NCBI GenBank assembly: GCA_964242225.1
Contig: CAXTAE010000001.1
Span: 650,169-714,168 of the forward strand
DNA: 64,000 nt
Origin: an uncultured Acidobacteriaceae bacterium
GTDB lineage: Bacteria > Acidobacteriota > Terriglobia > Terriglobales > Acidobacteriaceae
Reading direction: 5' to 3'
In this document: one piece after another, positions 1 through 64,000 of the stretch
Position numbering within the stretch: the stretch's first letter is position 1
How the letters are laid out: each line of letters starts with the position of its first letter
Program-made: the position numbers and the translations under genes
The notes under the pieces: model-generated
Databases searched by the model: none
The model's input: the letters and a program-made list of their open reading frames with translations, nothing else
Told to the model about the DNA's origin: nothing

Positions 1-2
1 CT

Positions 3-1040
3 CGCGACCAGTGCTACAGCGTCTATGGGCCCTTGTCCCTGCTGGTGTTATTCGTCCTGTGGGCGCTGCTGCTGATCTCGGGATTCGGCTTGGTATTCTT
101 CGGCTTGCGTGTGCCGTTCCATGACCCCATGCTGACGAGTGCAACCGATTGGGCACAGCTGCGCTCCTGCCTGTACGTCAGTGGCACAACACTCTCCACG
201 CTGGGCCTGGGCGATGTTCTGCCGCGGTCCCACGCCGCGCGGCTGCTGACGGTAGTGGAGGCGGGTGCCGGCCTGGGGTTTGTTGCCTTGGTAATTGGTT
301 ATGTGCCTGTGCTGTACGGTGCGTTCTCCAAGCGCGAGGTACAGGTGGCACTCCTTGATGCGAGGGCTGGCTCGCCGCCCACAGCTATCGAGTTACTGCA
401 GCGACATAGCTTCGAAGGAGGCCCAGGTGCTTTGCGGCTGCTGCTGGCCGAGTGGGAGCGTTGGTGCGCGGAGATGCTGGAGACGCATATCTCCTACCCC
501 CTTCTTTGTTACTACCGCTCGCAGCATGACAACCAGAGCTGGCTGGCCGCCCTGACGGCCGTTTTGGACACGTGTGCGCTGCTGATTGCGTCGGTAGACA
601 GCCGCGAGACCCGGCAAGCACAGCTGACCTTCGCCATCGGCCGTCACGTGCTGGTGGACCTGGTGCATGTATTTCGCCTGGAGAGCAAGGAACAACGGCT
701 GAAGGACGGGCCGCAGAGCAGGATGGATAAAGCCGAACTGGAGCGCATCTGCGGAGAGCTGCAGGGGACAGACTTCCCCAGCTGTGCCAACCTGCGTGGG
801 GGAGAAAACATGCAGCAGCTGCAGGCGTTGCGATTGCTCTATGAGCCTTCCGCCTGTGCGCTGGCCGATTATCTCAAGCTGACCGTGCCTCCTTGGATTG
901 CTCCTGATACTGGTGTCAGGCGGGATACCTGGGCGCTGCTGAAAGGCATGAAGCTGCCCGGCGGGGAACGATTCACCCCGCATGTGAGTGCGCACTCCAC
1001 CGCGCTGCACCTCGAGGCCCATGACGAAGAGGGTCTCTAG
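3..1040 (+). CDS. Potassium/ion channel family membrane protein (5'-truncated by the window edge)
   Basis: The frame is open from position 3. Two hydrophobic helices flank the pore-like motif SGTTLSTLGLGD, followed by a soluble C-terminal domain. Confidence 0.75.
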   Translation, partial: RDQCYSVYGPLSLLVLFVLWALLLISGFGLVFFGLRVPFHDPMLTSATDWAQLRSCLYVSGTTLSTLGLGDVLPRSHAARLLTVVEAGAGLGFVALVIGYVPVLYGAFSKREVQVALLDARAGSPPTAIELLQRHSFEGGPGALRLLLAEWERWCAEMLETHISYPLLCYYRSQHDNQSWLAALTAVLDTCALLIASVDSRETRQAQLTFAIGRHVLVDLVHVFRLESKEQRLKDGPQSRMDKAELERICGELQGTDFPSCANLRGGENMQQLQALRLLYEPSACALADYLKLTVPPWIAPDTGVRRDTWALLKGMKLPGGERFTPHVSAHSTALHLEAHDEEGL

Positions 1041-1078
1041 CGCAAGGAGTCTGCGGCAGAGAACGGCGAAGGGTATAC

Positions 1079-1120
1079 AAACTCAAGAAGCCCGGCCTGC
1101 TGGCCGGGCTTCTTGAGTTT
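1079..1120. terminator. Bidirectional intrinsic terminator between convergent genes
   Basis: Perfect 19-bp inverted repeat aaactcaagaagcccggcc-tgct-ggccgggcttcttgagttt between the stops at 1040 (+) and 1130 (-). Confidence 0.85.
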
Positions 1121-1129
1121 CACGCCTAC

Positions 1130-1885
1130 CTAGCGGCGCGGCGGCCCGGGGCTGGTGGAGCCCGGATTGAGTTTTTCAGAGGCGACCTGCGCGGCGACGC
1201 CCAGCTTGCCCTTTGCATCTTTGTCGTGGTCTTTCAGCTCAGCGTAGATGCGCCGGGCATCTTCGGTCTTCCCTTCAGCATTGTAGAGAGCGGCCAGCTG
1301 TAGTTGCGCGAGCCCTGGCGGTACAGTTGCGGCCTGGCCCTTCGCAAGCTCCTGGTAGAGAGCCACGGCCTGATCTGTGCGACCGGTCTGCTGATACAGC
1401 TCAGCGAGCGCCATCTTCCCTAAGGCAGCGACATCGCCGTTATACGTGCCCGCAACCTTCTTCAAGGTGTCCTCAGCGGGCCCGTTCTGCCCGGCCTCCA
1501 TGTAGGTCACTCCGGCAAAGTAAAGAGCAAGCTTTCCTGGCTCGGTGAATCCATGATGATTGGCGACGTCCAGGAACTGGGCATTGGCCTTGGAGGCACG
1601 CTCCTTGGCTGTATTGAAGGACTTCATGCCTGGGGGAAGCGGCTGATCGGGGCGCACCAGCGGTGTCTGGTAGGTCTGCATCGCCTCCCCGAAGGCAGCC
1701 TGCGCGGCCGTGGTGGCGTGCTGATACAGGCCATACCCTATGAGCAGGATGGCGACCAGGGCGAGGGCAAGACCGCCAAACAGGAGCACACCCCGGCTGT
1801 TCTTGCGAGCCCATTGCAGGCTGCTTCCCGTGGCGAGCTGAAGGGGATCGACGGCGCGGGTATCGCGCTTGATTGCGGTGTTCAC
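1130..1885 (-). CDS. Membrane-anchored TPR protein (YfgM/TPR_21-like)
   Basis: One N-terminal TM helix (VLLFGGLALALVAILLIGYGLY) followed by Ala-rich TPR-like helices (ALYFAG, LAELY, LAALY). Confidence 0.7.
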   Translation of the reverse strand: MNTAIKRDTRAVDPLQLATGSSLQWARKNSRGVLLFGGLALALVAILLIGYGLYQHATTAAQAAFGEAMQTYQTPLVRPDQPLPPGMKSFNTAKERASKANAQFLDVANHHGFTEPGKLALYFAGVTYMEAGQNGPAEDTLKKVAGTYNGDVAALGKMALAELYQQTGRTDQAVALYQELAKGQAATVPPGLAQLQLAALYNAEGKTEDARRIYAELKDHDKDAKGKLGVAAQVASEKLNPGSTSPGPPRR

Positions 1886-2198
1886 TTAGGTTTCGTCCTC
1901 ACAAAGATCTGACAACTACGGCGAAGAAAGGCTACCGCTGGAGATCATCCCAGTCTAGCAGTATGCCTCGCGCGAAAAGCGCCACGGAGGGGCAGGTACC
2001 CGAGCCCTGTCGTCAGTCGCCGGTCAGCAAAGTTCTTGCCAACTGTATGAGTGCGGGGCTAGTATCCGTTTGCCATCGGTACAGTGCACTGATTCTGCAG
2101 CACGCGCCAGATCCGGCGAACGGCTTATTTGCCTTATTTCTTCGCATTTTTCGTCTCTGCCGAACCCTATCGGTGGAGCGCAAGGGAGCATCACGGTT

Positions 2199-2954
2199 AT
2201 GGCATGGTATGCCTATTGCATCGCAGAGCGTTCTGCATTTCCTGAGCTCGCGCATCATCGCCGCCCCGTTCCCCTGGAGAACGTCCATGGGCTGTTCGGC
2301 GGTCAGACGTTTCTCTTCCCCGCGGCTGACCTGACGGTGGTTGTTTCCGAGCACCTGCCGGAAGACGCGGCGCGCATGCAGGGGGCGGATGCCTCCTCCG
2401 CTGCTCGGGAGCATGCCAAGGTCATCGCGACTACCTTCGGCCGGTCTACGGTTCTTCCGTTCCGGTTCGGCACCTCGTTCGACGACGACGATTCGCTACG
2501 CCGGTCGGTGCGTTCTAACCAGCGACACTTCATGGCGAATGTGGAGCGTTTACGCGGCAAGGCGGAAATGCACCTTAAGGTACTGGTCGACGATGTCTGC
2601 CCGGAGCGGGCCGACAAAACAGCGGCACATGCAGCCGGGCAGGCATACCTGTCGCATCTGCGCGAAACGGCTTCCCGGCAGCGGGAGCGGCAGTCGCGAG
2701 CGCGGGCGCTCTCGGTCCAGATGCACCGGATGTTTCTTCCACTGGAAGAGGAGATCACCTGCAAGCGCACAGATTCTGGCAAGATGCTGCTGGACATCGC
2801 CCATCTTGTAGATAAGAAGCTGGTGGAGCGTTACCAGAACAAGTACAGTTCGGCCACTCTGCAGCTGAAGGATTGTGCAATGCAGTTATCAGGTCCCTGG
2901 CCGCCGTACCACTTCGTACATCGCGACTCCGGCCACCGCGCGGCGCACGCGTAA
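2199..2954 (+). CDS. GvpL/GvpF-family protein (orphan)
   Basis: MAWYAYCI N-terminus, VLPFRFGT and SGPWPPYHFV motifs typical of GvpF/L. ATG at 2199 follows gggag; the ORF track start at 2070 is probably too long. Confidence 0.8.
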   Translation: MAWYAYCIAERSAFPELAHHRRPVPLENVHGLFGGQTFLFPAADLTVVVSEHLPEDAARMQGADASSAAREHAKVIATTFGRSTVLPFRFGTSFDDDDSLRRSVRSNQRHFMANVERLRGKAEMHLKVLVDDVCPERADKTAAHAAGQAYLSHLRETASRQRERQSRARALSVQMHRMFLPLEEEITCKRTDSGKMLLDIAHLVDKKLVERYQNKYSSATLQLKDCAMQLSGPWPPYHFVHRDSGHRAAHA

Positions 2955-2975
2955 AGCTGATCTCAGACATGCAAG

Positions 2976-2999
2976 AGCCCCGGCCTGGCTGGGGCTTTC
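2976..2999. terminator. Probable terminator hairpin between gvpF/L and pgsA
   Basis: agccccggc-ctg-gctggggct followed by ttc, between convergent genes. Confidence 0.55.
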
Positions 3000-3090
3000 G
3001 TGTGTCTGGCACAGTCCAAAGAGCACTGTCGTGCTCACAGCAAGAATGCGGCCAGATCTGCAAAAACTTAGTCTGCAAGTGGGCCTGCCG

Positions 3091-3744
3091 CTAAGCCTGG
3101 CTCTCCGCGGCGGGCTTGCGGCGGGTGAGCACCGAAGAGCGGCGTTTACGCCGTTTGTCACTAGCGCCATCTACCTTCTTCCAGAAGCCCACGAAGTAAT
3201 CGATCGCGGAGATGATGGAGACCACCGCCATCCAGTAGATCGCGGTGACTGCGATGAGGTGGACGCCGAGAACAAGTGGGCCAAAATCCCACTCGTACCA
3301 GCGGTGGCTGAGGATGGCGGCGACGACCGAAACGATCTGGATGACGGTCTTTAGCTTGCCGATGTCGGAGGCCTGGATCGTAAAGCCTTCGGAGGCGGCG
3401 ATCGAGCGCAGGCCGCTGACCAGAAACTCGCGGCCGATAACCAGAACGGCAATCCAGGGCGACACTAGGCCGGGCGTGTAGGCCACCAGGCAGATATAAG
3501 CCGCCGAGACCATCAGTTTGTCGGCGAGCGGGTCGAGCAGCATGCCGAGGGTCGTGATCTGGCCGCGACGCCGGGCGAAGTAGCCGTCGAGGCCATCAGT
3601 TACCGAGGCCAGGATGAAGATGGCAGAGGCGAAAATCTCCTGTTCCCCGTGTGCGCCACGAAAGGGCGAGTGCGCCGACAGTGCCCAGATCAGCACCGGA
3701 ACAGCGGCAATGCGGGAGAGCGTGATGGAGTTAGGCAGGTTCAC
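3091..3744 (-). CDS. pgsA: CDP-diacylglycerol--glycerol-3-phosphate 3-phosphatidyltransferase
   Basis: MNLPNSITLSR start and CDP-alcohol phosphotransferase motif DGLDGYFARRRGQITTLGMLLDPLADK. Confidence 0.9.
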   Translation of the reverse strand: MNLPNSITLSRIAAVPVLIWALSAHSPFRGAHGEQEIFASAIFILASVTDGLDGYFARRRGQITTLGMLLDPLADKLMVSAAYICLVAYTPGLVSPWIAVLVIGREFLVSGLRSIAASEGFTIQASDIGKLKTVIQIVSVVAAILSHRWYEWDFGPLVLGVHLIAVTAIYWMAVVSIISAIDYFVGFWKKVDGASDKRRKRRSSVLTRRKPAAESQA

Positions 3745-4026
3745 CGGCGGCTCTGCTCCCGGAGCGCAAACACTGTCATTCTGTCACAACGGTGTGGCGA
3801 GAGTTGGGTGACCGCGGGCGCTGATCTAACGCCGTATGCGCGCCTTCGCCGGCGCATGCATTCCTGCAATGGTTCGGTGTAGCAGGTAGCCTTTGCCTCC
3901 AGCGCAGGCAGCCCAGAAAGACGCGGCAATCAGTGGACAGGAAAGCGCAATGCAGGATTTTTGTTGCTCCCACGCGGGGAGCCTGCGAGCATAGCGTGAT
4001 CGGGCCCATACGCAATGGAGAACACC

Positions 4027-4512
4027 ATGAAGCGCTTTGCCCTTCTGCCCCTATTGTTCCTTTCGATGAGTCACGCCTGCTTTGCCCAGGCTGAGGCCGC
4101 GGCGCGTCAACAGATTGAAGCCGCGGAGGCCGCTGTCGGCAAGGCGATCGGAATGAAAGACGTGGCTACGTTGCAAAGGTTGTGGTCACCCAGAATGTTG
4201 GTCAACAGCCCAGCCAACAACGTCCTTACCCGCGATCAGGTCATCGCGGCTCTGGGGAAGGATCAGTTGCGCTACTCCAAGTACGAAGGAAGCGTTGAGA
4301 CCTTCACCACCTTTGGCCCCGACCTGGCTGTGCTGATGGGGCACGAAACCCTTGTGCGTGCCGACGGTGCCTACAGCGGCCGACCCTTGTACCGACGCTA
4401 TACCGACGTGTGGCAGAGAACCGATGGCAACTGGGTACAGATCGTCCGTCAAGCGACCTACACAAGCGAACCCGTGATCCCGGTAGGCGGATCAGCCAAG
4501 GACGTAAAGTAG
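4027..4512 (+). CDS. Exported nuclear transport factor 2 / DUF4440-family protein
   Basis: Signal peptide MKRFALLPLLFLSMSHACFA after ggagaa RBS; C-terminal RRYTDVWQRTDGNWVQI is typical of SnoaL/DUF4440 folds. Confidence 0.7.
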   Translation: MKRFALLPLLFLSMSHACFAQAEAAARQQIEAAEAAVGKAIGMKDVATLQRLWSPRMLVNSPANNVLTRDQVIAALGKDQLRYSKYEGSVETFTTFGPDLAVLMGHETLVRADGAYSGRPLYRRYTDVWQRTDGNWVQIVRQATYTSEPVIPVGGSAKDVK

Positions 4513-4557
4513 CCCGGATCCGACCTTCTCGGACCCGGGTTGCTCGTTCGTCTGGGC

Positions 4558-5916
<1,359 letters not shown>

Positions 5917-6079
5917 GTTGTCGCCTCCCTTGGCTGTACTTTTGTCCACCTCTATTGGACTCACTGGGGGCGGTTAGGAGTCGGGTTTCGAAGAAGCAAT
6001 CCGGGCTCGGTTCCCGGGCAAACCCGGCGATCATAGGCCAGGATCGGCGAGTTCGGCAACCCACGAAGGTCGTAGTGAG

Positions 6080-7624
6080 TTGGATACTATGGACCGTATG
6101 CCTGGAAGTGAGACAACCCCGCAACTGCCTGAGTTTTCAAGGCTTGTTGCCGCTCGGTACACCTTGGTACCGCTGATGCGTACGGTCTTGGCCGATCTGG
6201 AGACACCCGTAGGGGCGTTTTTGCGGGTCGCAGCCGAGGCGCCCGAAGCGTTTCTGCTGGAATCGGTGGAGGGCGGTGAGAAGATCGGGCGCTACACCTT
6301 TATCGGCGTGCGGCCCTACCGCACGATGACCGCACGGGAGGGCTCGATCACTGTTTCTGAGGCTGGGGCTACACGGACCTACGAAGGTGATGTTTTCGCG
6401 GAGTTGAAGGGCGCACTTGAGGGACACACCCCCGCAAAGCTTCCTGGGCTGCCGCCGTTTACAGCTGGAGCGGTTGGCTTTTTCGCGTACGACGTGGTGC
6501 GCCGGATCGAGCGGCTGCCGAAGATCGCCGAAGATGAACTGCATGTGCCGGACGCACACCTGATGTTCTTCGATCAGGTGTTGGCGTTTGATCACGTGAG
6601 AAAGGCCATTCATCTCCTTGTGACGGCAGGGGCGCGCTACCCGCTGCATCAGGCCAACGCGGCCGGGGCGTTCGACGATGCGGAGGCGCGGCTGGATGAG
6701 TTGGAGGCTCTACTGGAAGCGGCGTTGCCCAAACCCGCAAAGGTCCGGATAGCGGAGCCGCTGGCGATCATTCCGCGGACGGAGGCTAAAGATTTTCTGG
6801 AAGCGGTCGATAAAACAAAGGAGTACATCGCGGCCGGAGACGTGTTTCAGTGCGTGCTGTCGCAGCGGTTCGATTGCGTGCCGGGGGTGGATGCGTTTGA
6901 GATATATCGATCGCTGCGGATTGTGAATCCGTCGCCCTACATGTACTTTCTTCGCTTTGGGCTGCCGTCCACGGCCACGCGGGAGGTGCCGCGACGCTGC
7001 CACATCGTGGGGTCCTCGCCGGAGATGCTGGTGCGCGTAAAGGACGACCGGGTGGAGTATCGTCCGATCGCGGGAACGCGGCCACGCGGCGCCGATGAGG
7101 CGCAGGACCTGGAGCATGAGCGGAGCCTGCGCGCCGATGCCAAGGAGGTCTCCGAGCACGTGATGCTGGTTGACCTTGGCCGCAATGATGTGGGGCGAGT
7201 GAGCGAGTTTGGGTCAGTACGGGTAAAGGAGCTGATGTTTATCGAGCGCTACTCGCACGTTATGCACCTGGTAAGCGCGCTGGAGGGCACGCTGCGCGCG
7301 GGGCTGGCGCCGCTGGACGCGTTTCGTTCCTGCTTCCCCGCAGGAACACTCTCAGGCGCACCGAAGATCCGGGCGATGCAGATCATCGAGGAGATGGAAC
7401 CGGTGCGGCGCGGCGTGTATGGCGGTGCAATCGTCTATGCGGACTTCAGCGGCAACTTCGACAGCTGCATTGCGATCCGTACCCTTTTTATGGATGGCGA
7501 AACGGGCTACATCCAAGCGGGGGCCGGGGTGGTAGCGGATTCAGTGCCGCAGACGGAGTTCGAGGAGTGCGCGAACAAGGCACGTGCGGTGGTGCGAGCG
7601 ATCGAACGAGCTCGCGGGACCTAG
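6080..7624 (+). CDS. trpE: Anthranilate synthase component I
   Basis: FLLESVEGGEKIGRY, NPSPYMY, EHVMLVDLGRND, PAGTLSGAPK and QAGAG motifs. Start could be 6089 or 6098. Confidence 0.93.
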   Translation: MDTMDRMPGSETTPQLPEFSRLVAARYTLVPLMRTVLADLETPVGAFLRVAAEAPEAFLLESVEGGEKIGRYTFIGVRPYRTMTAREGSITVSEAGATRTYEGDVFAELKGALEGHTPAKLPGLPPFTAGAVGFFAYDVVRRIERLPKIAEDELHVPDAHLMFFDQVLAFDHVRKAIHLLVTAGARYPLHQANAAGAFDDAEARLDELEALLEAALPKPAKVRIAEPLAIIPRTEAKDFLEAVDKTKEYIAAGDVFQCVLSQRFDCVPGVDAFEIYRSLRIVNPSPYMYFLRFGLPSTATREVPRRCHIVGSSPEMLVRVKDDRVEYRPIAGTRPRGADEAQDLEHERSLRADAKEVSEHVMLVDLGRNDVGRVSEFGSVRVKELMFIERYSHVMHLVSALEGTLRAGLAPLDAFRSCFPAGTLSGAPKIRAMQIIEEMEPVRRGVYGGAIVYADFSGNFDSCIAIRTLFMDGETGYIQAGAGVVADSVPQTEFEECANKARAVVRAIERARGT

Positions 7625-7776
7625 CCTGCGTCATGCTTCGCCTCGCACCGAAGCGCGCAGGTAACCTTCTGTCGCCTTTTGCGACGCCTTCTGCCATACA
7701 TGCGCCAAAGGAGGCAGGACTGCTGCACCTTTGCGGTAGCAACAGGAGTCCTCCCACGGGTTACTGTGAGGAGGTT

Positions 7777-8193
7777 ATGGATGGGGACCTCGACGATCAA
7801 CTCGAAAAGCTGGAACGCAGCCTGGCTATTTTCAAGAGTGCAGCAGACCGCGCACTGGGCGTTTCCGGGACGGTGCAGCACCTAGGGATCACCTTCAGCG
7901 TGAGCCGCCGCTTCGTCATCGCCGATCTTTCGCCGTTGGCCTTCTTCCATCTTGTGGAGCAGATTGAGGGCGATGAGGTAAGCGCGGCCGTCGTACGGCT
8001 GTATGACCGCCTCATGCCGCTGCTGCTATGCCAACATCAGTGGACTCCCCTGAAACGAGCCAGCGATCACCAAGTGATGCAGCTGGGCGCCCATGCTGTT
8101 GAGCCAGCGCGAGGTCCACACATCTGCCGATGCTGCACGGCATATGCGCTGGGCACCTCGTTGCCGGTGACGGGTCGCGCCCTTCGGCCCTGA
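7777..8193 (+). CDS. Hypothetical protein with C-terminal Cys/His cluster
   Basis: ATG 7777 after a strong gaggagg RBS; 138 aa; CQHQW...HICRCC. Confidence 0.65.
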   Translation: MDGDLDDQLEKLERSLAIFKSAADRALGVSGTVQHLGITFSVSRRFVIADLSPLAFFHLVEQIEGDEVSAAVVRLYDRLMPLLLCQHQWTPLKRASDHQVMQLGAHAVEPARGPHICRCCTAYALGTSLPVTGRALRP

Positions 8194-8233
8194 GCCAAAC
8201 GGGTGGACATGAGGGGTCATGAGAGCACGGTCT

Positions 8234-9715
8234 CTACCCAAGCTCGTTCGGGTCGGCCTGCCTGGTGAAGTGGAACAGGATCCTGCCATTGCTCAGCAAC
8301 AGCTCGCGACTAACGTGGAAGTACCGCGCGAAAGCGGTTCGCAGTGCTTCTTCGGTGACATGGCCGTAAATGGCTTCTCGCCCCCGCAGCACCTCTACAA
8401 ACTTCGGATCGGTCGGGGGGACCCATTCCAAGATGAGGTTTTTGGTCGTGATGCGGCTACAAAGGGAGGCAATGTGCTCCATCGGGATCTGACTGCTGAG
8501 CAGCAGATGGTGGATGACGGCCAGCATCATGACTAGGTCGAAGTGGCCCTCGCACCGTTGCAGGAACGACAGGGTCTCCCGGTTCTCCCAACCCAACGCC
8601 GGGGTAGCGTAGGCCAGGTCGACGCAGAGTGGAAGGATGTTTTTGCCGGTGCCCCGCAACTCCGTGCAGAGTCGGTCAAGAGCGCCCGTGTCCGTGTCAA
8701 TGGACACGACGGCCGCGCCGGCATCGGCCGCAATGCGCGAGTACACGCCCGTGTTGCAGCCTACGTCGAGCACATTCCGGGGCGAACAGCTCCTTAGGGT
8801 CTCCGCGACAAACTGCCGCTTTTCTTCGTGGTCGCCCCCGGAGTAGTGTCCGGCGGTCTCGACGTAGCCTGACCAGGTAGAGGGGCGCAGTGGGGGTGCG
8901 ATGCGATCGGTCGCGGTACGCAGGCCGGCGATGCGCTTGAGCAGAATCTTCTTATTGATCTCTGGTCCTTGCGCGCTGCTCGCTGCCTGGGCTCGCGACT
9001 CCAGCTGCTTCATGCTCCCGGAGGCCTTGCGGCTCCAACGCCCCAGCACCACCGGCAGGGTCACTGACGTGAGCGCCACACGGTTCAGCCGCGACGGCCA
9101 GGGCAGCGCCGCGAAGATGTCCTCCGGCTCAAAGCCATCACGGCGTAGCTGCGCCGTCGACAGCGGCCAACCGAGCTCCGCATGCGCCAGCAAGGGCAGC
9201 AGAAGCGTGCGGACATACTGGCCATAGGCTAGCCAGATGGGGGAACTGCTGTCGAGGCGTTCTACGGAGAGCACATCCACAAAGATCGGGGTGGTTCCCT
9301 GAAAGAGGATGTTGAGCGGAGTCGCGTCCTTGAGAACCCAGCCTTCCCCAACAAGCCGTTGGCAGAGGTCGGTGGTAAGCCTGGCCGCGGCGAGCCACAG
9401 CGCACTCGGCCACTCCCAAGGGTAGGAGATGAACGGAATGCGCGGATGGCGCAGGACGACTGTCCCGTCGGTACTCTCCAGCACCTCGCTCGCGACCAGT
9501 CGGCCATCGGCGACCAGCTCGGTTGCCAGGGGCGTCGCCAGAAAGGCGAGGATGTTCGTAGCGTGAGGTTCGCGCACCGACCGAAAGACACCTTCAGGCC
9601 TCAGCTCTACGCTGCCTGCGGGGTCGCGAAAGGTTTTGTGGGTCTGTCCGACGTGTTCCTGAAGCAAGGTGTTCCTTTCCGGTGCAGAGCAATCGCGAAC
9701 TCGGGCGGGGAGCAC
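8234..9715 (-). CDS. NoeA-like protein: kinase-like N-terminal domain fused to a class I SAM methyltransferase
   Basis: TFRDPAG, ISYPWEW and LKDATPLNILF...FVDVLS (kinase catalytic-loop-like), then VLDVGCNTG (SAM motif I) and LAVIHHL. GTG start is uncertain. Confidence 0.75.
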   Translation of the reverse strand: MLPARVRDCSAPERNTLLQEHVGQTHKTFRDPAGSVELRPEGVFRSVREPHATNILAFLATPLATELVADGRLVASEVLESTDGTVVLRHPRIPFISYPWEWPSALWLAAARLTTDLCQRLVGEGWVLKDATPLNILFQGTTPIFVDVLSVERLDSSSPIWLAYGQYVRTLLLPLLAHAELGWPLSTAQLRRDGFEPEDIFAALPWPSRLNRVALTSVTLPVVLGRWSRKASGSMKQLESRAQAASSAQGPEINKKILLKRIAGLRTATDRIAPPLRPSTWSGYVETAGHYSGGDHEEKRQFVAETLRSCSPRNVLDVGCNTGVYSRIAADAGAAVVSIDTDTGALDRLCTELRGTGKNILPLCVDLAYATPALGWENRETLSFLQRCEGHFDLVMMLAVIHHLLLSSQIPMEHIASLCSRITTKNLILEWVPPTDPKFVEVLRGREAIYGHVTEEALRTAFARYFHVSRELLLSNGRILFHFTRQADPNELG

Positions 9716-9849
9716 CGGCAGGCGGAGACTGACTTAACTCATGGTAGAAAGCGTGGCGAACCGTTCACGTTCTGTTAATCTCCCTGTAACCAGACGCTGG
9801 AGTCAATCTTTTCCCCTAGAAATCTTCGGCGCAACGTACGAGGTCCGCA

Positions 9850-10074
9850 TTGAAACAGTTCTTCTCATTGCTTTTGACCATTGTTTTGGTGATCTCTGCC
9901 GCGTTCACCCTGGAGGGCCACGCCTACGCCTACGTCGATCCCGGCTCCGGGCTGCTGATCTTCCAGATTGCCGGCACAGTGATCACGGGCGGCGTACTTT
10001 GGTTCCGCCGGCGCATCCGCAACCTATTCAGACGTCCTGCGGCGTCGGCACCCGGACCTGATCAGCAGAGCTGA
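9850..10074 (+). CDS. Small exported membrane peptide with YVDPGSG motif
   Basis: TTG start after gagg; signal-like N-terminus ending HAYA, then YVDPGSG, a TM helix and a basic RRRIR tail; 74 aa. Confidence 0.8.
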   Translation: MKQFFSLLLTIVLVISAAFTLEGHAYAYVDPGSGLLIFQIAGTVITGGVLWFRRRIRNLFRRPAASAPGPDQQS

Positions 10075-10197
10075 AGGGTAGTCCCTCGGCAGCTTCCATT
10101 ACCCGCTACGTGGAATGGATCTAGCACGAGCGACGTAGAGGGACGGTAAGCGCTTGGGTTCGATCCTGCACGTTAGCAGGGCTTTCGCTACGGTAGC

Positions 10198-11826
10198 TTG
10201 AGGGCTGAGGAGACTGGCTTGAAGGCTTCGGAGAGCCCTTGGCTTCTGGCGGTTACTCCCGCGATGTTGCTGCTTGCGCCCGTGTACGCACCGTTCATCT
10301 CGGTCCGGCACAAGTACTTCTACCATCTGGAGGGTTCAGCCACCACGGTGCTCGTTGCCGTGCTGCTGAACCTTTTCGTCACTTGGCTGCTCTTTGCGGC
10401 GCTGTTGTGGGTGGCGAACCACGTGGCTCCCCTGCGACTGGCATTCTGGTCGATCTTTGTCGCCGTGCTGCCGTGGTTGCTTGCCCACCACTACTCCGTG
10501 CTCATGGATCGTGGACTGCCGGGAAAGGTGAACAAGGCGCTTCTGCTGCTCTGCCCGTTGTTTCTTGTGGCGGTGGCAGTTTCGTACCGTTCCTTTCTTC
10601 TTTCTCGGTCTGAGCGAATCTACGATCGCCTCGGCGGGATCACGGCGCTGGTATCGCTTAGCTGGATGCTTACGATGGGGCAGCTGGTGTACTACGCAAT
10701 CGCCATGCGCGGCATCAACGATCCGCATCCGTTACACGGGGCCGCCGGCATTCAGGGATCGCTTAAGCAGCATGCGAAAGCAGTGGGACAGCACTCCCGG
10801 ATGATCTGGATCATCTTCGACGAGCTGGGGTACGACCAGCTCTATGCGAGACGACCCGCTGGCCTGGCTATGCCCAACTTTGACGCTCTCGCGGCACAGT
10901 CTACGGCCTTTACCGCCGCGATCGCTCCGGGCGACTACACCGAGCAGGTGGTGCCGGCGCTGCTGCTGGGGGAGCCTGCGCGGCGGGTCTCGTTTACGAC
11001 AAGTGGAGGCTTGCTGTACCAGAACACGCCAGCGGCCCAATGGCTGGCGTTTGACCCGCAGAGGACCGTCTTTGCCGATGCCTTGCAGGCCGGGGTCTCG
11101 ACCGCTGTGGCGGGTTGGCACAACCCCTACTGCCGCCTGCTCTCCCCGGTTCTGGACCACTGCTTCTGGAGCTCGCGCGTCGACTCCGCTACGCCCGACT
11201 TTGAGGGTGTCGCTTCGCTGCAGGAGAATGCCCTGGGGCCGGCCCGGCGCATGCTTTTCAGTCTCACGGCGGGAAGCCATGGCCGCGCCGCTGCCGCTGC
11301 CGAGAAGCGTATCGCGGATTTGCACATAGCCGATGTCACCGCACTGGTCGGCGCTGCAGACAAGATGCTCGCGGATACCTCCATCGGCTTTCTGTTTGTT
11401 CACCTCCCCGTCCCGCATCCGGCAGGCATCTACGACCGGCGGCAGGGAAAAATGACCGATGTCGGGCGCTCTTCCTACGTTGACAACTTGGCGCTGGCGG
11501 ACAAGGTGCTCGGCCACCTGCGGGACGAACTGGCCGCCCACGGTGACTGGGATGGGGCTACCGTACTGGTGATGGGCGACCATGCCTGGCGAACCAAACT
11601 GTTGTGGGAGGGGCAGAGCAGCTGGACCTCCGAGGACCAGGAGGCCAGCCACAACGGTGGGTACGATCCACGGCCGGCCTACCTGGTCAAGCTGCCGCAT
11701 CAGGCAACGGGCACGCGCATCGCTACCCCTTTCCCTACTTTGCGCACGCGGGCGCTTTTTGACCAGGTACTGGAAGGCAGGATGACCTCGGTCGATGAGC
11801 TGCAGCGGTGGGCTGCGCAGCCGTAG
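10198..11826 (+). CDS. Membrane alkaline-phosphatase-superfamily (sulfatase-like / LtaS-EptA-like) transferase, NoeB-like
   Basis: About five N-terminal TM helices; IWIIFDEL, YTEQVVP, FVHLPVPH and VMGDHAWR metal-site motifs. Confidence 0.78.
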   Translation: MRAEETGLKASESPWLLAVTPAMLLLAPVYAPFISVRHKYFYHLEGSATTVLVAVLLNLFVTWLLFAALLWVANHVAPLRLAFWSIFVAVLPWLLAHHYSVLMDRGLPGKVNKALLLLCPLFLVAVAVSYRSFLLSRSERIYDRLGGITALVSLSWMLTMGQLVYYAIAMRGINDPHPLHGAAGIQGSLKQHAKAVGQHSRMIWIIFDELGYDQLYARRPAGLAMPNFDALAAQSTAFTAAIAPGDYTEQVVPALLLGEPARRVSFTTSGGLLYQNTPAAQWLAFDPQRTVFADALQAGVSTAVAGWHNPYCRLLSPVLDHCFWSSRVDSATPDFEGVASLQENALGPARRMLFSLTAGSHGRAAAAAEKRIADLHIADVTALVGAADKMLADTSIGFLFVHLPVPHPAGIYDRRQGKMTDVGRSSYVDNLALADKVLGHLRDELAAHGDWDGATVLVMGDHAWRTKLLWEGQSSWTSEDQEASHNGGYDPRPAYLVKLPHQATGTRIATPFPTLRTRALFDQVLEGRMTSVDELQRWAAQP

Positions 11827-11872
11827 CGGCTGCCGTGTACCGGGGCTTCAGCCGCTGCGTAAGATAAGGGAT

Positions 11873-12454
11873 ATGGTTTTTGTGTTGGACAACTACGACA
11901 GCTTCACCTACAACCTCGTGCAGTACATGGGGGAGATGGGAGCGGAGATCGTGGTAAAGCGCAACGACGAGGTGACGCCGGAGGCGGTGGTGGCAATGCG
12001 GCCGGAGCGGATTCTGCTCTCGCCGGGCCCGTGTACGCCGGGCGAAGCGGGGATCCTGATCCCGCTGATTGAGCGTCTCGCCCTGCTGCCCGAGGCCGAG
12101 CAGATTCCGGTATTAGGCGTTTGCCTCGGGCACCAGGCGATTGGTGCAGCATTTGGCGGCCAGGTGGTGCGGGCAGCCAACCTGATGCATGGCAAGACCA
12201 GCGTCGTGGCGCACGATGGGCGAACCATTTTCCGGGATCTGCCTCAGCCAATGACCTGCACGCGCTACCACTCCCTGATCGTCGAAGAGAGCAGTGTGCC
12301 GGAGACCCTGGAGGTCTCGGCGCGGGTAGCGGGTGAGGGAACGATCATGGCATTGCGGCACCGCACGCTGCCGATCGAGGGTGTGCAATTTCATCCCGAG
12401 AGCGTTCTGACCGAACATGGCAAGCAGCTGATCGCCAACTTCCTGAGGGGCTGA
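11873..12454 (+). CDS. trpG: Anthranilate/aminodeoxychorismate synthase glutamine amidotransferase component II
   Basis: MVFVLDNYDSFTYNL, LSPGPC, GVCLGHQ and GVQFHPES motifs; ATG at 11873. Confidence 0.92.
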   Translation: MVFVLDNYDSFTYNLVQYMGEMGAEIVVKRNDEVTPEAVVAMRPERILLSPGPCTPGEAGILIPLIERLALLPEAEQIPVLGVCLGHQAIGAAFGGQVVRAANLMHGKTSVVAHDGRTIFRDLPQPMTCTRYHSLIVEESSVPETLEVSARVAGEGTIMALRHRTLPIEGVQFHPESVLTEHGKQLIANFLRG

Positions 12455-13389
12455 TGGGAGTTCTTATATCCCGCAAGTACGATCATGCAACTCGCTCGGC
12501 GCCGGCGCTTCTTTTCCTGTTGTTAAACGCCTGTTCTCTGCCGGCCCAACAACCGCAGCCGATGGGCTCTGTGAGCACTCGTGACGCGCGGGTGACTGGT
12601 GGCCTGGAGGTGGGCGGGGAGATCGCCCGGCTGATCAACAATGCCAGCGTAACGTCCTCTGATCGTGCCGCTCCGGTGGCACTGAGCCGCGGTGGGCATG
12701 TGCTGGTGTGCGCGCGAAGCGAGTTTCGCATGCTGCGCTCCGGGTCGGCAGGGGCTCTGCTCTTCGGGCTAAACCGCGGCGCCATTGAGCTGTACTCCGA
12801 AGGCCAGACGGGCGACGTGATCCTGACGCCGGACCTGAAGCTGACGCCGGTTACCAAGGGCAGCTTCGATCTGCGAGTTCGTGTGGCTGGTGATGGCGAC
12901 ACCTGCGTGGAGAACGCTGGAACGACCGCGCCGGTGCTCAACGCAACCGACGCATTCAGCTCTAACAGCTATCGCGTTCTGCCAGGGCAGCACCTGCTGT
13001 TCGTGACGGGAGATCTGCACAAGGTTGTGGACCACGAGCGAACGCCCTGCGGCTGTCCGGCAGCGTTGCCCCCAATGTTGGTCGGGAAGAATGGTCAGCC
13101 CGCCTCAAGTGCCGCGGCTGCGCACCCGTTCCCGCAGGATGAAAGTGAAGGGCTGATACCGAGCATCGCGCCGGCCAACGAAGCTCCTGTCGGTGTGGCC
13201 AGTTCACAGGTCTCGACAACCTTCAGTTATGAGGACGGGCGAGGCGCACCACCGCCGGGCGGCGACACGGCCGCGACTGCTGCAGAGCCAGCTTCAGGGG
13301 TCGCCGTGCCCGCGGTCGGCAGCGCCAAGGGCGGGTTCGGCGGCGCCCTAAGGCGATTCTTCCACCACCTGTTTCACCCAGGATCGTAG
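12454..13389 (+). CDS. Hypothetical exported protein (beta-rich, possibly FecR-like), translationally coupled to trpG
   Basis: TGATG overlap with the trpG stop; hydrophobic signal-like stretch; CPxC-like PCGCP; Pro/Ala-rich tail. Confidence 0.6.
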   Translation: MGVLISRKYDHATRSAPALLFLLLNACSLPAQQPQPMGSVSTRDARVTGGLEVGGEIARLINNASVTSSDRAAPVALSRGGHVLVCARSEFRMLRSGSAGALLFGLNRGAIELYSEGQTGDVILTPDLKLTPVTKGSFDLRVRVAGDGDTCVENAGTTAPVLNATDAFSSNSYRVLPGQHLLFVTGDLHKVVDHERTPCGCPAALPPMLVGKNGQPASSAAAAHPFPQDESEGLIPSIAPANEAPVGVASSQVSTTFSYEDGRGAPPPGGDTAATAAEPASGVAVPAVGSAKGGFGGALRRFFHHLFHPGS

Positions 13390-13551
13390 ACCTCTCCGCC
13401 CCTGGGCAGACCTGGCCTATGTTCGCGCAAACGAATCGAGCGCACCCGAGGTGTTTACACTAAGGGAGGCCTGGACGATGCCGCTCCCTGCGAGCGGATG
13501 CTCACGCACAACTTCTTCGGCAACACCCCGCAATTGAGAACAGGAGTTCCT

Positions 13552-14112
13552 ATGGCGATTCCCGCCACGCAGATGCGCCCCGGCATGGTCATCAAGTTCA
13601 AAGATGATCTTCACCTTGTGTTTTCCGTTGAACACCGGACGCCCGGCAATCTTCGCGCCTTTATCCAGGCCAAGCTGCGCAACATTCGCACCGGCTCGAT
13701 GTTTGTCGAGCGTTTTCGTTCACCGGATCCCATCGATCGCGTCATTGTCGACGAGATCAAGATGGAGTACCTCTACAACGATGGCGACGATTACTACTTC
13801 ATGGACCAGGAGAATTACGAGCAGACGGTCTTGAAGCAGGACGTGCTCGGCGACGCAGTGGAGTACCTGACCCCCAACCTCCTAATCGCGGTGAGCTTCC
13901 ATGACGGGACGGCGGTGGGCATTGAGCTGCCCCCCTCGGTGGAGATGACCGTGGTGGAAACCGAGCCGGGCATCAAGTCGGCAACCGCCAGCTCCGTCAC
14001 CAAACCCGCTAAGACGGAAACTGGTCTGATGGTGCAGGTGCCGCCTTTTATCAACGAGGGCGAAAAGATCCGCGTAGATACGGCCGAAGGCGCGTACATG
14101 AGCCGGGCGTAA
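13552..14112 (+). CDS. efp: Elongation factor P (non-canonical PGNL tip)
   Basis: EF-P motifs KPAKTETG, QVPPFINEGEKIRVDT and YMSRA; caggag RBS before ATG 13552; loop reads HRTPGNLR. Confidence 0.93.
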   Translation: MAIPATQMRPGMVIKFKDDLHLVFSVEHRTPGNLRAFIQAKLRNIRTGSMFVERFRSPDPIDRVIVDEIKMEYLYNDGDDYYFMDQENYEQTVLKQDVLGDAVEYLTPNLLIAVSFHDGTAVGIELPPSVEMTVVETEPGIKSATASSVTKPAKTETGLMVQVPPFINEGEKIRVDTAEGAYMSRA

Positions 14113-14143
14113 ACAACTCTTCACGGCAAGCGTTCTGGGCAAC

Positions 14144-14197
14144 AAAAAGGACCTGCTCCTAAGCCATCGCGGCACCGGAGCAGGTCTCCTTTTTTGT
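14144..14197. terminator. Bidirectional intrinsic terminator after efp
   Basis: aaaaaggacctgctcc ... ggagcaggtctccttttt stem with A and T tracts at both ends. Confidence 0.75.
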
Positions 14198-14219
14198 AGA
14201 GCGTGGTGAGAAATAGTGT

Positions 14220-14894
14220 CTAGAACTTGTAAACGGCGCTGATTGCCGGCTCTTCGGTCGCGCGCCACGCACGGGTGCTGATGGCGGGCTGGTAGAAGTT
14301 TGGTGCACGGTAGTAGAGCGAGCGCCCGGAAACCCGGAAGGCAATGTGCTTGTCCCCGGTGGGAATATCAAAGCCAGCCTCCAACAGCCCCGCGCCGCGA
14401 ATCTGATTCGAGGCCGTCTGCGGTGTAAAGTCCAGCGCGCCGCCGCCAATCTCCAGATAAGGCTGGAAAGGAATCCGCTTGGGATGAAAGAGGTAGCCGC
14501 CCGTGAACTCATGTACATCAGTGGTGACGTTGGTCTGCCCGGCCGCTGCGCTGTCCGTGTAGTTGTAGGTGAAACGCTCCTGGTAATGATTGAAGCCGTA
14601 GTTCAGAGCGATGCCGGCCCAGGGCTTCGGATGAAACTGCAATGAGGAAACAAAGCCTGCCGACCATGTGGTGAACTGCTGCTGGTTGAACACCTGATCG
14701 GTATGCGTCCCATTCGGGATGGCATAGGTGTTGTTCACGTACCCATTGTTGGACTCGAGGATCGTGCTGAACTGTCCGGTTCCTCCGACGGACAAGCTGG
14801 CCCCGTGACTCTTCAGGTAGCCGTCCTGTGCGGCTGCGGACACCGCGGACAGTACGAGAACGACGGGGAGTGTGCGGCGAAGAAGCTGGATCAT
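14220..14894 (-). CDS. Outer-membrane beta-barrel protein (OmpW/Ail-like, hypothetical)
   Basis: Signal peptide ending SAAAQ, amphipathic strands, PYLEIGGG and C-terminal aromatic VYKF. Confidence 0.7.
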   Translation of the reverse strand: MIQLLRRTLPVVLVLSAVSAAAQDGYLKSHGASLSVGGTGQFSTILESNNGYVNNTYAIPNGTHTDQVFNQQQFTTWSAGFVSSLQFHPKPWAGIALNYGFNHYQERFTYNYTDSAAAGQTNVTTDVHEFTGGYLFHPKRIPFQPYLEIGGGALDFTPQTASNQIRGAGLLEAGFDIPTGDKHIAFRVSGRSLYYRAPNFYQPAISTRAWRATEEPAISAVYKF

Positions 14895-15119
14895 GGATAG
14901 GTCTCCTCAGAGATGGTTCAGGAGAAGAGGAGACTGGCAGTCTGAACGTTCGGGGGCCTGTATCTCAACTTCTCAGCTGTTTCGGAAACGACAGCGAGGT
15001 ACCTGCTGTCGGTAATGTCGGTCGTGTTTCAGAAAGACAGACGCCGGGGCTGCGGAGTGAGGTTGTCTTGAAGCGCTTAGGTTGTGTAGTTCCTTCGCAC
15101 TCTGCGATACTGCAATGTT

Positions 15120-15401
15120 ATGGTGTTGCACTTTCTGATCCGTGGGCGGGTGCAGGGCGTAGGGTTCCGCTGGTTCGTGCATCGTAAGGCCGCCGAACTG
15201 GGGCTGCTGGGTACTGTGCGCAATACTGATACGGGCGAGGTGGAGGTAGTTGCGGCCGGGGACGCCGAGGCTCTCGACGAGCTGCGCACCGAGCTGCACC
15301 GGGGCTCGCGCGGCAGTCGTGTCGACAAAGTGGTCGAGCACGAATTGGCCGAGAGCGAGGCCGAAACGTTAGGGCCCTTCACCATAGAAGGGGCCTGGTA
15401 G
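15120..15401 (+). CDS. acyP: Acylphosphatase
   Basis: GRVQGVGFRWF and GTVRNTDTGEVEV motifs. Confidence 0.9.
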   Translation: MVLHFLIRGRVQGVGFRWFVHRKAAELGLLGTVRNTDTGEVEVVAAGDAEALDELRTELHRGSRGSRVDKVVEHELAESEAETLGPFTIEGAW

Positions 15402-15467
15402 GGTTAGCAGTGCGCGGCAGACCCGCGCCGAGCGCTGGCGGTCCAGACCTGCTACAAAGAGTGTTGT

Positions 15468-16004
15468 ATGTCTGACATCAATTGCGAGCCGCTGAAGGCG
15501 CTCATCCGTACTGTGCCCGATTACCCCAAGCCGGGCATTCTCTTCTACGACATCACGACACTGCTCAAGGACAAGGCCGGCTTCGCGCTGATCATCGATG
15601 CCTTTGCGTCGCACTACATCGGGCGCGGCATCGATCTGGTGCTGGGTACGGAGGCGCGCGGCTTCATCTTCGCGCCGGCCATTGCGTACCGCCTGAATGC
15701 GGGCTTCATCCCGGTGCGCAAGCCCAACAAGCTGCCGGCGGCGACGCTCAAGGTAAGTTACGACCTGGAATATGGCTCCGACGCGCTGGAGATCCATACC
15801 GACGCGATTGAGCCGGGGCAGAAAGTCCTGCTGGTGGATGATCTGCTGGCCACCGGCGGCACCATGGGCGCCACGGTAAAGCTGGTTGAGCAGCTTGGCG
15901 GAAAAGTGGCAGGCATTGCGTTTGCAATCGAGCTTGATTTTCTGCAAGGCCGCGATAAGCTGGCCGGACATGAAGTCTTCAGCTTGTTGCACTATGCAGA
16001 GTAG
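15468..16004 (+). CDS. apt: Adenine phosphoribosyltransferase
   Basis: [27 protein letters not shown] and [12 protein letters not shown] motifs. Confidence 0.93.
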
Positions 16005-17040
16005 CCTCACGGGCAAAGCTCGCTTCCTCCTCTCGGCCGCACTTCTCTTTTCTGCCGTTTCCAGCGGCTTTGGTCAGACTGCTGCCGAAGATCAGGCAAA
16101 GGTGGGGCAAGCGGAATCTCCGCTGGTCAGCATCGTCAAGAAGAACGAGCTTCAAGGTGAGTCTAAGCATCCTTTTCACTTGAAGCTCTCGTTCCAATTG
16201 TTCGATCTGCTTGGGAAAGCAGAGGAGCAGGGAACCTTGGAGTATTGGTGGGCGGCTGAGGTTGGGTCTCACCTCGACATCACGTCGCCATCTCTCAGCA
16301 GTCTTCACGAGGTTCGCTTTGACGTACTTCCAAATATTGCAACGCGCCGCCGCCTGTATCTTGCAAGCGAACTCCTGAACGCCATGCGTGCTCCGGCTGA
16401 ATCTGCTGCTTACTACACCGGTCAGGCTGTTGCAAATAATCGAAGCTCGGGCGACTACAAGCTGAAGTGTTTGCAAGTGGGGCAGTCAACCGGTGAAATC
16501 AATGTGTGTACCGGGGAGGTGGGAACCGCTATTCGGATGGTGAGTCGGCCCGACTACCTCCTTGTGCGCAACGCGATAGGGCGGTTCGCGGCGACAGATG
16601 TCGCGCTAGACGAGGTCATCTATTTAGCAGGCAAGATGGCTATCAAAGGACATATCGACAAGCTGGAGAGCTTCGATCCGACTCAGCATCCCGGTTTTCT
16701 TGACACTGACAAACCCGTCCCTGCACAGCCCGGTGCGCCGCCATCTGTGACCATTCCAGGGCACGTTCTGGCCGGTGAAATTCAGACCAGAGTAACTCCG
16801 TCCTACCCGGATTCAGCACGGGTTCGCCGAATAAGCGGCCAAGTGCTCTTGCATGCTGACATCACAGAAAAGGGTCAGGTAGAGAATATTTTTCCCATTG
16901 CGAGTGCAGACGACGCGTTTACGGACGCTGCAATAGCTGCAGTGAAGCAATGGAGGTATCGCCCCTACCTCTTGAATGGGTCCCCTGTCCGAGTAGACAC
17001 CACTGTGACGGTCAACTTCTACCTGAACAGTGGTGGATAG
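15994..17040 (+). CDS. Exported protein with C-terminal TonB domain
   Basis: Signal peptide from ATG 15994; C-terminal PSYPDSAR...GQVLLHADI...[28 protein letters not shown]. Confidence 0.8.
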
Positions 17041-17089
17041 GTTCGAGGCTTGGCTCCAGTGAGACGCATCCAATTCACTGAGGACAACC

Positions 17090-18139
17090 ATGACCAAGAG
17101 CTTTGGATATGCTGCACAGACGCAATCGGCACCGCTGGCTGCTTACAACTTTGATCGCCGCGAACCCGGCCCCAAGGATGTCGTGCTCGACATCGAGTAC
17201 TGCGGCATCTGCCACTCGGATATTCACCAGGTCCGCGGCGAATGGGGCTCGAAGCTTTATCCCATGGTCCCGGGTCACGAGATCGTCGGCAAGGTGAAGG
17301 CGGTCGGGGCCGAGGTCACGCGCTTCAAGGTGGGCGATGCGGCCGCGGTCGGCGTCATCGTGGAGAGCTGCCTGCACTGCGACAACTGCAAGGCCGATCT
17401 GGAAAACTACTGCAGCGATGGCGGCGGGCGCGACACGTATAACTCCGTGCTGCGTAACGGCGAGCGCACGATGGGCGGCTATGCCACCAACATCGTCACG
17501 CCGGAGCACTTTGTGCACACGTTAAAGCCGGGCATCGACCTCGCCGGCACCGCCCCGTTGCTCTGCGCGGGCATTACAACGTACTCGCCGTTGAAGCACT
17601 GGGGCGCAGGGCCGGGCAAGAAGGTCGGCATCGTGGGTTTGGGCGGTCTGGGCCATCTTGGGCTAAAGTTTGCGCACTCCTTCGGGGCACACGTGGTGCA
17701 GTTCACCACCTCCGAGAGCAAGGTTGAGGATGCCAAGAAGCTGGGCGCCGACGAGGTCATCATTTCAAAGGACAAGGACGCAATGGCAAAGCATGCCGGC
17801 TCGTTCGACTTCATCCTGGACTGCGTTTCAGCGCCGCATGATATGGACGCTCTGCTGGGCCAGTTGCGGCTGAATGGAACGCTCTGCCTGGTCGGCATTC
17901 CCGAGGTGCCGTTGAGTGTGCAGCCGTTCTCCGTGGTGGCCAACCGGCGTTCGCTGGCCGGGTCAGGTATCGGCGGCATGAAGGAGACCCAGGAGATGCT
18001 GGACTATTGTGCGGAGAAAAAGATCGCCGCGGACGTCGAGGTGATCGGCTACGACAAGGTCAATGAAGCCTACGACCGCGTAGTGAAGGGCGATGTGAAA
18101 TACCGCTTTGTCCTGGATAACGCAACGCTGCAGCAGTAG
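17090..18139 (+). CDS. Zn-dependent NAD(P) alcohol dehydrogenase (YahK/cinnamyl-ADH type)
   Basis: CGICHSD, GHEIVG, CxxCxxC structural Zn site, APLLCAGITTY and GLGGLG motifs. Confidence 0.9.
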   Translation: MTKSFGYAAQTQSAPLAAYNFDRREPGPKDVVLDIEYCGICHSDIHQVRGEWGSKLYPMVPGHEIVGKVKAVGAEVTRFKVGDAAAVGVIVESCLHCDNCKADLENYCSDGGGRDTYNSVLRNGERTMGGYATNIVTPEHFVHTLKPGIDLAGTAPLLCAGITTYSPLKHWGAGPGKKVGIVGLGGLGHLGLKFAHSFGAHVVQFTTSESKVEDAKKLGADEVIISKDKDAMAKHAGSFDFILDCVSAPHDMDALLGQLRLNGTLCLVGIPEVPLSVQPFSVVANRRSLAGSGIGGMKETQEMLDYCAEKKIAADVEVIGYDKVNEAYDRVVKGDVKYRFVLDNATLQQ

Positions 18140-18274
18140 TTTGTTTGTTCAAGGAGAGGCATGGCTTCGGCTGTGCCTCTCCTTTTCTGGCGCTGCGACG
18201 TCGTTCCACCGGCAGGCCAGGGAACGCAGATTCTTTTCGGGAATGTGAGCAGAAACAATGCTCGCCGCATAGTT

Positions 18275-19462
18275 CTAGAGCCACACGATGCATTGCGGGG
18301 TGACCAGCGCCTGAATGCCGTGGGGCGTGAGCGTGCCCACAGCCGGGTCGCGGGCGAAAACCGTTATGTTGTTGCCGTCCTGGTTGGTGCAGACGAGCCA
18401 GCGTTCGGTGGGGTCCAGGGCGAAGTAACGGGGTGTGTGGCCGCCACAGGGGATCTGCTGCACGAGCTTCAGCGCGCCCGTAGTCGGGTCAATGCGGAAG
18501 GTGGAGAGACGGTCGATGCCGCGGGTGCAGGCGTAAAGGTACCTGCCGTCGTGAGAGATGGCGATCTCGGCGGCAGTGTTTGGCTGGCCGGTTACGGCTT
18601 CCGACGCCAGGGCGAGGTGCACGGTGTCGTTTGGGGCGAGCTGCGCTAAGGCGGCTCCGCCGTTGCTGTTCCAGGCGTAACGATCAATGGTGCAATCGAG
18701 CTCGTGAATGCAGTAGAGCCAGCGGCCGTTGGGGTGAAACGCCAAATGCCGAGGACCGGAGCCGAGGCGGGCGGGCAGGCGCTGCACCGCACCTAGGGTT
18801 GGGCCCAGCGGTGCGGAGCCGCCAGGATTGATCGGAAAGGCCAGAATAGCGTCGTCCCCGAGATCGCAGGCCAGGACGAATCGGTTGTCCGGCGAGAGGA
18901 TCGCGCAATGAATGTGTGGACCGTCCTGCCGGTCGTGAACGGGTCCGGGCGTGCCGCATTGCCCGCTCGCCTTCCAGGAGAAAGTGCCCGCAGCCGGACC
19001 TGCAGCTCCAACAGCATCGAGCGGGAAGGCTGCCAGGCTGCCACCGCCATAGTTGGCAGCAAACAGCAGCCGTCCGGTGCTATCGACGGAGACAAAGCAG
19101 GGGGAGTTACCGCGCGAGTCCTGAGAGCCGAGCGCGGTCAGCGTGGCGGTCGAGCGATCCAGGGCAAAGGCAGAGACCTGCGCGGCGTCACCCTCGCCTT
19201 CGTTGCAGGCGTACACGACGGGCAAGCGAGGGTGCAGCGCAAGGTAGGTGGGTTTGGGGGTCGCGATGGCCAGCTCAGGCGCGCTGAGTGTGCCGGTGCG
19301 GCCATTCCAACGCGCGCGGTAGATGCCCGCGCCCTGCGTCCCGAGCAGTACCCAGGAGGTGGCAGCCGTTGCGCTCTGACCGAATGAAAAACGCCTGCCG
19401 AAGGCTCCTGCGGCCAGTGCACCTTGCAGAAAACGACGGCGCGGAAAACTTCTTTCCAACAT
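18275..19462 (-). CDS. Lactonase family protein (6-phosphogluconolactonase-like beta-propeller), Tat-exported
   Basis: Tat motif FPRRRFLQG; ANYGGG, PHIH, CDLG, GSGPRHLAFHP and PRYFALDP motifs. Confidence 0.85.
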   Translation of the reverse strand: MLERSFPRRRFLQGALAAGAFGRRFSFGQSATAATSWVLLGTQGAGIYRARWNGRTGTLSAPELAIATPKPTYLALHPRLPVVYACNEGEGDAAQVSAFALDRSTATLTALGSQDSRGNSPCFVSVDSTGRLLFAANYGGGSLAAFPLDAVGAAGPAAGTFSWKASGQCGTPGPVHDRQDGPHIHCAILSPDNRFVLACDLGDDAILAFPINPGGSAPLGPTLGAVQRLPARLGSGPRHLAFHPNGRWLYCIHELDCTIDRYAWNSNGGAALAQLAPNDTVHLALASEAVTGQPNTAAEIAISHDGRYLYACTRGIDRLSTFRIDPTTGALKLVQQIPCGGHTPRYFALDPTERWLVCTNQDGNNITVFARDPAVGTLTPHGIQALVTPQCIVWL

Positions 19463-19528
19463 GGTTGCCGAGTGTATCGGAGCGGGGGCTAAGAAGTCTG
19501 TACAACCGAAGTCAGGGACGCTGCGGCG

Positions 19529-20026
19529 TTACCCCTTGCCGAGACCCTCGGTCTGAAAGGCTGTTTCGGGCTCGCCCGGAAGTTTGAAATCCATTTCGGA
19601 GGGATGCGCGTCGGCGTTAATCACGGGCAGAGTCGGCAGGTTGGCCACGTCGCCGATCTCCTTCACAACCGCGGCAACCTGCTCCAGCACCTCGTCGACG
19701 CTCATGGTGTACATCTCGCGCCCGTTGTCATACCCGCTCTCAATGGCTGCCTTCAGGTAGCGGCCTGCGGCCTGCGCGGCCAGGTAATCGGTGATGACCT
19801 TACCATTGCGACGCTTCTGCTCGATCCACGCCGTATTGGGCATGGCGATCCATAAGGGGCGCTCATTCACGGCGAAGCGGATGTCGGTGGCATCGGCGTG
19901 ACGCGTGGCGATAGCGACGACGGTGCCCTTCCAGACGCAGTGGAGCGGCTCTTCTGTCCAGCGGTCGGTGGCAACGAAATCTTCATACATGAGCTTCAGC
20001 TTAGCGGGAGTGGTAGGGGTAGGCAA
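19529..20026 (-). CDS. Hypothetical protein
   Basis: 165-aa ORF with typical codon usage; no motif recognised. Confidence 0.65.
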   Translation of the reverse strand: MPTPTTPAKLKLMYEDFVATDRWTEEPLHCVWKGTVVAIATRHADATDIRFAVNERPLWIAMPNTAWIEQKRRNGKVITDYLAAQAAGRYLKAAIESGYDNGREMYTMSVDEVLEQVAAVVKEIGDVANLPTLPVINADAHPSEMDFKLPGEPETAFQTEGLGKG

Positions 20027-20167
20027 GACGTTGCGTGTTGGGTGTGTGAGTTCTTCGTGCCGTGCTTCATTGTTCGTTGTCAGGGCGCAAGCCTGGTGGT
20101 CGTTTTCGGAGTAGTACGTTTTCAGCTATTGCGGTGAGCGCATCCCAATGCGCAGAGGGCTGGAGCA

Positions 20168-20794
20168 ATGAAGATTCTGGTGATTGGGGCGGCGGGCAAG
20201 ACCGGTGAGGCAATCGTGACGCAGGCGCTGGCAGCCGGGCACACAGTGACTGCGTTTGTGCACAATACGGAAAAGTTCGTGGGCGAGGGTGCGCGTGTGA
20301 TTGAGGCCGACGTGTTGGACCCAGCGGCGGTAGAGGCCGCGGTGGCAGGGCAGGAGGCCGTGCTCGATGCCCTGGGTGGACACACGCCCTGGAAGCAGAC
20401 TTCGCTGGACGCGAACGCTGCACGAAATATCATCGCGGCCATGCATCGGCACGGGGTCAAGCGCTTGCTGGTGGTTTCGGCAATCGGTGTTGGCGGCACC
20501 GCGGATCTTGTGCCGAGCTGGTATGAGCACCTGATTATGCCGACGCTGCTGCGGGGCGCCATGAAGGACAAGGAGGCTATGGAGCCGCTGGTCGAGGCGA
20601 GTGGGCTGCAGTGGACGCTGGTACGTCCCGGACACCTGGTCGATGGCGAAGCCACCGGGCAGGTGCATGTCTTCGAGTCAGGCAACGGCGAGACGGCGCA
20701 CAAGATTACCCGGGCGGATGTTGCGGCGTTTCTGTTGGACGCACTCGCGCACGGTCGTTACATTGGATCGGCCGTCAACATCGCCTCAACCTGA
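20168..20794 (+). CDS. NAD(P)H-binding atypical SDR (flavin/biliverdin reductase-like)
   Basis: MKILVIGAAGKTG, WTLVRPG and ITRADVAAF motifs; ggag RBS. Confidence 0.85.
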   Translation: MKILVIGAAGKTGEAIVTQALAAGHTVTAFVHNTEKFVGEGARVIEADVLDPAAVEAAVAGQEAVLDALGGHTPWKQTSLDANAARNIIAAMHRHGVKRLLVVSAIGVGGTADLVPSWYEHLIMPTLLRGAMKDKEAMEPLVEASGLQWTLVRPGHLVDGEATGQVHVFESGNGETAHKITRADVAAFLLDALAHGRYIGSAVNIAST

Positions 20795-20827
20795 CGCATC
20801 CGGGCGAGGGATGGGTAAGCTGGAGGC

Positions 20828-22066
20828 GTGCGAACCTCCGCTCCCGTGTCTCTCCACCCCACCCTTCTCTTCTGCCTGCTGCTATGTGGAGCGAGCAGGC
20901 TTGCGGCGCAAGCAGCACCACCCACCACGCAAGCAGCACCACAGCCAGCTAAAGCAGCACCGGATGTGCTGATCTTCACCAATGGCGACCGGCTCACAGG
21001 CAAGCTCGAGCGAGCGACGGGCGGCACGGTCCTCTTCAACAGCGACGTGGCCGGCGAGCTCACCATTCCTTTCAGCAAGGTGAAGCAACTCGCTTCAGGC
21101 TCGGAGTTCGTAGCGCTGCGCAAGGGCGTACCGGGCAAGATCAAACCAGCGGGTACAGGCGCGGTCACCTTTGCCGACGACAAGATCACCCTGCAGCGTG
21201 GTACGGAGCCGGCGCAGACCCTGCCGGTTGCGGACCTTGGCTTCCTGATTGATGTGCCGTCCTACTCGCGGGAGGTGGATCAACGTGCCGGACTCCGGCA
21301 AGGCTGGACGGGTGCCGCCAGTGCCGGTCTGTCGTTGGTGCGGTCCACCGAGACCAGCACGGTCTTCAACGGAACACTGAATCTGGCACGAACGATACCC
21401 ACGGTGCCCTACCTTCCAAACCGGAACCGGACGACAGTCAATGTCATGGAAAGCTACGGCACCAATCGCACGCCGGTGATTCCACAGACGACGCCGGCCA
21501 GCTCGCCCGTGGTGGTACAGACCAGCATCTTTCACGCTGATTCCGAGCGAGACAAATACTTCACCCAGCGCTTTTACGCGCTCGCGGATCTGAGCTTCGA
21601 CCATAACTTTTCGCAGGGCCTGCAGCTGCAGCAGGTCTTCGGTGCCGGCATGGGCTGGACACCCGTCCAGGACGCGCGGCAGCAGCTGGATTTGCGCGCC
21701 GATGTCCACTACGAGAAGCAGCAGTTCATTGCCACGCCCGGTACTGTCGTCACGACGGCCCTAGGGGCGATCACCCTCGGCAACGCGGCTCAGGACGACT
21801 ACAACCTGATCGGCTCGACGTTTCAGGAGAACTACCGACGCAATTTGCCCCGCAAGCTGGTTCTGACGGAGTGGGCCAATATCCTGCCCGCGTGGAACGA
21901 TGCTCAGGCGTACACCGCAAATGCGTATGTTGCGTTGGGGATGCCGTTGTTCAAGCGACTGGGCGCCAACGTCTCGGCGACGGACAACTACCTGAATAAT
22001 CCCTCGCCGGGGTACCGGACGAACTCCGTGCAGTTCATTACGGCCTTGACGTACACCCTGAAGTAA
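20828..22066 (+). CDS. DUF481-type outer-membrane beta-barrel protein
   Basis: Signal peptide; DVLIFTNGDRLTGKL N-domain; C-terminal barrel ending ALTYTLK. Confidence 0.72.
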   Translation: MRTSAPVSLHPTLLFCLLLCGASRLAAQAAPPTTQAAPQPAKAAPDVLIFTNGDRLTGKLERATGGTVLFNSDVAGELTIPFSKVKQLASGSEFVALRKGVPGKIKPAGTGAVTFADDKITLQRGTEPAQTLPVADLGFLIDVPSYSREVDQRAGLRQGWTGAASAGLSLVRSTETSTVFNGTLNLARTIPTVPYLPNRNRTTVNVMESYGTNRTPVIPQTTPASSPVVVQTSIFHADSERDKYFTQRFYALADLSFDHNFSQGLQLQQVFGAGMGWTPVQDARQQLDLRADVHYEKQQFIATPGTVVTTALGAITLGNAAQDDYNLIGSTFQENYRRNLPRKLVLTEWANILPAWNDAQAYTANAYVALGMPLFKRLGANVSATDNYLNNPSPGYRTNSVQFITALTYTLK

Positions 22067-22204
22067 GCGAAGGGGCGCAAGTGTGAAAGGTAGGCATCGG
22101 CCGGCAAGCGGCTGGCGTGCGGGCATTTTTACGCAGCATTCTGCGGGATGTTCTAATGGAAGAGCGCGTGTTTCCGGCCGCAAATGCAGTAGGGAGAATC
22201 AGCT

Positions 22205-22933
22205 TTGGTAGCAAGTGTGCGTGGGGGTAGGCAGCGCGTCGTTCGCTGTTTTTTGGGCGGCGTTCTGACCGCGGTCGTGGTGCTGGCGAGTGCTGTAGGT
22301 AGGGGAAATGCGCAGGTGCGCAAACCCCGACAGCAGCGAGCCCACCGTGAGACCAATGCCAGCCGGCAGGCGCGCATCCAGCGCACCATCGACGCTACCT
22401 ATGCGCACCGTTGGGAGGTCTTCGGCGGTGGTGGCTACCTGCGCTGGCGCAGCGGTGAGGGCACCAAAAAGAACAATGAAGTGAACTGGGAAGCGCAAAC
22501 CAGCTACTACCTGAACCCGAAACTGGCGATCATTGGCGACGCGCAAGGCTCGTTTGGTAGCGCCCATGCCATTCCCTTCGACGGCTTTCCGCAGGCTTCA
22601 CGGCCGCAAATCAATGAGTACTTCTTCACCGGCGGTGCGAGCTATCGCTTCTACGCGAAAGAAAAGCTGGCCCTGAGCGCACAGGCAACGGGCGGCATCG
22701 CGGATGGTGTGTTCTCGAAGGGTGCCAAGGGGCTCACTGGTCCGGAGGTAGGACTCTGGCCAGACGGGTACAAGCCGGCGTTCAAGCTAAGCGTAAGTGC
22801 GGACTACAACATCGATCCCACTCTTGCCCTCCGCTTCGCACCTACCTATGTGGGGTCAACCTTTGGCGGGGATTTGCAGAATAGTCTGGGCTTCAATGCC
22901 GGAATCGTCTACCGTTTCGGGCGACAGAAGTAA
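22205..22933 (+). CDS. Outer-membrane beta-barrel protein (hypothetical)
   Basis: Signal-like N-terminus; amphipathic strands; C-terminal GIVYRFG. Confidence 0.7.
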   Translation: MVASVRGGRQRVVRCFLGGVLTAVVVLASAVGRGNAQVRKPRQQRAHRETNASRQARIQRTIDATYAHRWEVFGGGGYLRWRSGEGTKKNNEVNWEAQTSYYLNPKLAIIGDAQGSFGSAHAIPFDGFPQASRPQINEYFFTGGASYRFYAKEKLALSAQATGGIADGVFSKGAKGLTGPEVGLWPDGYKPAFKLSVSADYNIDPTLALRFAPTYVGSTFGGDLQNSLGFNAGIVYRFGRQK

Positions 22934-22953
22934 CGAAGGCGTTCGGAGGCAGG

Positions 22954-23214
22954 GTGATGTCAAAAGGCTGGGAGTCGAAAAATGTGGAAGAACAGCAGGC
23001 ACAGGCGCTGGAAGCGCGCGCGGACGCACAGGGTGCAGCAACGGCCAAACGCGATGACGCGGAGCTGAAAAGGAAGATTCATAGTCTGGAATTGCAGCGA
23101 GAGCGTGTGCTGAGCGAGCGAACCAGCAGCCCGCACCGCCGTAGTGCCTTGGCCATGGCTCTTGCGACGATTGAGCGTGACCTCGAACAGCTCGGCTGGT
23201 CCATCAAGATCTGA
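22954..23214 (+). CDS. Small helical hypothetical protein
   Basis: ggagg RBS; MSKGWESKNVEEQQ start; coiled-coil-like heptads. Confidence 0.65.
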   Translation: MMSKGWESKNVEEQQAQALEARADAQGAATAKRDDAELKRKIHSLELQRERVLSERTSSPHRRSALAMALATIERDLEQLGWSIKI

Positions 23215-23230
23215 GTAACTGGCTCGGTCT

Positions 23231-24010
23231 TTAACTAGTACGCCGATGCACCACATAGGCATTGGCCTGCGCGACGGGCGTGATGACCACCGTCTGTATC
23301 TCCACATGGGACGGCCGCAAAGCTGTCCACAGGATGGTGTCGGCGATGTCTTCCGCGGTAAGCGGATCGAATCCAGCGTAGACCTTCTTGGCCTTCTCCG
23401 CGTCGCCACGAAAACGGGTGTTGCTGAACTCGGTTTCCACCATGCCCGGATCAACGGTGGTGACGCGGATAGGTGTGCCATTGAGGTCGATGCGCAAGCC
23501 GTCGGTGATCGAGCGCTCGGCGGCCTTGGTGGCACAGTACACATGGCCACCGGGGTAGACCATGTGACCGGCCGTGGAACCAAGATTGATGATGTGCCCG
23601 CGACCGCGCTCGACCATGCCAGGCACCACCGTCCGAGTGACATAGAGCAGCCCCTTGACATTGGTGTCGATCATCTCCTCCCAGTTACGAACGTCGTCCT
23701 CCCAGAGCTTGGTGAGCCCCCGGCTGAGGCCGGCATTGTTGACGAGGATCTCGACCGCGCCCCAGGCATCGGGCAGGGTGTTCAGCGTGCCCTCCACCTC
23801 GTCGCGGTCCTGAACATCCAGCTCAAAACAGAAGAAGTCAGAGGCGCCTTTGTCGCGCAACTCAGCTTCCATCGCCTGTAATTTGTCGAGACGGCGAGCG
23901 CAGAGGAGCAATCTGGCACCATGCTCGGCGAAGGCGCGCGCAGTGGCGGCGCCAATGCCGGAGCTCGCGCCGGTGATCAGGACGACTTTGCCCTTCAGTG
24001 CCTCAGCCAC
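23231..24010 (-). CDS. SDR oxidoreductase (YdfG/serine 3-dehydrogenase-like)
   Basis: TGASSGIG, NNAG, YCATK (YxxxK) and DPGMVETEFS motifs. Confidence 0.88.
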   Translation of the reverse strand: MAEALKGKVVLITGASSGIGAATARAFAEHGARLLLCARRLDKLQAMEAELRDKGASDFFCFELDVQDRDEVEGTLNTLPDAWGAVEILVNNAGLSRGLTKLWEDDVRNWEEMIDTNVKGLLYVTRTVVPGMVERGRGHIINLGSTAGHMVYPGGHVYCATKAAERSITDGLRIDLNGTPIRVTTVDPGMVETEFSNTRFRGDAEKAKKVYAGFDPLTAEDIADTILWTALRPSHVEIQTVVITPVAQANAYVVHRRTS

Positions 24011-24115
24011 AGTGTCGATCTCCTTCGGTTAGCAACGTGAGTGTATGGATGCAAAGAAAGGCCGCGAGATGTTCTTCGCGGCCCTCCTGTTTCCATCCGG
24101 GTACATCGACCGCTT

Positions 24116-25705
24116 TTACTGCTGGGCAGCCCCGCCAGCGGCAGGTCCAGCGCTGGTTTGCACGCCAATCGCCTGGCCGGAGACGACCAGTTCCACACGG
24201 CGATTCTGCGCCTTGCCTGCTGCCGTACCGTTATCGGCGACGAAGTTTGTCGCGCCGTAGCCGGTAGCGGTGATATTGCTTTGCGGTACACCGTTATTCA
24301 CCATAAAGTTCTGCACGGCGTCGGCGCGGTTTTCGCTCAGCTTCTGGTTGCTGGCAGGCGAGCCCACGGAGTCCGTATAGCCCTCCACCTGCACCTTCAG
24401 GCCCTGGTAGAGCTCGAGAATGGTTGCAACCTTGGCCAGAGACACCTGCGTGTTCTGTTTCAAGGTGTACTTTCCAGTATCGAAGAGCACATCGTTAAGG
24501 TTCACCACCAGACCGCGGGGCGTCTCCGTCGTCTGCAGCACAGCATTCAGTTGCGCGAGCAGACGGGCGCGCAGAGCCTCTACACTCTGCTGGGCTGCCG
24601 CAGCTTGCTGCTGTGCCGTCGCTGCCTGGGCACGCGCATCCGCGGCGGCTACCTCGGCTTGAGAGCGCTGTGCTTCCGCTTGGGCGCGTGCCGCGGCGGC
24701 GCGATCGGCTTCCGCCTGCGCTTGAGCGGCCTGCACCTGCGATTGCTCAGCAGCCTGCTGCGAAGCGGCCGCCTGATCCTGGGCATTCTGCTGACGTTCC
24801 GCGGCCTGCTTGCGGAGAGTCGCAATACGCGCATCTTCCGAGCGCTGCACGGCCTCGCGGGCATCGGTAAATACCATCTTCACGTCTCGACGCTTGCCGT
24901 CCTGGTTCTGCTGGGCGTTGGTGATGTCAGTATTGACCTCCGCCATGATGTCCGGGGCGTACTTGTCGGCACCGGCCTCCAGGGCGATCCGCTGGGCGTT
25001 GTAGGCCTCAAACAGGGCCAACGGGGTGTGCTCGCGGTCCGTGATGGGATGCTGCACCGACTTGGAACCGCCGGTGTCGGCATACAGGCCACGGGGAAGC
25101 AGTGTGTAGTGGATGTTCACCTGCTGCAGCACACCCTGTGTGCTGTCACTGAAGACGTTCTGCGCAACAATGACGTCCGAGGGTACAGAGACGGCGTAGT
25201 AGGGCTCGGCGGTAACAATCATGCCGAAGCTCTGGAAGCCGGTAGTGACATTCAGAGAAGCTTTGCCGCCGGCGAGCTCTAATTCGCCAAGGTTCTGCGG
25301 ACGCCCGTCCGCAGAGATCGACCATAAAACGTACGTCAGGTATTCGGGACCGAAGCCGTTGGCAGGCGTGAAGCCTTCGAGATGCACCGAGATGTTGGTC
25401 TTGCCGGTGACGGGGTCTACCTTGGCCTCGCCCTTGATCGCGGGCGCGAGATTGGTTCCTTTAAAATTCACATGCGTTGAACCGCTGCGATTGACGTAGT
25501 TCACTGCATCCAGCGTGCGCTCAACGACCTTCACGTGATAAACGAAGATGCCATTCTGATTCTCAGTCACCACATCAGCCGACCGTGCGCCCGGTGCGAT
25601 CGCGGTCGGGTTTGCGACCGCCTGGGCAAACGCGGTGGATCCTAAAGCCAAGAACATGGCGGTTGCCGGCAGAACAGCCGCTGTCCGCTTCCAATTGCGT
25701 TGCAT
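24116..25705 (-). CDS. OmpA-family peptidoglycan-binding protein with coiled-coil stalk
   Basis: Signal peptide from ATG 25705; long Ala/Gln coiled coil; DVLFDTG, EGYTDSVG, LSENRADAV and NRRVEL motifs. Confidence 0.88.
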   Translation of the reverse strand: MQRNWKRTAAVLPATAMFLALGSTAFAQAVANPTAIAPGARSADVVTENQNGIFVYHVKVVERTLDAVNYVNRSGSTHVNFKGTNLAPAIKGEAKVDPVTGKTNISVHLEGFTPANGFGPEYLTYVLWSISADGRPQNLGELELAGGKASLNVTTGFQSFGMIVTAEPYYAVSVPSDVIVAQNVFSDSTQGVLQQVNIHYTLLPRGLYADTGGSKSVQHPITDREHTPLALFEAYNAQRIALEAGADKYAPDIMAEVNTDITNAQQNQDGKRRDVKMVFTDAREAVQRSEDARIATLRKQAAERQQNAQDQAAASQQAAEQSQVQAAQAQAEADRAAAARAQAEAQRSQAEVAAADARAQAATAQQQAAAAQQSVEALRARLLAQLNAVLQTTETPRGLVVNLNDVLFDTGKYTLKQNTQVSLAKVATILELYQGLKVQVEGYTDSVGSPASNQKLSENRADAVQNFMVNNGVPQSNITATGYGATNFVADNGTAAGKAQNRRVELVVSGQAIGVQTSAGPAAGGAAQQ

Positions 25706-25966
25706 TTCCTTCTCCTGGCGCGACGACTGCAACCGAACACAACCGTGCGCGTACACCCTTTCTGGGCGCTTCTGGTGGTTCGGATGCCCCGCCTGTGGGA
25801 AAGGTAGCCCCCTTTAGCGGCTCCGGATAGCACACCCGATACCACTTTTGGGGCAGTTTGGTACCCCTCTGCCTCGAAACCGTTTGAGCGCACTGCAGGG
25901 TGAAGACCCAGCCAGCCCTCTGACTTCAGTCGCGAACGGCATTGCAGCAGCGGGAAGACTCACGCA

Positions 25967-26416
25967 TCAATACCGCTTGTACGGCAGAAACTTGCCGGAC
26001 ATGGTGATACGGACGCGGTCGCCGGCCGGATTGGGCTCACGCTCGATGGCCATGTTGAAGTCGATGGCGCTCATGATGCCATCGCCGAACTCCTCATTGA
26101 TCAACTCCTTCCAGGTTGGGCCGTAGTTCTGGATGAGCTCGTAGAAGCGGTACAGAAGTGGATCAGTGGGTGGCATTACCGCGCCTTCGCCCCGGTTCGG
26201 CATCGTGGCGAGCAGGGCGGCGTCCGCCGGCTCGAGTTCGAGCAGGTCCGCAGCCCTCTGCGCCTCCTCCGCCGTCAAGGGAAACTGGCCGAGCAGCGCG
26301 GCGGTGTAGAGGATGGGCGAACTGGCGCCGAGGATCCCGGCGATGGTTGCCCAACTGAGATGGAGGCGGCGCTTGGCAGCGAGAATGCGATCGGTGAGTT
26401 CGGCACGGGCGGTCAT
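25967..26416 (-). CDS. cynS: Cyanate hydratase (cyanase)
   Basis: PTDPLLYRFYE, EEFGDGIMSAIDF and GKFLPY motifs; 149 aa from ATG 26416. Confidence 0.93.
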   Translation of the reverse strand: MTARAELTDRILAAKRRLHLSWATIAGILGASSPILYTAALLGQFPLTAEEAQRAADLLELEPADAALLATMPNRGEGAVMPPTDPLLYRFYELIQNYGPTWKELINEEFGDGIMSAIDFNMAIEREPNPAGDRVRITMSGKFLPYKRY

Positions 26417-26469
26417 GCCTGCAGAGTACCGCGCCCGTTCAAGGCAGGCACGAAGGTCCGAGCCTGCCT

Positions 26470-28653
26470 TTAAGGCAGGGTGAGGCGGAACAGGTTTTTG
26501 TGCACAGTCTTTTTCACGAATGCGAAATGCGCGAGGTCGCGTCCGGGAATCAGGCCGGACTTCGGGATCCACCGTGTTCCGACGACGGCCCCCGGCGTAA
26601 TCAAGAAGCCAGAGTCTGTCGCGGGGGTTTCCGGAATCGATTCGGACCGGCCAATCGGGATGACGAGGCTGCGCCCCGGGCTGTTCGATGAAGGGAATTC
26701 TGTCGTTACAACGAGAGAGCTGCCGTCGGAGGCCCAATCTGTGACGCAGAAGCCCTCGCAAATGCGGCGAGGGCTGGAGCCATCTACCGGGATGGCGACC
26801 ACGGATGGGCGCGTGCTGGCCGGAGACTCCGAAATCGTGGCTACAGCCCAGCGGCCTCCCGGCGACATGCCCTCAAGCTGACTGATGGGAAAGGGAACCA
26901 CTTTGGAGCGGCCCGATCCGTCCGGGCGTATCTGCTCAAGGTAGTTGGTGTTCTGTTCCGCAGCTTGATAGACGATCTGCCCGGCGGCACCAAAATGCGG
27001 TAGGACGCCATCCCGTACACCGAGGCGGACTGCGGGATGGGTGCGATCGGTCGGAGCTAGCCAGAGTTCCTCGCTGCCGTCGGGGGCAGCACTGGAAAAA
27101 ACGATCTGTGTGCCGTCCCGGCTTACGTCGTAGTCGAGCATGGTGACGCCGGGGAGGACGGTCTCGCCCCTGCCGGTTCTCGTATCGGAACGCCAGAGCG
27201 TGGCCCCTGCCTGGCCATCACCGCGACGCAGCAGGAAGTAAAGCACCGAGTCGTTCTGCCGAAACTGTGGCGGCGCAGGGTAAGTGACGACATCGCCCTC
27301 GGAGGTGAGGGCTCGCTCGCCGGCGTCGTCGTGCACCCATAGAGCGCCTTCACTGGAGCCAATAGAGGTGATGAGTGAATTGCCGGACGGCTCCACGGCA
27401 AGCCCCTCCTCTTCAGAGGCACCGAAGGTGAGCTGTTGCGGGGCACCGTCCGGGAAGCGTTGCCGCCATAGGTGACTACGCCCATCGACGCTCGCCGTAA
27501 AGTACATGCACCTGCCATCTCTCGACCAAGCGGCCGCGGTACAAGGCCCCCTTGGCCCGACGGGGCGGTTCCCATGTTGGCCCGTGAGCGCCACCACGCG
27601 GCAGGGTGCCCAGTCCCCGTTCTTGTCCATTTCGACGACCAGAAGCCATTCATGATCTGGCGAAGGGAGTGCGTAATGAGCCATGCCCCGCTGATGGGCA
27701 GGGAAGTAAATGTCCTCCTGGGCACCCCCCGTCGCCGTTCCGGTCACCACCCCGAGGTGAATACCAGAACGAGCCTCAGAGAAGAGCAGCCGGTGGGGAT
27801 CGAGCCAACTAAGGCCCGCCGCGTTGTTCAGAAAGAGGTGGGGATCCCCACCAAAGACGGACACGGCGTAGGTGGCCAGCGAGTGGAGGTCGAAGACGGT
27901 GTACGCGATCTGGGACCCGTCGGGAGAAAATGCGAGACCGTACTTGGGCCGCTTGTCCTCAGTCACCTGCCTGACTTCGCCATCGGGCAATGCCTTGATG
28001 TAAATAGGGCCAGTGGACCCAAAGCTGTCCAGCCCCCGAATGAACGCAAGGGTGTGCCCGTCGGGGGAGAGCGCGGGCGCAACCGCGGAGTCGGTCAGGT
28101 CCGTCAGCTGCTGGTAGCGCACCTCGGGCAGTGAGGTACGGCCCCGGTACGCAACGCTGGCCAGAACGGCAAGTACGGCCAGGAGAGCGCATGTCGCGGT
28201 CCCGGCCAGAACAGGGACTAGCCAGCGCCGCGCAAACGGCGCAGCCGAGGAAGGCAGGGGCGGGGCAGGCACCGCGACCGGGGCGGCCGGCGATGCGGTG
28301 GAACTGGCCGCTGCAGGTGCAACCTCCTCGGACGTGGAGACAGGCGCCAAGAAGCGGTAGCCCATACGGGTGACCGTCTGGAGGAAGCGGGGCTTCTCCG
28401 GATCATCGTGCAGGGCCGCGCGGATCTTGCGGATGGCGGTGTTGATCCCGTGCTCGGTATCGACGAAGACCTCTTTGTCCCAGAGATGCCCTGCAATCTC
28501 GGAGCGGGTGACCAGGCGGCCCTCGCTGCTGGCGAGCAGAATCAGGAGCTCCAGCGGCTTGCGTTCGAGCCGGAGGCTGTGCCCGTTGCGGAGCAGCTCA
28601 AAGCGGGCAGCATCCAGCTGAAACTCGCCGAACTGGTACGTGGGACCGGTCAC
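26470..28653 (-). CDS. Membrane one-component regulator: OmpR/CadC-type winged HTH, TM helix and PD40/TolB-like beta-propeller
   Basis: YQFGEF...LERKPLELL...AIRKIRAALHDDPEKPRFLQTVTRMGYRF, then one TM helix and repeated SPDG blades. Confidence 0.85.
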   Translation of the reverse strand: MTGPTYQFGEFQLDAARFELLRNGHSLRLERKPLELLILLASSEGRLVTRSEIAGHLWDKEVFVDTEHGINTAIRKIRAALHDDPEKPRFLQTVTRMGYRFLAPVSTSEEVAPAAASSTASPAAPVAVPAPPLPSSAAPFARRWLVPVLAGTATCALLAVLAVLASVAYRGRTSLPEVRYQQLTDLTDSAVAPALSPDGHTLAFIRGLDSFGSTGPIYIKALPDGEVRQVTEDKRPKYGLAFSPDGSQIAYTVFDLHSLATYAVSVFGGDPHLFLNNAAGLSWLDPHRLLFSEARSGIHLGVVTGTATGGAQEDIYFPAHQRGMAHYALPSPDHEWLLVVEMDKNGDWAPCRVVALTGQHGNRPVGPRGPCTAAAWSRDGRCMYFTASVDGRSHLWRQRFPDGAPQQLTFGASEEEGLAVEPSGNSLITSIGSSEGALWVHDDAGERALTSEGDVVTYPAPPQFRQNDSVLYFLLRRGDGQAGATLWRSDTRTGRGETVLPGVTMLDYDVSRDGTQIVFSSAAPDGSEELWLAPTDRTHPAVRLGVRDGVLPHFGAAGQIVYQAAEQNTNYLEQIRPDGSGRSKVVPFPISQLEGMSPGGRWAVATISESPASTRPSVVAIPVDGSSPRRICEGFCVTDWASDGSSLVVTTEFPSSNSPGRSLVIPIGRSESIPETPATDSGFLITPGAVVGTRWIPKSGLIPGRDLAHFAFVKKTVHKNLFRLTLP

Positions 28654-28733
28654 TGAACCCCTTCTCGGACGAGATGAACACCGCTGCGGGCTCCATGATA
28701 GCCGGCAGGTTGCTGAATCGAGGCTGATTACCG

Positions 28734-28774
28734 CTTCACCACAACTTCACCTCCGGCTTTACCTCCCCTTCATT
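28734..28774 (+). promoter_or_regulatory. Four phased direct repeats (CTTCACC-like), candidate wHTH operator
   Basis: cttcacc at 28734, cttcacc at 28745, ctttacc at 28757 and cttcatt at 28768; spacing 11/12/11 bp. Confidence 0.55.
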
Positions 28775-28836
28775 GCTTCTGCGAGTCGGGCGGCGTCACC
28801 TCAGGGTCAGCCGGTGACCCGGCAGAGGAGAGAACC

Positions 28837-29469
28837 ATGAGAACGAAGTTTTTGAGATGGGTATCGGCAGTCTGTGGGCTGGCGCTTGCGGTAACGCTGC
28901 TGCCGAGCGCCGAGGCACAATGCGGCGGGGTGCCGAAACCCCTCAAGCCGATGAGCTGGCAGGCGGAGACCGGAGAGGCGCGCCTGAAGCTGGCCGCGTT
29001 ACAAAGCGTGAACGATAACTCGCCTGTCCCGTCCATCGTGGGCATGTGGCACGTAACGTTCACAGCTACGACGAGCAACGGCAAAGTGATCCCGAAGACC
29101 GTAATCGATAACGCGGTGGTGGTCTGGCATAGCGACCAGACGGAGATCATGAACTCCGCGCGTCCTCCGCAGGACGGCGACTTCTGCCTCGGCGTGTGGG
29201 AGCAGACGGGAGAGCTCAGCTATGCTCTCAACCACTTTGCCTGGATGGCGAACGATTACGTACCTGGGAGCGCGGAGGGCGTTGTCGGACCGCCTATCGG
29301 CGGAGTGCACATCACCGAGGCCGTAGCCCTGGGCCCCGGTGGCAAGCACTTCGCCGGTATCTTCACGTTGGATCAATTCGACACGACAGGGCGCATCACC
29401 CAGAGCTTTACGGGTGCGCTGAAGGCAACGCGCATCACCATGAGTACGATGATCGGCGATCTGCTCTGA
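28837..29469 (+). CDS. Secreted hypothetical protein (probable beta-barrel, two mature Cys)
   Basis: gaggag RBS; signal peptide ending AEA; SIVGMWHVTF and GDFCLGVWEQTG strands. Confidence 0.75.
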   Translation: MRTKFLRWVSAVCGLALAVTLLPSAEAQCGGVPKPLKPMSWQAETGEARLKLAALQSVNDNSPVPSIVGMWHVTFTATTSNGKVIPKTVIDNAVVVWHSDQTEIMNSARPPQDGDFCLGVWEQTGELSYALNHFAWMANDYVPGSAEGVVGPPIGGVHITEAVALGPGGKHFAGIFTLDQFDTTGRITQSFTGALKATRITMSTMIGDLL

Positions 29470-29583
29470 GAGATCGTATCGCTGTAGCTGAGCTTATGAC
29501 TCGACTAGATGAAAACGAAGGAACGGCCTCCCACGTTGTCAGGTGTGGGAGGCGGTTTCTGCGAGTTATCCGAACAGGGAGCT

Positions 29584-31137
29584 TTACTGGCCCAGAATCG
29601 CGGTGCCGGCCAGCTCGTGGGAGTGCGCGATGCGCTCCTTCCACTCCGCCGGACCGGTGATGTGGACGCTGGTGCCCTCCGTATCGACGGCCACGGTGAC
29701 GGGCATATCGACGACGTCGAACTCGAAGATGGCCTCCATACCGAGGTCCTCAAAGGCGACCAGCCGAGAGTGTTTGATGGCTTTGGAAACCAGGTACGCC
29801 GCGCCGCCGATGGCGATGAGGTAAACCGCCCGGTTGTCGCGAATGGCATCGATGGCGGCCACGCCGCGCTCGGCCTTACCCACCATGCCGAGCAGGCCGG
29901 TGGACTCAAGCATCTGACGGGTGAACTTGTCCATGCGCGTGGCGGTGGTAGGGCCTGCTGGGCCTACGGCCTCGTCACGCACGGCGTCGACAGGGCCCAC
30001 GTAGTAGATGAGCTTGTCGGTGAAGTCGACGGGGAGCGTCTCACCGCGGGTGAGCATGTCGGTCATCCGCTTGTGCGCGGCATCACGTCCCGTGAGCAGC
30101 TTGCCGTTAAGCAGCAGCACATCGCCCGGTCTCCAGGTAGACACCTCGGCGTGGGTGAGGGTGTCGAGGTTCACGCGTCTGGCTCCGGAGCCCAGCGGAT
30201 CATACGTCAGCTTGGGCCACTGCTCGAGATCGGGCGGATCCAGATAGACAGGGCCGGAGCCGTCGAGCACGAAGTGGGCGTGGCGCGTGGCCGCGCAGTT
30301 CGGAATCATGGCGACGGGCAGGTTGGCCGCGTGGGTGGGCCAATCCAGAATCTTTACATCCAGTACGGTCGTGAGGCCGCCCAGCCCCTGTGCCCCGATG
30401 CCGAGCGCGTTGATGCCGTCATGGATTTCGATCCGCATCTTTTCGATGTTTGTCCGCGGGCCGCGCGCCTTCAGCTCCGCCATGTCGATGGGGTCCATGA
30501 GGGATTGCTTGGCGAGCAGCATGGCCTTTTCCGCTGTACCGCCGATGCCGATACCGAGCATCCCCGGTGGACACCATCCCGCGCCCATGGTGGGAAGGGT
30601 CTTGAGCACCCAATCGACTACGGAGTCGGACGGGTTCAGCATGACGAACTTGGCCTTTGCCTCGGAGCCACCACCCTTGGCTGCTACCGTAACGTCGATG
30701 TTGCTTCCGGGCACAAGGGACACCTCGACGACGCAGGGCGTGTTGTCTTTCGTGTTCTTGCGGGCGAAGGCAGGGTCGGCGAGGATGCTGCCGCGTAGTT
30801 TGTTGTCAGGGTCCAGCCATGCTTCACGCACGCCTTGGTCGCAAAGTCCTTGCAGGCTCATCGTGGCTGGCGACGTGCCCTTGACGATGTGGCACTCCAT
30901 GCCGAGCTTGAGGAACACGGTAACAATCCCGGTGTCCTGGCAGATGGGGCGGTGACCCTCCGCGCACATGCGGGAGTTTACGAGAATCTGTTTGATCGCG
31001 TCCTTTGCAGCCAGCGACTGCTCCAGATCGTAGGCCCGGGCGAGATTAGTGATGTAGTCGACCGGATGGTAGAAGCTGATGTACTGGAGAGCGGCGCGAA
31101 GGCTCTCAATCAGATCGTCTTGCTGAATGTTGACCAT
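29584..31137 (-). CDS. fumA: Class I Fe-S fumarate hydratase
   Basis: RPICQDTG, KGGGSE, WCPP, GRDAAHKR and GPTTATRMD motifs; ATG 31137. Confidence 0.9.
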   Translation of the reverse strand: MVNIQQDDLIESLRAALQYISFYHPVDYITNLARAYDLEQSLAAKDAIKQILVNSRMCAEGHRPICQDTGIVTVFLKLGMECHIVKGTSPATMSLQGLCDQGVREAWLDPDNKLRGSILADPAFARKNTKDNTPCVVEVSLVPGSNIDVTVAAKGGGSEAKAKFVMLNPSDSVVDWVLKTLPTMGAGWCPPGMLGIGIGGTAEKAMLLAKQSLMDPIDMAELKARGPRTNIEKMRIEIHDGINALGIGAQGLGGLTTVLDVKILDWPTHAANLPVAMIPNCAATRHAHFVLDGSGPVYLDPPDLEQWPKLTYDPLGSGARRVNLDTLTHAEVSTWRPGDVLLLNGKLLTGRDAAHKRMTDMLTRGETLPVDFTDKLIYYVGPVDAVRDEAVGPAGPTTATRMDKFTRQMLESTGLLGMVGKAERGVAAIDAIRDNRAVYLIAIGGAAYLVSKAIKHSRLVAFEDLGMEAIFEFDVVDMPVTVAVDTEGTSVHITGPAEWKERIAHSHELAGTAILGQ

Positions 31138-31349
31138 AGGGCGGCACAGCCTGAAGCCCAGTTTACAGCGGACAGACACAGGCTACGAAGGGTTGTGCTG
31201 CCCGGTGCCGGGCGGTCCCTGCCCAGCGGTTACAGCACTTGCATTGAAGTTTTGTCCGAATCTGCCGATAAGACGAATAGGGAGATGGCGAGAGGCGACA
31301 GAGTCTCCGAAGGGAACCTGCCGCACGGCGGTCCATCCTGCATCTACGT

Positions 31350-32324
31350 GTGTGTAGAGGTCTTGCGGTGGCTCAGAGCAGCACGATTGTGGACATTTCG
31401 GGGCTTCGCAAGGTGTACGGCGGCAAGCAGTCCGTGACCGCCGTGGATGGTATCGACCTTCAGGTAGCCGCTGGAGAGCTGTATGGTCTGCTCGGGCCGA
31501 ATGGGGCAGGCAAGACTACGACCATCTCCATCGCAACCACGCGCGCGGTCCCTACAGCGGGAACTGTACGCATCGCGGGCGTGGACGTGGTGAAGAGCCC
31601 GGCGGCAGCACGGCAATACATAGGCGTTGTGCCGCAGTACAACACTCTGGATCGGGCCTGTACGGTTGCGGAAAACATCGAGTTTCATTGTGTGTACTTC
31701 GGCATGAGCCGGGCGGAGGGGCGGGCGAGAACGGCCGAACTGCTCGAGCAGTTCCGCCTGACGGACCGCGCCAAATCGTACCCGCAGCAGCTGAGCGGCG
31801 GCCTGGCGCAGCGCGTGCAGATCGCCCGCGCGATCTCGCACCGGCCAAAGGTGCTGTTCCTTGACGAGCCCAGCGCCGGGCTCGATCCGCAGAGCCGCAT
31901 TGCCATGTGGGACGCGGTGCGTGGGCTGCGCGAGCAGGGCATCACGGTGGTACTCACCACGCATTACATGGAGGAGGCCGACGAATTGTGCGATCGGCTG
32001 GCCATCATCGATGGTGGGCGCATCTTGGTGCAGGACACGCCGGCGGCTCTCAAGGCCAGCGTCGGCGGAGAGAAGATCTACGATCTGCAGCTGCGCCATC
32101 CCTCCTGCCGCGAAGCGCTTCGAGCGCGGCTGCTTCCGCTGCCCGGCGTTACCGGCGTGGAGGACATGGACGGCGGGTTGCGGGTGCTCGCGCGAGCGCA
32201 GGATGGTTTGCTCGCCCAGGCTGTAACGCTTGCCAATGAGTATGGTCTGCGCAATGTCACCACGGCTGAGCCCAGCCTGGAAACCGTGTTTATCCGCCTG
32301 ACCGGGAGGGATCTACGTGAGTAG
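31350..32324 (+). CDS. ABC-2 type exporter ATP-binding subunit
   Basis: Walker A GPNGAGKTT, LSGG, LFLDEP and H-loop LTTHYMEEA. Confidence 0.92.
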   Translation: MCRGLAVAQSSTIVDISGLRKVYGGKQSVTAVDGIDLQVAAGELYGLLGPNGAGKTTTISIATTRAVPTAGTVRIAGVDVVKSPAAARQYIGVVPQYNTLDRACTVAENIEFHCVYFGMSRAEGRARTAELLEQFRLTDRAKSYPQQLSGGLAQRVQIARAISHRPKVLFLDEPSAGLDPQSRIAMWDAVRGLREQGITVVLTTHYMEEADELCDRLAIIDGGRILVQDTPAALKASVGGEKIYDLQLRHPSCREALRARLLPLPGVTGVEDMDGGLRVLARAQDGLLAQAVTLANEYGLRNVTTAEPSLETVFIRLTGRDLRE

Positions 32325-33162
32325 CCCACATGCGATGCCGCGCCCCAGTTACCTGCGCGCCTTCGGCGGGCTGCTGCTGCGCGATGCCTATGTGCTGCGG
32401 CGGGAGTTCGCACCGTTCATCGTGCGGGTGATCATGAACCCGCTGCTCTTCCTTTTCGTATTTACCTACGTGATGCCGCACATGACGGGCGGAGCCGCAG
32501 CGGCGAGCCCGGCGGCACAGATGACGGGGATGCGCGGTGGCGGCGGTTTCGGCACCGTATTGCTGCCCGGTTTGATGGCCGTTGCCATCATGTTTTCGGG
32601 CATCGCCGCTGTGGCTCTGCCGCTGGCTCAGGAGTTCGGCATTACGCGCGAGATCGATGACCGCGTCATGTCGCCCCTGCCGATTGAGGGTGTCGCGCTC
32701 GAAAAGATTGTCTTCTCGGCGATGCAAAGCATCGTGGCCGCGGCTATCGTGTTTCCCTTGGCTTACTACATCCCTGCAACGCCCGTGCAGGCGCACGTTT
32801 CCAGCTGGTTCTTGCTGGTTTCCGTGCTGGTACTGGGCAGTCTTGTCTCCGGAGCCCTCGGCTTGGTGATCGGGACCGCCGTACAGCCGAAACAGATCGG
32901 TCTGATCTTCGGCGTGGTCGTCATTCCCATCACGTTTTTGGGGTGTGTGTATTACCCTTGGGCGGCGCTGGGCGCAATTCGGTGGATGCAGATCGGCGTT
33001 CTGGTCAACCCCATCGTGTACATCAGCGAAGGCCTGCGCGCATCGCTGACCCCGGCCATGGGACACATGCCCAACCTAATGATCGTGGGAATGCTTCTGT
33101 TCTTTTGGGTGTTGCTGACCTGGCTGGGGATGCGTGGCTTTCGCCGCAGAGTCGTGAGTTAG
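32317..33162 (+). CDS. ABC-2 type exporter permease
   Basis: Six TM helices; overlaps the ATPase stop by 8 nt; NPIVYISEGLR motif. Confidence 0.88.
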   Translation: MSSPHAMPRPSYLRAFGGLLLRDAYVLRREFAPFIVRVIMNPLLFLFVFTYVMPHMTGGAAAASPAAQMTGMRGGGGFGTVLLPGLMAVAIMFSGIAAVALPLAQEFGITREIDDRVMSPLPIEGVALEKIVFSAMQSIVAAAIVFPLAYYIPATPVQAHVSSWFLLVSVLVLGSLVSGALGLVIGTAVQPKQIGLIFGVVVIPITFLGCVYYPWAALGAIRWMQIGVLVNPIVYISEGLRASLTPAMGHMPNLMIVGMLLFFWVLLTWLGMRGFRRRVVS

Positions 33163-33176
33163 AACCAACCGTGAAG

Positions 33177-34217
33177 CTACTCGGCAGCAACGGTGTACGC
33201 CGGGGCGGTGAGTTCTTCCCGGGCCCCTCTTCCCAGCTTTTCGGCGAGGTCTCTGGCGATCACCGCGCCGTGAAAACGTCCGTTTTCGATGAAGACCTCA
33301 TTGGTGCGCTCGCCCGCAACGACCACACCTGCAACGTACAGGCCGGGCACGTTGGATTCGAGCGTGTCCGGCTTGAAGATAGGGCAACGGGCATTATCGG
33401 GATCCAGGTGCACGCCGAGCGATTCGATAAAAGCAAAATCGGGGTGGTATCCCGTCAGCGCGAACACAAAGTGATTTCGGAGCGTCTTCTCCCCTTGTGG
33501 TGTGGAGAGCGTCACGGTGTCCTCGGTGATGTTGGTCACCGTGGATTCAAAGTACGCCGTCACTTCGTCGTTCTTGATGCGATTTTCAATGTCCGGCTTG
33601 ATCCAGTACTTAATGTGCCGGTGCAACTCCGAACCACGATGTACGAGCGTGACACGTGCGCCGTGGCGATAAAGATCGAGCGCGGCGATGGCGGCTGAGT
33701 TCTTGCCACCGATGATCAGCACGTCCTGAGCGAAGAACGGGTGCGGCTCGTTGTAGTAGTGGGCGACCTTCGGCAGATCCTCGCCAGGAATGCCGAGGTA
33801 GTTCGGCAGGTCGTAGTAGCCCGTGGAGACGATGATCTTGCGGGTGTGATGAATATGTTCCCGCTCAAAACGGTCCATCGTGTGCACGCGGAAGTCGCCG
33901 TCCTCGCCTAGCACCTTGTCCACGCGCTCGTACTGGCGCACGTCAAGCTGGTAGTGCGCTGCAACCTTGCGGTAGTACTCCAGCGCCTCGGCCCGGGTGG
34001 GCTTCTGGTTGGGCGAGGAGAACGGCATGTTGCCGATCTCCAGAAGCTCAGGCGTGGTGAAAAAGGTCATGTGTGCCGGGTAGTGGAAGAGCGAGTTCGT
34101 CAGGCAGCCCTTGTCGACTACCAAAACGTCAAGGTCTTCGTTCTGCGCGTCGATGGCGCAGGCGAGCCCAGTGGGACCGGCGCCGATCACGAGGACATCA
34201 TGCAGGATTTCGCTCAT
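33177..34217 (-). CDS. ypdA: YpdA-family FAD-dependent disulfide reductase (putative bacillithiol disulfide reductase)
   Basis: VIGAGPTGLACA, YPAHMTFFTT, GGKNSA, YWIKPDIENRI and FIENGRFH motifs; ATG 34217. Confidence 0.85.
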   Translation of the reverse strand: MSEILHDVLVIGAGPTGLACAIDAQNEDLDVLVVDKGCLTNSLFHYPAHMTFFTTPELLEIGNMPFSSPNQKPTRAEALEYYRKVAAHYQLDVRQYERVDKVLGEDGDFRVHTMDRFEREHIHHTRKIIVSTGYYDLPNYLGIPGEDLPKVAHYYNEPHPFFAQDVLIIGGKNSAAIAALDLYRHGARVTLVHRGSELHRHIKYWIKPDIENRIKNDEVTAYFESTVTNITEDTVTLSTPQGEKTLRNHFVFALTGYHPDFAFIESLGVHLDPDNARCPIFKPDTLESNVPGLYVAGVVVAGERTNEVFIENGRFHGAVIARDLAEKLGRGAREELTAPAYTVAAE

Positions 34218-34299
34218 AACATCTGTATGGATGAGAAAAGGGACCGCAGCGATGCGATCCCTTTTCTTAACTTCGGAAAACGTGCGGAGAGGAGGTGGG

Positions 34300-35028
34300 C
34301 TACGCGTCGATGTCGACCAGCTTGTGACTAATAGCAAACAGAGCCAGTTCCAGCCGAGTGGAGACCCCGGTTTTATCGAAGATGTTCGATAGATGGCGCT
34401 TCACCGTCTCTTCGGAGATGGTGAACTGCTTGGCGATGTCCTTGTTGGAGCAGCCTTCGACAATGCAGGTCACCACTTCGAGCTCGCGCGGGGTAAGGCC
34501 GTAGGTCTTGCGCTCTGGAACCGAGGCTGCCTTCTGCATCAACTCATGAAGAGCTGTCAGCAGGTTGACAACGCGCTTGCCGCCGATCCAGTAGTCGCCA
34601 TTGAGCACGGCGCGGAGCGCTTCGCCGAGGTCGCCGGCAACGGAATCCTTCAGGATGATGCCGCGGGCGCCAATCTGCAGAGCCTCGATGATCTGCTGCG
34701 TGGAGATCGTCGAGGTCAGCAGCAAAATCTTGACCCGGGGAGACCGGCTCATGATGGCGCGCATCGCCTCCAGGCCCGGGAGCTTGGGCATGGCCAAATC
34801 CAGCAGAAGAATATCCGGTTCCAGTTCAAGGGTCTCGGTAACGGCCTGGTCGCCGTCCTCCGCCTCCCCGACAACATCGAAAGCCTCATCGGCCATCAGC
34901 ATGTTCTTGACACCGAAGCGAACGACCGGGTGGTCGTCGGCGACGACGATGCGGATAGCCCCAATGCGGTTCATAGAGGGTGGCATACCGGGGGAGTACG
35001 AGGCGGGTTTCCGTGGGGCGGCGATCAT
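34300..35028 (-). CDS. NarL/FixJ-family response regulator (REC + LuxR HTH)
   Basis: IVVADDHPVVR, LLLDLAMP and LTPRELEV...NKDIA...SEETVKRHLSNIFDK motifs. Start could be 34974. Confidence 0.92.
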   Translation of the reverse strand: MIAAPRKPASYSPGMPPSMNRIGAIRIVVADDHPVVRFGVKNMLMADEAFDVVGEAEDGDQAVTETLELEPDILLLDLAMPKLPGLEAMRAIMSRSPRVKILLLTSTISTQQIIEALQIGARGIILKDSVAGDLGEALRAVLNGDYWIGGKRVVNLLTALHELMQKAASVPERKTYGLTPRELEVVTCIVEGCSNKDIAKQFTISEETVKRHLSNIFDKTGVSTRLELALFAISHKLVDIDA

Positions 35029-35079
35029 GGTTGGGCTCTCCTGACGGAAGTAAGGTTACTCGGAGTTAGGTAACTTTGG

Positions 35080-35880
35080 TTACCACTTTGGTTGTAACTT
35101 TGCGTCCAGCATACGACGTAGACGATCGCAGGCGGCGGGGATTTCAACCAGTGCGGGTGTGTTGATCGTGGTTCCTCCCTCTACGGCAGCGGCGAGGCTG
35201 CCCAGCTCGCGGGCACCCACCATGCCGCAGCCCCCTTTCACAGCATGGGCTTCGCGCTGCACCGCTTCCAGCTCCCCTTCGGCGGCGTAGGCCAGCATGC
35301 GCCCGTGCCGTGCGCGCACATCGTCGAGCGTGAGGGCATACAACTCAAGCATCTGAGCCGGTTTGAAGCTGTTCAGCAAGGCGCCGAAGATGACTTCGTC
35401 GAGTACGGGGGGCTCAAACTGTATCTCCGCTGATTCCTGGGCTGCAATTGACGAGTTGTTCTCTTGCTCAGCTTGACTGACAACGGTCGGGCTCCACAGG
35501 GCGCCGCGTGACTCGGCGGCTGCGGCGAGCGCCTCTGCAAGCTGCGCATAAGAGAAGGGTTTGGCGAGAAAACCGTTAAGGGGAAGGAGCACGGCCGCTG
35601 TGGGTTGCCGACCGCTCATGCCCAAAATCAGGGTCTCGGGCCGCGCGGCGCCTCGCAATGCCGTGGTCAGGGCTTCCCCCTCAAGACCTGGCATTTGCAA
35701 GTCGGTGAGCACCAACGCGGGGGCCTCTGGACGGCGAAGCACCGCGAGGCCTTCCTCCCCGGAATGCGCCAACTCCACCGCGTAGTCCTGCGCGGCGAGC
35801 AGACTGCCCAGAAGTTCACGCATTACCTCGTCGTCGTCGATCACCAGGATGCGCGGATTGGCAGCACTGTCTGTATTCAT
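35080..35880 (-). CDS. Response regulator receiver fused to an Hpt domain
   Basis: ILVIDDD, LVLTDLQMP and AKPF, then REAHAVKGGCGMVGA (Hpt His motif); ATG 35880 after gaagga RBS. Confidence 0.85.
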   Translation of the reverse strand: MNTDSAANPRILVIDDDEVMRELLGSLLAAQDYAVELAHSGEEGLAVLRRPEAPALVLTDLQMPGLEGEALTTALRGAARPETLILGMSGRQPTAAVLLPLNGFLAKPFSYAQLAEALAAAAESRGALWSPTVVSQAEQENNSSIAAQESAEIQFEPPVLDEVIFGALLNSFKPAQMLELYALTLDDVRARHGRMLAYAAEGELEAVQREAHAVKGGCGMVGARELGSLAAAVEGGTTINTPALVEIPAACDRLRRMLDAKLQPKW

Positions 35881-36136
35881 TGGCGTTCCTTCCCGTTGCA
35901 TGCAGGTTACGCGAAGCCGGCGCTGCATTTCCTCTGCGCGCATCGCGGCGGTCGGGCTCCGTTCCTCCTTTGCCCGTCCGGGACACTGCGTTTTGGGGTA
36001 CGCTGCAAGCGGAAGGGGGCAGACGTCGGGGAGTTTGCGCCCGGTATCGTGCCCAGCGAGCGGCCCAGGTGTCTCAAGAGAAATCAATGCAAACGGGAGT
36101 GCCGCTCCCTTGAGGGTCTCCGAATTTCTCGCGGCT

Positions 36137-37474
36137 ATGCTGCTCTGGCAAAGCGCGCTGCTGGTGAATATCGGGGCAGCGGCTGCGCCGGAGCACCTTC
36201 GCTTCGAGCGCGCTCTGCTGCTGCCCGCCGGGGCGCAGGGCGCGGTGTGCGCGACGCTGAATGCCGAGGTGCTGGCCCACACGGCGTCGGCCGCTCACAA
36301 CGATCTCCGGATCTATCGCGATTTCCCGGGGTCGCGTGCACAGGCGGAGACGCCGTACCGGCTCACGGAGAGCGGCCCCGAGCCGGTGCGCGACGCGCAG
36401 GCAATCGTCAGGGGTGTCACACGCAGCGGGGGCGCTCTGCACTTTGATCTGACGATGCCGACACGGGCGTACTCGGAAGTGGATCTGCAGCTTCGGGTGC
36501 ACGATTTTGTCGGAACCGTGGTGGTGGCGGCCGACGAACCACGCGGCGCACGGCGCAACCTGGGTACGTTTGCCATCTTCGACCTCACGCAAAAGGGACT
36601 GGGCCGATGGACGGTGCTGCCGATGGCGGAAAGCTCTGCGGGTGTGTTGCACCTTACGCTCAGCCTGCGCACGCCGGAGGGACGGCCCGTGACCGCACTG
36701 CCTGTCGCCCTGATCGCGGGGGCGGCTGTGCCACCCAGCCGGGAACGACAGACGGCCTACACGGCGGTGACCTCCGCGCCCGTGTCCTCTGTTGGAGATC
36801 GCAGCGTTGCGGTACTGGCTGTGCCTGCGCATGTGCCGGTGGAACGAATCTCGTTTCGCCTCCCGGCAGGGTTCGACAGCAACTACCTCCGGGAGGTCCT
36901 TGTACGGGCAAGGACGGAGGGCGATCCCGCTGCAGAGGCCGAGATGATGGACGCCGGCGCGATCCAGCATGTGCGCTGGGCGCCGGGTGATCCGCGGCTG
37001 AATCCCATCGATGTCACAAACGACAGCTTGGACGCCACGACCGGGGCAACGCTGGCAGGGCCGGCCACGGTGCGGGTAACCCTGGTAAATGGACGGCTGC
37101 CGCCGCTGCCCGTAGAGCAGGTCACGCTGGAGATGCGGGAGCGCAAGGTGTGCTTTCTGACCGTAGCCGGGGCACAGTACACGCTGCGCTATGGAGATCC
37201 GGCGCTGGCCGCCCCGGTATACGACCCGGCTTCATCCTCGGCGGAGGATGGGAATCCCCCACAGCGCTCACCTCTTGAAGGGCAGATGGGATCAAGGGAG
37301 GCGCAGCTGGGGCCAGAACGCCGCAATCCCGGCTGGCGGCCGCGCGAGGACGGCCGGTCCTATCTGGACAGGCACCCGGAGGTGTTCTGGCTGGCGGTGC
37401 TGGCGTGTGCGGGCATGATGGGTGGTACGGCTCTGCACTTTGTGCAACATCGGAGTGGGGGAGGGCGCGGTTGA
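36137..37474 (+). CDS. DUF3999-like exported protein with C-terminal membrane anchor
   Basis: DLRIY...ETPY, LRYGDPALAAPVYD and C-terminal HPEVFWLAVLACAGMMGGTAL TM helix. Start is uncertain (ORF open from 35849). Confidence 0.6.
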   Translation: MLLWQSALLVNIGAAAAPEHLRFERALLLPAGAQGAVCATLNAEVLAHTASAAHNDLRIYRDFPGSRAQAETPYRLTESGPEPVRDAQAIVRGVTRSGGALHFDLTMPTRAYSEVDLQLRVHDFVGTVVVAADEPRGARRNLGTFAIFDLTQKGLGRWTVLPMAESSAGVLHLTLSLRTPEGRPVTALPVALIAGAAVPPSRERQTAYTAVTSAPVSSVGDRSVAVLAVPAHVPVERISFRLPAGFDSNYLREVLVRARTEGDPAAEAEMMDAGAIQHVRWAPGDPRLNPIDVTNDSLDATTGATLAGPATVRVTLVNGRLPPLPVEQVTLEMRERKVCFLTVAGAQYTLRYGDPALAAPVYDPASSSAEDGNPPQRSPLEGQMGSREAQLGPERRNPGWRPREDGRSYLDRHPEVFWLAVLACAGMMGGTALHFVQHRSGGGRG

Positions 37475-38343
37475 GGGTGAGCGTGAGCGTGGCGAAGCGC
37501 CGTGATAGGAGGCATCGAGGTGTACTCAATCCCACGACGCGTCATCTCGTTGCCCTTCTAGGGTGGGCCCTGCTGATTGTGGGCGTCGCCTGCGCGCAAG
37601 GGAGCGTGGCAAGGACGGAAGACCTGGACCGCTTGCCAGGCGCGGCGGCCCCGCTGCGACAGGGAAGGGTGTTGCTGCAGAACCGGCGGTTCGCCCAGGC
37701 CAAACAGTTCTTCCGCGGCTATCTCGCCAGCCACGCCACCGACCCGCAGGCGGCGCTGGGCCTGGGTGATGCCGAGCTCGGCCTGCACCAATATGCGGTC
37801 GCGGAGCAGACCTACCGGACGCTGCTGCTTCGCGAGCCAGAGCTGTGGCAAGCACACAAGAACCTGGTAGTCGTTGAGGCGGCGCTGGGCCGGTGGGAGG
37901 ACTTCGACGGCGAACGGAAGATCCTGCGGCTCGCGCGGGAGCGGGGCGCGGCTGGCCTGAACTCGCATGAAAGTGACGTCATCGACAGCTTCGCAGCCAA
38001 CGGAGAGCGTTGGGTGGTTCGGGCCTACTTTGAGCCGGTTGGACGATCGCGAGCGCTATACAACTTCGAACACTTCGGCAAAGACGGCAGGATCGCCGGT
38101 TACCTCTCGCTCGAAGATGCCCGCCTGGCAGTCGCGGCGTTGACCCCAGGCGATGTTCATATCGGCGGAGGAGCCATTCCGCAGAGCAATGCGGCGACCT
38201 CATTGGCCTTGAACTGGTACACGGGCTCAGCGCACGGGACCATCCGGGAGTATGACGGCGAGCCGCTATACGAGGCCTTGCGGGCCGAGGTGCTGCGCTG
38301 GCTGCGCAGTCGGTCTACCGCTGCGATCGAGCGGGCGCGTTAG
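37405..38343 (+). CDS. Exported TPR-repeat protein
   Basis: Signal-like LVALLGWALLIVGVACA; TPR-like AALGLGDAELGLHQY. True start is probably downstream of 37405. Confidence 0.65.
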   Translation: MCGHDGWYGSALCATSEWGRARLRVSVSVAKRRDRRHRGVLNPTTRHLVALLGWALLIVGVACAQGSVARTEDLDRLPGAAAPLRQGRVLLQNRRFAQAKQFFRGYLASHATDPQAALGLGDAELGLHQYAVAEQTYRTLLLREPELWQAHKNLVVVEAALGRWEDFDGERKILRLARERGAAGLNSHESDVIDSFAANGERWVVRAYFEPVGRSRALYNFEHFGKDGRIAGYLSLEDARLAVAALTPGDVHIGGGAIPQSNAATSLALNWYTGSAHGTIREYDGEPLYEALRAEVLRWLRSRSTAAIERAR

Positions 38344-38763
38344 CCTCCACGTCGGCGTAGGGTGGGCGTGGTGCGGGGGTAAGCGACCCGCTGTTGCCAG
38401 CGTTCAAAGCAGCCCATTGACTTGAGAGATTTACGCTGGTAGCGTTCGCTTCGGGTGAAGAGTCCGCATCTGACTGAGTAGAAGAAAAACTTCGCACGCG
38501 GCTCCCGCATCAACCTTGTTGTTTTGTCTCTTTTGCTGCGTCCTTCTGCCCGCCACCCTCCAAAACCGAATCCAGGCGCCCTCGAGTCGTGAACTTGGGG
38601 GCAGACCCCACGATCGCTCATCCCCGCGCGTTCGCCCACGACCCCGCGTCGTTACGGCGCTGCGTTCCGGAGCTTGGGCCGCAATACTTTCTCTCCCTCG
38701 CGCCATCGTCTCTTGACGCGCGATTTGAATTGTCAGACAGCCATGAAGGATAAGGAAAACCGT

Positions 38764-39651
38764 ATGAACGAGCAAAAGAGCACAAAGGTAGATCGTCGCA
38801 ATTTTCTCAAAACGACCGGTTACGCCGGGCTGGGCCTCGCAGGCGCGGCGATGGTAGCCACGGAACTGGGTGGATTGGATCATGTGGGCGCTGCACGCAA
38901 ACTGGGCCTGGGATCGACTCCCGTGGAGGCTGCGGGCCTTTCCGCGACGGACATCGAGGTGCTGCAGTTCGCGCTGAATCTCGAATACCTGGAAGCTGAG
39001 TTTTATTCCTACGCCGTCACCGGCAAGTCGCTGCTCGACAATGGCATTCCGATCGACGGCGCGATTGGGACACCCGGACCAACTACCGGCGGTGCCAAGG
39101 TCCCGTTCGAACGCCTAAACGGGGTGGGTCCGCTGAAGAAAGTCGCGGAGCAGCTGATGCGGGATGAGGTGGATCACGTTCTGCTGCTGCGCTCGGCGCT
39201 CGGTGCGAACACGATTGCCAAGCCTGCCATCAAGTTGGACGCTCTTGGAGCCATGAATTCGCTGCCGGGCTTTCTCACGCTGGCGCGCGACTTTGAGGTG
39301 ACGGGTGTTTCGGCTTACGGTGGTGCAGTTACGCTGCTTACCAAATCGATTCTGCAGACAGCGGCGCAGATTGCCCTCACCGAGGCGCTGCACTCCGGCA
39401 ACCTGCAGCTACTGGTAGACCTGAACAAAATCCCGATCAACCCGCTTGATGCGTTAGACGTAGTGCCGCCGCCGACCGGCGTCAACTACTTCGATAACAG
39501 CTTTAACACCGCGCTCGCCGTCATCCGCACCACCAGCCAGGTGTTGGCGATTGTGTATGGCAGCAGCGCTCCCGGCACGAACAAGGGTGGCTTCTTCCCG
39601 GCCGGGGTCAACGGTCCCATCAATACGATCGCAACGACCGACAACAGCTAA
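38764..39651 (+). CDS. Tat-exported ferritin-like (Ferritin_2) protein
   Basis: VDRRNFLK Tat motif; LQFALNLEYLEAEFY, DEVDH, FEVTGVSAY and EALH di-metal ligands; aagga RBS. Confidence 0.85.
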   Translation: MNEQKSTKVDRRNFLKTTGYAGLGLAGAAMVATELGGLDHVGAARKLGLGSTPVEAAGLSATDIEVLQFALNLEYLEAEFYSYAVTGKSLLDNGIPIDGAIGTPGPTTGGAKVPFERLNGVGPLKKVAEQLMRDEVDHVLLLRSALGANTIAKPAIKLDALGAMNSLPGFLTLARDFEVTGVSAYGGAVTLLTKSILQTAAQIALTEALHSGNLQLLVDLNKIPINPLDALDVVPPPTGVNYFDNSFNTALAVIRTTSQVLAIVYGSSAPGTNKGGFFPAGVNGPINTIATTDNS

Positions 39652-39670
39652 ATCGCCGCTCTGAATAACG

Positions 39671-39731
39671 AGACCCCTGTTTTCGGTTGTAGCAGCTGAA
39701 ACCCAGCTTGCTTCCACCTCGACAGGGGTCT
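39671..39731. terminator. Long hairpin between convergent ferritin-like and ftsK genes
   Basis: agacccctgt (39671-39680) pairs with acaggggtct (39722-39731), enclosing an inner agcagctg/cagcttgct stem. Confidence 0.5.
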
Positions 39732-39765
39732 TGTTGTTGCGTTCACTCCGGAGTCAGGGCACCGC

Positions 39766-42759
39766 CTAGCGGATGGCCGCATCCACCTCGCTGAAGTAGC
39801 TGGGCGGCTTCAGCAGCTCGCGGGGTTTGGAGCCATCCGCTGGGCCAACCAGGCCATCGCGCTCCATCATGTCAATGAGGTGCGCGGCGCGGCCGTACCC
39901 GATACGCAGGCGACGCTGCAGGAGGCTCGTGGAGGCCTTGCCAAACTCGAAGACGAGCCGGACCGCGTCGTCGAACATGGCGTCGGCCTCCTCACCCTGG
40001 TTGGCGGAGCCGGAACCATCGTCGGCCTTCTCATCCTTAGGCCCTTCGAGGAAGCCTTCAACGTACTCGGCCTCACCCTGGGCCTTCCAGAAAGCGGTGA
40101 CGGCGGCGATCTCCTTCTCTGTGACGAATGGTGCGTGCACGCGTTGCAGGCGACTGGTGCCGGGCGGCAAAAACAGCATGTCGCCGCGGCCCAGCAGCGA
40201 TTCGGCGCCGTTGGTATCGATGATGGTGCGGGAATCGATCTTGGTAGCCAGTCGGAAGCTCATGCGGGTGGGCACATTGGCCTTGAGCAGACCGGTGATG
40301 ACGTCCACCGAAGGCCGCTGCGTGGCGAGCACAAGGTGGATGCCCACCGCGCGGGCCATCTGCGCGAGGCGGGTGATGGCCTCCTCGACGTTGGCGCGGT
40401 CGAGCATCATCAGGTCGGCGAGCTCGTCGATGACGATGATGATGTAGGGCAATGGCTCCTGGTTGACGTCCTCAAACAGGTACTCGGAGCCGTTAGCGAA
40501 CAGGCTGTTGAATTGGTCAATATTGCGAACGTGGTTGGCCGCAAGCAGCTTCAGCCGGCGTTCCATCTCGCGAACGGCGTTCTTCAACGCATTGGCGGCC
40601 AGTTTGGCTTCGGTGATGATGGGCGTGAAGAGGTGCGGGATCCCCTCATACATGCCCAATTCCACACGTTTGGGATCGACCAGGATCATGCGCACCTGCT
40701 CCGGCGTTGAGCGGAAAAGCACGCTCATAATCATGGCGTTGATGGCGACCGACTTACCCGAACCCGTGGAGCCGGCAATCAGCACATGGGGCATGCTGGC
40801 GAGATCGGCCGTGACAATACGCCCATCGATGTCCTTGCCTAGCGCAATGGGTAGCTTGGACTTGGTCGCGGCAAAGCCCTCGCTCTCCACGACGTCGCGC
40901 AGCCAAATGGTCTCGCGTTCCGTGTTGGGGACCTGGATGCCGACGGTGGATTTGCCGGCCATGCGCTCGATGAGGATCGACTCGGCAGCCATAGCCAGAC
41001 AAAGGTCGTCCGCAAGGCCGGTGACACGGCTGTACTTCACCCCGGCGTCGGGGCGGAACTCGAAGGTGGTGACGACCGGTCCGGGATTGATCTGTTCGAC
41101 ACGTCCGGCGACGCCGAACTCCGCACACTTTTCAACAAGAACCTGGGCTTCCGCTCGTAGGGCGTCTTCACGAACAATCGTTTGACCCTCGCTCTGGTTC
41201 AACAGCGTGGACGGCGGTAGCTTGTAGCCTTTGACGGACTTGGGCCGCAGCTCGATCTTCTCGATGTGCGCATCCGCACGGGCCCCGAAGGCGATGTTTT
41301 GTGCGCGGATGTCAGCTGTGGGCGACGGTAGGGGCGGCAGAGGCGCGGCTACGGTGCGTTGTTGAGGGAGCTTGGGCCGCTCGCACATGACAGGCGATGT
41401 GGGCACGGGCGGCAGGGGCGTGGGCTCCGGAAGCGGCGTGGGAGTAGGGAAGGGTGAGGGTGTCGGAAAGGGTGAGGGCTCCGGAACGGAAGGGGTGGCC
41501 GCGCGACGGACAAGCTGCGGACCCGCAACCGGCGCGGGCGACAGCTCTGGCGAACGGGTGCTAGCTCCGCGGCTCTCGCCGTCCTGGGCATCGCTGCCGC
41601 GTTGAAGGATGGGTGGGTAGGCCTGACGCTCGGGGGCGTCCAGCCAGCCGTCGTCCACGCCATCGGCGAACTCGATACGGCTGCCAATCGCTTCGGCGTT
41701 GCTGCTTTCCTGCCGCCCAGTCTGCTGCCGCCCACTCTGCTCCCCTCCAGTCTGCTCCCGTCCAGAAGCTGGCAGCGCCTCTGGCTCAAAGGACCGCTGC
41801 GGGGCCGCGGCGGCGGCCAGCTGCGCGGCGAAGGGTGCTGCCGCTGCCGCGGCGGCAGCGAGCCCGCTGAGTTGGAGCGCATCGACGTGGGTACGTGGCA
41901 TGCCCCCCCACACGGAACCCGCCTCGGCCTCCGGCGACAGGCTTTCAGAATGGCTTGGGTCGGGGCCGGTGACCCTGCGACGGGAGAACAGCCGCATCAA
42001 GCCAGACCAAAGAGAGTTTCGCTCTGCGCCTTCGGCTTTTTGGCCCATCTCGGGCACATGTGCGTCACTTGCAGCTTCACGGGCGGGGGTAGCGGGCAGG
42101 GAAGCCGGTTCGCGACGACTTTGCCACGATTCGTCCTGCTCGCGTTTGCGGTGCAGGTGGGCGAAGTGCCCGGCGAACCAGCGCGGCGCGCCTTCCAAAG
42201 CGAAGCTGGTGGTGAGGTACAGCGAGAGGGCTATGGCCACTCCCGTGAGAATGGCAGCGCCTGGTACGTTGATCAGGTGCACGAGGCTGTCGGCAAGAAT
42301 GCGACCCTCAATGCCGGCGAGCGGCACAGCTCCCTTGAAGTTGAATTGCCATGGCAGCAGGGCCACACCGGCCGGCGCGGCGATTAGCCAGAGGACGATG
42401 CCGGCCGACTTGATCACGCCAGCGCCCACCGCCCGCGATCGCAGCCAGGAGACGCCCACGCGGACCAGCGCCAAGGGGATCAGCACCACGGCGATGCCAA
42501 GCGTCTGCAAAGCCAGATCGGCAAAGTAAGCCCCGAGGAGACCGGTCCAGTTACGCGCCGGATGTGCAGCGTTCAGGCCCGCACTCACGGTGTCAAAGGA
42601 GGGATCGGCTGGATGGTAGGTGGCGAGGGAGAGGAGAAGCAGGCCGGCGACCGCGAGCACGGCAAGGCCGCACACCTCGTTCACCCGACGGCTGCGCGTA
42701 GGCGCATAGGCAAGACGTTGTGACTTCATAGATCGGGGCATGCGCAGGACCGAAGCCAC
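39766..42759 (-). CDS. ftsK: DNA translocase FtsK
   Basis: N-terminal TM domain, disordered linker, AGSTGSGKS Walker A, IVIDELADLM, ATQRPSVDVITG and gamma domain SLLQRRLRIGYGRAAHLID. Confidence 0.95.
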   Translation of the reverse strand: MASVLRMPRSMKSQRLAYAPTRSRRVNEVCGLAVLAVAGLLLLSLATYHPADPSFDTVSAGLNAAHPARNWTGLLGAYFADLALQTLGIAVVLIPLALVRVGVSWLRSRAVGAGVIKSAGIVLWLIAAPAGVALLPWQFNFKGAVPLAGIEGRILADSLVHLINVPGAAILTGVAIALSLYLTTSFALEGAPRWFAGHFAHLHRKREQDESWQSRREPASLPATPAREAASDAHVPEMGQKAEGAERNSLWSGLMRLFSRRRVTGPDPSHSESLSPEAEAGSVWGGMPRTHVDALQLSGLAAAAAAAAPFAAQLAAAAAPQRSFEPEALPASGREQTGGEQSGRQQTGRQESSNAEAIGSRIEFADGVDDGWLDAPERQAYPPILQRGSDAQDGESRGASTRSPELSPAPVAGPQLVRRAATPSVPEPSPFPTPSPFPTPTPLPEPTPLPPVPTSPVMCERPKLPQQRTVAAPLPPLPSPTADIRAQNIAFGARADAHIEKIELRPKSVKGYKLPPSTLLNQSEGQTIVREDALRAEAQVLVEKCAEFGVAGRVEQINPGPVVTTFEFRPDAGVKYSRVTGLADDLCLAMAAESILIERMAGKSTVGIQVPNTERETIWLRDVVESEGFAATKSKLPIALGKDIDGRIVTADLASMPHVLIAGSTGSGKSVAINAMIMSVLFRSTPEQVRMILVDPKRVELGMYEGIPHLFTPIITEAKLAANALKNAVREMERRLKLLAANHVRNIDQFNSLFANGSEYLFEDVNQEPLPYIIIVIDELADLMMLDRANVEEAITRLAQMARAVGIHLVLATQRPSVDVITGLLKANVPTRMSFRLATKIDSRTIIDTNGAESLLGRGDMLFLPPGTSRLQRVHAPFVTEKEIAAVTAFWKAQGEAEYVEGFLEGPKDEKADDGSGSANQGEEADAMFDDAVRLVFEFGKASTSLLQRRLRIGYGRAAHLIDMMERDGLVGPADGSKPRELLKPPSYFSEVDAAIR
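41398..41483 (-). repeat. Pro-Thr/Pro-Ser repeat in the FtsK linker
   Basis: Encodes PEPSPFPTPSPFPTPTPLPEPTPLPPVPT. Confidence 0.8.
41701..41765 (-). repeat. Imperfect 15-nt tandem repeat in the FtsK linker
   Basis: Units cccagtctgctgccg / cccactctgctcccc / tccagtctgctcccg encode GREQT-GGEQS-GRQQT-GRQES. Confidence 0.75.
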
Positions 42760-43122
42760 CTTACGAGCGAGGGGCGACGGGCGAGACGATTCGCAACAAC
42801 CAGAGCATCCTTATTCTTTCACGAGGCAGGGGCTCGCTCGCAGGCAACCTGGCTTGTACGGCGCGCGCGGAACCAGATTGGTGACGGCAAACTCGCCAGA
42901 GGAAACGAAGAAGGTTACGAAAGAGGTGGGCAAACGCTTGGGGGGCATTCGCATCCGTAATGGGGTAATGTCTTCGCGACGGACGCGAGGCAAAGATGCG
43001 GTGCCGGGGGCGGGGGATTTTCGCGATTTCTCTCCCTTGCAATGGGCGAAGGAGAATCGCCGTCAGCCTGTTGACCCCGCGCATCGCTACAGAACCAGTT
43101 TCGAGGAAGGTTGGGTAGCAGG

Positions 43123-43599
43123 ATGGCAAATGAATTAGACGGGTCGGCACGGAACAAGGAAACTGAGAGCGTGCTGCTGGACGTGATCAAAGTGCTGGTC
43201 GACGGCCAAAAGGGATTCGCCGATATCGGCGAACATCTCAAGGACGAGATTCTCAAGCGGTACTTCCTCGCCGAAAGCCTGAAGCGCGCAAACTTCCGCG
43301 CAGAGTTGGAGAACGAGTTGCATCGCGCCGGCATGGCCGATGTGAAGGAGTCAGGCACAACCGGAGGTACCGTTCACCGCGTCTGGGGCGACCTGAAAGC
43401 GAAGCTCGGCATGGGGAGCGATCACGAGTTGCTAGCCACCTCAGAGCAGGGCGAGGACGTTGCAAAGGACGCCTATAAGAAGGCGCTGGAGAAGGAGCTG
43501 CCGCTTCCCATCCGGCAGCTTCTGACAGAGCAGCAGGCACACGTCAACACCTCGCACGACTATGTGCGCAACCATCGTGACGCACTCGCGGCAAAATAG
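43123..43599 (+). CDS. PA2169-family four-helix-bundle (DUF2383) protein
   Basis: DGQKGF, GTVHRVWGDLK, EQGEDVAKDAYKKAL and QQAHVNTSHDYVR motifs. Confidence 0.85.
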   Translation: MANELDGSARNKETESVLLDVIKVLVDGQKGFADIGEHLKDEILKRYFLAESLKRANFRAELENELHRAGMADVKESGTTGGTVHRVWGDLKAKLGMGSDHELLATSEQGEDVAKDAYKKALEKELPLPIRQLLTEQQAHVNTSHDYVRNHRDALAAK

Positions 43600-43612
43600 G
43601 CGAGCATGAACG

Positions 43613-44059
43613 ATGGTGCAGGTGAGGGGCGGCTTCGGCCGCCTCTTTCGTTTCAGTACAGCGACAGGAAGGACACCGATGCGGGCCGTACGAACAGCGA
43701 TGGGCGCGCTGTACCTCGTGGCCGGCGTTGGGCACTTCTTGCTAACGAAGACGTACATGGGCATCATGCCGGACTACCTGCCGGCGCACCGTGAGTTGGT
43801 TCTAATCTCCGGCGCTGCGGAGATGGCCGGTGGTTTCGGGGTACTGCTGCCTAAGACTCGGCGCGCGGCAGCCTGGGGCCTTGTGCTTCTGCTGGTCGCC
43901 GTCATGCCGGCCAACCTGTGGATGGTGCAGCACCCGGAACGTTACCCCGGGGTACCGCACTGGATACTCTGGGTGCGCCTGCCGTTACAGCTACCGCTGA
44001 TCTGGTGGGCTTGGCTTTACACCCGCAAGCCAGGCACCCTCCACGCTACGAGCGAGTAA
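43613..44059 (+). CDS. DoxX-family membrane protein
   Basis: AGVGHF, SGAAEMAGG, VMPANLWM and RLPLQLPLIWWAW motifs. Start could be 43679. Confidence 0.8.
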   Translation: MVQVRGGFGRLFRFSTATGRTPMRAVRTAMGALYLVAGVGHFLLTKTYMGIMPDYLPAHRELVLISGAAEMAGGFGVLLPKTRRAAAWGLVLLLVAVMPANLWMVQHPERYPGVPHWILWVRLPLQLPLIWWAWLYTRKPGTLHATSE

Positions 44060-44086
44060 CGGAGAAGGTGCCTACTCCGCGCCGGT

Positions 44087-44995
44087 TCAGTACCCGACGT
44101 GGTGCAGGTACAAAATCCCGCAACTTGCAACCAGGCAGTAGATGCCGAAGAGCCACCAGCGTCCGCTCTCCAGCCACGCGCTAAGCCAGCGCAGTGCCAG
44201 GATGCCGGCGAAAAAGCTGAGCACCATGCCAATAAGCGAGAAAGCGATGCTGTCATGCAAGTTGACCGGCACACCGGTCGCCGCGGCGGCGTGGGAGGCC
44301 TTGACGACGCGCAGGGCTTCGCGGGCGATGGCGGCCGGGGTCAGGATGACGGCGAGGGCGAAGGAGAAGCGCTCGGCGCGCTCGCGGGTGGCACCGGCAA
44401 GCAGGCCTACGGAGATGGTGGAGCCAGAGCGTGAGAAGCCCCGGAAGGGCAGAGCGAGCCCCTGGACAGCGCCCATCCACCCAGCCTGACCGAAGGTGAC
44501 GTTCTCGCCGGAGCGTGAGGCGGCGCGTTCATAGGCGCTGCGACTGGCGAGCTCCTCGCGGCCACGTTCCCGCAACCCGGCGATCAGGATCAGCAGTCCG
44601 GCGGCGAAAAGCGCGTAACCGACGAGGTCAAGGCGGGAGAACAGCAGCTCGATCTCGGCTTTGGGTGCACCTTTGAAGGCGGTCTTCTGGATCACCGCGA
44701 TGATCGGATAGCCGATAAGCGCGGTCAGGACTGAAGCCCAGACTGCGCGGATGGCGAAGCGCTTGAACGCGTCCGTCGTGGAGAAGTAGGCACGTTTCCA
44801 CTGGTTCCAGAAGTACACGATCACCGCAAACATGGTGCCCGTGTGCAGCATGACGAGAATCAACGTCATCTGCGGCGAAGATGGGTCGAGGCCCATCAGC
44901 TTCTCGGCAACCACGACGTGGGCGGAGCTGGAGACAGGCAGAAGTTCGGCGAGGCCTTGGACAATGGCCAGGATCAGGACTTTGAGCAGGGGCAT
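44087..44995 (-). CDS. uppP: Undecaprenyl-diphosphate phosphatase (BacA)
   Basis: IVQGLAELLPVSSSAH, HTGT and GFSRSGSTI motifs; multiple TM helices. Confidence 0.92.
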   Translation of the reverse strand: MPLLKVLILAIVQGLAELLPVSSSAHVVVAEKLMGLDPSSPQMTLILVMLHTGTMFAVIVYFWNQWKRAYFSTTDAFKRFAIRAVWASVLTALIGYPIIAVIQKTAFKGAPKAEIELLFSRLDLVGYALFAAGLLILIAGLRERGREELASRSAYERAASRSGENVTFGQAGWMGAVQGLALPFRGFSRSGSTISVGLLAGATRERAERFSFALAVILTPAAIAREALRVVKASHAAAATGVPVNLHDSIAFSLIGMVLSFFAGILALRWLSAWLESGRWWLFGIYCLVASCGILYLHHVGY

Positions 44996-45103
44996 ACAGG
45001 CCCGATTCTAGCCGCGATAGAAGCAAAGTGGACCGAAGGCGTGCGGATCGGATCCCATTTCGGAACCGCTAGGTGGTGAATACCCCACCGGTCACCAGTC
45101 ACG

Positions 45104-45448
45104 GTGACGAAGGAGCTCTATCTAGGTCTGCCACCGGGTGCAATGATGGCTCGCATGTTTGCTGCTGCGCAGAGAGCGATATCCACGGTGCCGGGCACCT
45201 TCACCCTGCCACCTGCTATGGGGACGAAGGGGCTTGAACCCGCCTCTTTGTGGCTTCCACACCGTCTGGCGAAGGTGGCCCTATTTCTGGCGCTGCTGTT
45301 GCTGGCTTCGTTATGGGCGATCTCGAACGTCCGCTACTGCGACCACCTCAGCGCAGCCGACCGAGCGCGATCGTCGTACACAAGCCCAATGGATCAGGTG
45401 TCACAACCAGTGCCAGCACGTTCCGAGCTGGCCTCCGCGCGGCGGTGA
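45104..45448 (+). CDS. Possible small membrane protein
   Basis: ORF with one strong hydrophobic segment (VALFLALLLLASLWAI); start uncertain. Confidence 0.4.
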   Translation: MTKELYLGLPPGAMMARMFAAAQRAISTVPGTFTLPPAMGTKGLEPASLWLPHRLAKVALFLALLLLASLWAISNVRYCDHLSAADRARSSYTSPMDQVSQPVPARSELASARR

Positions 45449-45537
45449 GATTGTGCGGAAGTGATCCTGCGCAGACCACACCACTCCCTTGTTATCGAGA
45501 CAACTGTTTGCCTGGGTGATTGCAGAGCTTGGCTTTT

Positions 45538-45613
45538 TGGAGCACCGGGTGGGGATCGAACCCACGAATACTGGTTTTGCAGACCAGCGCGTTAGCCACT
45601 TCGCCACCGGTGC
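45538..45613 (-). tRNA. tRNA-Cys(GCA)
   Basis: Minus strand GCACCGG...CTGGT-CTGCAAA-ACCAG...GTGGG-TTCGATC-CCCAC-CCGGTGC-T-CCA; 76 nt; U73 discriminator; CCA encoded. Confidence 0.97.
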
Positions 45614-45702
45614 TCATCGTGCTGCAACTGCGTCAGCGGGTCAGCAAGCGGGACTAAGTCGAGCTTAGACCGTCTGAAGAGTCACGCCTACGCTGCAGCC
45701 AA

Positions 45703-46359
45703 CTAGTGCGGCTGTGCCGTCGTTCGCAGATACGGCTTCACGGTTTTGTAGCCCGGGAAGATCCTCTCCGCTTCCTCGTTCGACACGGCGCCGGTGATGA
45801 TCACATCGTCGCCCTGCTTCCAATTGGCTGGCGTGGCCACCTTATGCTTCGCGGTGAGCTGCATCGAGTCCAGCACGCGCAGAACCTCGTCAAAGTTGCG
45901 CCCCGTAGTCATGGGATAGGCGAGGTGCAGCTTGATGCGCTTGTCCGGGCCGACGATGAAGACTGTGCGCACGGGCGCATTGAGCGCCGCGGTGCGCCCA
46001 CCCTCTACCTCTCCGGCATCGGCCGGCAGCATGTCATACAGCTTGGCAATCTTTAACTCGGGGTCGCCGATCATGGGGTAGTTAACGGCGAAGCCGCCCA
46101 CGTCCTCAATGTCCTTGGCCCATTTGGCGTGGCTCTCCACGGGGTCGAGCGAGAGGCCGATGACCTTGGCCCCGCGCGCAGCAAACTGCGACTCCAGGCT
46201 GGCCATCGCCCCGAGTTCCGTCGTGCAGACCGGGGTGAAGTCCTTCGGGTGCGAAAAGAGCACCGCCCAGCCGTCGCCGATCCATTCGTGGAAGTGAATG
46301 GTGCCTTGTGTGGTCTCTGCCGTGAAGTCCGGGGCAATGTCGTTGATGCGAAGTGACAT
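45703..46359 (-). CDS. 1-Cys peroxiredoxin (Prx6/LsfA-like)
   Basis: FSHPKDFTPVCTTE, GRNFDEVLRVLDSMQL and ATPANW motifs; only one Cys in 218 aa; aaagga RBS before ATG 46359. Confidence 0.93.
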   Translation of the reverse strand: MSLRINDIAPDFTAETTQGTIHFHEWIGDGWAVLFSHPKDFTPVCTTELGAMASLESQFAARGAKVIGLSLDPVESHAKWAKDIEDVGGFAVNYPMIGDPELKIAKLYDMLPADAGEVEGGRTAALNAPVRTVFIVGPDKRIKLHLAYPMTTGRNFDEVLRVLDSMQLTAKHKVATPANWKQGDDVIITGAVSNEEAERIFPGYKTVKPYLRTTAQPH

Positions 46360-46468
46360 CTGATCGTTTCCTTTTTGGGAGCCTTCAGCCCCCAAGGTAC
46401 AAGTCTGGAGCGTTGCCTGCAGTTTTAGATTCGGGCGGCGCCTCCGCGTTGCAGGGTGGTGGACAAGC

Positions 46469-46505
46469 AAAAAACCCACCCGGCGGCGGCGGCCTGGGTG
46501 GGTCT
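46469..46505 (-). terminator. Attenuator terminator upstream of the peroxiredoxin
   Basis: Minus strand AGACCCACCC-AGGCCGCCGCCGCC-GGGTGGGT-TTTTT: at least an 8-bp GC stem followed by a U-tract, 109 nt before the prx ATG. Confidence 0.85.
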
Positions 46506-46531
46506 GATTTGCGTTCTGACGTCTTTGTTTG

Positions 46532-46618
46532 CTACCGTCTCGTCGCGCTCATCCCGCACACCCAGGCCCGTACACAGCAACAGGAGCGGAGGGAGGTCGG
46601 GATCGAGAGCGAATGCAT
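46532..46618 (-). CDS. Cys-rich leader peptide MHSLSIPTSLRSCCCVRAWVCGMSATRR (putative cysteine attenuator leader)
   Basis: Hand-translated ATG(46618)...TAG(46532); tandem TGT TGC TGT at codons 13-15 and TGC at codon 21; ends 26 nt before the terminator. SD is weak (AGGA, 13-nt spacing). Confidence 0.75.
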   Translation of the reverse strand: MHSLSIPTSLRSCCCVRAWVCGMSATRR

Positions 46619-46844
46619 GGCGTGAGGTAAGTCCTGGATGGAACAGAATTTGCACCGCGGCCGACGCCTTGCATCGGCGCAGGGCCGGTTTGCCCCGCTG
46701 CGGTGATCCCAAGGTACGGACAGGCGGCTCTCCTGTCAACCCGCGCGAGCCTCACCCCCGCGAAGGCGGAGGGAGTCAGTTGAACGGGCCAGCTCAGCAT
46801 GGCGCGCCGCCGCGCCGCAGTGGCTAGCTGGGTAGACTCGATGC

Positions 46845-47753
46845 ATGAAAAGAGAGCTCCCGTACACGGTGCTGGATGTCTTCGCAGAACGTGCCCTTGA
46901 AGGCAATCCGCTGGCGGTCTTTCATGATGGCCGCGGCCTCACTGACGCCACGATGCAGGCCCTGGCGCGTGAAACCAATCTTTCCGAAACCACATTTGTC
47001 CTGCCGGCGGGCGATCCGGACGAGGATATTCGCGAGGGGGTCCGAGTGCGCATCTTCACCACGGAGGAGGAGCTTCCCTTCGCCGGCCACCCCACCCTGG
47101 GTACGGCGAGCTGGCTGCACCTGAACCACCCTGCGCTGCGGGGCGCGGAGACTGTGACGCTGCGGCTGAAGGTGGGACCCGTCCCCGTGCGGTTCGAGCG
47201 CTCCACGGATCCGGCGGCGGATGGAAGCGTCTACGGCACCATGCGGCAACCCGACCCGGTCTTCGGGGAAGATTTCTATCCCACCGAGGTCGCAGCCGTC
47301 CTCGGCATGCCGGAAGCCGCTCTGCTGCCGGGCTACAGGCCCCAGGCAGTCTCGACAGGCAATCCCTTCTGTATCGTCGCGCTGCGCTCCGTCGAGGCGC
47401 TCGGGGAGCTCGCGATCCCCCAGCGCGAGGCGATGCCGTGGCTGCGGGCGCGCGGCATCCGGTGGTTCTATTGCATTGCTCCGGACCCGGCAGTCCCTGA
47501 CGTCTGGCGCGCCCGCATGCAGTGGAGCCGCGGGGAAGACCCAGCTACGGGCTCCGCCGCGGGGCCGTGTATCGCCTGGCTGGTGCGAATGGGCCTGGCC
47601 GCGTCGGGAGCTCCCGTCACCCTCAACCAAGGCGTCGAAATCCTGCGCCCAAGCCGCTTGACGGTGCAGTCGACACTGACGGGCGAGACAGTCACTAACA
47701 CTTTTGTGGGAGGTCGCACCGTTCCTGTGGCATCGGGACGCTTCTTCCTCTGA
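46845..47753 (+). CDS. PhzF-family isomerase/epimerase
   Basis: DVFAERALEGNPLAV, NLSETTF, ELPFAGHPTLG and EDPATGSAAG motifs. Confidence 0.9.
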   Translation: MKRELPYTVLDVFAERALEGNPLAVFHDGRGLTDATMQALARETNLSETTFVLPAGDPDEDIREGVRVRIFTTEEELPFAGHPTLGTASWLHLNHPALRGAETVTLRLKVGPVPVRFERSTDPAADGSVYGTMRQPDPVFGEDFYPTEVAAVLGMPEAALLPGYRPQAVSTGNPFCIVALRSVEALGELAIPQREAMPWLRARGIRWFYCIAPDPAVPDVWRARMQWSRGEDPATGSAAGPCIAWLVRMGLAASGAPVTLNQGVEILRPSRLTVQSTLTGETVTNTFVGGRTVPVASGRFFL

Positions 47754-48256
47754 GGCTGAAATTGTTATGCACAGGGTGGGGAACCCGAAACGTCAATAAC
47801 ACCAACGGTTCCCATGAACCCGGTGGATCGGCGGACGACAAAAACGTGAATCTTCGCTTTTGTTTCGAGTTGCCGCAGGCGGTTCATTCTCCGTATGCTC
47901 AGGCAATCGCAACAGGGAACGTTACCTCTCATCCCTGCAAGATCCGTACCTGATTCGCTAAACATTTCAGGCAACTTCGGCGGACTCCTGCCCGTGTTCG
48001 ACCCCTTGCGCCCGCCATCCGGTGAGCAGCAGCGGTCCCCCGGGATGACCGCCCTACGTGTATCGGGTTGACTCCCGATATGCGAACGCCCCGCCACGTC
48101 TCTTGAGTTCTCCGGGGCTTGTTTCAGCATTTTGCTGGAACGTCGCTGCTGTGTCCTCCACGACGCAGAAGCCCCCGCTTGACCCTAATCTCCGGCATGC
48201 GTTTCCTCGCAGACCGAACCAGCACGCCGGACAGCCGGTAAGGAAGCCAAGACCCG

Positions 48257-48709
48257 ATGCGCCCTCGCAAGACGATTCTTTGTGTTGAAGATAACGAGCA
48301 AATTCTGTCCGTTCGCAAGTTCATGCTGGAGACCCGCGGTTACCGTGTGGTGGCGATGACGACCGCGACCGCGGCACTCGAATTCCTGGAAGGCGCGCTC
48401 CCTGGCAGCGTTGACCTCCTACTGGCCGACCTGGTCCTGCCCGGCATGGATGGCAATGAGCTGGTTCGGCGCGCGAAGAGTCTGCACCCGACGCTCCCGA
48501 CCATGCTGGTATCGGGAATGGTCTCCAACTTCGATCGTGCTGCGGCCGCCGATGTCTTTTTGCCCAAGGGTGCGTGCACCGCGGCCGAGATGCTCGACCG
48601 CATTCGCCTGCTCGTGGCGCGTAAGCGGGGGCCGAAGAAGCAGGTGCCGGCGGAACGGCCCGTCGAGCGCCCGGCGCTGGGGCCGCTGCAGGTAGCCTTG
48701 GCGCGGTAG
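48257..48709 (+). CDS. Stand-alone response regulator receiver protein
   Basis: ILCVEDNE, LLLADLVLPGMDG (phospho-Asp) and FLPKG; basic Pro-rich tail; no output domain. Confidence 0.88.
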   Translation: MRPRKTILCVEDNEQILSVRKFMLETRGYRVVAMTTATAALEFLEGALPGSVDLLLADLVLPGMDGNELVRRAKSLHPTLPTMLVSGMVSNFDRAAAADVFLPKGACTAAEMLDRIRLLVARKRGPKKQVPAERPVERPALGPLQVALAR

Positions 48710-48798
48710 ATCTCACCGGCAGCTGGGGCGGGGGGATGCGGCGGCGGAGGCCTTGTCCTAAGCGCCTGTCGCGCCCAGGGCGGCATCGTTGGAGGTCC

Positions 48799-51321
48799 TC
48801 AGGCCTCCACCAGCCCGTAGCGCCGCTGCCACTGCAGCTTCAGCCTGGCCCAGACTGCATGGCGCTGCTCCGTTGTGATCTCCGGGTCAGGGGCTTGCGC
48901 GAAGTGGGCTGCCTCGACCTTGGCCAGCTCCAGCAGCTCCCGGTCGCGACTCAGATCCGCAATGCGCAGGTCCGGCAGACCAGCCTGGCGTGTGCCGAAG
49001 AACTCCCCGGGTCCGCGTTGCGCGAGGTCGAATTCAGCAAGCTCGAAGCCATTCTGCGTCTCCACCATCTTGTCCAACCGGGCTTCGGCTTCAGGGGTGA
49101 TGCGCTCGCCCGTGAGTAGAACGCAGAAGCTCCTGGCCTTCCCGCGCCCAACACGTCCACGCAGCTGATGCAGTTGCGCGAGCCCGAAGCGCTCCGCGTG
49201 TTCGACGACCATGACGCTGGCGTTGGGCACATCCACACCCACCTCGATCACGGTGGTCGCGACCAGCACGTCGATTTCGCCGCGCTTAAAGCGCGCCATG
49301 GTCACCTCTTTGTCGTCCGCGGACATGCGGCCATGCAGCAGCCCGAGCCGTAGATCCTTCAGCGGGCCGGCCGAGAGCTCGTCAAAGACGTCCACTGCCG
49401 CGCGAAGCTTTAGGCGTGACCCCTGTCGCGGCGTGCCGGCTCGCTTTTTGGGAGTTCCTTGCCGCAGTGCCGCCGCCGACCCTGCCTCCGCAGTGTGGCT
49501 TGCAAAAAGCTTCGGCGCTCCCATTGCCGACGGCGCTGCCATGGCAGGGCTGCGACTCTTCGCGGGCCGGGTCGCTATCTTGGCGGCGTGCTCCCTAGGT
49601 AGGTCGCCACCATCTTCACGCGCAAAGTCTAGCTCCGGCTGGTCGTCCTTCTCGCCTTCGATAATGGGGCAGACGATATACGCCTGCCTCCCCGTCTGCA
49701 CCTGTTTGCGCACAAAGGCCCATGCCTCCTCCGCCCGGGCGCCCGGCAGGCGGCGCGTGGTGATGGGCGTGCGGCCCGGGGGAAGCTCGTCGAGCACGCT
49801 GGCTTCGAGATCGCCGTAGATGGTTAGTGCCAGGGTGCGCGGGATGGGCGTGGCCGTCATCACCAGCACGTCGGGCTCGGTGGCGATGCCGTTGGGGCCC
49901 GGCTTGCGCATCAACTTATAACGCTGCTGCACGCCAAAACGGTGCTGCTCGTCCATGATGACCAGGCCGAGGTTGTCAAAGTCGACCTTCTCCTCCACCA
50001 GCGCGTGGGTGCCGATGGCGAGATCGGTCTCGCCGCGAAAGATCCGCCCGCGTGCCTCTTTCTTGGTTCGCTCGTCCAGCGAACCGGTCAGCAGCGTGAT
50101 CCGGTAGCCGCGGCCTTTGCTGGGCGAGCTGGCCTCCGCCAGCAGCTTGCGGGCCGACAGGTAGTGCTGCGTGGCGAGGATCTCGGTAGGCGCCATCATG
50201 GCCACCTGGTAGCCGTTTTCGATGGCCACCAGGGCGGCTTCGAGCGCCACGATCGTCTTCCCTGAGCCGACGTCCCCCTGCAGCAGCCGGCGCATCGGCC
50301 GAGGCTCGCGCATGTCGGCGACGATCTCGCCCAGAACGCGCTTCTGGGCTGCCGTTGGCTTGAACGGCAGCACCTGCTTCAGGGCTTTGCGCACGCGCTC
50401 GTCGGTGACGAAGGCCGTGCCTTCGCGCTCGCGCAGGCGCCGGCGCTTCAGTTCGAGGCCAAGCTCCAGGTACCAGAGCTCTTCGAAGATCAGGCGGCGA
50501 TGCGCCGGGGTGCTTCTGCCTTGCAGGTCGGCCAGAACCGTATCGGCTGGCGGAAAATGCAGATCGCGCAGCGCCTGCATGCGGCCGGGGAGACCAAGGC
50601 GCTCGATAAGGGCTGGAGGCAGCGTCTCTTCTATGCCCGGGGCAGCCGCCGTCCCTGTCTCTTCGAGCTCGCGAAACAGGGTCCAGAGCACCCGCCGCAG
50701 CCAGCGCGAGCCGAGCTTGCCGCCCAGCGGAGTCGTACCCCCCAAAGATTCATAGATAGGTACCAGCCGACCCATCTCCAGGTGCACAAACTCAGCCTGC
50801 TCACCCGTGGCGCCGGCGCCGGGCAGGATCTCAAAGGTGGGCTGCACCATCTTCCATTTCGTTGCGCTAGGAGTGGCGCCAGGGGCTAGGCCGGAGCGCG
50901 ACCCTTCCAGCTTGCCGTAAAGGGCAACCTGCTGGCCGGGCTGAAAACGGTCGCGGAGATAGGTGCCGTTAAACCAGAGGCACTTCACCGTTTCCAGTAC
51001 CGTCGGCGCGGTGAGCAGGGTGGGCGGAGTTGTCGCAGTAGCTGTTTCTGGCGCGTAGGGCCGAATGCCCACGGTCATCTCGAAGATCGGTTTTGCCCGG
51101 GTGCGGAGCAGCACGGCCCCGCGCACCTCACCGACCACGGAGGCCATATCGCCGGGGCTGTACTCCGCCAACGGCTTGGGGTGAGCGCGGTCTTCGTAAC
51201 GAAAAGGCAGGTGGTAAAGCAGATCTTCCACGGTCTCGACGCCGCGTTCGGCCAGGCTCGGCGCGATGCGCTCGCCTACGCGCTTTAGAAACTTCACCGG
51301 CGTCGACAGCGTAAGGGCCAC
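48799..51321 (-). CDS. recG: ATP-dependent DNA helicase RecG
   Basis: YHLPFRYEDR, QGDVGSGKT, MDEQHRFGV, MTATPIPRTL, TTVIEVGVDVPNA and HQLRGRVGRG motifs. Confidence 0.95.
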   Translation of the reverse strand: MALTLSTPVKFLKRVGERIAPSLAERGVETVEDLLYHLPFRYEDRAHPKPLAEYSPGDMASVVGEVRGAVLLRTRAKPIFEMTVGIRPYAPETATATTPPTLLTAPTVLETVKCLWFNGTYLRDRFQPGQQVALYGKLEGSRSGLAPGATPSATKWKMVQPTFEILPGAGATGEQAEFVHLEMGRLVPIYESLGGTTPLGGKLGSRWLRRVLWTLFRELEETGTAAAPGIEETLPPALIERLGLPGRMQALRDLHFPPADTVLADLQGRSTPAHRRLIFEELWYLELGLELKRRRLREREGTAFVTDERVRKALKQVLPFKPTAAQKRVLGEIVADMREPRPMRRLLQGDVGSGKTIVALEAALVAIENGYQVAMMAPTEILATQHYLSARKLLAEASSPSKGRGYRITLLTGSLDERTKKEARGRIFRGETDLAIGTHALVEEKVDFDNLGLVIMDEQHRFGVQQRYKLMRKPGPNGIATEPDVLVMTATPIPRTLALTIYGDLEASVLDELPPGRTPITTRRLPGARAEEAWAFVRKQVQTGRQAYIVCPIIEGEKDDQPELDFAREDGGDLPREHAAKIATRPAKSRSPAMAAPSAMGAPKLFASHTAEAGSAAALRQGTPKKRAGTPRQGSRLKLRAAVDVFDELSAGPLKDLRLGLLHGRMSADDKEVTMARFKRGEIDVLVATTVIEVGVDVPNASVMVVEHAERFGLAQLHQLRGRVGRGKARSFCVLLTGERITPEAEARLDKMVETQNGFELAEFDLAQRGPGEFFGTRQAGLPDLRIADLSRDRELLELAKVEAAHFAQAPDPEITTEQRHAVWARLKLQWQRRYGLVEA

Positions 51322-51431
51322 AGCCCGATGTTAAAGGTTTTGGCTGACCCAGCCGATAGAGAGGGTAGCCGATGGAAGACATCCTCACCCTCGCGGTTAC
51401 CATGGACGTGGCCCCGCGCCGCCTTTCGTCC

Positions 51432-52631
51432 ATGGAGCTATTCGGCCGTCTTCGCAACCCGCTTACCCTGCTCGCGCTCGTGATCGTGCAGGTGCTTTGG
51501 CTGGCGGTACAGGTGCAACGGCCCGTGCGGTCGATTGCCTCAATCTCCGAATCTGCTGACAGCAGCGGGGTGAGCACCATGCGCTCCCTAACGATGGCAT
51601 TATTTGGACCGATCGAGCGCGGCAGTCACGCGACGGGCGCCGGGGTGCGCGCCCTATGGGCCAACTACCTTGATCTGCGCGGCACTCGGCAGCAGAACGT
51701 CGCTCTGCGCGGCGAAGTGGCGCGGCTTCGGGAAGAGCAGGCCAGCTTCGCCGAAGATGCCGCGGAAGGGCGGCGACTGCAGTCGTTGCTGGCCTTCAAA
51801 CAGCAGTACATCGCTCAGACGGTAGCCGCGGACGTGATTGGAACCAGTGGCTCGGATCGCTCCCATGTGCTTTGGATCAACAAGGGCTCGGCTGACGGTC
51901 TCGCCTCCGAGCAGCCCGTCATCACACCGGATGGGGTCGTCGGCAAGCTGCGCGATGTCATGCCGCATACCGCGCAACTGCTGCTTTTAAACGACGCGAA
52001 CTCCGGAGCAGGTGTGTTTCTGGCGTCCACGCGGATGCGCGGCATCCTGCGCGGCACAGCCTCGGGCGAGGTGGTCATCAACAATCTCACTCCCGACGAT
52101 CGCATCAAGCCCGGCGAGCGGGTCATCACCTCGGGTGGCGATCAGGTGTTTCCGCGCGGGCTGCCGGTGGGGGTCATCACCTCTGTGGTCTCGGACCCGG
52201 CACATCCGCCGTACACGACCATCCAGATTCAACCGTCAGCTAATCTGCGTCGGCTCGAAGAGGTGCTGGTGATCACAGGCACCGTGACGGACCTGCCGCC
52301 CGCTGCGCAAGCCGACGCCGCCCAGGCCGGGGCGATGGCGCAGGAGAACAAGCGCGCCGCGGACATGATCGCCGAGCGTCTGCCCAGCCTCCACGGCGCT
52401 GACGGCGGTACCGGTGCGGAGGGAGCGACGGGGAGTAACGGCACCGACCCCGCGACCGCCAAAGCCGCCGCCGAGGCCGCGAAGAAAGCGGGTGGCGTGC
52501 CCGGCGTGCCGAACTCCGGCATGCCGAAGGCACAGCCTGTCCTGCATCCGGATCGGTACTCCCCAGGAGCGGCGCCGCCCGCGGAGGATCTGACGCCAGG
52601 CGCACCGGCCTCGTCCAGGCCACAGCTCTGA
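51432..52631 (+). CDS. mreC: Rod shape-determining protein MreC
   Basis: N-terminal TM helix, coiled coil, INKGSADG, GVVGK, TSGGDQVFPRGLPVG and RLEEVLVI motifs. Start could be 51372. Confidence 0.9.
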   Translation: MELFGRLRNPLTLLALVIVQVLWLAVQVQRPVRSIASISESADSSGVSTMRSLTMALFGPIERGSHATGAGVRALWANYLDLRGTRQQNVALRGEVARLREEQASFAEDAAEGRRLQSLLAFKQQYIAQTVAADVIGTSGSDRSHVLWINKGSADGLASEQPVITPDGVVGKLRDVMPHTAQLLLLNDANSGAGVFLASTRMRGILRGTASGEVVINNLTPDDRIKPGERVITSGGDQVFPRGLPVGVITSVVSDPAHPPYTTIQIQPSANLRRLEEVLVITGTVTDLPPAAQADAAQAGAMAQENKRAADMIAERLPSLHGADGGTGAEGATGSNGTDPATAKAAAEAAKKAGGVPGVPNSGMPKAQPVLHPDRYSPGAAPPAEDLTPGAPASSRPQL

Positions 52632-52783
52632 CCCTGTATTTCGGAGAGAGCTCTCGTTGTCTCGAATGCCATTTGTTGTAGCCGTAGCGACGGCTCGCGC
52701 TGTGGGGCTGATTGGCATCCCTGATGCGGCGGCTGATCCTCCCCTCGTCGGCGGGAGCCGTCACGATATGCTCAACTCGACGC

Positions 52784-53311
52784 ATGGCGGAGAACACCTA
52801 CACCTCACGGCGCGAACTGGAGCAATACCGGTTTCACCCTCTCGTGACGGTACTGGCCCCGCTCTTGTGTGTGTTGCTCGGCGCCGTTTTGCCACGGCTC
52901 TGGGTCCGGTTGGAGATCCTTGACCTGCCCTTGATCGTGACCGTATTTTTCGCAATATCGCGGCGCAGCCCGGTCGCAGGCGCGTTCACGGGCACCTTCA
53001 TTGGGCTGCTGCAGGACTCGCTTACCGATCAACCCTTCGGCGTCTACGGTATCGCCAAGGCGGTGATCGGGTACATCGCGGCCAGCGTGAGTTTTGCGGT
53101 CGACGTTGAAAATGTCATCAACCGCGTGCTCATCAATTTCCTGGCCAGCCTGCTGCAGAGCGTCATGTTGTACTTCATCCGGCGTCGCCTGCTGGGGGTC
53201 AGCACCGAATCGTTGCAGGTGCCCTATGAGCTGGCGCGGGCCGCTGTGAATACCGTGGCCGCCGTCCCGATCTTTATGCTGCTCGATCGCTTCAAGCATG
53301 TGCGGGAGTAA
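52784..53311 (+). CDS. mreD: Rod shape-determining protein MreD
   Basis: Multi-TM protein with GLLQDSL motif, located between mreC and mrdA. Confidence 0.85.
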   Translation: MAENTYTSRRELEQYRFHPLVTVLAPLLCVLLGAVLPRLWVRLEILDLPLIVTVFFAISRRSPVAGAFTGTFIGLLQDSLTDQPFGVYGIAKAVIGYIAASVSFAVDVENVINRVLINFLASLLQSVMLYFIRRRLLGVSTESLQVPYELARAAVNTVAAVPIFMLLDRFKHVRE

Positions 53312-53377
53312 CCGAGCGATGGGCTTCCCACGTAGACTGAGGGCCGGGGCGTACGTCATCCCCCCACGGGCCCGCAC

Positions 53378-55345
53378 GTGATCGTCGAAGAGCTAGAGCG
53401 CAAGGAAAAGGTCGCCCCGGTCAAGCTCGCCGTCGCGCAGTACGCGGTGGCGCTGGTGCTGCTCGTGCTGGGGATCGGGCTGTGGCGCCTGCAGGTGCTG
53501 GGGGCTGAGAACTACCGCGTACTCGCCGAGCAGAATCGCATCCGCAAGGTGCCCGTCCTGGCCCCCCGCGGACGCATTCTGGATCGTGAAGGCCGGCTGA
53601 TTGTCGATAATTATCCCTCAGTGACGTGCTATCTGCTGCGCGAGCAGTTAAGTTCGCTGTCGCACGATCTGCCCATGATTGCTGAAGGGCTGCACATGGA
53701 GCCTGCGCAGATCGAGGCGATCCTTAAACACTTTCAGTACGCTCCCAAGTACCAGCCGATCCCGCTGAAGCAGGACATCACCCCCGACGAACAGGCCTTC
53801 CTCGCCGCTCACCGCGACGATCTGCCCGAGCTGGACACGCTTGATGAGCAGCGCCGGCTGTACCCGCGTGACGGCTTTGCGGCGCATCTGATCGGCTACG
53901 TCGGCGAGGTCAGCGAGGCAGACCTCAATAACTCCAAGTACGCCTTCTATGAGCCGGGTGACGTGGTTGGCAAGTCCGGTGTGGAGGAGGCTTACGACGA
54001 GACACTGCGCGGTCGGGATGGCTCCCGCGACATGATCGTGAACTCGCATGGCCGCGAGGTCGGCGTCATGGGTGAGGAGTACGCCACGCCCGGCAAAGAT
54101 CTCAGGCTGACCATCGATCTTGACGTGCAGCAGGCCGCCGAGCAGGCTCTCGAGGGCAAGATAGGCGCGATCGTCGCCATGGACCCGCATACGGGCGAGA
54201 TTCTCGCCATGGTCTCGCGACCGACCTACGACCCGAACCAGTTCGCCGTACGGTTAACCAAGGCCTACTGGCAGACCATCCTCAATGACAACGACCATCC
54301 GCTGCTGAACAAGGCGATTCAGGCACAGCTGGCCCCTGGGTCGACGTTCAAAGTCATTATGTCGCTGGCGGGGCTGCAGGAAGGCGTGGCGCAGGATCTC
54401 CACGTGTCCTGCAACGGCGGCGCGAGCTTCTACGGGCACTTCTTCGCCTGCGACAAACACCATGGCCCCGTGGACATCCATACGGCCATCCCGTACTCCT
54501 GCGACACGTTCTTCTACACGCTGGCTAATCGTCTAGGCATCACGACGATGGCCCGGTACGCGGAGAGCGTCGGTATCGGGGAGAAGACGGGCATTGATCT
54601 GCCCGATGAAGCGACGGGGCTGATGCCCTCCGAGCAGTGGAAGATGAAGGCCCAGCATGACAAGTGGTATGCGGGCGAGACCATCTCGGTCGGCATCGGC
54701 CAGGGGGCGATCCAGGTGACCCCGTTGCAGCTGGCCCGCGCGATCAGCGGCATCGCCTCGGGCGGGGTACTGCGGCGCCCGCACGTCGTCTTTCCCGAGG
54801 AGCTCTCGCCGGGGCAGGTGCAGGCCCTCGAGGAGAGTTTTCCGGGTTCCGGTAACAAGACCGTGCCGGTTTCGGCCGAGAACTGGCAAATCATCACCGA
54901 TGCGATGGCGAACGTGACCTCCAGCCCCATCGGCACCGCCTACGCGGCGCACCTGGAGGGCGTTGACTTCGCCGGCAAGACCGGCACCGCGCAGGTGATG
55001 AGCCATAACGCGCTGGCTCGCACCGGCAAAGGGCACAACACGGAGCCCAACGCCTGGTTTGTCGGGATGGCACCGCGACGCAACCCGGATATTGTGGTGG
55101 CTGTGCTTTGGGAGCACGGCAACTGGGGTAACAACTCCGCGAAGCTCGCCGCGCAGGTCATCAGCGCCTACGTCAACAAGCAGCGTGGACGCCAGGGCAA
55201 CCTGATGAAGCTGGTTGAGACCACGAGGCCGCAGGACAAATTACCCGCAACAGGCGAGGTGGAAAGCGCCCCGATAGCAGAAGTGCGCCGTCCCACGCGC
55301 ACGGTCCCAGCGGCCTTTAATCCCGTTGCCGGCAGTGGGCACTAA
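53378..55345 (+). CDS. mrdA: Penicillin-binding protein 2
   Basis: APRGRILDR, SxxK (PGSTFK), SxN-type (YSCDTFFY) and KTG (GKTGTAQV) motifs. Confidence 0.93.
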   Translation: MIVEELERKEKVAPVKLAVAQYAVALVLLVLGIGLWRLQVLGAENYRVLAEQNRIRKVPVLAPRGRILDREGRLIVDNYPSVTCYLLREQLSSLSHDLPMIAEGLHMEPAQIEAILKHFQYAPKYQPIPLKQDITPDEQAFLAAHRDDLPELDTLDEQRRLYPRDGFAAHLIGYVGEVSEADLNNSKYAFYEPGDVVGKSGVEEAYDETLRGRDGSRDMIVNSHGREVGVMGEEYATPGKDLRLTIDLDVQQAAEQALEGKIGAIVAMDPHTGEILAMVSRPTYDPNQFAVRLTKAYWQTILNDNDHPLLNKAIQAQLAPGSTFKVIMSLAGLQEGVAQDLHVSCNGGASFYGHFFACDKHHGPVDIHTAIPYSCDTFFYTLANRLGITTMARYAESVGIGEKTGIDLPDEATGLMPSEQWKMKAQHDKWYAGETISVGIGQGAIQVTPLQLARAISGIASGGVLRRPHVVFPEELSPGQVQALEESFPGSGNKTVPVSAENWQIITDAMANVTSSPIGTAYAAHLEGVDFAGKTGTAQVMSHNALARTGKGHNTEPNAWFVGMAPRRNPDIVVAVLWEHGNWGNNSAKLAAQVISAYVNKQRGRQGNLMKLVETTRPQDKLPATGEVESAPIAEVRRPTRTVPAAFNPVAGSGH

Positions 55346-55516
55346 CACCCGCCAGACAACCCCCAAGATCACGAAGCGGCGCGCACATCTGGGACGGTAG
55401 CGCTCCCAAGGGTGACGAGAAGAGCGCCCCTAGGTGCGGCAATCGCCCTAATCACGGTATGGTTTCGGAGAAGCCGAGCGCCATAGGTGAGGTCAGCCAG
55501 GTCGCTCGAGGGGTTT

Positions 55517-57076
55517 ATGTCGGCAAGAATTTGCGGTCTTTTCTGCTTGGGTTTGAGCTGGTTCGTCGGGCAGTCTGCAGGGGGGCAGGTGCACTACCCC
55601 GCCGCCCCGGGTGCCATTGTAGCGACGGAGTCGGGAAAGCTACAGGGCGCGGACCCAGCGCCGGGCGTGCGCGCCTATCTGGGAGTGCGCTATGCGAAGC
55701 CGCCAATCGGACCTCTACGCTGGCAGCCACCCCAGCCCATAGAGGCTGAGAACGAAACCATCCCCGCGCTGCAGCATGGGAGTCCCTGCCCGCAGCAGCG
55801 TTTCGGCTGGAACAACACCTCCGCGGACCATGGGACGGAAGATTGCCTCTTCCTGAACATCTGGGCGCCGGCCTCCGGCTCCGGCTATCCCGTCATGGTC
55901 TACATACACGGCGGCTCCAACGTGGCGGGCAGCGCGGCGGAGGAGCTCAGCAGCGGTCTCGCGCTGGTGCCACGCGGCGTAGTGCTGGTCACGCTGGACT
56001 ACCGTCTGGGCATCTTCGGTTTCTTGCGCTCGCCCGAGCTGGACGCCGAATCTTCCCACCATGCATCGGGAAACTACGGGCTCCTGGACCAGATTGCCGC
56101 CCTTGGTTGGGTGCAGCGCAACATCGGGGCGTTCGGCGGCGATCCGAAGCGGGTCATGCTCTTCGGCCAGTCAGCGGGATCGGTGGACACCGGCCTGCTG
56201 ATGACCTCGCCTCTCGCACGAGGGCTCTTTTCGCGGGCGTTGGAGGAGAGTGGACAGGTGCTCGGCCTGATGCCAACGGCCAGCCGCGACGAATCAGAGA
56301 TGGCCTGGGCACCCGTCGTGCAGGCTTTGGGGGCGGACCTCGCGTCCATGCGTTTAGCGACCACCGAAGAGGTGTTGAAGGCCGACGCCAATGCGCCCAA
56401 GCCACCGCCTTTGCGCTTCTGGGGGCACCGCGGCGCAAGTGTTGATGGCTGGGTGCTCCCGACCCTGCCCGCTACGGTGTTTGCTGAGGGCAGGGAGGCG
56501 CCGATCCCGCTTGTCATCGGCTCCAACGTGCAGGAGATTGTGCCTTCAAATCAGTCTCTCGAAGCGACAAAAAAGGCCATTGAGGACACTGTCGCTCCGG
56601 ACCTTGCGGCAAAGCTGGAAGCCGTCTACGCGCGCCCCGGAGCCGATCCTCTGCTGGGCGACACCGGCGACCGCTGGCAGACCGACCGGGACTTCCGCTG
56701 TCCCGTCCGCCAAGTGGCCACCTGGCATGCGGCTCATGGCTTTCCGACGTACGTTTACCAGTTTGACCGGCCCTCGGTGGGCAAGACGGCTGCCTTGCAC
56801 TCCTCAGAACTCGCGTTTGTCTTCGGCTACTTCCCCTCGCACCGGGAAAGTACGGACGATGACGCCGTCTCCGCGCAGCTGGAGGGCTACTGGACCAGCT
56901 TCGCCAGCACCGGCGTGCCGGGCGGGGCGACGCTCCCGGGATGGCCGCCGTTCACTGCAAAGACCGGGACGTACCTGCACTTCCGCGCGGATACCGCGAC
57001 CCCCTCGCGGGAGGCGAATTTGGGCGATGGTGCCTGCGCGCTGCTCCCGGCAGACACGTTGCCGGGCTCACGCTAA
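55517..57076 (+). CDS. Exported type-B carboxylesterase/lipase
   Basis: Signal peptide; EDCLFLNIW, HGGS, GNYGLLDQ, GQSAG nucleophile, GSNVQE and LHSSEL triad motifs. Confidence 0.9.
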   Translation: MSARICGLFCLGLSWFVGQSAGGQVHYPAAPGAIVATESGKLQGADPAPGVRAYLGVRYAKPPIGPLRWQPPQPIEAENETIPALQHGSPCPQQRFGWNNTSADHGTEDCLFLNIWAPASGSGYPVMVYIHGGSNVAGSAAEELSSGLALVPRGVVLVTLDYRLGIFGFLRSPELDAESSHHASGNYGLLDQIAALGWVQRNIGAFGGDPKRVMLFGQSAGSVDTGLLMTSPLARGLFSRALEESGQVLGLMPTASRDESEMAWAPVVQALGADLASMRLATTEEVLKADANAPKPPPLRFWGHRGASVDGWVLPTLPATVFAEGREAPIPLVIGSNVQEIVPSNQSLEATKKAIEDTVAPDLAAKLEAVYARPGADPLLGDTGDRWQTDRDFRCPVRQVATWHAAHGFPTYVYQFDRPSVGKTAALHSSELAFVFGYFPSHRESTDDDAVSAQLEGYWTSFASTGVPGGATLPGWPPFTAKTGTYLHFRADTATPSREANLGDGACALLPADTLPGSR

Positions 57077-57138
57077 CGGGGCTGACGCATGCATCTCCCT
57101 ACGGTCTGTTCCGCCAGGCAGCCGGTTAGACTGAGCGG

Positions 57139-58242
57139 GTGATCCGTGCCCGCTTTCGCGATTTTGACTGGACCCTGCTGGCCTTTGTCCTCATTCTCTG
57201 CGTCCTGAGCGTGGTGGAGATCCGCTCGGCCACGGCGATGACCAAATTTCATGGGTTTCAGGTCAAGCAGATGGGCTTCTTCGTGGTCGGCCTGATCCTG
57301 ATGTTCGTCACCGCCCTGATCGACTACCACCGGCTGCTGGATCTTGCTCCGTGGGCCTACGGAATCGGCGTTTTCAGCCTACTGGCCGTCAAGGCGGTCG
57401 GGCAGAAGGTGATGGGTGGCCGGCGCTGGATCAATCTGGGAGGCGGCGTGCACTTTCAGCCCTCGGAGTGGGTCAAGCTTGTGCTGATCGTCGTCGCGGC
57501 CCGCTTCTTCTGGAGCTTTATCGCCAGCAAGCGCGAGCTGCGCTGGCTGGATGTGGCCAAAGCCTTCGCCTTGATCGGCTTGCCGATGCTGCTGGTGCTC
57601 TCACAGCCCGACCTGGGGACGGCGCTGACGTACTCGCCGGTACTGCTGGTCGGGCTCTTTCTGGGCGGCATCCGCTGGAAACAAGCTGCTGTACTGCTGC
57701 TCGGGTTTGTGCTGGTCGTGGGCGGCATCTGGAAGAGCGGCAAGGTGTTGAAGCCCTACCAAAAGGCTCGCCTGACCGCGTTCACCAACCCCGACACCGA
57801 CCCAAAGGGCTCGGGCTATCAGATCCGGCAAAGCCTGATCGCGGTGGGTTCGGGGGGCCTCTGGGGCAAGGGCGCCAACAAGGGGACGCAGACCCAGGGT
57901 GATTTTCTCCCCATCCCCTATACCGACTTCATCTTTGCCGCCTTTTGTGAGGAGCATGGCTTCATCGGCGCGGTCGGTGTCCTGCTGCTGTATTTCCTCA
58001 TCCTGGTGCGCCTGATCGAGAACGCCCAGACCGCACCCGATCCGCCCGGGACATTGATCATCATGGGAATCGCGTCGGTGCTGCTGTTCCAGGTGGCCGT
58101 GAACATCGGGATGTGTGTCGGGCTGATGCCCGTGACGGGCATTCCGCTTCCGCTGATGAGCTATGGCGGATCTTCGGTGCTGTTCACCTTCCTCGCGCTG
58201 GGGATCGTGATGAATATCCGCATGCGGCGCTTCGTGAACTAG
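57139..58242 (+). CDS. rodA: Rod shape-determining SEDS transglycosylase RodA
   Basis: FQPSEWVK, QPDLGTA, GYQIRQSLIAVGSGG, TDFIFAAFCEE and GIPLPLMSYGGSS motifs. Confidence 0.93.
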   Translation: MIRARFRDFDWTLLAFVLILCVLSVVEIRSATAMTKFHGFQVKQMGFFVVGLILMFVTALIDYHRLLDLAPWAYGIGVFSLLAVKAVGQKVMGGRRWINLGGGVHFQPSEWVKLVLIVVAARFFWSFIASKRELRWLDVAKAFALIGLPMLLVLSQPDLGTALTYSPVLLVGLFLGGIRWKQAAVLLLGFVLVVGGIWKSGKVLKPYQKARLTAFTNPDTDPKGSGYQIRQSLIAVGSGGLWGKGANKGTQTQGDFLPIPYTDFIFAAFCEEHGFIGAVGVLLLYFLILVRLIENAQTAPDPPGTLIIMGIASVLLFQVAVNIGMCVGLMPVTGIPLPLMSYGGSSVLFTFLALGIVMNIRMRRFVN

Positions 58243-58673
58243 GCGGAGCTCTGAGACAGGCGGAAACGCAGGCCGAAGGGATCGCACAGGGAGTATCGCG
58301 GCACCCCGGGTTCCTCACGCTCAAGACGGCAACCCGCGGCCATTACGGCTGCCTTGGCCGACAGGAGATCGGGCACGCACACCTCCAGCACCGGCTCAGT
58401 GGGTGCGCTACGATCAAGCGTAAGCCGAAACGGGCCAGCCTCCAGCCCGGGAAGGCGTTCCTCTTCCAGGAAGCGATGCAGCCCGAGCAGACCCTCAAAA
58501 AAGGCTGCTTGCCGTTGTAGCTGCTCGGGGGCGGGCGTGCTGTTTCCTGACGCGACCATAAGAGCCCTCGATTCCTTTGCCGATATCGTACGCCAGTTAG
58601 GCGGATCCGGTGTACGCACCGAATCAGGTTCCTGCCGCTGCGGAACGATTTGGTGCATACTGAGGGGAGACAT
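58239..58673 (-). CDS. VOC/glyoxalase-like small protein
   Basis: AAFFEGLLGL...LEVCVPDL...DPFGLRFRL pattern; stop overlaps the rodA stop (CTAG). Start uncertain. Confidence 0.55.
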   Translation of the reverse strand: MSPLSMHQIVPQRQEPDSVRTPDPPNWRTISAKESRALMVASGNSTPAPEQLQRQAAFFEGLLGLHRFLEEERLPGLEAGPFRLTLDRSAPTEPVLEVCVPDLLSAKAAVMAAGCRLEREEPGVPRYSLCDPFGLRFRLSQSSA

Positions 58674-59161
58674 CTGGCCGGAAGGTCAGGTGGACACGAC
58701 CCTCGCCGCAACGGATGTGCTGATTTCCCCGCGCGGCGACGAAAGATTATCAACTAAAGGCCGGCCAGGCGCGGATCGACTCTCGCGGCCGGACAGGTTT
58801 TTGAGCATGCTTGTCAACGGACGGTTAACGGCCCCGCCTCAGCTTGAGGCTGTCGTGGTCACAAACTTCGTTGCGAGTATTCGGCACGAAGGCGCCCTCG
58901 AGCGCCCCGAAGCCAAGGCAGTCACTCTGGAAAACTTTGTTGGCAGCGCAGACTCACGGTTACGCCCATGGCGGATCAGTGGGCGCGCTCGCCGTGGCGA
59001 CCTGACGGTCACGCGGCAAACAGTGGCACGTCCAGCCTGCGCCTCTCATCGCCTGTCCCCAGCAAGGGAGGCAGCCCCCAGCAGCTAGAGCCGACTCCGG
59101 CCGCTGAGGGCGCGATCTTCGCCTGTCCTGCCTGCCCATCCATGGGCGGAAAGCAGTGACT

Positions 59162-62100
59162 ATGTCGAAGGAAATTTATATCTCCAGTACGCCGCATGAG
59201 ACGCGTCTGGCAATCGTCGAAAAAGACGAACTCAGTGAGATCTACTACGAGCGCGAGAACGAATACACGCTCGCCGGTTCCATCTACAACGGGCGCGTAA
59301 CGCGGGTTCTGCCGGGCATGCAGTCGGCCTTTGTCGATGTAGGTCTGGAGCGCGACGCGTTTCTCTACATCACTGACTTTCTGGAAGAACAGGGTGAGTC
59401 GGCCGATTTTGAGGGTGGCGAGCCTCGGCGCGTCAATGGTGAGCGCGCAGCAGGCGATCGCGCAAGCAGCGAGCGTGGGTCGAGTGAGCGCGGGGCGGAA
59501 CGTGGCCGTGGCGATCGTGACCGCGGTGGCCGCACCCGCGAATCGGGTCGCGAAGCTGCCCCGGAGACCCTGCGAGCGATCGAGCCGGTGCAGACCGCAG
59601 TCGAAATAGAGACCGCGCCCAGCCACCAAACAGAATTAGGCGACGACAGCGCGTCTGAGGGCAGCCGTACGTGGCGTGGACGCCGCGGCCGTCGTCGTGG
59701 ACGCGGCGGCGAACGCAGTAGCGTGTCACCGACCGCCGAACCAACGGTACCGCTGGTCGAGGCGCTGCCCGACTACACCGACGAGAATGATCCCCAGCCG
59801 CTGGAGCAGCTGCACGGGCAAGCTGAAGAAAGCTCTGAGACGTCTCGTGAAGATCGTCCGCGTGAAGAACGACCGCGTGCCGAGCGCGGCGGACGGGATC
59901 GTGGACGGGGTGTGCGCGATCGAGGCGGACGGGAGCGGGACCGCTCCGGAGATCGTGGCCGTCAAGCGGAGGGTTCCGGTGTGCAGGAAGCTGCAGGGGA
60001 CGATGCGGTTCCGACGGAAGAACCGCTCATTCTTCCGGGGGAGTCTCTCTCCAAGTATCGCAAGGGAGAGGGCGATGAGGCTCCTGCCTCTGCCGGAACG
60101 AGGGCGCAGACCAATCTGGTCGTGGCCCGTCCTTCGACGGAGTTCGACGCTGCCGCTGCCGGATGGGATGGCGGCTCGGTGCTACCAGGCGAGACCTTGT
60201 CGCGGCATCGCGGACGGCCGAATGACGAAGCGCCGCGCCACGGGACGCCTACGGAAAGTTCTGGGCAGGCTGACCGCTCTTCGGGTGACTCTGAGACCGG
60301 GCGCAATCGACGTCGCGACCGGGATTCGCGCCGCGGACGGGGCGATAGGCCCGATCGTGAACAGCAACCGGCCCCAGTTGTCACCGCTGAGACTTCGATG
60401 ATCGAAGAGGCCACGCCCACCTCGTTTCGCTCGGGTGCGGTCTCCCGTGAGCAGCTTGATCCGGAGCAGGCGGTGCAGCCAGGCGTCACATCGCAGCATG
60501 AGCCGGAGAGCACGTTCGTGCGCCTTGAAGACGGCTTTGTGGAGCCAATTGGCGGTTCCGACGACGCTCCCGCCTTTGAGACAGAGGCGTTCGCTGCCCG
60601 GCAGGATGCGGAAGCGGGTTCGGCGGAAAGCGCAGAGTACATCGCTGAAACGGATGCCATCCCGGTGATGGCTGACGGCCCTGGCGAGAGCCTTCTGGCT
60701 GCAGTGCAGGCCATGCATGAGACTGTGTCCGCGTTCGCGGAGCCGAAGTCCGTGCATGGTACCGACGAGGCTGCTACGGAGTTTCACGAAGAGACGACCG
60801 AGTACGAACCCGGCGAGGACGCCTCGGCGTCGTACCGCGTCGATCCCGCTGGCCCGAGCGAGTTTCGGCAGAGCGGCTTAGTCGAAGACGAGATGAATCC
60901 TCCTGAGGTTCGCTTTGAGGAGGGCAGCGAGGTCGCCCAAGAGGGTTCGGGCCACGAGTTCACGGCGGTTCAGGCCTCCGGCGAGATGATTTCGGAGCTC
61001 CCTGGCGACGTTGCCATTCCGGGCGCCGAGGAGGACCCCTCCAATCCCATCGAGGCTGAGACAGCTGTGCAGTCGGTCCATCTAAGCGATGTACAGGGCA
61101 CGCCGCAGCCGACCGCAGCTCCTGCCCAGGCTGCCGTGCCCGAGGTTCAAACAAGCGTAGCGACACCCGGCTTTGCACCCGGGGAAGGTGAGCTTGAGGA
61201 AGAACTGCTGGATGACGACGATGAGGGCGAATTGTTCAACCTTGCCGCCGGCGATAGCGACGACACCGAAGAAGAGACCTTCGAGGCGGGTGCCGAGATC
61301 GGATCTCTGGTGCGCGATCGCGCTCTCGAGCAGATGACACGCAGCGAGATGACGCTCGCCGCCGAAGATGAGGACGACGAAGAGTTCGACATCGATGAAG
61401 AGGAGATGGAGGAGGATGAGCTCGACGGCGGGGAAGAGATTGCCGGGGGCGAGTTCGCCGACGACGAAGGGGAAGAAGACGATCGCCTCGAGATCGGGGA
61501 CACCCCGTTCGAGGAGGAGGGCGACAAGCCTGCGGCGGCGGTCATGGGAGAATTTCCCGAGTTCGCCGCCGAAGAGGGATCGTCCCGTGAGCCTGGCCGG
61601 GAACGTGCCGGCGAGCGCGGGGGTGAGAGCCGTCGTGAACCTCGGCGTGGCGAAGGACGGGATCGTGGCGGTCGTGGTGGCCGCAGCGGTCGTGACTCGC
61701 GCGGTGGGGGGAACTCGCGGTCAAACGGACACGGGGGAGGCGGCGGACGTGGCAGCCGGCACTCGATGCAGAACACTGACATGCCGGCCATCAGCGACCT
61801 GCTGAAGCCTGGGCAGGAGGTTCTGGTACAGATCGCCAAGGAGCCTATCGCTAAAAAGGGCGCCCGCATCACCTCGCATATCGCGTTGCCGGGCCGTTTC
61901 CTGGTGTTTATGCCGACCGTGAACCATGTTGGCGTCTCGCGCAAGATTGAGTCCGATGGCGAGCGTCGCCGGCTGAAGGAGGTTCTGCTCAGCGAGAAGG
62001 GCGAGGCGTCCGGCGGCTTCATCGTGCGTACCGCGGCATTGGGTGCGAGCGAAGAGGAGCTGCGCAGCGATTTGCGCTTTCTGCTGAACCTGTGGGCCGA

Positions 62101-62983
62101 CATCAAGCAGCGGTCTGAGGCTTCGAAGTCACCGGCCCTGATTTATCACGATCTCAACCTGGTGGAGCGCATCCTGCGCGATCAGGTGACGGACAACTTC
62201 TCCGCCATCTGGGTCGACACGGAGACCGAGTACGAGCGCGTGCTGCGCTTCCTGCAGCGTTTCCAGCCGGCCCTTATGCGGCGCGTGAAGCTCTACACGA
62301 AGGACACACCGCTGTTTGAGCAGTTCGGCATCTCCGAGGAGATCAACAAGGCGCTGCGCTCGAAGGTGTGGCTGAAGTCGGGTGGGTCCATCGTGATCAA
62401 CCAGACGGAAGCGCTGGTCGCGATCGACATCAACACCGGCAAGTTTGTCGGCAAGACCGCGCGGCTCGAAGACACCATCGTGAAGACCAACCTCGATGCG
62501 ATCCCGGAGATTGTGCGGCAGATTCGGCTGCGTGATCTCGGCGGCATCATCGTCATCGACTTCATCGACATGGATGACCGCAAGAACCGGGCCAAGGTGC
62601 TGGCCGCTCTTGAAGAGGAGCTCAAGAGCGATCGTGCGCCGTCGAAGGTGCTGCAGTTCAACGACTTTGGCCTGGTTGCGATCACGCGAAAGCGCGTGAA
62701 GCAGTCACTCGAGCGTACCTTGTCGACGACCTGCGCCATCTGCGCCGGCACGGGCATGACGAAGTCGCCGGTCACGGTCTGCAACGAGATCTACATCGAG
62801 TTGCGCAAGATGCATAAACAGCTCGACAAGGGCGACGTGATGCTGCGCGTGAATCCGGAGGTGGTCAAGCAGCTGAAGTCGGGCAGCGGCAAGTGGCTGC
62901 AGGAGATGGAAGAGATCAGCGGCAAAACGATTCTGGTGAAGAGCGATCCCAGCCTGCATCCGGAGCAGTTCGACATCCACTAG
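59162..62983 (+). CDS. rne: Ribonuclease E/G family (Rne/Rng) with a very large insertion in the S1 domain
   Basis: GSIYNGRVTRVLPGMQSAFVDVG, QIAKEPIAKKGAR, AIDINTGK, LRDLGGIIVIDFIDM and Zn-link CAICAGTG motifs. Confidence 0.92.
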   Translation: MSKEIYISSTPHETRLAIVEKDELSEIYYERENEYTLAGSIYNGRVTRVLPGMQSAFVDVGLERDAFLYITDFLEEQGESADFEGGEPRRVNGERAAGDRASSERGSSERGAERGRGDRDRGGRTRESGREAAPETLRAIEPVQTAVEIETAPSHQTELGDDSASEGSRTWRGRRGRRRGRGGERSSVSPTAEPTVPLVEALPDYTDENDPQPLEQLHGQAEESSETSREDRPREERPRAERGGRDRGRGVRDRGGRERDRSGDRGRQAEGSGVQEAAGDDAVPTEEPLILPGESLSKYRKGEGDEAPASAGTRAQTNLVVARPSTEFDAAAAGWDGGSVLPGETLSRHRGRPNDEAPRHGTPTESSGQADRSSGDSETGRNRRRDRDSRRGRGDRPDREQQPAPVVTAETSMIEEATPTSFRSGAVSREQLDPEQAVQPGVTSQHEPESTFVRLEDGFVEPIGGSDDAPAFETEAFAARQDAEAGSAESAEYIAETDAIPVMADGPGESLLAAVQAMHETVSAFAEPKSVHGTDEAATEFHEETTEYEPGEDASASYRVDPAGPSEFRQSGLVEDEMNPPEVRFEEGSEVAQEGSGHEFTAVQASGEMISELPGDVAIPGAEEDPSNPIEAETAVQSVHLSDVQGTPQPTAAPAQAAVPEVQTSVATPGFAPGEGELEEELLDDDDEGELFNLAAGDSDDTEEETFEAGAEIGSLVRDRALEQMTRSEMTLAAEDEDDEEFDIDEEEMEEDELDGGEEIAGGEFADDEGEEDDRLEIGDTPFEEEGDKPAAAVMGEFPEFAAEEGSSREPGRERAGERGGESRREPRRGEGRDRGGRGGRSGRDSRGGGNSRSNGHGGGGGRGSRHSMQNTDMPAISDLLKPGQEVLVQIAKEPIAKKGARITSHIALPGRFLVFMPTVNHVGVSRKIESDGERRRLKEVLLSEKGEASGGFIVRTAALGASEEELRSDLRFLLNLWADIKQRSEASKSPALIYHDLNLVERILRDQVTDNFSAIWVDTETEYERVLRFLQRFQPALMRRVKLYTKDTPLFEQFGISEEINKALRSKVWLKSGGSIVINQTEALVAIDINTGKFVGKTARLEDTIVKTNLDAIPEIVRQIRLRDLGGIIVIDFIDMDDRKNRAKVLAALEEELKSDRAPSKVLQFNDFGLVAITRKRVKQSLERTLSTTCAICAGTGMTKSPVTVCNEIYIELRKMHKQLDKGDVMLRVNPEVVKQLKSGSGKWLQEMEEISGKTILVKSDPSLHPEQFDIH

Positions 62984-63003
62984 AGCAGGATGGGAAAGTA
63001 GCG

Positions 63004-63039
63004 AGCGGCGATCCGGAAGATGGGTCGCCGCTTCACTTT
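63004..63039 (+). terminator. Probable terminator hairpin after rne
   Basis: agcggcgatcc / gggtcgccgct 11-bp stem (one G-U) followed by tcacttt. Confidence 0.55.
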
Positions 63040-63405
63040 GGTACCATTCCCCCCGAATTTGCCCAAAGTCTTCGAACGAAGAGGGTTAACTCCGGACTTG
63101 AGTCCGAAGTTGTCGCAGTCTGCCCGCGGCGCGACTTGGCGACCGATTGCCAGTGTAACGAGGCAGCCTGGGTTGCTGTGCATTCGGTTGAGCTTGATAG
63201 AAGGCTCGAAAGAGTTATGCGGTTGCGCGGCTTTGTCCAGGGCGTGACAGGCGAGCCCGTGGCTTTGAAGACAGAAAGAAGGATGCTGCCGTTTTCGTCG
63301 CAGACAAGGAACGAGAGATGAATCCAGCCAGGCCATAGGCGATTGGTTGTTCTTATGGAAGAATCGACCCAAACTTACACAGTTCAGCCCGGGTACCCTT
63401 CCGCC

Positions 63406-64000
63406 ATGTTGAAGCTTCATACCGTCTATGTGATCGCGTTGGTATCGCAAGCGACGTCCGCCTCGGTGTTGGCGATGCTTGCCTGGGCTGACCGCCGTTC
63501 ACGCTGGTTGATGCCGCTGGCTACCGCCTGTGCTCTGCACGCTGCCGCGATCTACCTGATGCCCCTGTGGCGAGGGACTGGACGTTGGGTGCCGCAGGCT
63601 TTCAGCGCCGCGGTTCTTGTAGCGATGCTTTACCTGATTCGCCTCGGCTTGCAGTCCCTGCTGTTTCCGGTGCAGCGCCGGTCGGCTCGTGTCCACGCTG
63701 TCATAGGCGGGCTGATGCTGCTGCTGTTCGCACTGGCTTCTTACAATTCGCTTTGGTGCATCGAGGCCTCGGAGATGGCGGCGATCTCGCTGCTGGCCTG
63801 GACGGTACGCATGCTGTGGAACGCCCACGTACTGGCGGTGCGCGGACCACTGCGTGTTACGGCACTTCTGCTTTCCGCTATCCTCGTGCTTTTTCTGGTG
63901 AGAATGCCGCTCGAGCTCCTGGTGCCGCCTCCGCCCTTTCTGCTGCTTTTACGCGAGTCGACGATGCTGCTTGTGACCTCGATGGCCTTTTCGTTTCTGG
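63406..64000 (+). CDS. Multi-TM membrane protein, 3'-truncated (possible sensor domain of a signalling protein)
   Basis: Hand-translated MLKLHTVYVIALVSQATSASVLAMLAWADRRSRW...; open to the window end with several hydrophobic helices; absent from the ORF track. Confidence 0.7.
   Translation, partial: MLKLHTVYVIALVSQATSASVLAMLAWADRRSRWLMPLATACALHAAAIYLMPLWRGTGRWVPQAFSAAVLVAMLYLIRLGLQSLLFPVQRRSARVHAVIGGLMLLLFALASYNSLWCIEASEMAAISLLAWTVRMLWNAHVLAVRGPLRVTALLLSAILVLFLVRMPLELLVPPPPFLLLLRESTMLLVTSMAFSFL

What the first reader, a model, noticed from the sequence alone, without database searches (positions are those of the whole stretch)
9850..10074. Micro-protein whose mature form would be a 7-residue exposed motif (YVDPGSG) on a single TM anchor
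Seen: MKQFFSLLLTIVLVISAAFTLEGHAYA has an A-x-A signal peptidase I site directly before YVDPGSG, followed by a hydrophobic helix and a basic stop-transfer tail (WFRRRIRNLFRR). Inference: after cleavage only YVDPGSG would face the periplasm, which suits a modification acceptor (Ser or Tyr), a carrier, or an accessory subunit of the neighbouring transferase. I recall similar Y[IV]DPG[ST]G micro-proteins beside surface-polymer genes but no assigned function.
Basis: partly seen in the sequence, partly recalled or inferred. Interest (0 to 1): 0.68.

Follow-up and report, generated by a model that had tools for sequence, protein, structure and literature searches.

The report
Membrane microprotein of the NoeA/NoeB cassette
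The 74-codon frame is a real, widely conserved gene for a tiny single-pass membrane protein that travels with a kinase-methyltransferase (NoeA-like) and a membrane phosphotransferase (NoeB-like), the same trio as in the rhizobial nodL-noeA-noeB nodulation operon, where the small gene has gone largely unnoticed and its role is still unknown.

Summary
Window 9850-10074 (+, TTG start, GAGG 6 nt upstream) encodes a signal-peptide-like segment ending AYA, then YVDPGSG, an 18-residue hydrophobic helix and RRRIRNLFRR.

It is not a chance ORF. A profile search found at least 6,949 protein clusters, none with a Pfam or NCBIfam model. Across 221 members, -3 and -1 are Ala in 96%. Y+1, D+3, G+5 and an in-membrane Gln+12 are about 100% conserved, and S/T+6 is 98%.

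The gene belongs to a three-gene cassette:
- In 85 related loci it is followed by a NoeB-like, Thr-nucleophile alkaline-phosphatase-fold membrane enzyme, or by NoeA-like then NoeB-like, often with 4-nt overlaps.
- In 201 Acidobacteriota genomes it co-occurs with NoeA-like in 45 of 46 (Fisher p about 1e-42) and is adjacent in 40 of 45.
- The same small ORF lies between nodL and noeA on 61 Sinorhizobium, Ensifer and Rhizobium plasmids.

Best reading (about 45%): a bitopic adaptor or small subunit that holds the cytoplasmic kinase-methyltransferase at the membrane and couples it to the periplasmic transferase. Signal-peptide-less variants show that a free N-terminal Tyr is not universal. Expression could not be tested.

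The parts
9840..9843 (+). Shine-Dalgarno-like GAGG, 6 nt before the TTG start
   Evidence: Read directly from the sequence.
9850..9930 (+). Signal-peptide-like segment, residues 1-27: n-region MK, h-region FFSLLLTIVLVISAAF, c-region TLEGHAYA with A-x-A
   Evidence: In the family -3 and -1 are Ala in 96%, -2 is variable, and the h-region is conserved only in hydrophobicity (mean Kyte-Doolittle 2.0).
9931..9951 (+). YVDPGSG motif, residues 28-34, predicted to face the periplasm at the membrane surface
   Evidence: Y, D, P and G are about 100% conserved and S/T is 98%. The broader family reads [YH]-x-D-P-x-[ST]-G.
9952..10005 (+). Transmembrane helix, residues 35-52 (LLIFQIAGTVITGGVLWF), with invariant Gln39 and a face of small residues
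   Evidence: Q+12 100%; G/A/S enriched at +15, +16, +19, +20. AlphaFold2 models a helix over mature residues 8-32.
10006..10035 (+). Basic amphipathic juxtamembrane tail RRRIRNLFRR, residues 53-62, predicted cytoplasmic
   Evidence: R53, R55, L59 and F60 are invariant among close homologues. The tail reads [YF]W.[RK][ILV][KRT] in distant branches.
10036..10074 (+). Variable C-terminal tail and TGA stop
   Evidence: This part is not conserved.
10198..11826 (+). NoeB-like membrane enzyme: about 5 N-terminal TM helices plus a periplasmic alkaline-phosphatase/sulfatase-fold domain with a Thr nucleophile
   Evidence: Pfam Sulfatase E 3e-11. Invariant D208, T248, H402, H407, D461, H462 and R465. AlphaFold2 pLDDT 90.4. 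Foldseek hits S1 sulfatases and full-length PbgA/YejM.
8234..9715 (-). NoeA-like atypical kinase plus class I SAM methyltransferase, divergent from the microprotein gene
   Evidence: 29% identity over 94% of its length to Sinorhizobium/Ensifer NoeA, E 1e-40. Invariant FRDPxG, D130, N135 and D147 (kinase) and D317xGxNTG (methyltransferase). Family described in PMC9758233.

Best explanation
The ORF is a genuine gene for a bitopic inner-membrane microprotein, the third and so far overlooked component of the NoeA/NoeB envelope-modification cassette. Most likely a Sec signal peptide is removed at AYA|Y. That would leave a 47-residue protein with Y-V-D-P-G-S-G at the periplasmic membrane surface, one helix crossing the membrane, and a basic amphipathic tail in the cytoplasm. 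The helix carries an invariant Gln and a small-residue face suited to helix-helix packing. I propose that it is a small adaptor subunit. Its tail would hold, and possibly activate, the soluble NoeA-like kinase-methyltransferase at the membrane, where that enzyme's lipid-linked substrate sits. Its helix and periplasmic motif would contact the NoeB-like Thr-nucleophile phosphotransferase, or another membrane partner where NoeB is absent. This would couple cytoplasmic and periplasmic steps of a phosphate-containing surface decoration. Shown: gene reality, family, motif conservation, genetic linkage to both enzymes, and intact catalytic residues in both enzymes. Inferred: signal-peptide cleavage, topology, physical contacts and the chemistry.
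For: Family size and conservation. Gene order microprotein->NoeB-like or microprotein->NoeA-like->NoeB-like in nearly all of 85 loci, with frequent 4-nt stop/start overlaps that suggest coupled translation. Phyletic co-occurrence with NoeA-like in 45 of 46 genomes among 201 Acidobacteriota, Fisher p 1.2e-42, adjacent in 40 of 45. The same trio follows nodL in Ensifer canadensis, and the ORF is on 61 sym plasmids; hhalign probability 97%, E 1e-11. It also occurs in a Planctomycete plasmid. The microprotein pairs with either enzyme alone in different lineages, so it behaves as a hub. The tail has no invariant Ser, Thr or Tyr, so it looks like a docking segment rather than a kinase target. It is always a separate small gene: no credible fusion to a large protein among the best 150 clusters. 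Invariant Gln and small residues inside the helix. Both enzymes keep their catalytic residues. PMC9758233 independently reports a ~65-aa hypothetical protein next to NoeA homologues in 65% of 816 neighbourhoods, and NoeB homologues in 38%.
Against: No direct evidence of any contact. AlphaFold2 of a read-through fusion of the mature microprotein, the natural 41-codon spacer and NoeB gave low confidence for the motif (pLDDT about 49) and only 68-76 for the helix. That run used only 7 paired sequences and gave no coordinates, so it is uninformative rather than negative. A simple tether would not need an invariant periplasmic motif. Some loci carry the microprotein with neither enzyme nearby (Tunturiibacter, next to DUF5715). 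Expression in this organism is untested. I did not verify by sequence that Lani_1193 of the paper belongs to this family.
Confidence: 0.45

Rival explanations
1. Acceptor or carrier. The microprotein is itself the substrate. Its membrane-proximal Y-x-D-P-G-S/T would mimic a lipid head group and be decorated by the NoeB-type phosphotransferase with a phosphate-containing group. It could serve as the end product or as a membrane-anchored primer for a polymer.
For: Invariant Tyr+1 and 98% Ser/Thr+6 lie within a few residues of the membrane, where EptA/LtaS-type active sites work; that placement rests on my knowledge of those enzymes. NoeB-like has a complete Thr-nucleophile metal site. Microprotein->sulfatase pairs sit in teichoic-acid-like and phosphonate loci. 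Hub behaviour with both enzymes would fit a common substrate.
Against: S/T+6 and the whole motif stay conserved in microprotein+NoeA loci that have no NoeB-like gene nearby. At E<=1e-30 the NoeB-like subfamily was found in only 9 of 201 genomes, against 45 with the microprotein. Ala replaces S/T in about 2% of members. D-P-G-S at a helix start can also be a structural helix cap. NoeA is cytoplasmic and cannot reach the motif after export.
Confidence: 0.25
2. Minimal transmembrane sensor or regulator, or a self-associating membrane peptide. The periplasmic motif would bind a ligand or lipid and switch the NoeA kinase through the tail. Alternatively, Gln-mediated oligomers would form a conduit for the cassette's product.
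For: The conserved core pair across the phylum is microprotein plus NoeA alone, with variable downstream genes (amidase, rhomboid plus B12-radical SAM, unknowns). Invariant polar Gln and small residues inside the helix.
Against: No ligand-binding domain is possible in 7 residues. No data on oligomerisation. This reading overlaps with the adaptor model.
Confidence: 0.15
3. A cargo-less sorting signal or RiPP-like precursor. Motif plus TM plus basic cluster resembles PEP-CTERM/GlyGly-CTERM/LPXTG signals, or the peptide is a precursor modified by the kinase-methyltransferase before export.
For: Tripartite layout. The small gene lies directly upstream of modifying enzymes with coupled translation. 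One locus has a rhomboid protease right after NoeA.
Against: No NCBIfam or Pfam sorting-signal model matches. There is never a cargo domain. No exosortase, rhombosortase or sortase is consistently nearby. Most members carry a Sec signal peptide (268 of 273), which puts the motif out of reach of cytoplasmic enzymes. The tail has no invariant modifiable residue.
Confidence: 0.05
4. Chance ORF or non-coding spacer between the two enzyme genes.
For: Unusual TTG start. No promoter or terminator consensus in the region. No expression data.
Against: Thousands of homologues with position-specific amino-acid conservation across at least four phyla.
Confidence: 0.01

Closest known systems
Small ORF between nodL and noeA in the Sinorhizobium/Ensifer nod-box n5 operon (hypothetical protein WP_011970946.1), and probably Lani_1193 of Legionella anisa (PMC9758233)
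   Same: Same family: hhalign probability 97%, E 1e-11. Same layout: signal peptide AHA|YLDPGTGS, a helix with Gln, and a basic tail. Same neighbours, NoeA then NoeB. Lani_1193 is a ~65-aa hypothetical protein with borderline SignalP scores, found next to 65% of NoeA homologues.
   Different: Only about 25% identical outside the motif. In the window NoeA is inverted (divergent) and there is no nodL. The function of the rhizobial ORF is equally unknown. In S. meliloti 1021 pSymA no feature is listed under it, though PLSDB's gene table is incomplete. I did not check the identity with Lani_1193 by sequence.
BcsF with BcsE and BcsG of the E. coli cellulose phosphoethanolamine module (from my own knowledge)
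   Same: A roughly 60-residue single-pass protein encoded with a cytoplasmic protein and a polytopic alkaline-phosphatase-fold phosphotransferase. It acts as the membrane link between them.
   Different: No sequence relation: the Pfam scan of the microprotein returned nothing. BcsE is not a kinase-methyltransferase. BcsF has no YxDPGSG motif.
Transmembrane activators of split BY-kinases (S. aureus CapA, B. subtilis TkmA; from my own knowledge)
   Same: A membrane protein whose cytoplasmic juxtamembrane segment docks and activates a soluble kinase in surface-polysaccharide synthesis.
   Different: Those adaptors have two TM helices and a large external loop, and their kinases are P-loop BY-kinases. 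No homology.
WbdD, the O9a O-antigen chain terminator (methyltransferase plus kinase)
   Same: Weak PDB sequence hits of the NoeA-like methyltransferase domain to WbdD (E about 1e-3). The same pair of activities acts at the membrane on a lipid-linked glycan (PMC9758233).
   Different: Domain order is reversed. WbdD anchors itself through its own C-terminal region, whereas NoeA-like proteins have no anchor. That is the gap the microprotein could fill.
LtaS, EptA/MCR-1 and PbgA/YejM membrane alkaline-phosphatase-fold proteins (for the neighbouring NoeB-like enzyme)
   Same: N-terminal helical membrane domain plus an external domain. Thr nucleophile with Asp/His metal ligands. Full-length Foldseek alignment to PbgA (6xlp, 6v8q).
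   Different: No significant sequence match to them (best PDB phmmer E 0.0098, to a sulfatase). Substrate unknown. No dedicated microprotein partner is described for these enzymes.

Membership tests
NoeA/NoeB-cassette microprotein family (unnamed; includes the Sinorhizobium nodL-noeA intergenic ORF) | [YH]-x-D-P-x-[ST]-G motif at the N-terminal end of a single TM helix, with Gln six residues after the S/T | tested here: met
   The window has YVDPGSG...Q39. The family shows Y 100%, D 100%, P 98%, S/T 98% and Q 100%.
NoeA/NoeB-cassette microprotein family (unnamed; includes the Sinorhizobium nodL-noeA intergenic ORF) | Profile-level homology to the rhizobial and planctomycete members | tested here: met
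   hhalign probability 97.4% (E 1.1e-11) and 96.9% (E 1.8e-10).
NoeA/NoeB-cassette microprotein family (unnamed; includes the Sinorhizobium nodL-noeA intergenic ORF) | Encoded next to a NoeA-like kinase-methyltransferase and/or a NoeB-like alkaline-phosphatase-fold membrane enzyme | tested here: met
   In the window NoeA-like is divergent 134 nt upstream and NoeB-like lies 123 nt downstream. The pattern holds in 85 loci and 45 genomes.
Sec signal peptide cleaved by signal peptidase I | n-, h- and c-regions with small residues at -3 and -1 | tested here: met
   MK / FFSLLLTIVLVISAAF / TLEGHAYA. In the family -3 A 96%, -1 A or G 100%, -2 variable. 268 of 273 members have a hydrophobic pre-segment.
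Sec signal peptide cleaved by signal peptidase I | Actual cleavage giving N-terminal Tyr | not testable with these tools
   Needs N-terminal sequencing or mass spectrometry. SignalP 6 scores for the probable Legionella homologues are borderline, 0.15-0.73. Variants without a signal peptide exist.
C-terminal protein-sorting signals (PEP-CTERM, GlyGly-CTERM, LPXTG and similar) | Match to a curated sorting-signal model, and a cargo domain in front of the signal | tested here: not met
   No NCBIfam or Pfam hit at E<=0.01. Family members are 60-140 aa with nothing between the signal peptide and the motif.
BcsF (cellulose synthase small subunit) | Sequence match to the Pfam BcsF family | tested here: not met
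   The Pfam scan of the microprotein returned 0 families. The resemblance is only in architecture and gene context.
LtaS/EptA-type membrane phosphotransferases (neighbour 10198-11826) | N-terminal multi-helix membrane domain plus an external alkaline-phosphatase-fold domain | tested here: met
   AlphaFold2 pLDDT 90.4, helices up to residue about 169, then an alpha/beta domain. Foldseek hits PbgA full length and sulfatases. Pfam Sulfatase.
LtaS/EptA-type membrane phosphotransferases (neighbour 10198-11826) | Thr nucleophile with acidic and Asp-His metal ligands, and no formylglycine C/S-x-P-x-R motif | tested here: met
   D208, T248 (in YTEQVVP), D461 and H462 are invariant in 41-43 homologues. 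No CxPxR motif at the nucleophile.
LtaS/EptA-type membrane phosphotransferases (neighbour 10198-11826) | Demonstrated phospho-head-group transfer | not testable with these tools
   Needs a biochemical assay.
NoeA family (atypical kinase plus SAM methyltransferase; neighbour 8234-9715, minus strand) | Full-length similarity to NoeA, kinase D..N..D residues and methyltransferase motif I | tested here: met
   29% identity over 94% of its length, E 1e-40. D130, N135, D147 and D317xGxNTG are invariant. Family description in PMC9758233.

The most novel reading that the evidence does not exclude
The microprotein is a membrane-embedded protein acceptor, a 'proteolipid-like' carrier. After signal-peptide removal its N-terminal Y-x-D-P-G-S/T would be covalently decorated at the outer face of the inner membrane by the NoeB-type phosphotransferase. 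The added phosphate- or phosphonate-containing group would depend on the NoeA kinase-methyltransferase. The modified peptide, or a polymer primed on it, would be the actual surface or host-range signal of the nodL-noeA-noeB operon.
Probability: 0.15. Interest if true: 0.8.

Novelty: new variant of a known kind. Interest (0 to 1): 0.5.

Why it matters
NoeA and NoeB have been known since 1995 as host-range nodulation genes with no known biochemistry. Their homologues are spread over many phyla, including Legionella. This work shows that a third, tiny gene is the most faithful companion of the kinase-methyltransferase (45 of 46 genomes). It belongs to a family of thousands with no database model, and it sits inside the classic S. 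meliloti operon, where it is unannotated or labelled hypothetical. That gives a concrete, cheap handle on the problem: delete one 71-codon ORF in a laboratory symbiont, or look for a mass shift on one short peptide. It also adds a well-defined member to the short list of microproteins that organise envelope enzymes.

Tried and rejected
- **Pfam and NCBIfam on the microprotein:** nothing.
- **PDB sequence searches of both neighbours:** only generic sulfatase and methyltransferase hits.
- **tblastn of the NoeB-like protein against plasmids:** no match at 1e-5, although NoeB is annotated next to NoeA there. The two NoeB branches are too far apart for BLAST.
- **Literature search for the motif strings:** the full motifs (YVDPGSG, YIDPGSG, YLDPGTG, YLDPGSG) were in no paper, and the 20 papers with the shorter strings DPGSG or DPGTG were on unrelated subjects.
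- **S. meliloti Ribo-seq paper:** the small ORF is not in the supplement text that is held, which is truncated.
- **Docking test:** the microprotein and NoeB-like genes are in the same frame, so I read through the three intervening stops. I folded the mature microprotein, spacer and NoeB as one chain with 6 similarly read-through homologues as paired rows. The motif scored pLDDT about 49, the helix 68-76, and pTM fell from 0.89 to 0.80. This gives no support for a defined docking pose. The test is weak: few paired rows, monomer weights, no coordinates returned. A first alignment that mixed unpaired rows was discarded because MAFFT misaligned it.
- **Context look-up of a divergent member (P0113):** not on record.
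- **Promoter and terminator scan:** nothing, which is uninformative for this phylum.
- **Rejected readings:** sorting signal without cargo, RiPP precursor, and chance ORF (see rivals).

Full report
**Observation**

Window 9850-10074 (+) is a 74-codon ORF that starts at TTG, with GAGG 6 nt upstream. Neither Pfam nor NCBIfam has a model for it.

**Is it real?**

Yes.
- A word-indexed search found 10 relatives at 47-61% identity. In them AYAYVDPGSGLL, Q39 and RRRI..LF are invariant or nearly so.
- An exhaustive phmmer search of 1.84 billion cluster representatives found 270 clusters at E<=1e-3. Almost all are 60-140 residues long, and none of the best 150 is a credible fusion to a larger protein.
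- Across 221 sequences the pattern is that of a cleaved Sec signal peptide followed by a functional motif. Position -3 is Ala in 96%, -2 is variable (Y 55%, H 23%, others), and -1 is Ala 96% or Gly 4%.
- After the cleavage site come Y+1 100%, D+3 100%, P+4 98%, G+5 100%, S/T+6 98% (Ala 2%), G+7 92% and Q+12 100%. Small residues are enriched at +15, +16, +19 and +20. The first basic pair lies 18 residues after the motif in 148 of the 221 sequences, which is also the median.
- 268 of 273 members have a hydrophobic pre-segment.

**Surroundings in the window**

- trpE lies at 6080-7624 and trpG at 11795-12454. Between them sit an unassigned ORF (7567-8193), a 493-aa protein on the minus strand (8234-9715), the microprotein gene, and a 542-aa protein (10198-11826).
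- The 493-aa protein has an unassigned N-terminal half and a class I SAM methyltransferase domain.
- The 542-aa protein has a helical membrane domain followed by a Pfam Sulfatase domain.

**The neighbours**

- The minus-strand protein is 29% identical over 94% of its length to NoeA of Sinorhizobium and Ensifer (E 1e-40).
- In 34 homologues FRDPxG, D130, N135 and D147 are invariant, as is the methyltransferase motif D317xGxNTG. These match the atypical kinase residues described for this family, and the kinase-methyltransferase architecture, in PMC9758233.
- The downstream protein folds with pLDDT 90.4. It has a membrane helical domain up to about residue 169, then an alpha/beta domain.
- Foldseek finds S1 sulfatases for the soluble domain and full-length PbgA/YejM for the whole chain.
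- In 41-43 homologues D208, T248, H402, H407, D461, H462 and R465 are invariant. The nucleophile position is Thr in YTEQVVP, not the C/S-x-P-x-R of formylglycine sulfatases.
- It therefore looks like an active LtaS/EptA-type phosphotransferase, not a sulfatase. Annotators label rhizobial NoeB 'sulfatase-like hydrolase/transferase'.

**The cassette**

- In 85 related loci, mostly Acidobacteriaceae plus one Verrucomicrobia MAG, the microprotein gene is followed on the same strand by one of two arrangements. Either a NoeB-like gene follows directly, or a NoeA-like gene and then a NoeB-like gene.
- Stop and start codons overlap by 4 nt at many junctions.
- Exceptions are a few Tunturiibacter-type loci where the next gene is DUF5715, and a few loci with NoeA only.
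- In Ensifer canadensis pT173b the order is nodL, a 71-aa 'hypothetical protein' (MPIIMSVLGFLILSIVPAHA|YLDPGTGSMLVQ...), noeA, noeB.
- hhalign relates that ORF to the family at 97% probability.
- It is present on 61 Sinorhizobium, Ensifer and Rhizobium plasmids, including S. meliloti 1021 pSymA. There PLSDB's gene table, which is incomplete, lists no feature under it.
- A Singulisphaera plasmid carries an unannotated 60-aa member in front of a NoeA-like gene and an 'LTA synthase family' gene.

**Which partner is primary?**

- In an even sample of 201 Acidobacteriota genomes the microprotein profile hits 49. Four of these are weak hits in long open frames.
- The NoeA profile hits 46 genomes. 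45 genomes have both, 1 has only NoeA, and 1 credible case has only the microprotein. Fisher p is 1.2e-42.
- The two genes are adjacent in 40 of the 45, by my comparison of the coordinates.
- The NoeB-like profile at E<=1e-30 hits only 9 genomes. That profile is built from close relatives, so this is a lower bound.
- In distant lineages the unit is microprotein plus NoeA, with variable downstream genes: an amidase, a rhomboid plus B12-radical SAM enzymes, or unknowns.
- Conversely, in marine and other metagenomes microprotein->sulfatase pairs have no NoeA on the contig. They lie among TagF-like glycerophosphotransferases, ABC transporters, NeuB/PglD-type sugar genes and phosphonate-type genes: phosphonate-binding proteins, a TPP enzyme, an aminotransferase and a B12-radical SAM enzyme.
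- The microprotein therefore behaves as a hub that can pair with either enzyme.
- PMC9758233 reports the same asymmetry. A ~65-aa hypothetical neighbour, Lani_1193, occurs in 65% of 816 NoeA neighbourhoods and the NoeB homologue in 38%. SignalP 6 scores for Lani_1193 homologues are borderline.
- I could not obtain the Lani_1193 sequence, so its identity with this family is probable but unverified.

**Variants**

- Some distant members have no signal peptide: MIWTPLA-YLDPGSGS..., ...ELPLA-YLDPGSGS..., and MIRPPSIVL-HIDPGTGS..., which has His in place of Tyr.
- Others vary at G+5 (YLDPASGS, YIDPVTGS).
- The positive-inside rule still puts the motif outside, but a free N-terminal Tyr is not universal.
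- D, P, the S/T, the following G and the Gln are the constant core.

**Mechanism**

Shown:
- A conserved bitopic microprotein.
- Tight genetic coupling to a cytoplasmic kinase-methyltransferase and to a periplasm-facing phosphotransferase.
- Intact catalytic residues in both enzymes.

Inferred:
- N-out, C-in topology.
- Signal-peptide cleavage.
- Physical contacts between the three proteins.

The best-supported reading is a small adaptor subunit. The basic amphipathic tail would dock, and perhaps activate, NoeA at the membrane. NoeA has no anchor of its own, unlike WbdD. The helix, with its invariant Gln and small-residue face, and the periplasmic motif would pack against NoeB or another membrane partner.

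Functional analogies, from my own knowledge, are BcsF in the BcsE-F-G phosphoethanolamine-cellulose module and the CapA/TkmA activators of split BY-kinases. There is no homology to either.

- The motif, including S/T+6, is equally conserved where no NoeB-like gene is nearby.
- Ala occasionally replaces S/T.
- D-P-G-S at a helix start can be purely structural.
- NoeA cannot reach the motif after export.

**A direct computational test was inconclusive**

The microprotein and NoeB genes share a frame, so I folded a read-through chain of the mature microprotein, the 41-codon spacer and NoeB. Six similarly read-through homologues served as paired rows. The motif got pLDDT about 49 and the helix 68-76. 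No coordinates are returned, so this neither supports nor excludes a complex.

**Novelty**

- The cassette has been noticed before: genetically by Ardourel et al. 1995, as cited in PMC9758233, and bioinformatically in PMC9758233.
- The microprotein itself has no family model.
- None of the full motifs (YVDPGSG, YIDPGSG, YLDPGTG, YLDPGSG) occurs in any of about 8.4 million searched papers. The shorter strings DPGSG and DPGTG occur only in papers on unrelated subjects.
- It has no assigned function.
- I rate it a new variant of a known kind (small single-pass partners of envelope enzymes), of moderate interest, with cheap decisive experiments available in S. meliloti.

**Not done**

- SignalP, DeepTMHMM and AlphaFold-Multimer were not available.

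Noticed in passing
window 6080-12454: trpE (6080-7624) and trpG (11795-12454) are separated by about 4.2 kb. That stretch holds an unassigned 208-aa ORF (7567-8193) and the NoeA-like / microprotein / NoeB-like cassette, which looks like an insertion into the trp operon. The 311-aa ORF after trpG (12454-13389) has no Pfam hit, where trpD might be expected.
   Followed up: partly
NC_003037.1 419091-419303 (S. meliloti 1021 pSymA); L086 3760-3975: The 71-codon microprotein ORF between nodL and noeA is conserved on 61 sym plasmids. In many records, including strain 1021, PLSDB's gene table (which is incomplete) lists no feature under it. In Ensifer canadensis it overlaps the annotated noeA start by 23 nt.
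   Followed up: partly
L011 6082-7911 and L032 6067-7881: In a Verrucomicrobia MAG and an Acidobacteria MAG the microprotein and NoeB-like genes are in the same frame, separated by a single stop codon. Stop-codon read-through would give a natural fusion.
   Followed up: no
L095 (G136:C1:360000-371000) 4596-5519 and 6690-10708: A rhomboid protease gene lies directly after microprotein+NoeA, followed by two B12-binding radical SAM enzymes. This is one locus only.
   Followed up: no
L099-L101, L089 and two JGI contigs without DNA: In marine and other metagenomes, microprotein->sulfatase pairs sit beside phosphonate-binding ABC components, a TPP enzyme, an aminotransferase, B12-radical SAM, TagF-like glycerophosphotransferases and NeuB/PglD-type genes. 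This hints at phosphonate or polyol-phosphate decoration of surface glycans.
   Followed up: partly
L014, L020, L027, L028 (Tunturiibacter, Edaphobacter) and L096 (G169): Here the microprotein gene stands without NoeA or NoeB next to it, and in the first four the next gene is DUF5715. In G169 the microprotein, NoeA-like and NoeB-like genes lie at three separate places on the chromosome (2.15, 1.75 and 4.13 Mb).
   Followed up: partly
G041:C8:359239-360613 and G075:C21:108444-108653: Possible decay of the cassette. NoeA-like is split by a TAG stop in G041, and the microprotein frame has an internal TAA in G075.
   Followed up: no
window 9741-10061 (+): A 106-codon ATG ORF overlaps the microprotein gene in another frame. 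All homology evidence supports the 9850 frame instead.
   Followed up: no

What the first reader, a model, noticed from the sequence alone, without database searches (positions are those of the whole stretch)
45538..46618. tRNA-Cys lies directly downstream of the Cys-attenuated prx on the same strand: possible feedback on its own sensor
Seen: leader, terminator, prx (46359-45703) and tRNA-Cys(GCA) (45613-45538) are co-oriented, with only 89 nt between the prx stop and the tRNA and no strong stem plus U-tract in that gap. Inference: antitermination under Cys starvation could also produce extra tRNA-Cys, the molecule the leader senses. That would be an unusual feedback loop. A weak promoter-like CACGAT just before the tRNA leaves independent transcription possible.
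Basis: partly seen in the sequence, partly recalled or inferred. Interest (0 to 1): 0.7.

Follow-up and report, generated by a model that had tools for sequence, protein, structure and literature searches.

The report
Cysteine-sensing leader controlling a spare tRNA-Cys
In this soil acidobacterium and at least a hundred related species, a short cysteine-codon-rich leader with an on/off terminator precedes a one-cysteine peroxiredoxin gene and a second, extra tRNA-Cys gene, so a shortage of charged tRNA-Cys probably switches on more of that same tRNA, a control not reported for a tRNA gene in the papers I searched.

Summary
tRNA-Cys(GCA) at 45613-45538 lies 89 nt after a Prx6-type peroxiredoxin (46359-45703) on the same strand. 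The gap holds no canonical terminator or credible promoter.

- This tRNA is a second copy, 71% identical to the housekeeping tRNA-Cys that follows tRNA-Gly on another contig.
- In the genus, the extra tRNA occurs in exactly the 20 genomes that carry the orthologous prx. It is always 15-90 nt downstream of prx.
- Of 120 species loci found through the tRNA alone, about 100 have a peroxiredoxin directly upstream. These belong to two different single-cysteine subfamilies.
- In about 11 loci without prx, the Cys-run leader and terminator sit directly before the tRNA. In three loci the terminator motif ends about 15 nt from the tRNA.
- No conserved sigma-70-like promoter precedes the tRNA in 104 loci, whereas one precedes the leader in nearly all.
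- DNA downstream of the tRNA is not conserved.

Best reading: a ribosome-mediated Cys attenuator drives a prx plus tRNA-Cys operon, so the sensed molecule is also an output.

Novelty: a new variant of leader-peptide attenuation.

The parts
46711..46739 (-). Promoter of the unit: -35 TTGACA (46739-46734), 17-nt spacer, -10 TACCTT (46716-46711)
   Evidence: Read. The same TTGACA-N17-TAnnnT lies upstream of the leader in relatives: my score is >=10 of 13 in 78 of 104 loci and >=9 in 100 of 104. The tool's stricter E. coli-type scan did not flag it, because the -10 matches only 3 of 6.
46653..46705 (-). Conserved structured 5' UTR element (closing helix CACCGC/GCGGTG around two hairpins) between the predicted transcription start and the leader ORF
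   Evidence: An alignment of 61 distinct 5' UTRs shows the conserved ACCGC...GCGGT frame and hairpins with changes that keep pairing. No Rfam match. Function unknown.
46532..46618 (-). Leader ORF, 28 codons, MHSLSIPTSLRSCCCVRAWVCGMSATRR. Cys codons at 46582-46574 (three in a row) and 46558-46556
   Evidence: Relatives have 3-15 Cys codons at the same place, for example MTLTVSNSMLCCCGCCCCCGPTRVSG. The window's copy is frame-shifted at its 3' end and is among the Cys-poorest.
46559..46568 (-). Antiterminator arm (region 2), GGCCTGGGTG, complementary to CACCCAGGCC (46500-46491) in the 5' arm of the terminator
   Evidence: When the 3' terminator arm is withheld, the CCCACCC arm pairs with this segment in the window. 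In most of the folds displayed it pairs with the invariant (C)GGGTG 5-11 nt before the leader stop (output cut; alignment).
46469..46503 (-). Intrinsic terminator: CCCACCC...GGGTGGG stem followed by TTTTTT
   Evidence: site 46492-46476 plus GTTTTTTGCT. The motif is conserved in 76 distinct relatives. It is unique in the own genome and occurs once per genome, always at this locus, in the genus.
45703..46359 (-). prx: Prx6-type 1-Cys peroxiredoxin, 218 aa, with a single cysteine (PVCTTE) in the whole protein
   Evidence: Pfam AhpC-TSA 4.6e-30 and 1-cysPrx_C 7.7e-12. PDB 6p0w, 1prx and 5b6m at E 1e-60 to 1e-76. NCBIfam peroxiredoxin models.
45617..45702 (-). Intergenic hairpin without a U-tract, ending 3 nt before the tRNA
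   Evidence: In 113 relatives' gaps the median z is -3.2 and 76% have z < -2. The hairpin usually ends 0-7 nt before tRNA +1, and only 4 of 113 are followed by a T-tract. Sequences are not conserved.
45538..45613 (-). Accessory tRNA-Cys(GCA) with U73, encoded CCA and an A13-A22 mismatch
   Evidence: Across 36 distinct variants the cloverleaf is kept in 99.9% of cells, and 7 pairs show compensatory changes. It is 71% identical to the housekeeping tRNA-Cys at G000:C4:139955-140029.

Best explanation
The unit is one transcription unit: promoter, structured 5' UTR, Cys-codon leader ORF, intrinsic terminator, 1-Cys peroxiredoxin, hairpin, accessory tRNA-Cys. When Cys-tRNA-Cys is plentiful, the ribosome reads through the Cys run to the end of the leader. 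It then covers or blocks the GGGTG-containing segment, so the CCCACCC/GGGTGGG terminator forms and transcription stops. When Cys-tRNA-Cys is scarce, the ribosome stalls on the first Cys codons. The GGGTG segment pairs with CCCACCC (antiterminator) and RNA polymerase reads on through prx and the tRNA. RNase P then cuts the tRNA out. The upstream hairpin is left as a protective 3' end on the prx mRNA. The cell therefore makes a peroxidase that needs only one cysteine, plus more of the molecule the leader senses. This gives negative feedback whenever tRNA-Cys, rather than cysteine itself, is limiting. Shown here: all the sequence elements, their conservation, the competing pairings, the linkage, and the accessory status of the tRNA. 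Inferred: translation of the leader, the response to Cys-tRNA-Cys, co-transcription, RNase P processing, and the physiological meaning.
For: Linkage. (1) All 20 orthologous loci in the genus have the tRNA 15-90 nt after prx on the same strand. (2) The extra tRNA is present in exactly the 20 genus genomes that have the prx ortholog. It is absent from the 5 genomes without it and from 16 sister-family genomes. The housekeeping tRNA-Cys is found in nearly all 41. (3) Of 120 species loci found through the tRNA alone, about 100 have a peroxiredoxin directly upstream. About 78 of these are the Prx6 type and about 20 belong to a different single-Cys subfamily at 35-38% identity. (4) In prx-less loci the Cys leader and terminator directly precede the tRNA. 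In L051, L111 and L131 the matched terminator motif ends 14-15 nt from the tRNA. G144 shows the same arrangement.

Signals. (5) A sigma-70-like site scoring >=10 of 13 precedes the leader in 78 of 104 loci, but none of 104 has one in the 200 nt before the tRNA. The small cluster of weak hits before the tRNA comes mostly from conserved coding sequence at the 3' end of the second peroxiredoxin type. (6) Some gaps are only 15-28 nt. Hairpins abut the tRNA and lack U-tracts.

Context. (7) The downstream flank is not conserved: uppP follows the tRNA in 1 of 79 loci, while a phzF-like gene lies upstream in 54 of 85. (8) The antiterminator/terminator architecture is conserved in 76 sequences. (9) In 301 evenly sampled family genomes, by my hand-matching of the coordinate tables, 27 attenuator-pattern hits lie 55-960 nt upstream of the accessory tRNA on the same strand. 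(10) The tRNA is under purifying selection. The genome has only one CysRS.

Precedents. Polycysteine sORFs act as Cys-responsive attenuators in mycobacteria (10.1101/834739). secG-leuU is an mRNA-tRNA co-transcript processed by RNase P (PMC2241853).
Against: The leader ATG has no Shine-Dalgarno-like sequence, so its translation is assumed. The window's own leader is weak, with only 3+1 Cys codons and a frame-shifted 3' end that places the stop 20 nt after the antiterminator arm. The window's gap hairpin is not significant against shuffles, z -1.08. The strong gap hairpins of relatives could act as partial U-less terminators. About 5 tRNA loci have no detectable leader (L033, L094, L124, L150 and one more), so the tRNA can be expressed in another way. 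Promoter types of Acidobacteria are poorly known, and scores before the tRNA run slightly above the intragenic control. If cysteine itself is limiting, extra tRNA would do little for charging.
Confidence: 0.72

Rival explanations
1. The tRNA-Cys has its own unrecognised promoter inside the 3' end of prx or in the gap. The gap hairpin ends the prx transcript, and the adjacency is inherited gene order without shared regulation.
For: There are no transcript data. Relatives' gaps carry strong hairpins that could terminate without a U-tract. A few loci have the tRNA without any leader. Promoter-like scores before the tRNA are slightly above the coding control.
Against: No conserved promoter-like motif lies at a fixed distance from the tRNA in 115 loci. 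Gaps can be as short as 15 nt, and hairpins end 0-7 nt from tRNA +1, so any promoter would have to read through the hairpin anyway. The leader and terminator sit directly before the tRNA where prx is missing. Co-occurrence is perfect in the genus. Two different peroxiredoxin subfamilies occupy the same slot. The flank beyond the tRNA is not conserved.
Confidence: 0.15
2. The Cys-rich short ORF encodes a functional micropeptide (metal- or redox-binding), or acts through its nascent chain, so the switch responds to metals or oxidants and not to Cys-tRNA-Cys supply. The tRNA is then only a passenger.
For: The same genome has at least one free-standing Cys-rich mini-ORF with its own strong terminator and no downstream gene, at G000:C7:118482. 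The regulated gene is an antioxidant enzyme, not a cysteine-synthesis gene.
Against: Apart from the Cys run, the peptide sequence varies freely. The conserved C-terminal 'RV' corresponds to the nucleotide motif CGGGTG, which pairs with the terminator arm. This is the signature of a codon sensor, not of a conserved peptide. A tRNA-Cys gene as the constant partner fits codon sensing.
Confidence: 0.07
3. The unit is co-transcribed as proposed, but the accessory tRNA-Cys has a job outside ordinary decoding. It might be a donor for a Cys-tRNA-dependent transferase, or a spare isodecoder that resists damage or cleavage of the housekeeping tRNA-Cys.
For: It differs from the housekeeping tRNA at 29% of positions, including the acceptor, D and T stems. 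It is an accessory gene, present in only 48 of 301 family genomes. tRNA-Cys-cleaving toxins that cause stalling at Cys codons are known in mycobacteria (PMC13096801).
Against: It has all the orthodox tRNA-Cys features: GCA, U73, A13-A22, and the same anticodon loop as the housekeeping copy. The genome has only one CysRS. No partner enzyme is conserved next to it.
Confidence: 0.06

Closest known systems
Classical leader-peptide transcription attenuators of amino-acid operons (E. coli/Salmonella trp, his, leu, thr, pheA, ilv)
   Same: A short leader ORF carries tandem codons for one amino acid. An intrinsic terminator sits before the structural genes. An antiterminator overlaps the 3' end of the leader ORF, so ribosome position decides termination.
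   Different: The sensed amino acid is cysteine. The outputs are a peroxiredoxin and a tRNA gene, not biosynthetic enzymes. The tRNA that reads the regulatory codons is itself a product. A conserved structured element precedes the leader ORF.
Mycobacterial polycysteine leaderless sORF attenuators, the 'Cys ribulon' (Canestrari et al. 2020, 10.1101/834739; Rv2334A and others in PMC13096801)
   Same: Runs of Cys codons in a tiny upstream ORF make downstream expression depend on charged tRNA-Cys. There is also a link to redox and thiol physiology.
   Different: The mycobacterial sORFs are leaderless, and the one studied in detail acts on translation by freeing a ribosome-binding site. Here the ORF lies about 85 nt inside the transcript and is followed by a canonical terminator. 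The mycobacterial sORFs control cysteine-metabolism genes. No tRNA gene is reported among their targets.
E. coli secG-leuU and tufB-type mRNA-tRNA co-transcripts (Mohanty and Kushner, PMC2241853)
   Same: A tRNA gene lies directly downstream of a protein gene on the same strand with no promoter between them. RNase P separates the two.
   Different: Those operons are not governed by an attenuator keyed to the tRNA's own codons. In secG-leuU the mRNA is rapidly degraded after cleavage, whereas here a hairpin abuts the cleavage site.
T-box riboswitches
   Same: They sense the charging state of a specific tRNA and act by antitermination.
   Different: T-boxes bind the tRNA directly and need no leader ORF. 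Here there is no T-box match in Rfam, and the candidate UGGA near the leader stop is not conserved.

Membership tests
Leader-peptide (ribosome-mediated) transcription attenuator | Short ORF with clustered codons for the sensed amino acid | tested here: met
   The window has three consecutive Cys codons plus one more. Relatives have 3-15 Cys codons.
Leader-peptide (ribosome-mediated) transcription attenuator | Intrinsic terminator between the leader and the regulated genes | tested here: met
   A stem plus TTTTTT lies at 46503-46469. It is conserved in 76 distinct sequences.
Leader-peptide (ribosome-mediated) transcription attenuator | Alternative antiterminator pairing whose 5' arm lies within reach of a ribosome finishing the leader | tested here: met
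   With the 3' arm withheld, CCCACCC pairs with GGGTG 5-11 nt before the stop in most folds displayed. Both arms are nearly invariant, so covariation cannot be scored.
Leader-peptide (ribosome-mediated) transcription attenuator | Read-through responds to the level of the charged tRNA | not testable with these tools
   This needs reporter or RNA measurements under cysteine limitation.
Mycobacterial polycysteine leaderless sORF attenuators | Leaderless start: the transcription start coincides with the sORF start codon | tested here: not met
   The predicted -10 box is at 46716-46711 and the leader ATG is at 46618. A conserved structured segment of about 85 nt lies between them.
Mycobacterial polycysteine leaderless sORF attenuators | [quoted passage not shown] | tested here: not met
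   A canonical terminator with a U-tract sits 102 nt before the prx start. RBS occlusion was not examined further.
mRNA-tRNA co-transcription unit | Same strand, with no promoter or terminator signal between the protein gene and the tRNA | tested here: met
mRNA-tRNA co-transcription unit | A transcript spanning both genes, processed by RNase P | not testable with these tools
T-box riboswitch | Match to the T-box covariance model, with specifier loop and T-box bulge | tested here: not met
   No Rfam match at E<=1 in 44000-48500 other than the tRNA.
Bacterial tRNA-Cys | GCA anticodon, U73 discriminator, and a cloverleaf kept by compensatory changes | tested here: met
Prx6-type 1-Cys peroxiredoxin | AhpC-TSA fold with PVCTTE peroxidatic Cys, a 1-cysPrx_C domain and no resolving Cys | tested here: met
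   The 218-aa protein has a single Cys (sequence).

The most novel reading that the evidence does not exclude
This is a self-regulating spare tRNA. Ribosomes that stall for lack of Cys-tRNA-Cys switch on a second tRNA-Cys isodecoder together with a peroxidase that needs only one cysteine. Translation capacity at Cys codons is thereby defended by a feedback loop in which the sensed molecule is itself the product. The peroxiredoxin suggests that oxidative loss of cysteine, CysRS activity or tRNA-Cys is the natural trigger. It would be the first tRNA gene known to be governed by leader-peptide attenuation on its own codons. It is conserved in at least 24 genera of Acidobacteriaceae.
Probability: 0.5. 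Interest if true: 0.8.

Novelty: new variant of a known kind. Interest (0 to 1): 0.74.

Why it matters
tRNA genes are usually treated as growth-rate-controlled housekeeping genes. A tRNA gene placed under an attenuator that reads its own codons would be a new regulatory logic: homeostasis of one charged tRNA, sensed by the ribosome. It would also add to the few known cases in which a bacterium keeps an inducible second isodecoder. The constant pairing with single-cysteine peroxiredoxins of two different subfamilies ties thiol and oxidative stress to translation at Cys codons. This echoes the mycobacterial Cys-sORF and VapC4 work, but in an unrelated phylum and by transcription termination. The idea is directly testable, because cultured strains carry the unit. 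Those with prx include Terriglobus roseus DSM 18391, Tunturiibacter psychrotolerans and T. lichenicola, and Granulicella sp. L60; Edaphobacter modestus DSM 18101 has a prx fragment at the edge of the stored stretch. Granulicella sp. dw_53 and Acidicapsa dinghuensis have the leader directly before the tRNA. The two tRNA-Cys species differ enough to be measured separately.

Tried and rejected
- A generic terminator scan (hairpin dG <= -9 plus a T-rich heptamer) after the tRNA gave 57 of 111 hits, but 50 of 107 in control windows inside prx. I dropped it. The 'leader + terminator' counts use the same lenient rule. For terminators I therefore rely on the motif-based set of 76 sequences.
- A genome-wide scan for runs of three or more TGY codons gave 463 mostly out-of-frame hits in this 62% GC genome and was uninformative. 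A stricter scan (ATG-started ORF of 45 aa or less, Cys cluster, terminator) left three credible sites.
- The T-box idea is rejected. There is no Rfam hit, and the UGGA near the leader stop is CGGA in half of the relatives.
- A dedicated second CysRS for the extra tRNA was not found. Only one PF01406 gene exceeds the cut-off.
- Enrichment of the rarer TGT codon in leaders (36%, against 26% in long ORFs) is too small to argue from.
- The cluster of promoter-like hits 70-79 nt before the tRNA comes mostly from conserved coding sequence at the 3' end of the second peroxiredoxin type, with weak -35 (TAGAAA) and -10 (AAGGAT) matches.
- The strict attenuator pattern occurs once per genome, always at this locus, in the 11 of 41 relatives (all within the genus) where it matched.
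- RNAalifold on the gappy 5' UTR and leader alignments recovered only the terminator or one hairpin.
Full report
**What is in the window**

ARAGORN finds a single tRNA in the 64 kb window, tRNA-Cys(GCA) at 45538-45613 on the minus strand. Rfam's tRNA model scores 66.3 bits there.

Upstream on the same strand, 46359-45703 encodes a 218-aa protein with the AhpC-TSA and 1-cysPrx_C domains. Its closest solved relatives are Prx6-type 1-Cys peroxiredoxins such as 6p0w, 1prx and 5b6m. The protein has one cysteine in all, the peroxidatic one in PVCTTE (sequence).

The gap between the two genes is 89 nt.
- The terminator scan finds nothing on the minus strand in the gap.
- The gap folds into a long imperfect hairpin with no U-tract, and the fold is not significant against shuffles (z -1.08).
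It ends 2 nt before the first base of the tRNA, so as a -10 box it would start transcription inside the tRNA.

Further upstream lie the following elements:
- a perfect TTGACA, then 17 nt, then TACCTT (46739-46711);
- a structured segment (46705-46653);
- a 28-codon ORF (46618-46532) with TGT TGC TGT and one more Cys codon;
- a stem plus TTTTTT terminator (46503-46469).

**The tRNA is a second copy**

The window's genome is 3.9 Mb in 39 contigs, 62% G+C. It has 43 tRNA genes and two tRNA-Cys(GCA) genes.

The other tRNA-Cys copy lies on another contig directly after tRNA-Gly(GCC), behind a good promoter-like sequence. The two are only 71% identical. Both have GCA, U73, encoded CCA, the A13-A22 mismatch typical of tRNA-Cys, and the same anticodon loop. 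The genome has one CysRS gene.

Among 24 genus relatives and 16 genomes of the sister family:
- the tRNA-Gly-linked type is found in nearly all;
- the prx-linked type is found only in the 20 genus genomes that also have the orthologous prx;
- it is missing from the five genus genomes without that prx, and from the whole sister family.

The prx-linked tRNA is thus an accessory gene that travels with prx. In 301 genomes sampled evenly over the family, it occurs in 48 genomes and 24 of 142 genera, with no hits to the reversed control pattern.

It is a working tRNA by evolutionary criteria. Across 36 distinct variants, 99.9% of cloverleaf cells pair. Seven pairs show compensatory changes, against 4.3 expected from shuffling.

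**Conservation of the adjacency**

In all 20 orthologous loci of the genus (79-100% protein identity), the tRNA follows prx on the same strand at 15-90 nt. Two apparent exceptions are a contig end and an assembly gap that cut the tRNA.

I then ascertained loci through the tRNA alone, by scanning one genome per species for its first 48 bases.
- Nearly all are from Acidobacteriaceae: Granulicella, Terriglobus, Edaphobacter, Tunturiibacter, Bryocella, Silvibacterium, Acidicapsa, Paracidobacterium and others.
- A few are in bins labelled otherwise and are probably mis-binned.
- About 100 of the 107 loci with enough upstream sequence have a peroxiredoxin directly before the tRNA.
- About 78 of these are the Prx6 type.
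- In about 20 it is a different subfamily, 35-38% identical, matching NCBIfam PRK13189, and again with a single cysteine.

General synteny does not explain this. The window's downstream neighbour uppP follows the tRNA in only 1 of 79 loci. The divergent phzF-like gene upstream is kept in 54 of 85. The conserved block ends at the tRNA.

**The strongest result**

In 16 testable loci no peroxiredoxin precedes the tRNA.
- In about 11 of them a Cys-run leader sits directly upstream. Examples are MGSVCCCCCAGEGVEN, MTIAISHTTCCCCDDTAVCG and MTMMLNMTCLCRCCCCDVTGVCG.
- Most are followed by the same CCCACCC...GGGTGGG-Tn terminator.
- In L051, L111 and L131 the matched terminator motif ends 14-15 nt before the tRNA. 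A further case is G144.
- Two loci (L053, L133) still carry a remnant of the second peroxiredoxin type, so these forms arose by loss of prx.

The leader-terminator-tRNA link is therefore maintained on its own. This is hard to reconcile with a tRNA that is merely a neighbour.

I compared the coordinate tables by hand. Twenty-seven attenuator-pattern hits in the 301 family genomes lie 55-960 nt upstream of the accessory tRNA on the same strand. The remaining hits have unrelated sequences and a background of 13 reversed-pattern hits.

**Signals between prx and the tRNA**

I scored sigma-70-like sites as TTGACA, 16-18 nt, TAnnnT.
- 78 of 104 loci score >=10 of 13 upstream of the leader, and 100 of 104 score >=9.
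- None reaches 10 in the 200 nt before the tRNA. The maximum there is 9, a little above an intragenic control.
- Weak hits before the tRNA cluster at one distance, mostly because of conserved coding sequence in the second peroxiredoxin type.

Gaps range from 15 to 274 nt, with a median of 58. Most gaps contain a strong hairpin: median dG -25, median z -3.2, and 76% with z < -2. The hairpin usually ends 0-7 nt before tRNA +1. It is followed by a T-tract in only 4 of 113 loci, and its sequence is not conserved.

Whatever promoter makes the tRNA must therefore read through this hairpin. The simplest role for the hairpin is as the protected 3' end of the prx mRNA after RNase P has released the tRNA. 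The E. coli secG-leuU transcript is the precedent for such processing (PMC2241853).

**The attenuator premise**

Seventy-six distinct leader-to-terminator sequences align with three features:
- a Cys run;
- a nearly invariant CGGGTG(T/A)G just before the stop codon;
- the CCCACCC/GGGTGGG terminator.

When the 3' terminator arm is withheld, CCCACCC pairs with that GGGTG segment, 5-11 nt before the stop, in most of the folds displayed (whose output was cut). A ribosome at the end of the leader would block this pairing. A ribosome stalled early in the Cys run would allow it.

The otherwise variable peptides share only the Cys run and the 'RV' that spells CGGGTG. This indicates an RNA-level constraint.

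The window's own copy is an outlier.
- It has 3+1 Cys codons.
- Its antiterminator is a perfect 10-bp complement (46568-46559 with 46500-46491).
- A frameshift moves the stop 18 nt further downstream.

The model still works for this copy, since a ribosome anywhere between the two arms prevents their pairing. However, the copy is among the weakest.

The motif is unique in the genome. In the genus it occurs once per genome, always at this locus. No Rfam family matches.

**Comparison with the known**

Leader-peptide attenuation is classical. Cys-run sORFs that make expression depend on charged tRNA-Cys are established in mycobacteria, but those are leaderless. The one studied in detail acts on translation, and they control cysteine metabolism (10.1101/834739; PMC13096801). 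mRNA-tRNA co-transcripts are also known (PMC2241853).

My literature searches found no tRNA gene controlled by a leader peptide rich in its own codons, and no description of this acidobacterial unit. Earlier notes of this scan describe the same unit in other genomes and reach the same reading. They are not independent evidence.

**Verdict**

The unit is best read as a Cys-attenuated operon of a single-cysteine peroxiredoxin and an accessory tRNA-Cys. Co-transcription, the cysteine response and the feedback remain to be shown experimentally. I put about 0.72 on the operon reading and about 0.5 on a physiologically meaningful feedback on the sensor.

Noticed in passing
window 46653-46705 (minus strand): A conserved structured 5' UTR element lies between the predicted transcription start and the leader ORF. 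A closing helix ACCGC/GCGGT surrounds two hairpins, one with the loop CAAAC(C)UGC. It is present in 61 distinct relatives with pairing-preserving changes. It has no Rfam match and its function is unknown.
   Followed up: partly
G000:C6:142094-143613 (same genome, outside the window): A second Cys-run leader (MKQTLTAAALCCMCCCMPRCCAGACLL) sits behind a TTGACA-N17-TAGGCT promoter and is followed by a strong terminator. After it come a small ORF and a YeiH-family membrane protein (PF03601, E 2.7e-73). This may be another member of a cysteine-sensing regulon.
   Followed up: partly
G000:C7:118482-118559 (same genome, outside the window): A free-standing 25-codon Cys-rich ORF (MKKKCTSACTCTCPVCVGGGCCGCC) has a very strong terminator (dG -24) and no downstream gene on the same strand. 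It looks like a small Cys-rich peptide gene and not an attenuator.
   Followed up: no
loci L032, L041, L047, L055, L068, L072, L080, L102 and others: In about 20 species a different single-cysteine peroxiredoxin subfamily (NCBIfam PRK13189-like, 35-38% identical to the window's prx) occupies the slot between the Cys leader and the tRNA. It often has a distinct leader type (…HHPGSLCCSCC.CC..RVCF) and a terminator with a weaker U-tract.
   Followed up: partly
L018 (G004:C96), just after prx: The accessory tRNA is interrupted by a run of N. A second copy of its last roughly 30 bases lies about 220 nt further on. This looks like a scaffold gap or an element integrated at the 3' end of the tRNA. 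Several genomes, such as G003, also carry extra partial 3' halves of the housekeeping tRNA-Cys, as integrated elements leave behind.
   Followed up: no
search of 301 family genomes: The loose pattern also picked up two other recurrent conserved leader-like sequences ending in CCCACCGCCAG...GGTGGG terminators. One is GGGTGT.TCCACTGGCGC...GCTGCTGACCTAAG in at least six genomes. The other is GGGTGCCTGGTGAGCTGAGA... in three. These may be other attenuators or riboswitch-like elements.
   Followed up: no
window 46845-47753 (plus strand): A PhzF-family gene is transcribed divergently from the leader promoter. This neighbour is kept in 54 of 85 loci, including loci that have lost prx or the leader.
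   Followed up: partly

What the first reader, a model, noticed from the sequence alone, without database searches (positions are those of the whole stretch)
46469..46618. Unannotated cysteine-sensing transcription attenuator in front of a 1-Cys peroxiredoxin
Seen in sequence (- strand): a 28-codon leader, MHSLSIPTSLRSCCCVRAWVCGMSATRR, below the ORF-track cutoff, with three consecutive Cys codons (TGT TGC TGT, codons 13-15). Downstream is a GC-rich intrinsic terminator (ACCCACCC/GGGTGGGT + U-tract, 46469-46505). Leader segment GGCCTGGGTG (46559-46568) is a perfect 10-bp complement of CACCCAGGCC in the terminator 5' arm (46491-46500), giving a mutually exclusive antiterminator. A protector pairing also exists (CGCTC..ATCCCG at 46596-46611 with CGGGAT-GAGCG at 46546-46557). 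The antiterminator arm starts at leader nt 51, just past the expected footprint of a ribosome stalled on the Cys codons (nt 37-45). Established: this 1:2/2:3/3:4 layout is the trp/his-type attenuation architecture, and the Pseudomonas 1-Cys Prx LsfA is induced by sulfate starvation. Inference: Cys-tRNA shortage directly switches on this peroxiredoxin by ribosome-mediated attenuation. I do not know of this being described for a Prx gene or for this lineage.
Basis: partly seen in the sequence, partly recalled or inferred. Interest (0 to 1): 0.92.

Follow-up and report, generated by a model that had tools for sequence, protein, structure and literature searches.

The report
Cysteine-sensing attenuator before peroxiredoxin and tRNA-Cys
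A short cysteine-codon-rich reading frame followed by an on/off transcription stop signal sits in front of a peroxide-detoxifying enzyme and a spare cysteine-tRNA gene in this soil acidobacterium and dozens of relatives, so the ribosome probably switches both on when charged cysteine-tRNA runs short.

Summary

Comparative data support the interpretation. I collected 66 distinct homologous leaders from Acidobacteriaceae and allied Acidobacteriota. Each has a uORF with 3-14 Cys codons, a GGGT(G) motif near its stop codon, and a near-invariant CCCACCC...GGGTGGG-U(n) terminator.

Modelling of the nascent RNA shows the terminator 5' arm sequestered when a ribosome sits on the first Cys codon (median 0.71). 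It is free when the ribosome is at the stop codon (0.06).

The unit is larger than reported:
- It has a sigma-70-type promoter.
- A conserved 5' three-way-junction RNA starts at the predicted transcription start.
- After prx comes a co-oriented second tRNA-Cys gene with no promoter-like motif of its own. In a sister lineage this is tRNA-Sec.
- In some genera the leader precedes the tRNA-Cys gene directly, a different peroxiredoxin, or a sulfite-reductase-type gene.

Cys-codon leaders are already known or predicted in mycobacteria (translational control) and before Rhodobacterales cysS. This is therefore a new variant of a known kind, with novel outputs.

The parts
46711..46739 (-). Sigma-70-type promoter: TTGACA (46739-46734), 17-nt spacer, TACCTT (46716-46711)
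   Evidence: Read. TTGACA-N17-TAnnnT stands at the same place in 25-30 relatives. The consensus scanner did not list it, because TACCTT matches TATAAT at only 3 of 6 positions.
46654..46704 (-). 5'-terminal structured domain. It is a three-way junction: P1 ACCGC/GCGGT, P2 GGGGC-AAAC-GCCC, P3 GCCGATGC-AAG-GCGTCGGC. It begins 6-9 nt after the -10 box, at the predicted transcription start.
   Evidence: 30 distinct sequences from several genera fold into the same junction with P1 constrained. P2 and P3 change sequence but stay paired. RNAalifold counts 2-4 double-sided changes per P3 pair. There is no Rfam match. Its function is unknown.
46532..46618 (-). Leader ORF, 28 codons plus TAG: MHSLSIPTSLRSCCCVRAWVCGMSATRR
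   Evidence: Homologous uORFs with 3-14 Cys codons occur in 66 distinct leaders.
46574..46582 (-). Three consecutive Cys codons TGT TGC TGT (codons 13-15), the proposed stalling site. A further Cys codon lies at 46558-46556.
   Evidence: The Cys run is kept in all relatives, while the N-terminal part of the peptide varies freely.
46596..46611 (-). Segment 1 of the predicted protector (anti-antiterminator) helix. It pairs with 46546-46557.
   Evidence: It is in the MFE fold of the free leader. In relatives the equivalent helix is formed instead by the Cys-codon run itself (GCCGC..GCGGC). This is a prediction only.
46559..46568 (-). Antiterminator 5' strand GGCCTGGGTG (leader nt 51-60)
   Evidence: It is the exact complement of 46500-46491. 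GGGT is present in 25 of 26 aligned type-1 leaders. It usually lies 10 nt after the last Cys codon.
46518..46539 (-). Small internal hairpin GACG...CGTC inside the antiterminator loop
   Evidence: Folds. Relatives have GGCG/CGCC or TCGAAG/CTTCGA at the same place.
46469..46505 (-). Intrinsic terminator: ACCCACCC(A)GGC / GCC(G)GGTGGGT followed by T6. Its 5' arm (46491-46500) is shared with the antiterminator.
   Evidence: CCCACCC/GGGTGGG is invariant in the alignments. Covariance model R1 finds one copy per genome in 20 genomes of the family.
45703..46359 (-). 1-Cys peroxiredoxin of the Prx6 subfamily, 218 aa, with a single Cys (C45)
   Evidence: Pfam AhpC-TSA plus 1-cysPrx_C. The best solved relatives are Prx6-type (6p0w, 7kuu, 1prx). 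The gene starts 109 nt after the terminator.
45538..45613 (-). Second tRNA-Cys(GCA) gene, 89 nt after the prx stop codon on the same strand
   Evidence: ARAGORN and Rfam tRNA at 66.3 bits. It is a divergent isodecoder of the housekeeping copy at C4:139955-140029. It follows prx in 48 of 66 leaders. In some genera it follows the leader directly.

Best explanation
This is a ribosome-mediated (leader-peptide) transcription attenuator that senses charged Cys-tRNA. It gates an operon made of a 1-Cys peroxiredoxin gene and a second tRNA-Cys gene.

Proposed sequence of events:
1. Transcription starts at the TTGACA-N17-TACCTT promoter. The RNA begins with a conserved three-way-junction domain of unknown role.
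2. A ribosome translates the 28-codon leader.
3. If Cys-tRNA is plentiful, the ribosome runs through the Cys codons towards the stop codon. In most relatives the stop lies only 3-11 nt after the GGGT(G) motif. The GGCC..GGGTG strand is then occluded, or is re-captured by the protector helix. The CCCACCC/GGGTGGG hairpin forms and RNA polymerase terminates at the U tract.
4. If Cys-tRNA is scarce, the ribosome stalls early in the Cys run. GGCC..GGGTG stays free and pairs with CACCC..GGCC as soon as that is transcribed. The terminator cannot form, and polymerase reads into prx and on into tRNA-Cys.

What is shown: the sequence elements, their conservation and geometry, and the predicted pairing switch.

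What is inferred: translation of the leader, stalling, the response to cysteine or sulfur limitation or to oxidative loss of cysteine, and co-transcription of the tRNA.
For: 1. All elements are present at the stated coordinates.
2. There are 66 distinct homologous leaders with 3-14 Cys codons. Their N-termini and Cys numbers vary, as expected for a sensor rather than a functional peptide.
3. The geometry is conserved. The last Cys codon to GGGT is 10 nt. GGGT to the stop codon is 11 nt in type 1 and 3 nt in type 2. GGGT is read in different frames in the two types, so it is conserved as RNA.
4. In nascent-RNA partition-function modelling of the 66 leaders, the median probability that the terminator 5' arm is sequestered is 0.23 for free RNA, 0.71 with a ribosome on the first Cys codon, and 0.06 with a ribosome on the stop codon. 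The mean for real sequences is 0.63 against 0.36 for dinucleotide shuffles. For the window the values are 0.01, 0.45 and 0.10. In the full-length window leader the MFE flips to the antiterminator when the ribosome is placed on the first Cys codon.
5. No promoter-like motif lies between the terminator and prx. The spacer is as short as 43-59 nt in relatives.
6. The same leader type precedes a NIR_SIR sulfite/nitrite-reductase gene in another genus. Independent poly-Cys leaders with terminators precede YeiH-family transporter genes in this genome and genus.
7. tRNA-Cys follows prx with spacers down to 15 nt. In L113, L127 and L138 it directly follows the terminator, and the only promoter-like motif there is the one before the leader.
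8. There are precedents for the principle: mycobacterial poly-Cys sORFs (10.1101/834739) and the predicted Cys-codon attenuator before cysS (PMC8632094).
9. A 1-Cys Prx is induced more than 45-fold by sulfur starvation in Pseudomonas (PMC12581299).
Against:
- No compensatory covariation supports the antiterminator or the terminator, because the bases are nearly invariant.
- At equilibrium, with the full terminator present, the terminator stays the MFE in 3 of 6 modelled leaders even with a stalled ribosome. The switch must therefore be kinetic.
- The window's own leader is a weak version, with only 3+1 Cys codons.
- In the window the predicted antiterminator forms only if stalling is at the first Cys codon.
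- The window's stop codon lies 29 nt after GGGT, so a terminating ribosome would not cover the antiterminator strand directly.
- The leader's Shine-Dalgarno-like AGGA is 13 nt from the ATG.
- The 66 leaders are related, so the paired statistics overstate independence.
Confidence: 0.78

Rival explanations
1. The small ORF is a gene for a functional Cys-rich micropeptide, for example a metal-binding or redox peptide, or a thiol partner for the 1-Cys peroxiredoxin. On this reading it ends at its own terminator, and prx is transcribed separately or by leak-through without regulation.
For: The genome does hold a stand-alone Cys-rich 25-codon gene with its own promoter and terminator (C7:118482-118559). 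1-Cys peroxiredoxins need an external reductant (established knowledge). The yeiH leader peptide is well conserved as protein.
Against: The N-terminus, length and Cys number of the peptide vary freely, from 3 to 14 Cys. The most conserved post-Cys letters (GGGT) are kept in different reading frames. The same leader precedes a bare tRNA-Cys gene, a different Prx and a sulfite-reductase gene. There is no promoter motif between the terminator and prx, and spacers are as short as 43 nt.
Confidence: 0.06
2. The attenuator is real, but the signal is not Cys-tRNA supply. Instead the nascent poly-Cys peptide senses a metal (Cu, Zn, Cd) or an oxidant inside or just outside the ribosome and arrests translation, as arrest peptides and the copper-responsive uORF of Bordetella do.
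For: The output is an antioxidant enzyme. A Cys-bearing uORF that responds to copper has been described (title and abstract of PMC9426467, listed). Runs of thiols bind soft metals (chemistry).
Against: Leaders of the same type sit before sulfur-assimilation-type genes and a tRNA-Cys gene. That fits amino-acid sensing. Only the Cys run, and no defined peptide motif, is conserved across types. In mycobacteria, poly-Cys sORFs were shown to respond to cysteine (10.1101/834739).
Confidence: 0.07
3. The promoter-to-terminator transcript, about 235 nt including the conserved 5' three-way junction, is mainly a small RNA with a function of its own in trans. Read-through into prx would be incidental. 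This could also be a second function added to attenuation, as for rnTrpL of Sinorhizobium.
For: The 5' domain is conserved with covarying stems and has no obvious role in the attenuation model. Attenuator RNAs acting in trans are known (abstracts of PMC7298713 and 10.1101/606483, listed).
Against: The 5' domain is absent from the (near-)leaderless type-2 leaders, from L026 and from the yeiH leaders, which keep the uORF and terminator. The element is always co-oriented with and directly upstream of prx or tRNA-Cys. No target complementarity was sought or found.
Confidence: 0.07

Closest known systems
Classical leader-peptide transcription attenuators of amino-acid operons (E. coli/Salmonella trpL, hisL, leuL, thrL, pheL)
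   Same: Both have a short translated leader with a cluster of codons for one amino acid, an intrinsic terminator, an antiterminator that shares the terminator's 5' arm, and a protector helix. In most relatives the stop codon is placed so that a terminating ribosome masks the antiterminator strand.
   Different: The sensed amino acid is cysteine. The regulated genes are not biosynthetic: they are a peroxiredoxin and a tRNA gene. The lineage is Acidobacteriota. A conserved three-way-junction RNA precedes the leader. There is no sequence relationship and no Rfam match.
Mycobacterial polycysteine leaderless sORF attenuators ('Cys ribulon'; Canestrari et al. 2020, 10.1101/834739; Barth et al. 2021 as cited in PMC13096801)
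   Same: Both have runs of Cys codons in an unannotated short ORF that reads out Cys-tRNA availability. Several loci per genome carry such sORFs. There is a link to oxidative-stress responses when tRNA-Cys is depleted.
   Different: The mycobacterial model case works on translation, by Shine-Dalgarno sequestration, and is leaderless with no terminator hairpin. Here there is a canonical intrinsic terminator about 100 nt before the gene, and the window's uORF has a 5' UTR of about 86 nt. The type-2 and yeiH leaders of this clade are near-leaderless but still have terminators.
uORFC-8-2 motif: predicted Cys-codon ribosome-mediated attenuator upstream of cysS in Rhodobacterales (Brewer et al. 2021, PMC8632094)
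   Same: It is a uORF with tandem Cys codons, a stem containing the Cys codons, and an intrinsic terminator with a U run. Its output also belongs to the Cys-tRNA supply chain.
   Different: It is in a different phylum. It has two Cys codons only. The target is the synthetase gene cysS, not the tRNA gene or a peroxiredoxin. No sequence similarity was tested, because no model of it matched in Rfam.
CysB-dependent sulfate-starvation induction of the 1-Cys peroxiredoxin LsfA in Pseudomonas (PMC12581299; PMC4199769)
   Same: The same enzyme subfamily (Prx6) is switched on when sulfur or cysteine is short.
   Different: In Pseudomonas the induction belongs to the sulfate-starvation response (that CysB mediates it is from my own knowledge). 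Here the proposed route is attenuation by the ribosome.

Membership tests
Leader-peptide (ribosome-mediated) transcription attenuators | Short ORF with a start codon and a cluster of codons for the sensed amino acid | tested here: met
   ATG at 46618 and Cys codons 13-15 plus 21. Relatives have 3-14 Cys codons in 66 distinct leaders.
Leader-peptide (ribosome-mediated) transcription attenuators | Intrinsic terminator between the leader and the first structural gene | tested here: met
   GC-rich stem plus T6 at 46505-46469. It is invariant in relatives.
Leader-peptide (ribosome-mediated) transcription attenuators | Antiterminator helix mutually exclusive with the terminator | tested here: met
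   There is a 10-bp perfect complement between 46568-46559 and 46500-46491. The nascent-RNA fold pairs them. Modelling over 66 leaders beats shuffles. Compensatory covariation could not be shown because the bases are invariant.
Leader-peptide (ribosome-mediated) transcription attenuators | Stop codon placed so that a terminating ribosome occludes the antiterminator 5' strand | tested here: inconclusive
   This is met in most relatives, where GGGT to the stop codon is 3-11 nt. It is not met in the window, where the distance is 29 nt. In the window the protector helix would have to do this job.
Leader-peptide (ribosome-mediated) transcription attenuators | Read-through rises when the cognate aminoacyl-tRNA is limiting | not testable with these tools
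This needs reporter, Term-seq or Ribo-seq experiments.
Leader-peptide (ribosome-mediated) transcription attenuators | Controlled genes make or supply the sensed amino acid | tested here: not met
   The downstream genes are a Prx6 peroxiredoxin and tRNA-Cys. Related leaders do precede a sulfite/nitrite-reductase-family gene and YeiH-family genes.
Mycobacterial polycysteine leaderless sORF attenuators | Leaderless start (transcript begins at the start codon) | tested here: not met
   In the window the predicted start site lies about 86 nt before the ATG, with a structured domain between them. The type-2 and yeiH leaders have the -10 box 5-11 nt before the start codon.
Mycobacterial polycysteine leaderless sORF attenuators | [quoted passage not shown] | tested here: not met
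   A canonical terminator lies 109 nt upstream of the prx ATG. The paper describes translational control.
Prx6-type 1-Cys peroxiredoxins (downstream gene) | AhpC-TSA fold with the 1-cysPrx_C domain, a PVCTTE peroxidatic motif and no resolving Cys | tested here: met
   Pfam PF00578 plus PF10417. The protein has a single Cys at position 45. The best PDB relatives are Prx6-type.

The most novel reading that the evidence does not exclude
The constant partner of this attenuator is not the peroxiredoxin but a dedicated second tRNA-Cys isodecoder (tRNA-Sec in a sister lineage). This tRNA has no promoter-like motif of its own and would be made mainly by read-through. If so, charged tRNA-Cys feeds back on the synthesis of a spare tRNA-Cys. 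This would be the first tRNA gene found under leader-peptide attenuation. It would report loss or damage of tRNA-Cys or cysteine under oxidative stress, as well as sulfur supply.
Probability: 0.5. Interest if true: 0.85.

Novelty: new variant of a known kind. Interest (0 to 1): 0.72.

Why it matters
**A new output for a known mechanism.** If confirmed, this extends leader-peptide attenuation to cysteine in a phylum where almost no attenuators have assigned functions (PMC2965389 notes this for Acidobacteria). It also extends it to outputs outside amino-acid biosynthesis.

**A direct link to antioxidant defence.** It would connect the charging level of tRNA-Cys, which falls on sulfur starvation and when cysteine is oxidised, to a peroxide-detoxifying enzyme. 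That would give a ribosome-based route to the sulfur-starvation and antioxidant coupling seen in Pseudomonas.

**Control of a tRNA gene.** It would place a tRNA gene under control of its own charged form.

**Testability.** The module is compact and conserved in culturable soil Acidobacteriaceae. It is therefore directly testable with reporters and could serve as a cysteine-responsive genetic part.

**An open question.** Replacement of tRNA-Cys by tRNA-Sec in a sister lineage is unexplained. It hints at a wider link between cysteine status and selenocysteine decoding.

Tried and rejected
2. Rfam: nothing matches the leader or the 5' domain, even at E up to 10.
3. RNAalifold on MAFFT alignments gave little. 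The terminator and the GGGT:ACCC pairs are invariant, so there is no covariation. The internal helices and the 5' domain were misaligned by MAFFT. The 5' domain was instead folded sequence by sequence.
4. The single-sequence fold z-score is -1.49, which is not significant on its own.
5. Equilibrium MFE with ribosome masks on full-length leaders flips to the antiterminator in only 3 of 6 cases. I rejected it as a criterion in favour of nascent-transcript modelling.
6. I asked whether type-2 peroxiredoxins are selenoproteins, which would explain the linked tRNA-Sec. They are not: all have Cys at the peroxidatic site.
7. I looked for a precedent for an attenuated tRNA gene. I had a vague memory of Phe-rich leaders before E. 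coli tRNA-Phe genes. pheV of K-12 has only a promoter directly before the tRNA, and literature searches found no case.
8. The genome-wide scan for Cys-rich short ORFs was noisy in this GC-rich genome. Only candidates with a promoter and a terminator were kept.
9. Weak covariance-model hits outside the family (L115, L118, L119, L121, L122) had no Cys uORF by my filter. I did not count them.
Full report
**1. The observation**

- An ATG at 46618 opens a 28-codon frame, MHSLSIPTSLRSCCCVRAWVCGMSATRR, ending at TAG 46534-46532.
- Codons 13-15 are TGT TGC TGT (46582-46574).
- ACCCACCC (46503-46496) and GGGTGGGT (46481-46474) form a hairpin followed by six T. The terminator scan finds it, and it is part of the minimum-energy fold.
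- GGCCTGGGTG (46568-46559) is the perfect complement of CACCCAGGCC (46500-46491).
- The protector pairing 46611-46596 with 46557-46546 is also in the minimum-energy fold.

Taken alone, the fold is not more stable than shuffles (z = -1.49). The case therefore rests on comparison with relatives.

**2. Surroundings**

- The leader lies in a 485-nt gap between a divergent PhzF-family gene (46845-47753, +) and a 218-aa peroxiredoxin gene (46359-45703, -).
- The peroxiredoxin has Pfam domains AhpC-TSA and 1-cysPrx_C. It has a single Cys at position 45. Its best solved relatives are Prx6-type.
- A tRNA-Cys(GCA) gene (45613-45538) lies 89 nt after the prx stop codon on the same strand.
- Upstream of the leader there is a promoter, TTGACA (46739-46734), N17, TACCTT (46716-46711).
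- A 51-nt structured domain (46704-46654) starts at the predicted transcription start.

Record titles of the nearest relatives place the genome in the Acidobacteriaceae.

**3. Relatives**

A DNA search of 24 same-genus genomes matched 14, and 17 matching loci were fetched (L002-L018). All but one short hit (L018) are syntenic between phzF and prx. Fifteen distinct upstream regions resulted.

All 15 upstream regions carry a uORF of 23-39 codons with 4-10 Cys codons. The consensus is M..SNS..CCCGCCCCCGPARVSG. Each is followed by CCCACCC..GGGTGGG-U(n), 43-176 nt before prx.

A protein-guided scan of one genome per species gave about 20 more leaders. They come from genomes labelled Tunturiibacter, Granulicella, Bryocella and Terracidiphilus, and from unnamed Acidobacteriota. 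No leader was found before the Prx orthologues of Proteobacteria, Bacteroidota and other phyla.

A covariance model of the stretch from the Cys run to the terminator hit 24 of 401 genomes of the phylum. Twenty of these are in the window's own family, nearly always with one copy per genome.

In total I collected 66 distinct leaders. They fall into two types.
- Type 1 ends ...R-V-x-x-stop, with CGG-GTG read in frame.
- Type 2 has the form MF.PSHAG..CCCMCSPPCG. It ends ...C-G-stop, with GGG-TAG, and is (near-)leaderless.

Only four things are common to both types: the Cys run, GGGT next to the stop codon, the CCCACCC/GGGTGGG hairpin and the U tract. GGGT is read in different frames in the two types, so it is conserved as RNA and not as peptide.

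The peptide N-terminus, its length and its Cys number (3-14) vary freely. This is the signature of a sensor ORF.

**4. Mechanism**

The geometry is regular.
- The last Cys codon is followed after 10 nt by GGGT.
- The stop codon follows GGGT after 11 nt in type 1 and 3 nt in type 2. A ribosome at the stop codon therefore covers the strand that could pair with the terminator's 5' arm.
- A ribosome held early in the Cys run leaves that strand free.

I modelled the nascent transcript, cut just after CCCACCC, with 27 nt masked by a ribosome. The median probability that the terminator 5' arm is already paired was:
- 0.23 with no ribosome;
- 0.71 with the first Cys codon in the A site;
- 0.40 with the last Cys codon in the A site;
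- 0.06 with the stop codon in the A site.

The sample was 66 leaders. Paired Wilcoxon tests gave p of about 1e-11 (first Cys versus stop or free) and 1e-8 (last Cys versus stop), but the leaders are related, so this overstates independence.

Dinucleotide shuffles of the segment between the ribosome and the arm give a mean of 0.36 against 0.63 for the real sequences. Eighteen percent of shuffles reach the real value.

For the window itself the values are 0.01 (free), 0.45 (first Cys), 0.01 (last Cys) and 0.10 (stop). In the full-length window leader the minimum-energy structure flips from terminator to antiterminator when the ribosome is placed on the first Cys codon.

In relatives the protector is the Cys-codon run itself. 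GCCGC-UGC-UGUU-GC-UGCGGC pairs onto the GGCC start of the antiterminator. This probably explains the conserved Arg codon CGC inside the Cys run and the fixed choice of synonymous Cys codons (TGC TGT TGC TGC).

The window's leader is a weak variant. It has 3+1 Cys codons, a different frame after the run, and a stop codon 29 nt after GGGT. There the upstream protector helix (46611-46596 with 46557-46546) would have to prevent antitermination once the ribosome has passed.

**5. What the attenuator controls**

No promoter-like motif lies between the terminator and prx. In relatives this spacer can be as short as 43-59 nt.

Beyond prx, the tRNA-Cys gene is a constant partner. The 66 leaders break down as follows:

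| Downstream of the leader | Number of leaders |
|---|---|
| Prx6 gene, then tRNA-Cys | 41 |
| A different peroxiredoxin (36% identity; also AhpC-TSA plus 1-cysPrx_C), then tRNA-Cys | 7 |
| tRNA-Cys with no Prx gene (includes L150, where a PIG-L gene intervenes, and L152, where the terminator match may overlap the tRNA) | 5 |
| Prx6 gene, then tRNA-Sec | 5 |
| Prx6 gene, no tRNA found (2 with a short flank) | 8 |

- In L113, L127 and L138 the tRNA-Cys gene follows the terminator after 53-85 nt.
- The tRNA-Sec genes score 65-70 bits against Rfam RF01852 in seven type-2 loci.

The prx-tRNA spacers are variable and can be as short as 15-16 nt. In the three direct leader-to-tRNA loci, the only TTGACA-N17-TAnnnT motif within 330 nt is the one before the leader.

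In the window's genome tRNA-Cys is the only duplicated elongator tRNA among 43 tRNA genes. The housekeeping copy follows tRNA-Gly on another contig. The prx-linked copy is a divergent isodecoder that keeps GCA and U73.

Prx6 orthologues without a Cys leader have no tRNA behind them (L032, L034, L036, L037, L039).

Co-transcription of the tRNA is thus strongly suggested but not shown.

**6. The signal**

Several findings point to cysteine or sulfur status.
- A leader of the same covariance-model type precedes a NIR_SIR sulfite/nitrite-reductase gene in another genus of the family (L116).
- Another such leader precedes a PIG-L deacetylase gene followed by tRNA-Cys (L150).
- In the window's genome a second, independent poly-Cys leader sits before a YeiH-family 'putative sulfate export' transporter gene. 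It is MKQTLTAAALCCMCCCMPRCCAGACLL at C6:142094-142177. It is near-leaderless, with terminator CACCCACGC..GCGTGGGT.
- That second leader is conserved throughout the genus. A paralogous yeiH gene has a CCC uORF too.

**7. Comparison with what is known**

- Poly-Cys leaderless sORFs of mycobacteria are cysteine-responsive, but they act on translation and lack terminators (10.1101/834739).
- Cys-rich leader peptides without terminators were predicted in Actinobacteria in 2005 (PMC1262725).
- A Cys-codon uORF with an intrinsic terminator was predicted before cysS in Rhodobacterales (PMC8632094).
- In Mycobacterium tuberculosis, cleavage of tRNA-Cys by VapC4 stalls ribosomes on Cys sORFs and triggers oxidative and copper stress responses (Barth et al. 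2021, as cited in PMC13096801).
- The Pseudomonas Prx6 enzyme LsfA is induced more than 45-fold by sulfur starvation (PMC12581299).

I found no report of this element in Acidobacteria, of a Cys attenuator before a peroxiredoxin, or of a tRNA gene behind a leader-peptide attenuator. E. coli pheV, which I checked as a possible precedent, has none.

Earlier notes of this scan describe the same module in other Acidobacteria and similar Cys leaders in other phyla. I treat them as agreeing leads, not as evidence. Their main claims (many relatives, a bare tRNA-Cys behind the leader) were reproduced here independently, before I read them.

**8. Verdict**

- It is a new variant of a known kind of switch.
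- The surprising parts are the outputs (an antioxidant enzyme plus a spare tRNA-Cys, or tRNA-Sec) and an unexplained conserved 5' RNA domain.

Noticed in passing
L038, L041, L045, L049, L050, L064 (tRNA-Sec directly after prx); L033 (about 930 nt after prx): In the type-2 lineage (leaders of the form MF.PSHAG..CCCMCSPPCG), the gene behind the Cys-attenuated prx is tRNA-Sec(UCA), not tRNA-Cys. It scores 65-70 bits against Rfam RF01852. The peroxiredoxins there still have Cys, not Sec, at the active site. I have no explanation for this.
   Followed up: partly
window 46654-46704 (-): A conserved three-way-junction RNA lies at the very 5' end of the transcript. P1 is ACCGC/GCGGT, P2 has a loop NAAC(C/U), and P3 is variable. 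It is found in 30 distinct leaders of several genera, with P2 and P3 changing sequence but staying paired. It has no Rfam match and no role in the attenuation model. It is absent from the leaderless variants.
   Followed up: partly
own genome C6:142053-143614 (outside the window; locus L154): A second poly-Cys leader, MKQTLTAAALCCMCCCMPRCCAGACLL, starts 10 nt after a TTGACA-N17-TAGGCT promoter. It is followed by a terminator, a 53-codon hydrophobic ORF and a YeiH-family (PF03601) transporter gene. It is conserved across the genus, with the peptide motif CCMCC.MP.CCAG.CLL.
   Followed up: yes
own genome C2:610322-611729 (outside the window): A paralogous YeiH-family gene is preceded by the uORF MRVQTHLVPCRPLPVRCCCLPKAS and a small hydrophobic ORF. 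I saw no clear intrinsic terminator. YeiH paralogues in relatives also have CCC or CCCC uORFs upstream.
   Followed up: partly
own genome C7:118482-118559 (outside the window): A stand-alone 25-codon Cys-rich gene, MKKKCTSACTCTCPVCVGGGCCGCC, has its own promoter (near-leaderless) and a strong terminator. It faces a convergent gene. It may be a metallothionein-like micropeptide rather than a leader.
   Followed up: no
L116 (G219) and L150 (G530): Leaders of the same type precede other genes in related genera. One is a NIR_SIR sulfite/nitrite-reductase gene. The other is a PIG-L family deacetylase gene (the family of the MshB/BshB thiol-biosynthesis enzymes) followed by tRNA-Cys.
   Followed up: partly
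window 45538-45613 (-) and own genome C4:139784-140029: tRNA-Cys is the only elongator tRNA present twice among the 43 tRNA genes of this genome. The copy behind prx is about 70% identical to the housekeeping copy, which follows tRNA-Gly(GCC). It has a different acceptor stem (GCACCGG).
   Followed up: yes
alignments A1 and A3 (relatives of window 46559-46590): The choice among synonymous Cys codons is nearly fixed across genera (TGC TGT TGC TGC, giving GCUGUUGC). An Arg codon CGC often interrupts the run. Both fit a hairpin GCCGC..GCGGC that would serve as protector, which is an RNA-level constraint inside the Cys run.
   Followed up: partly
window 46845-47753 (+): The divergent PhzF-family isomerase gene is syntenic with the leader in nearly all relatives, including those where prx is missing (L113). 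I did not examine whether the shared intergenic region also regulates it.
   Followed up: no
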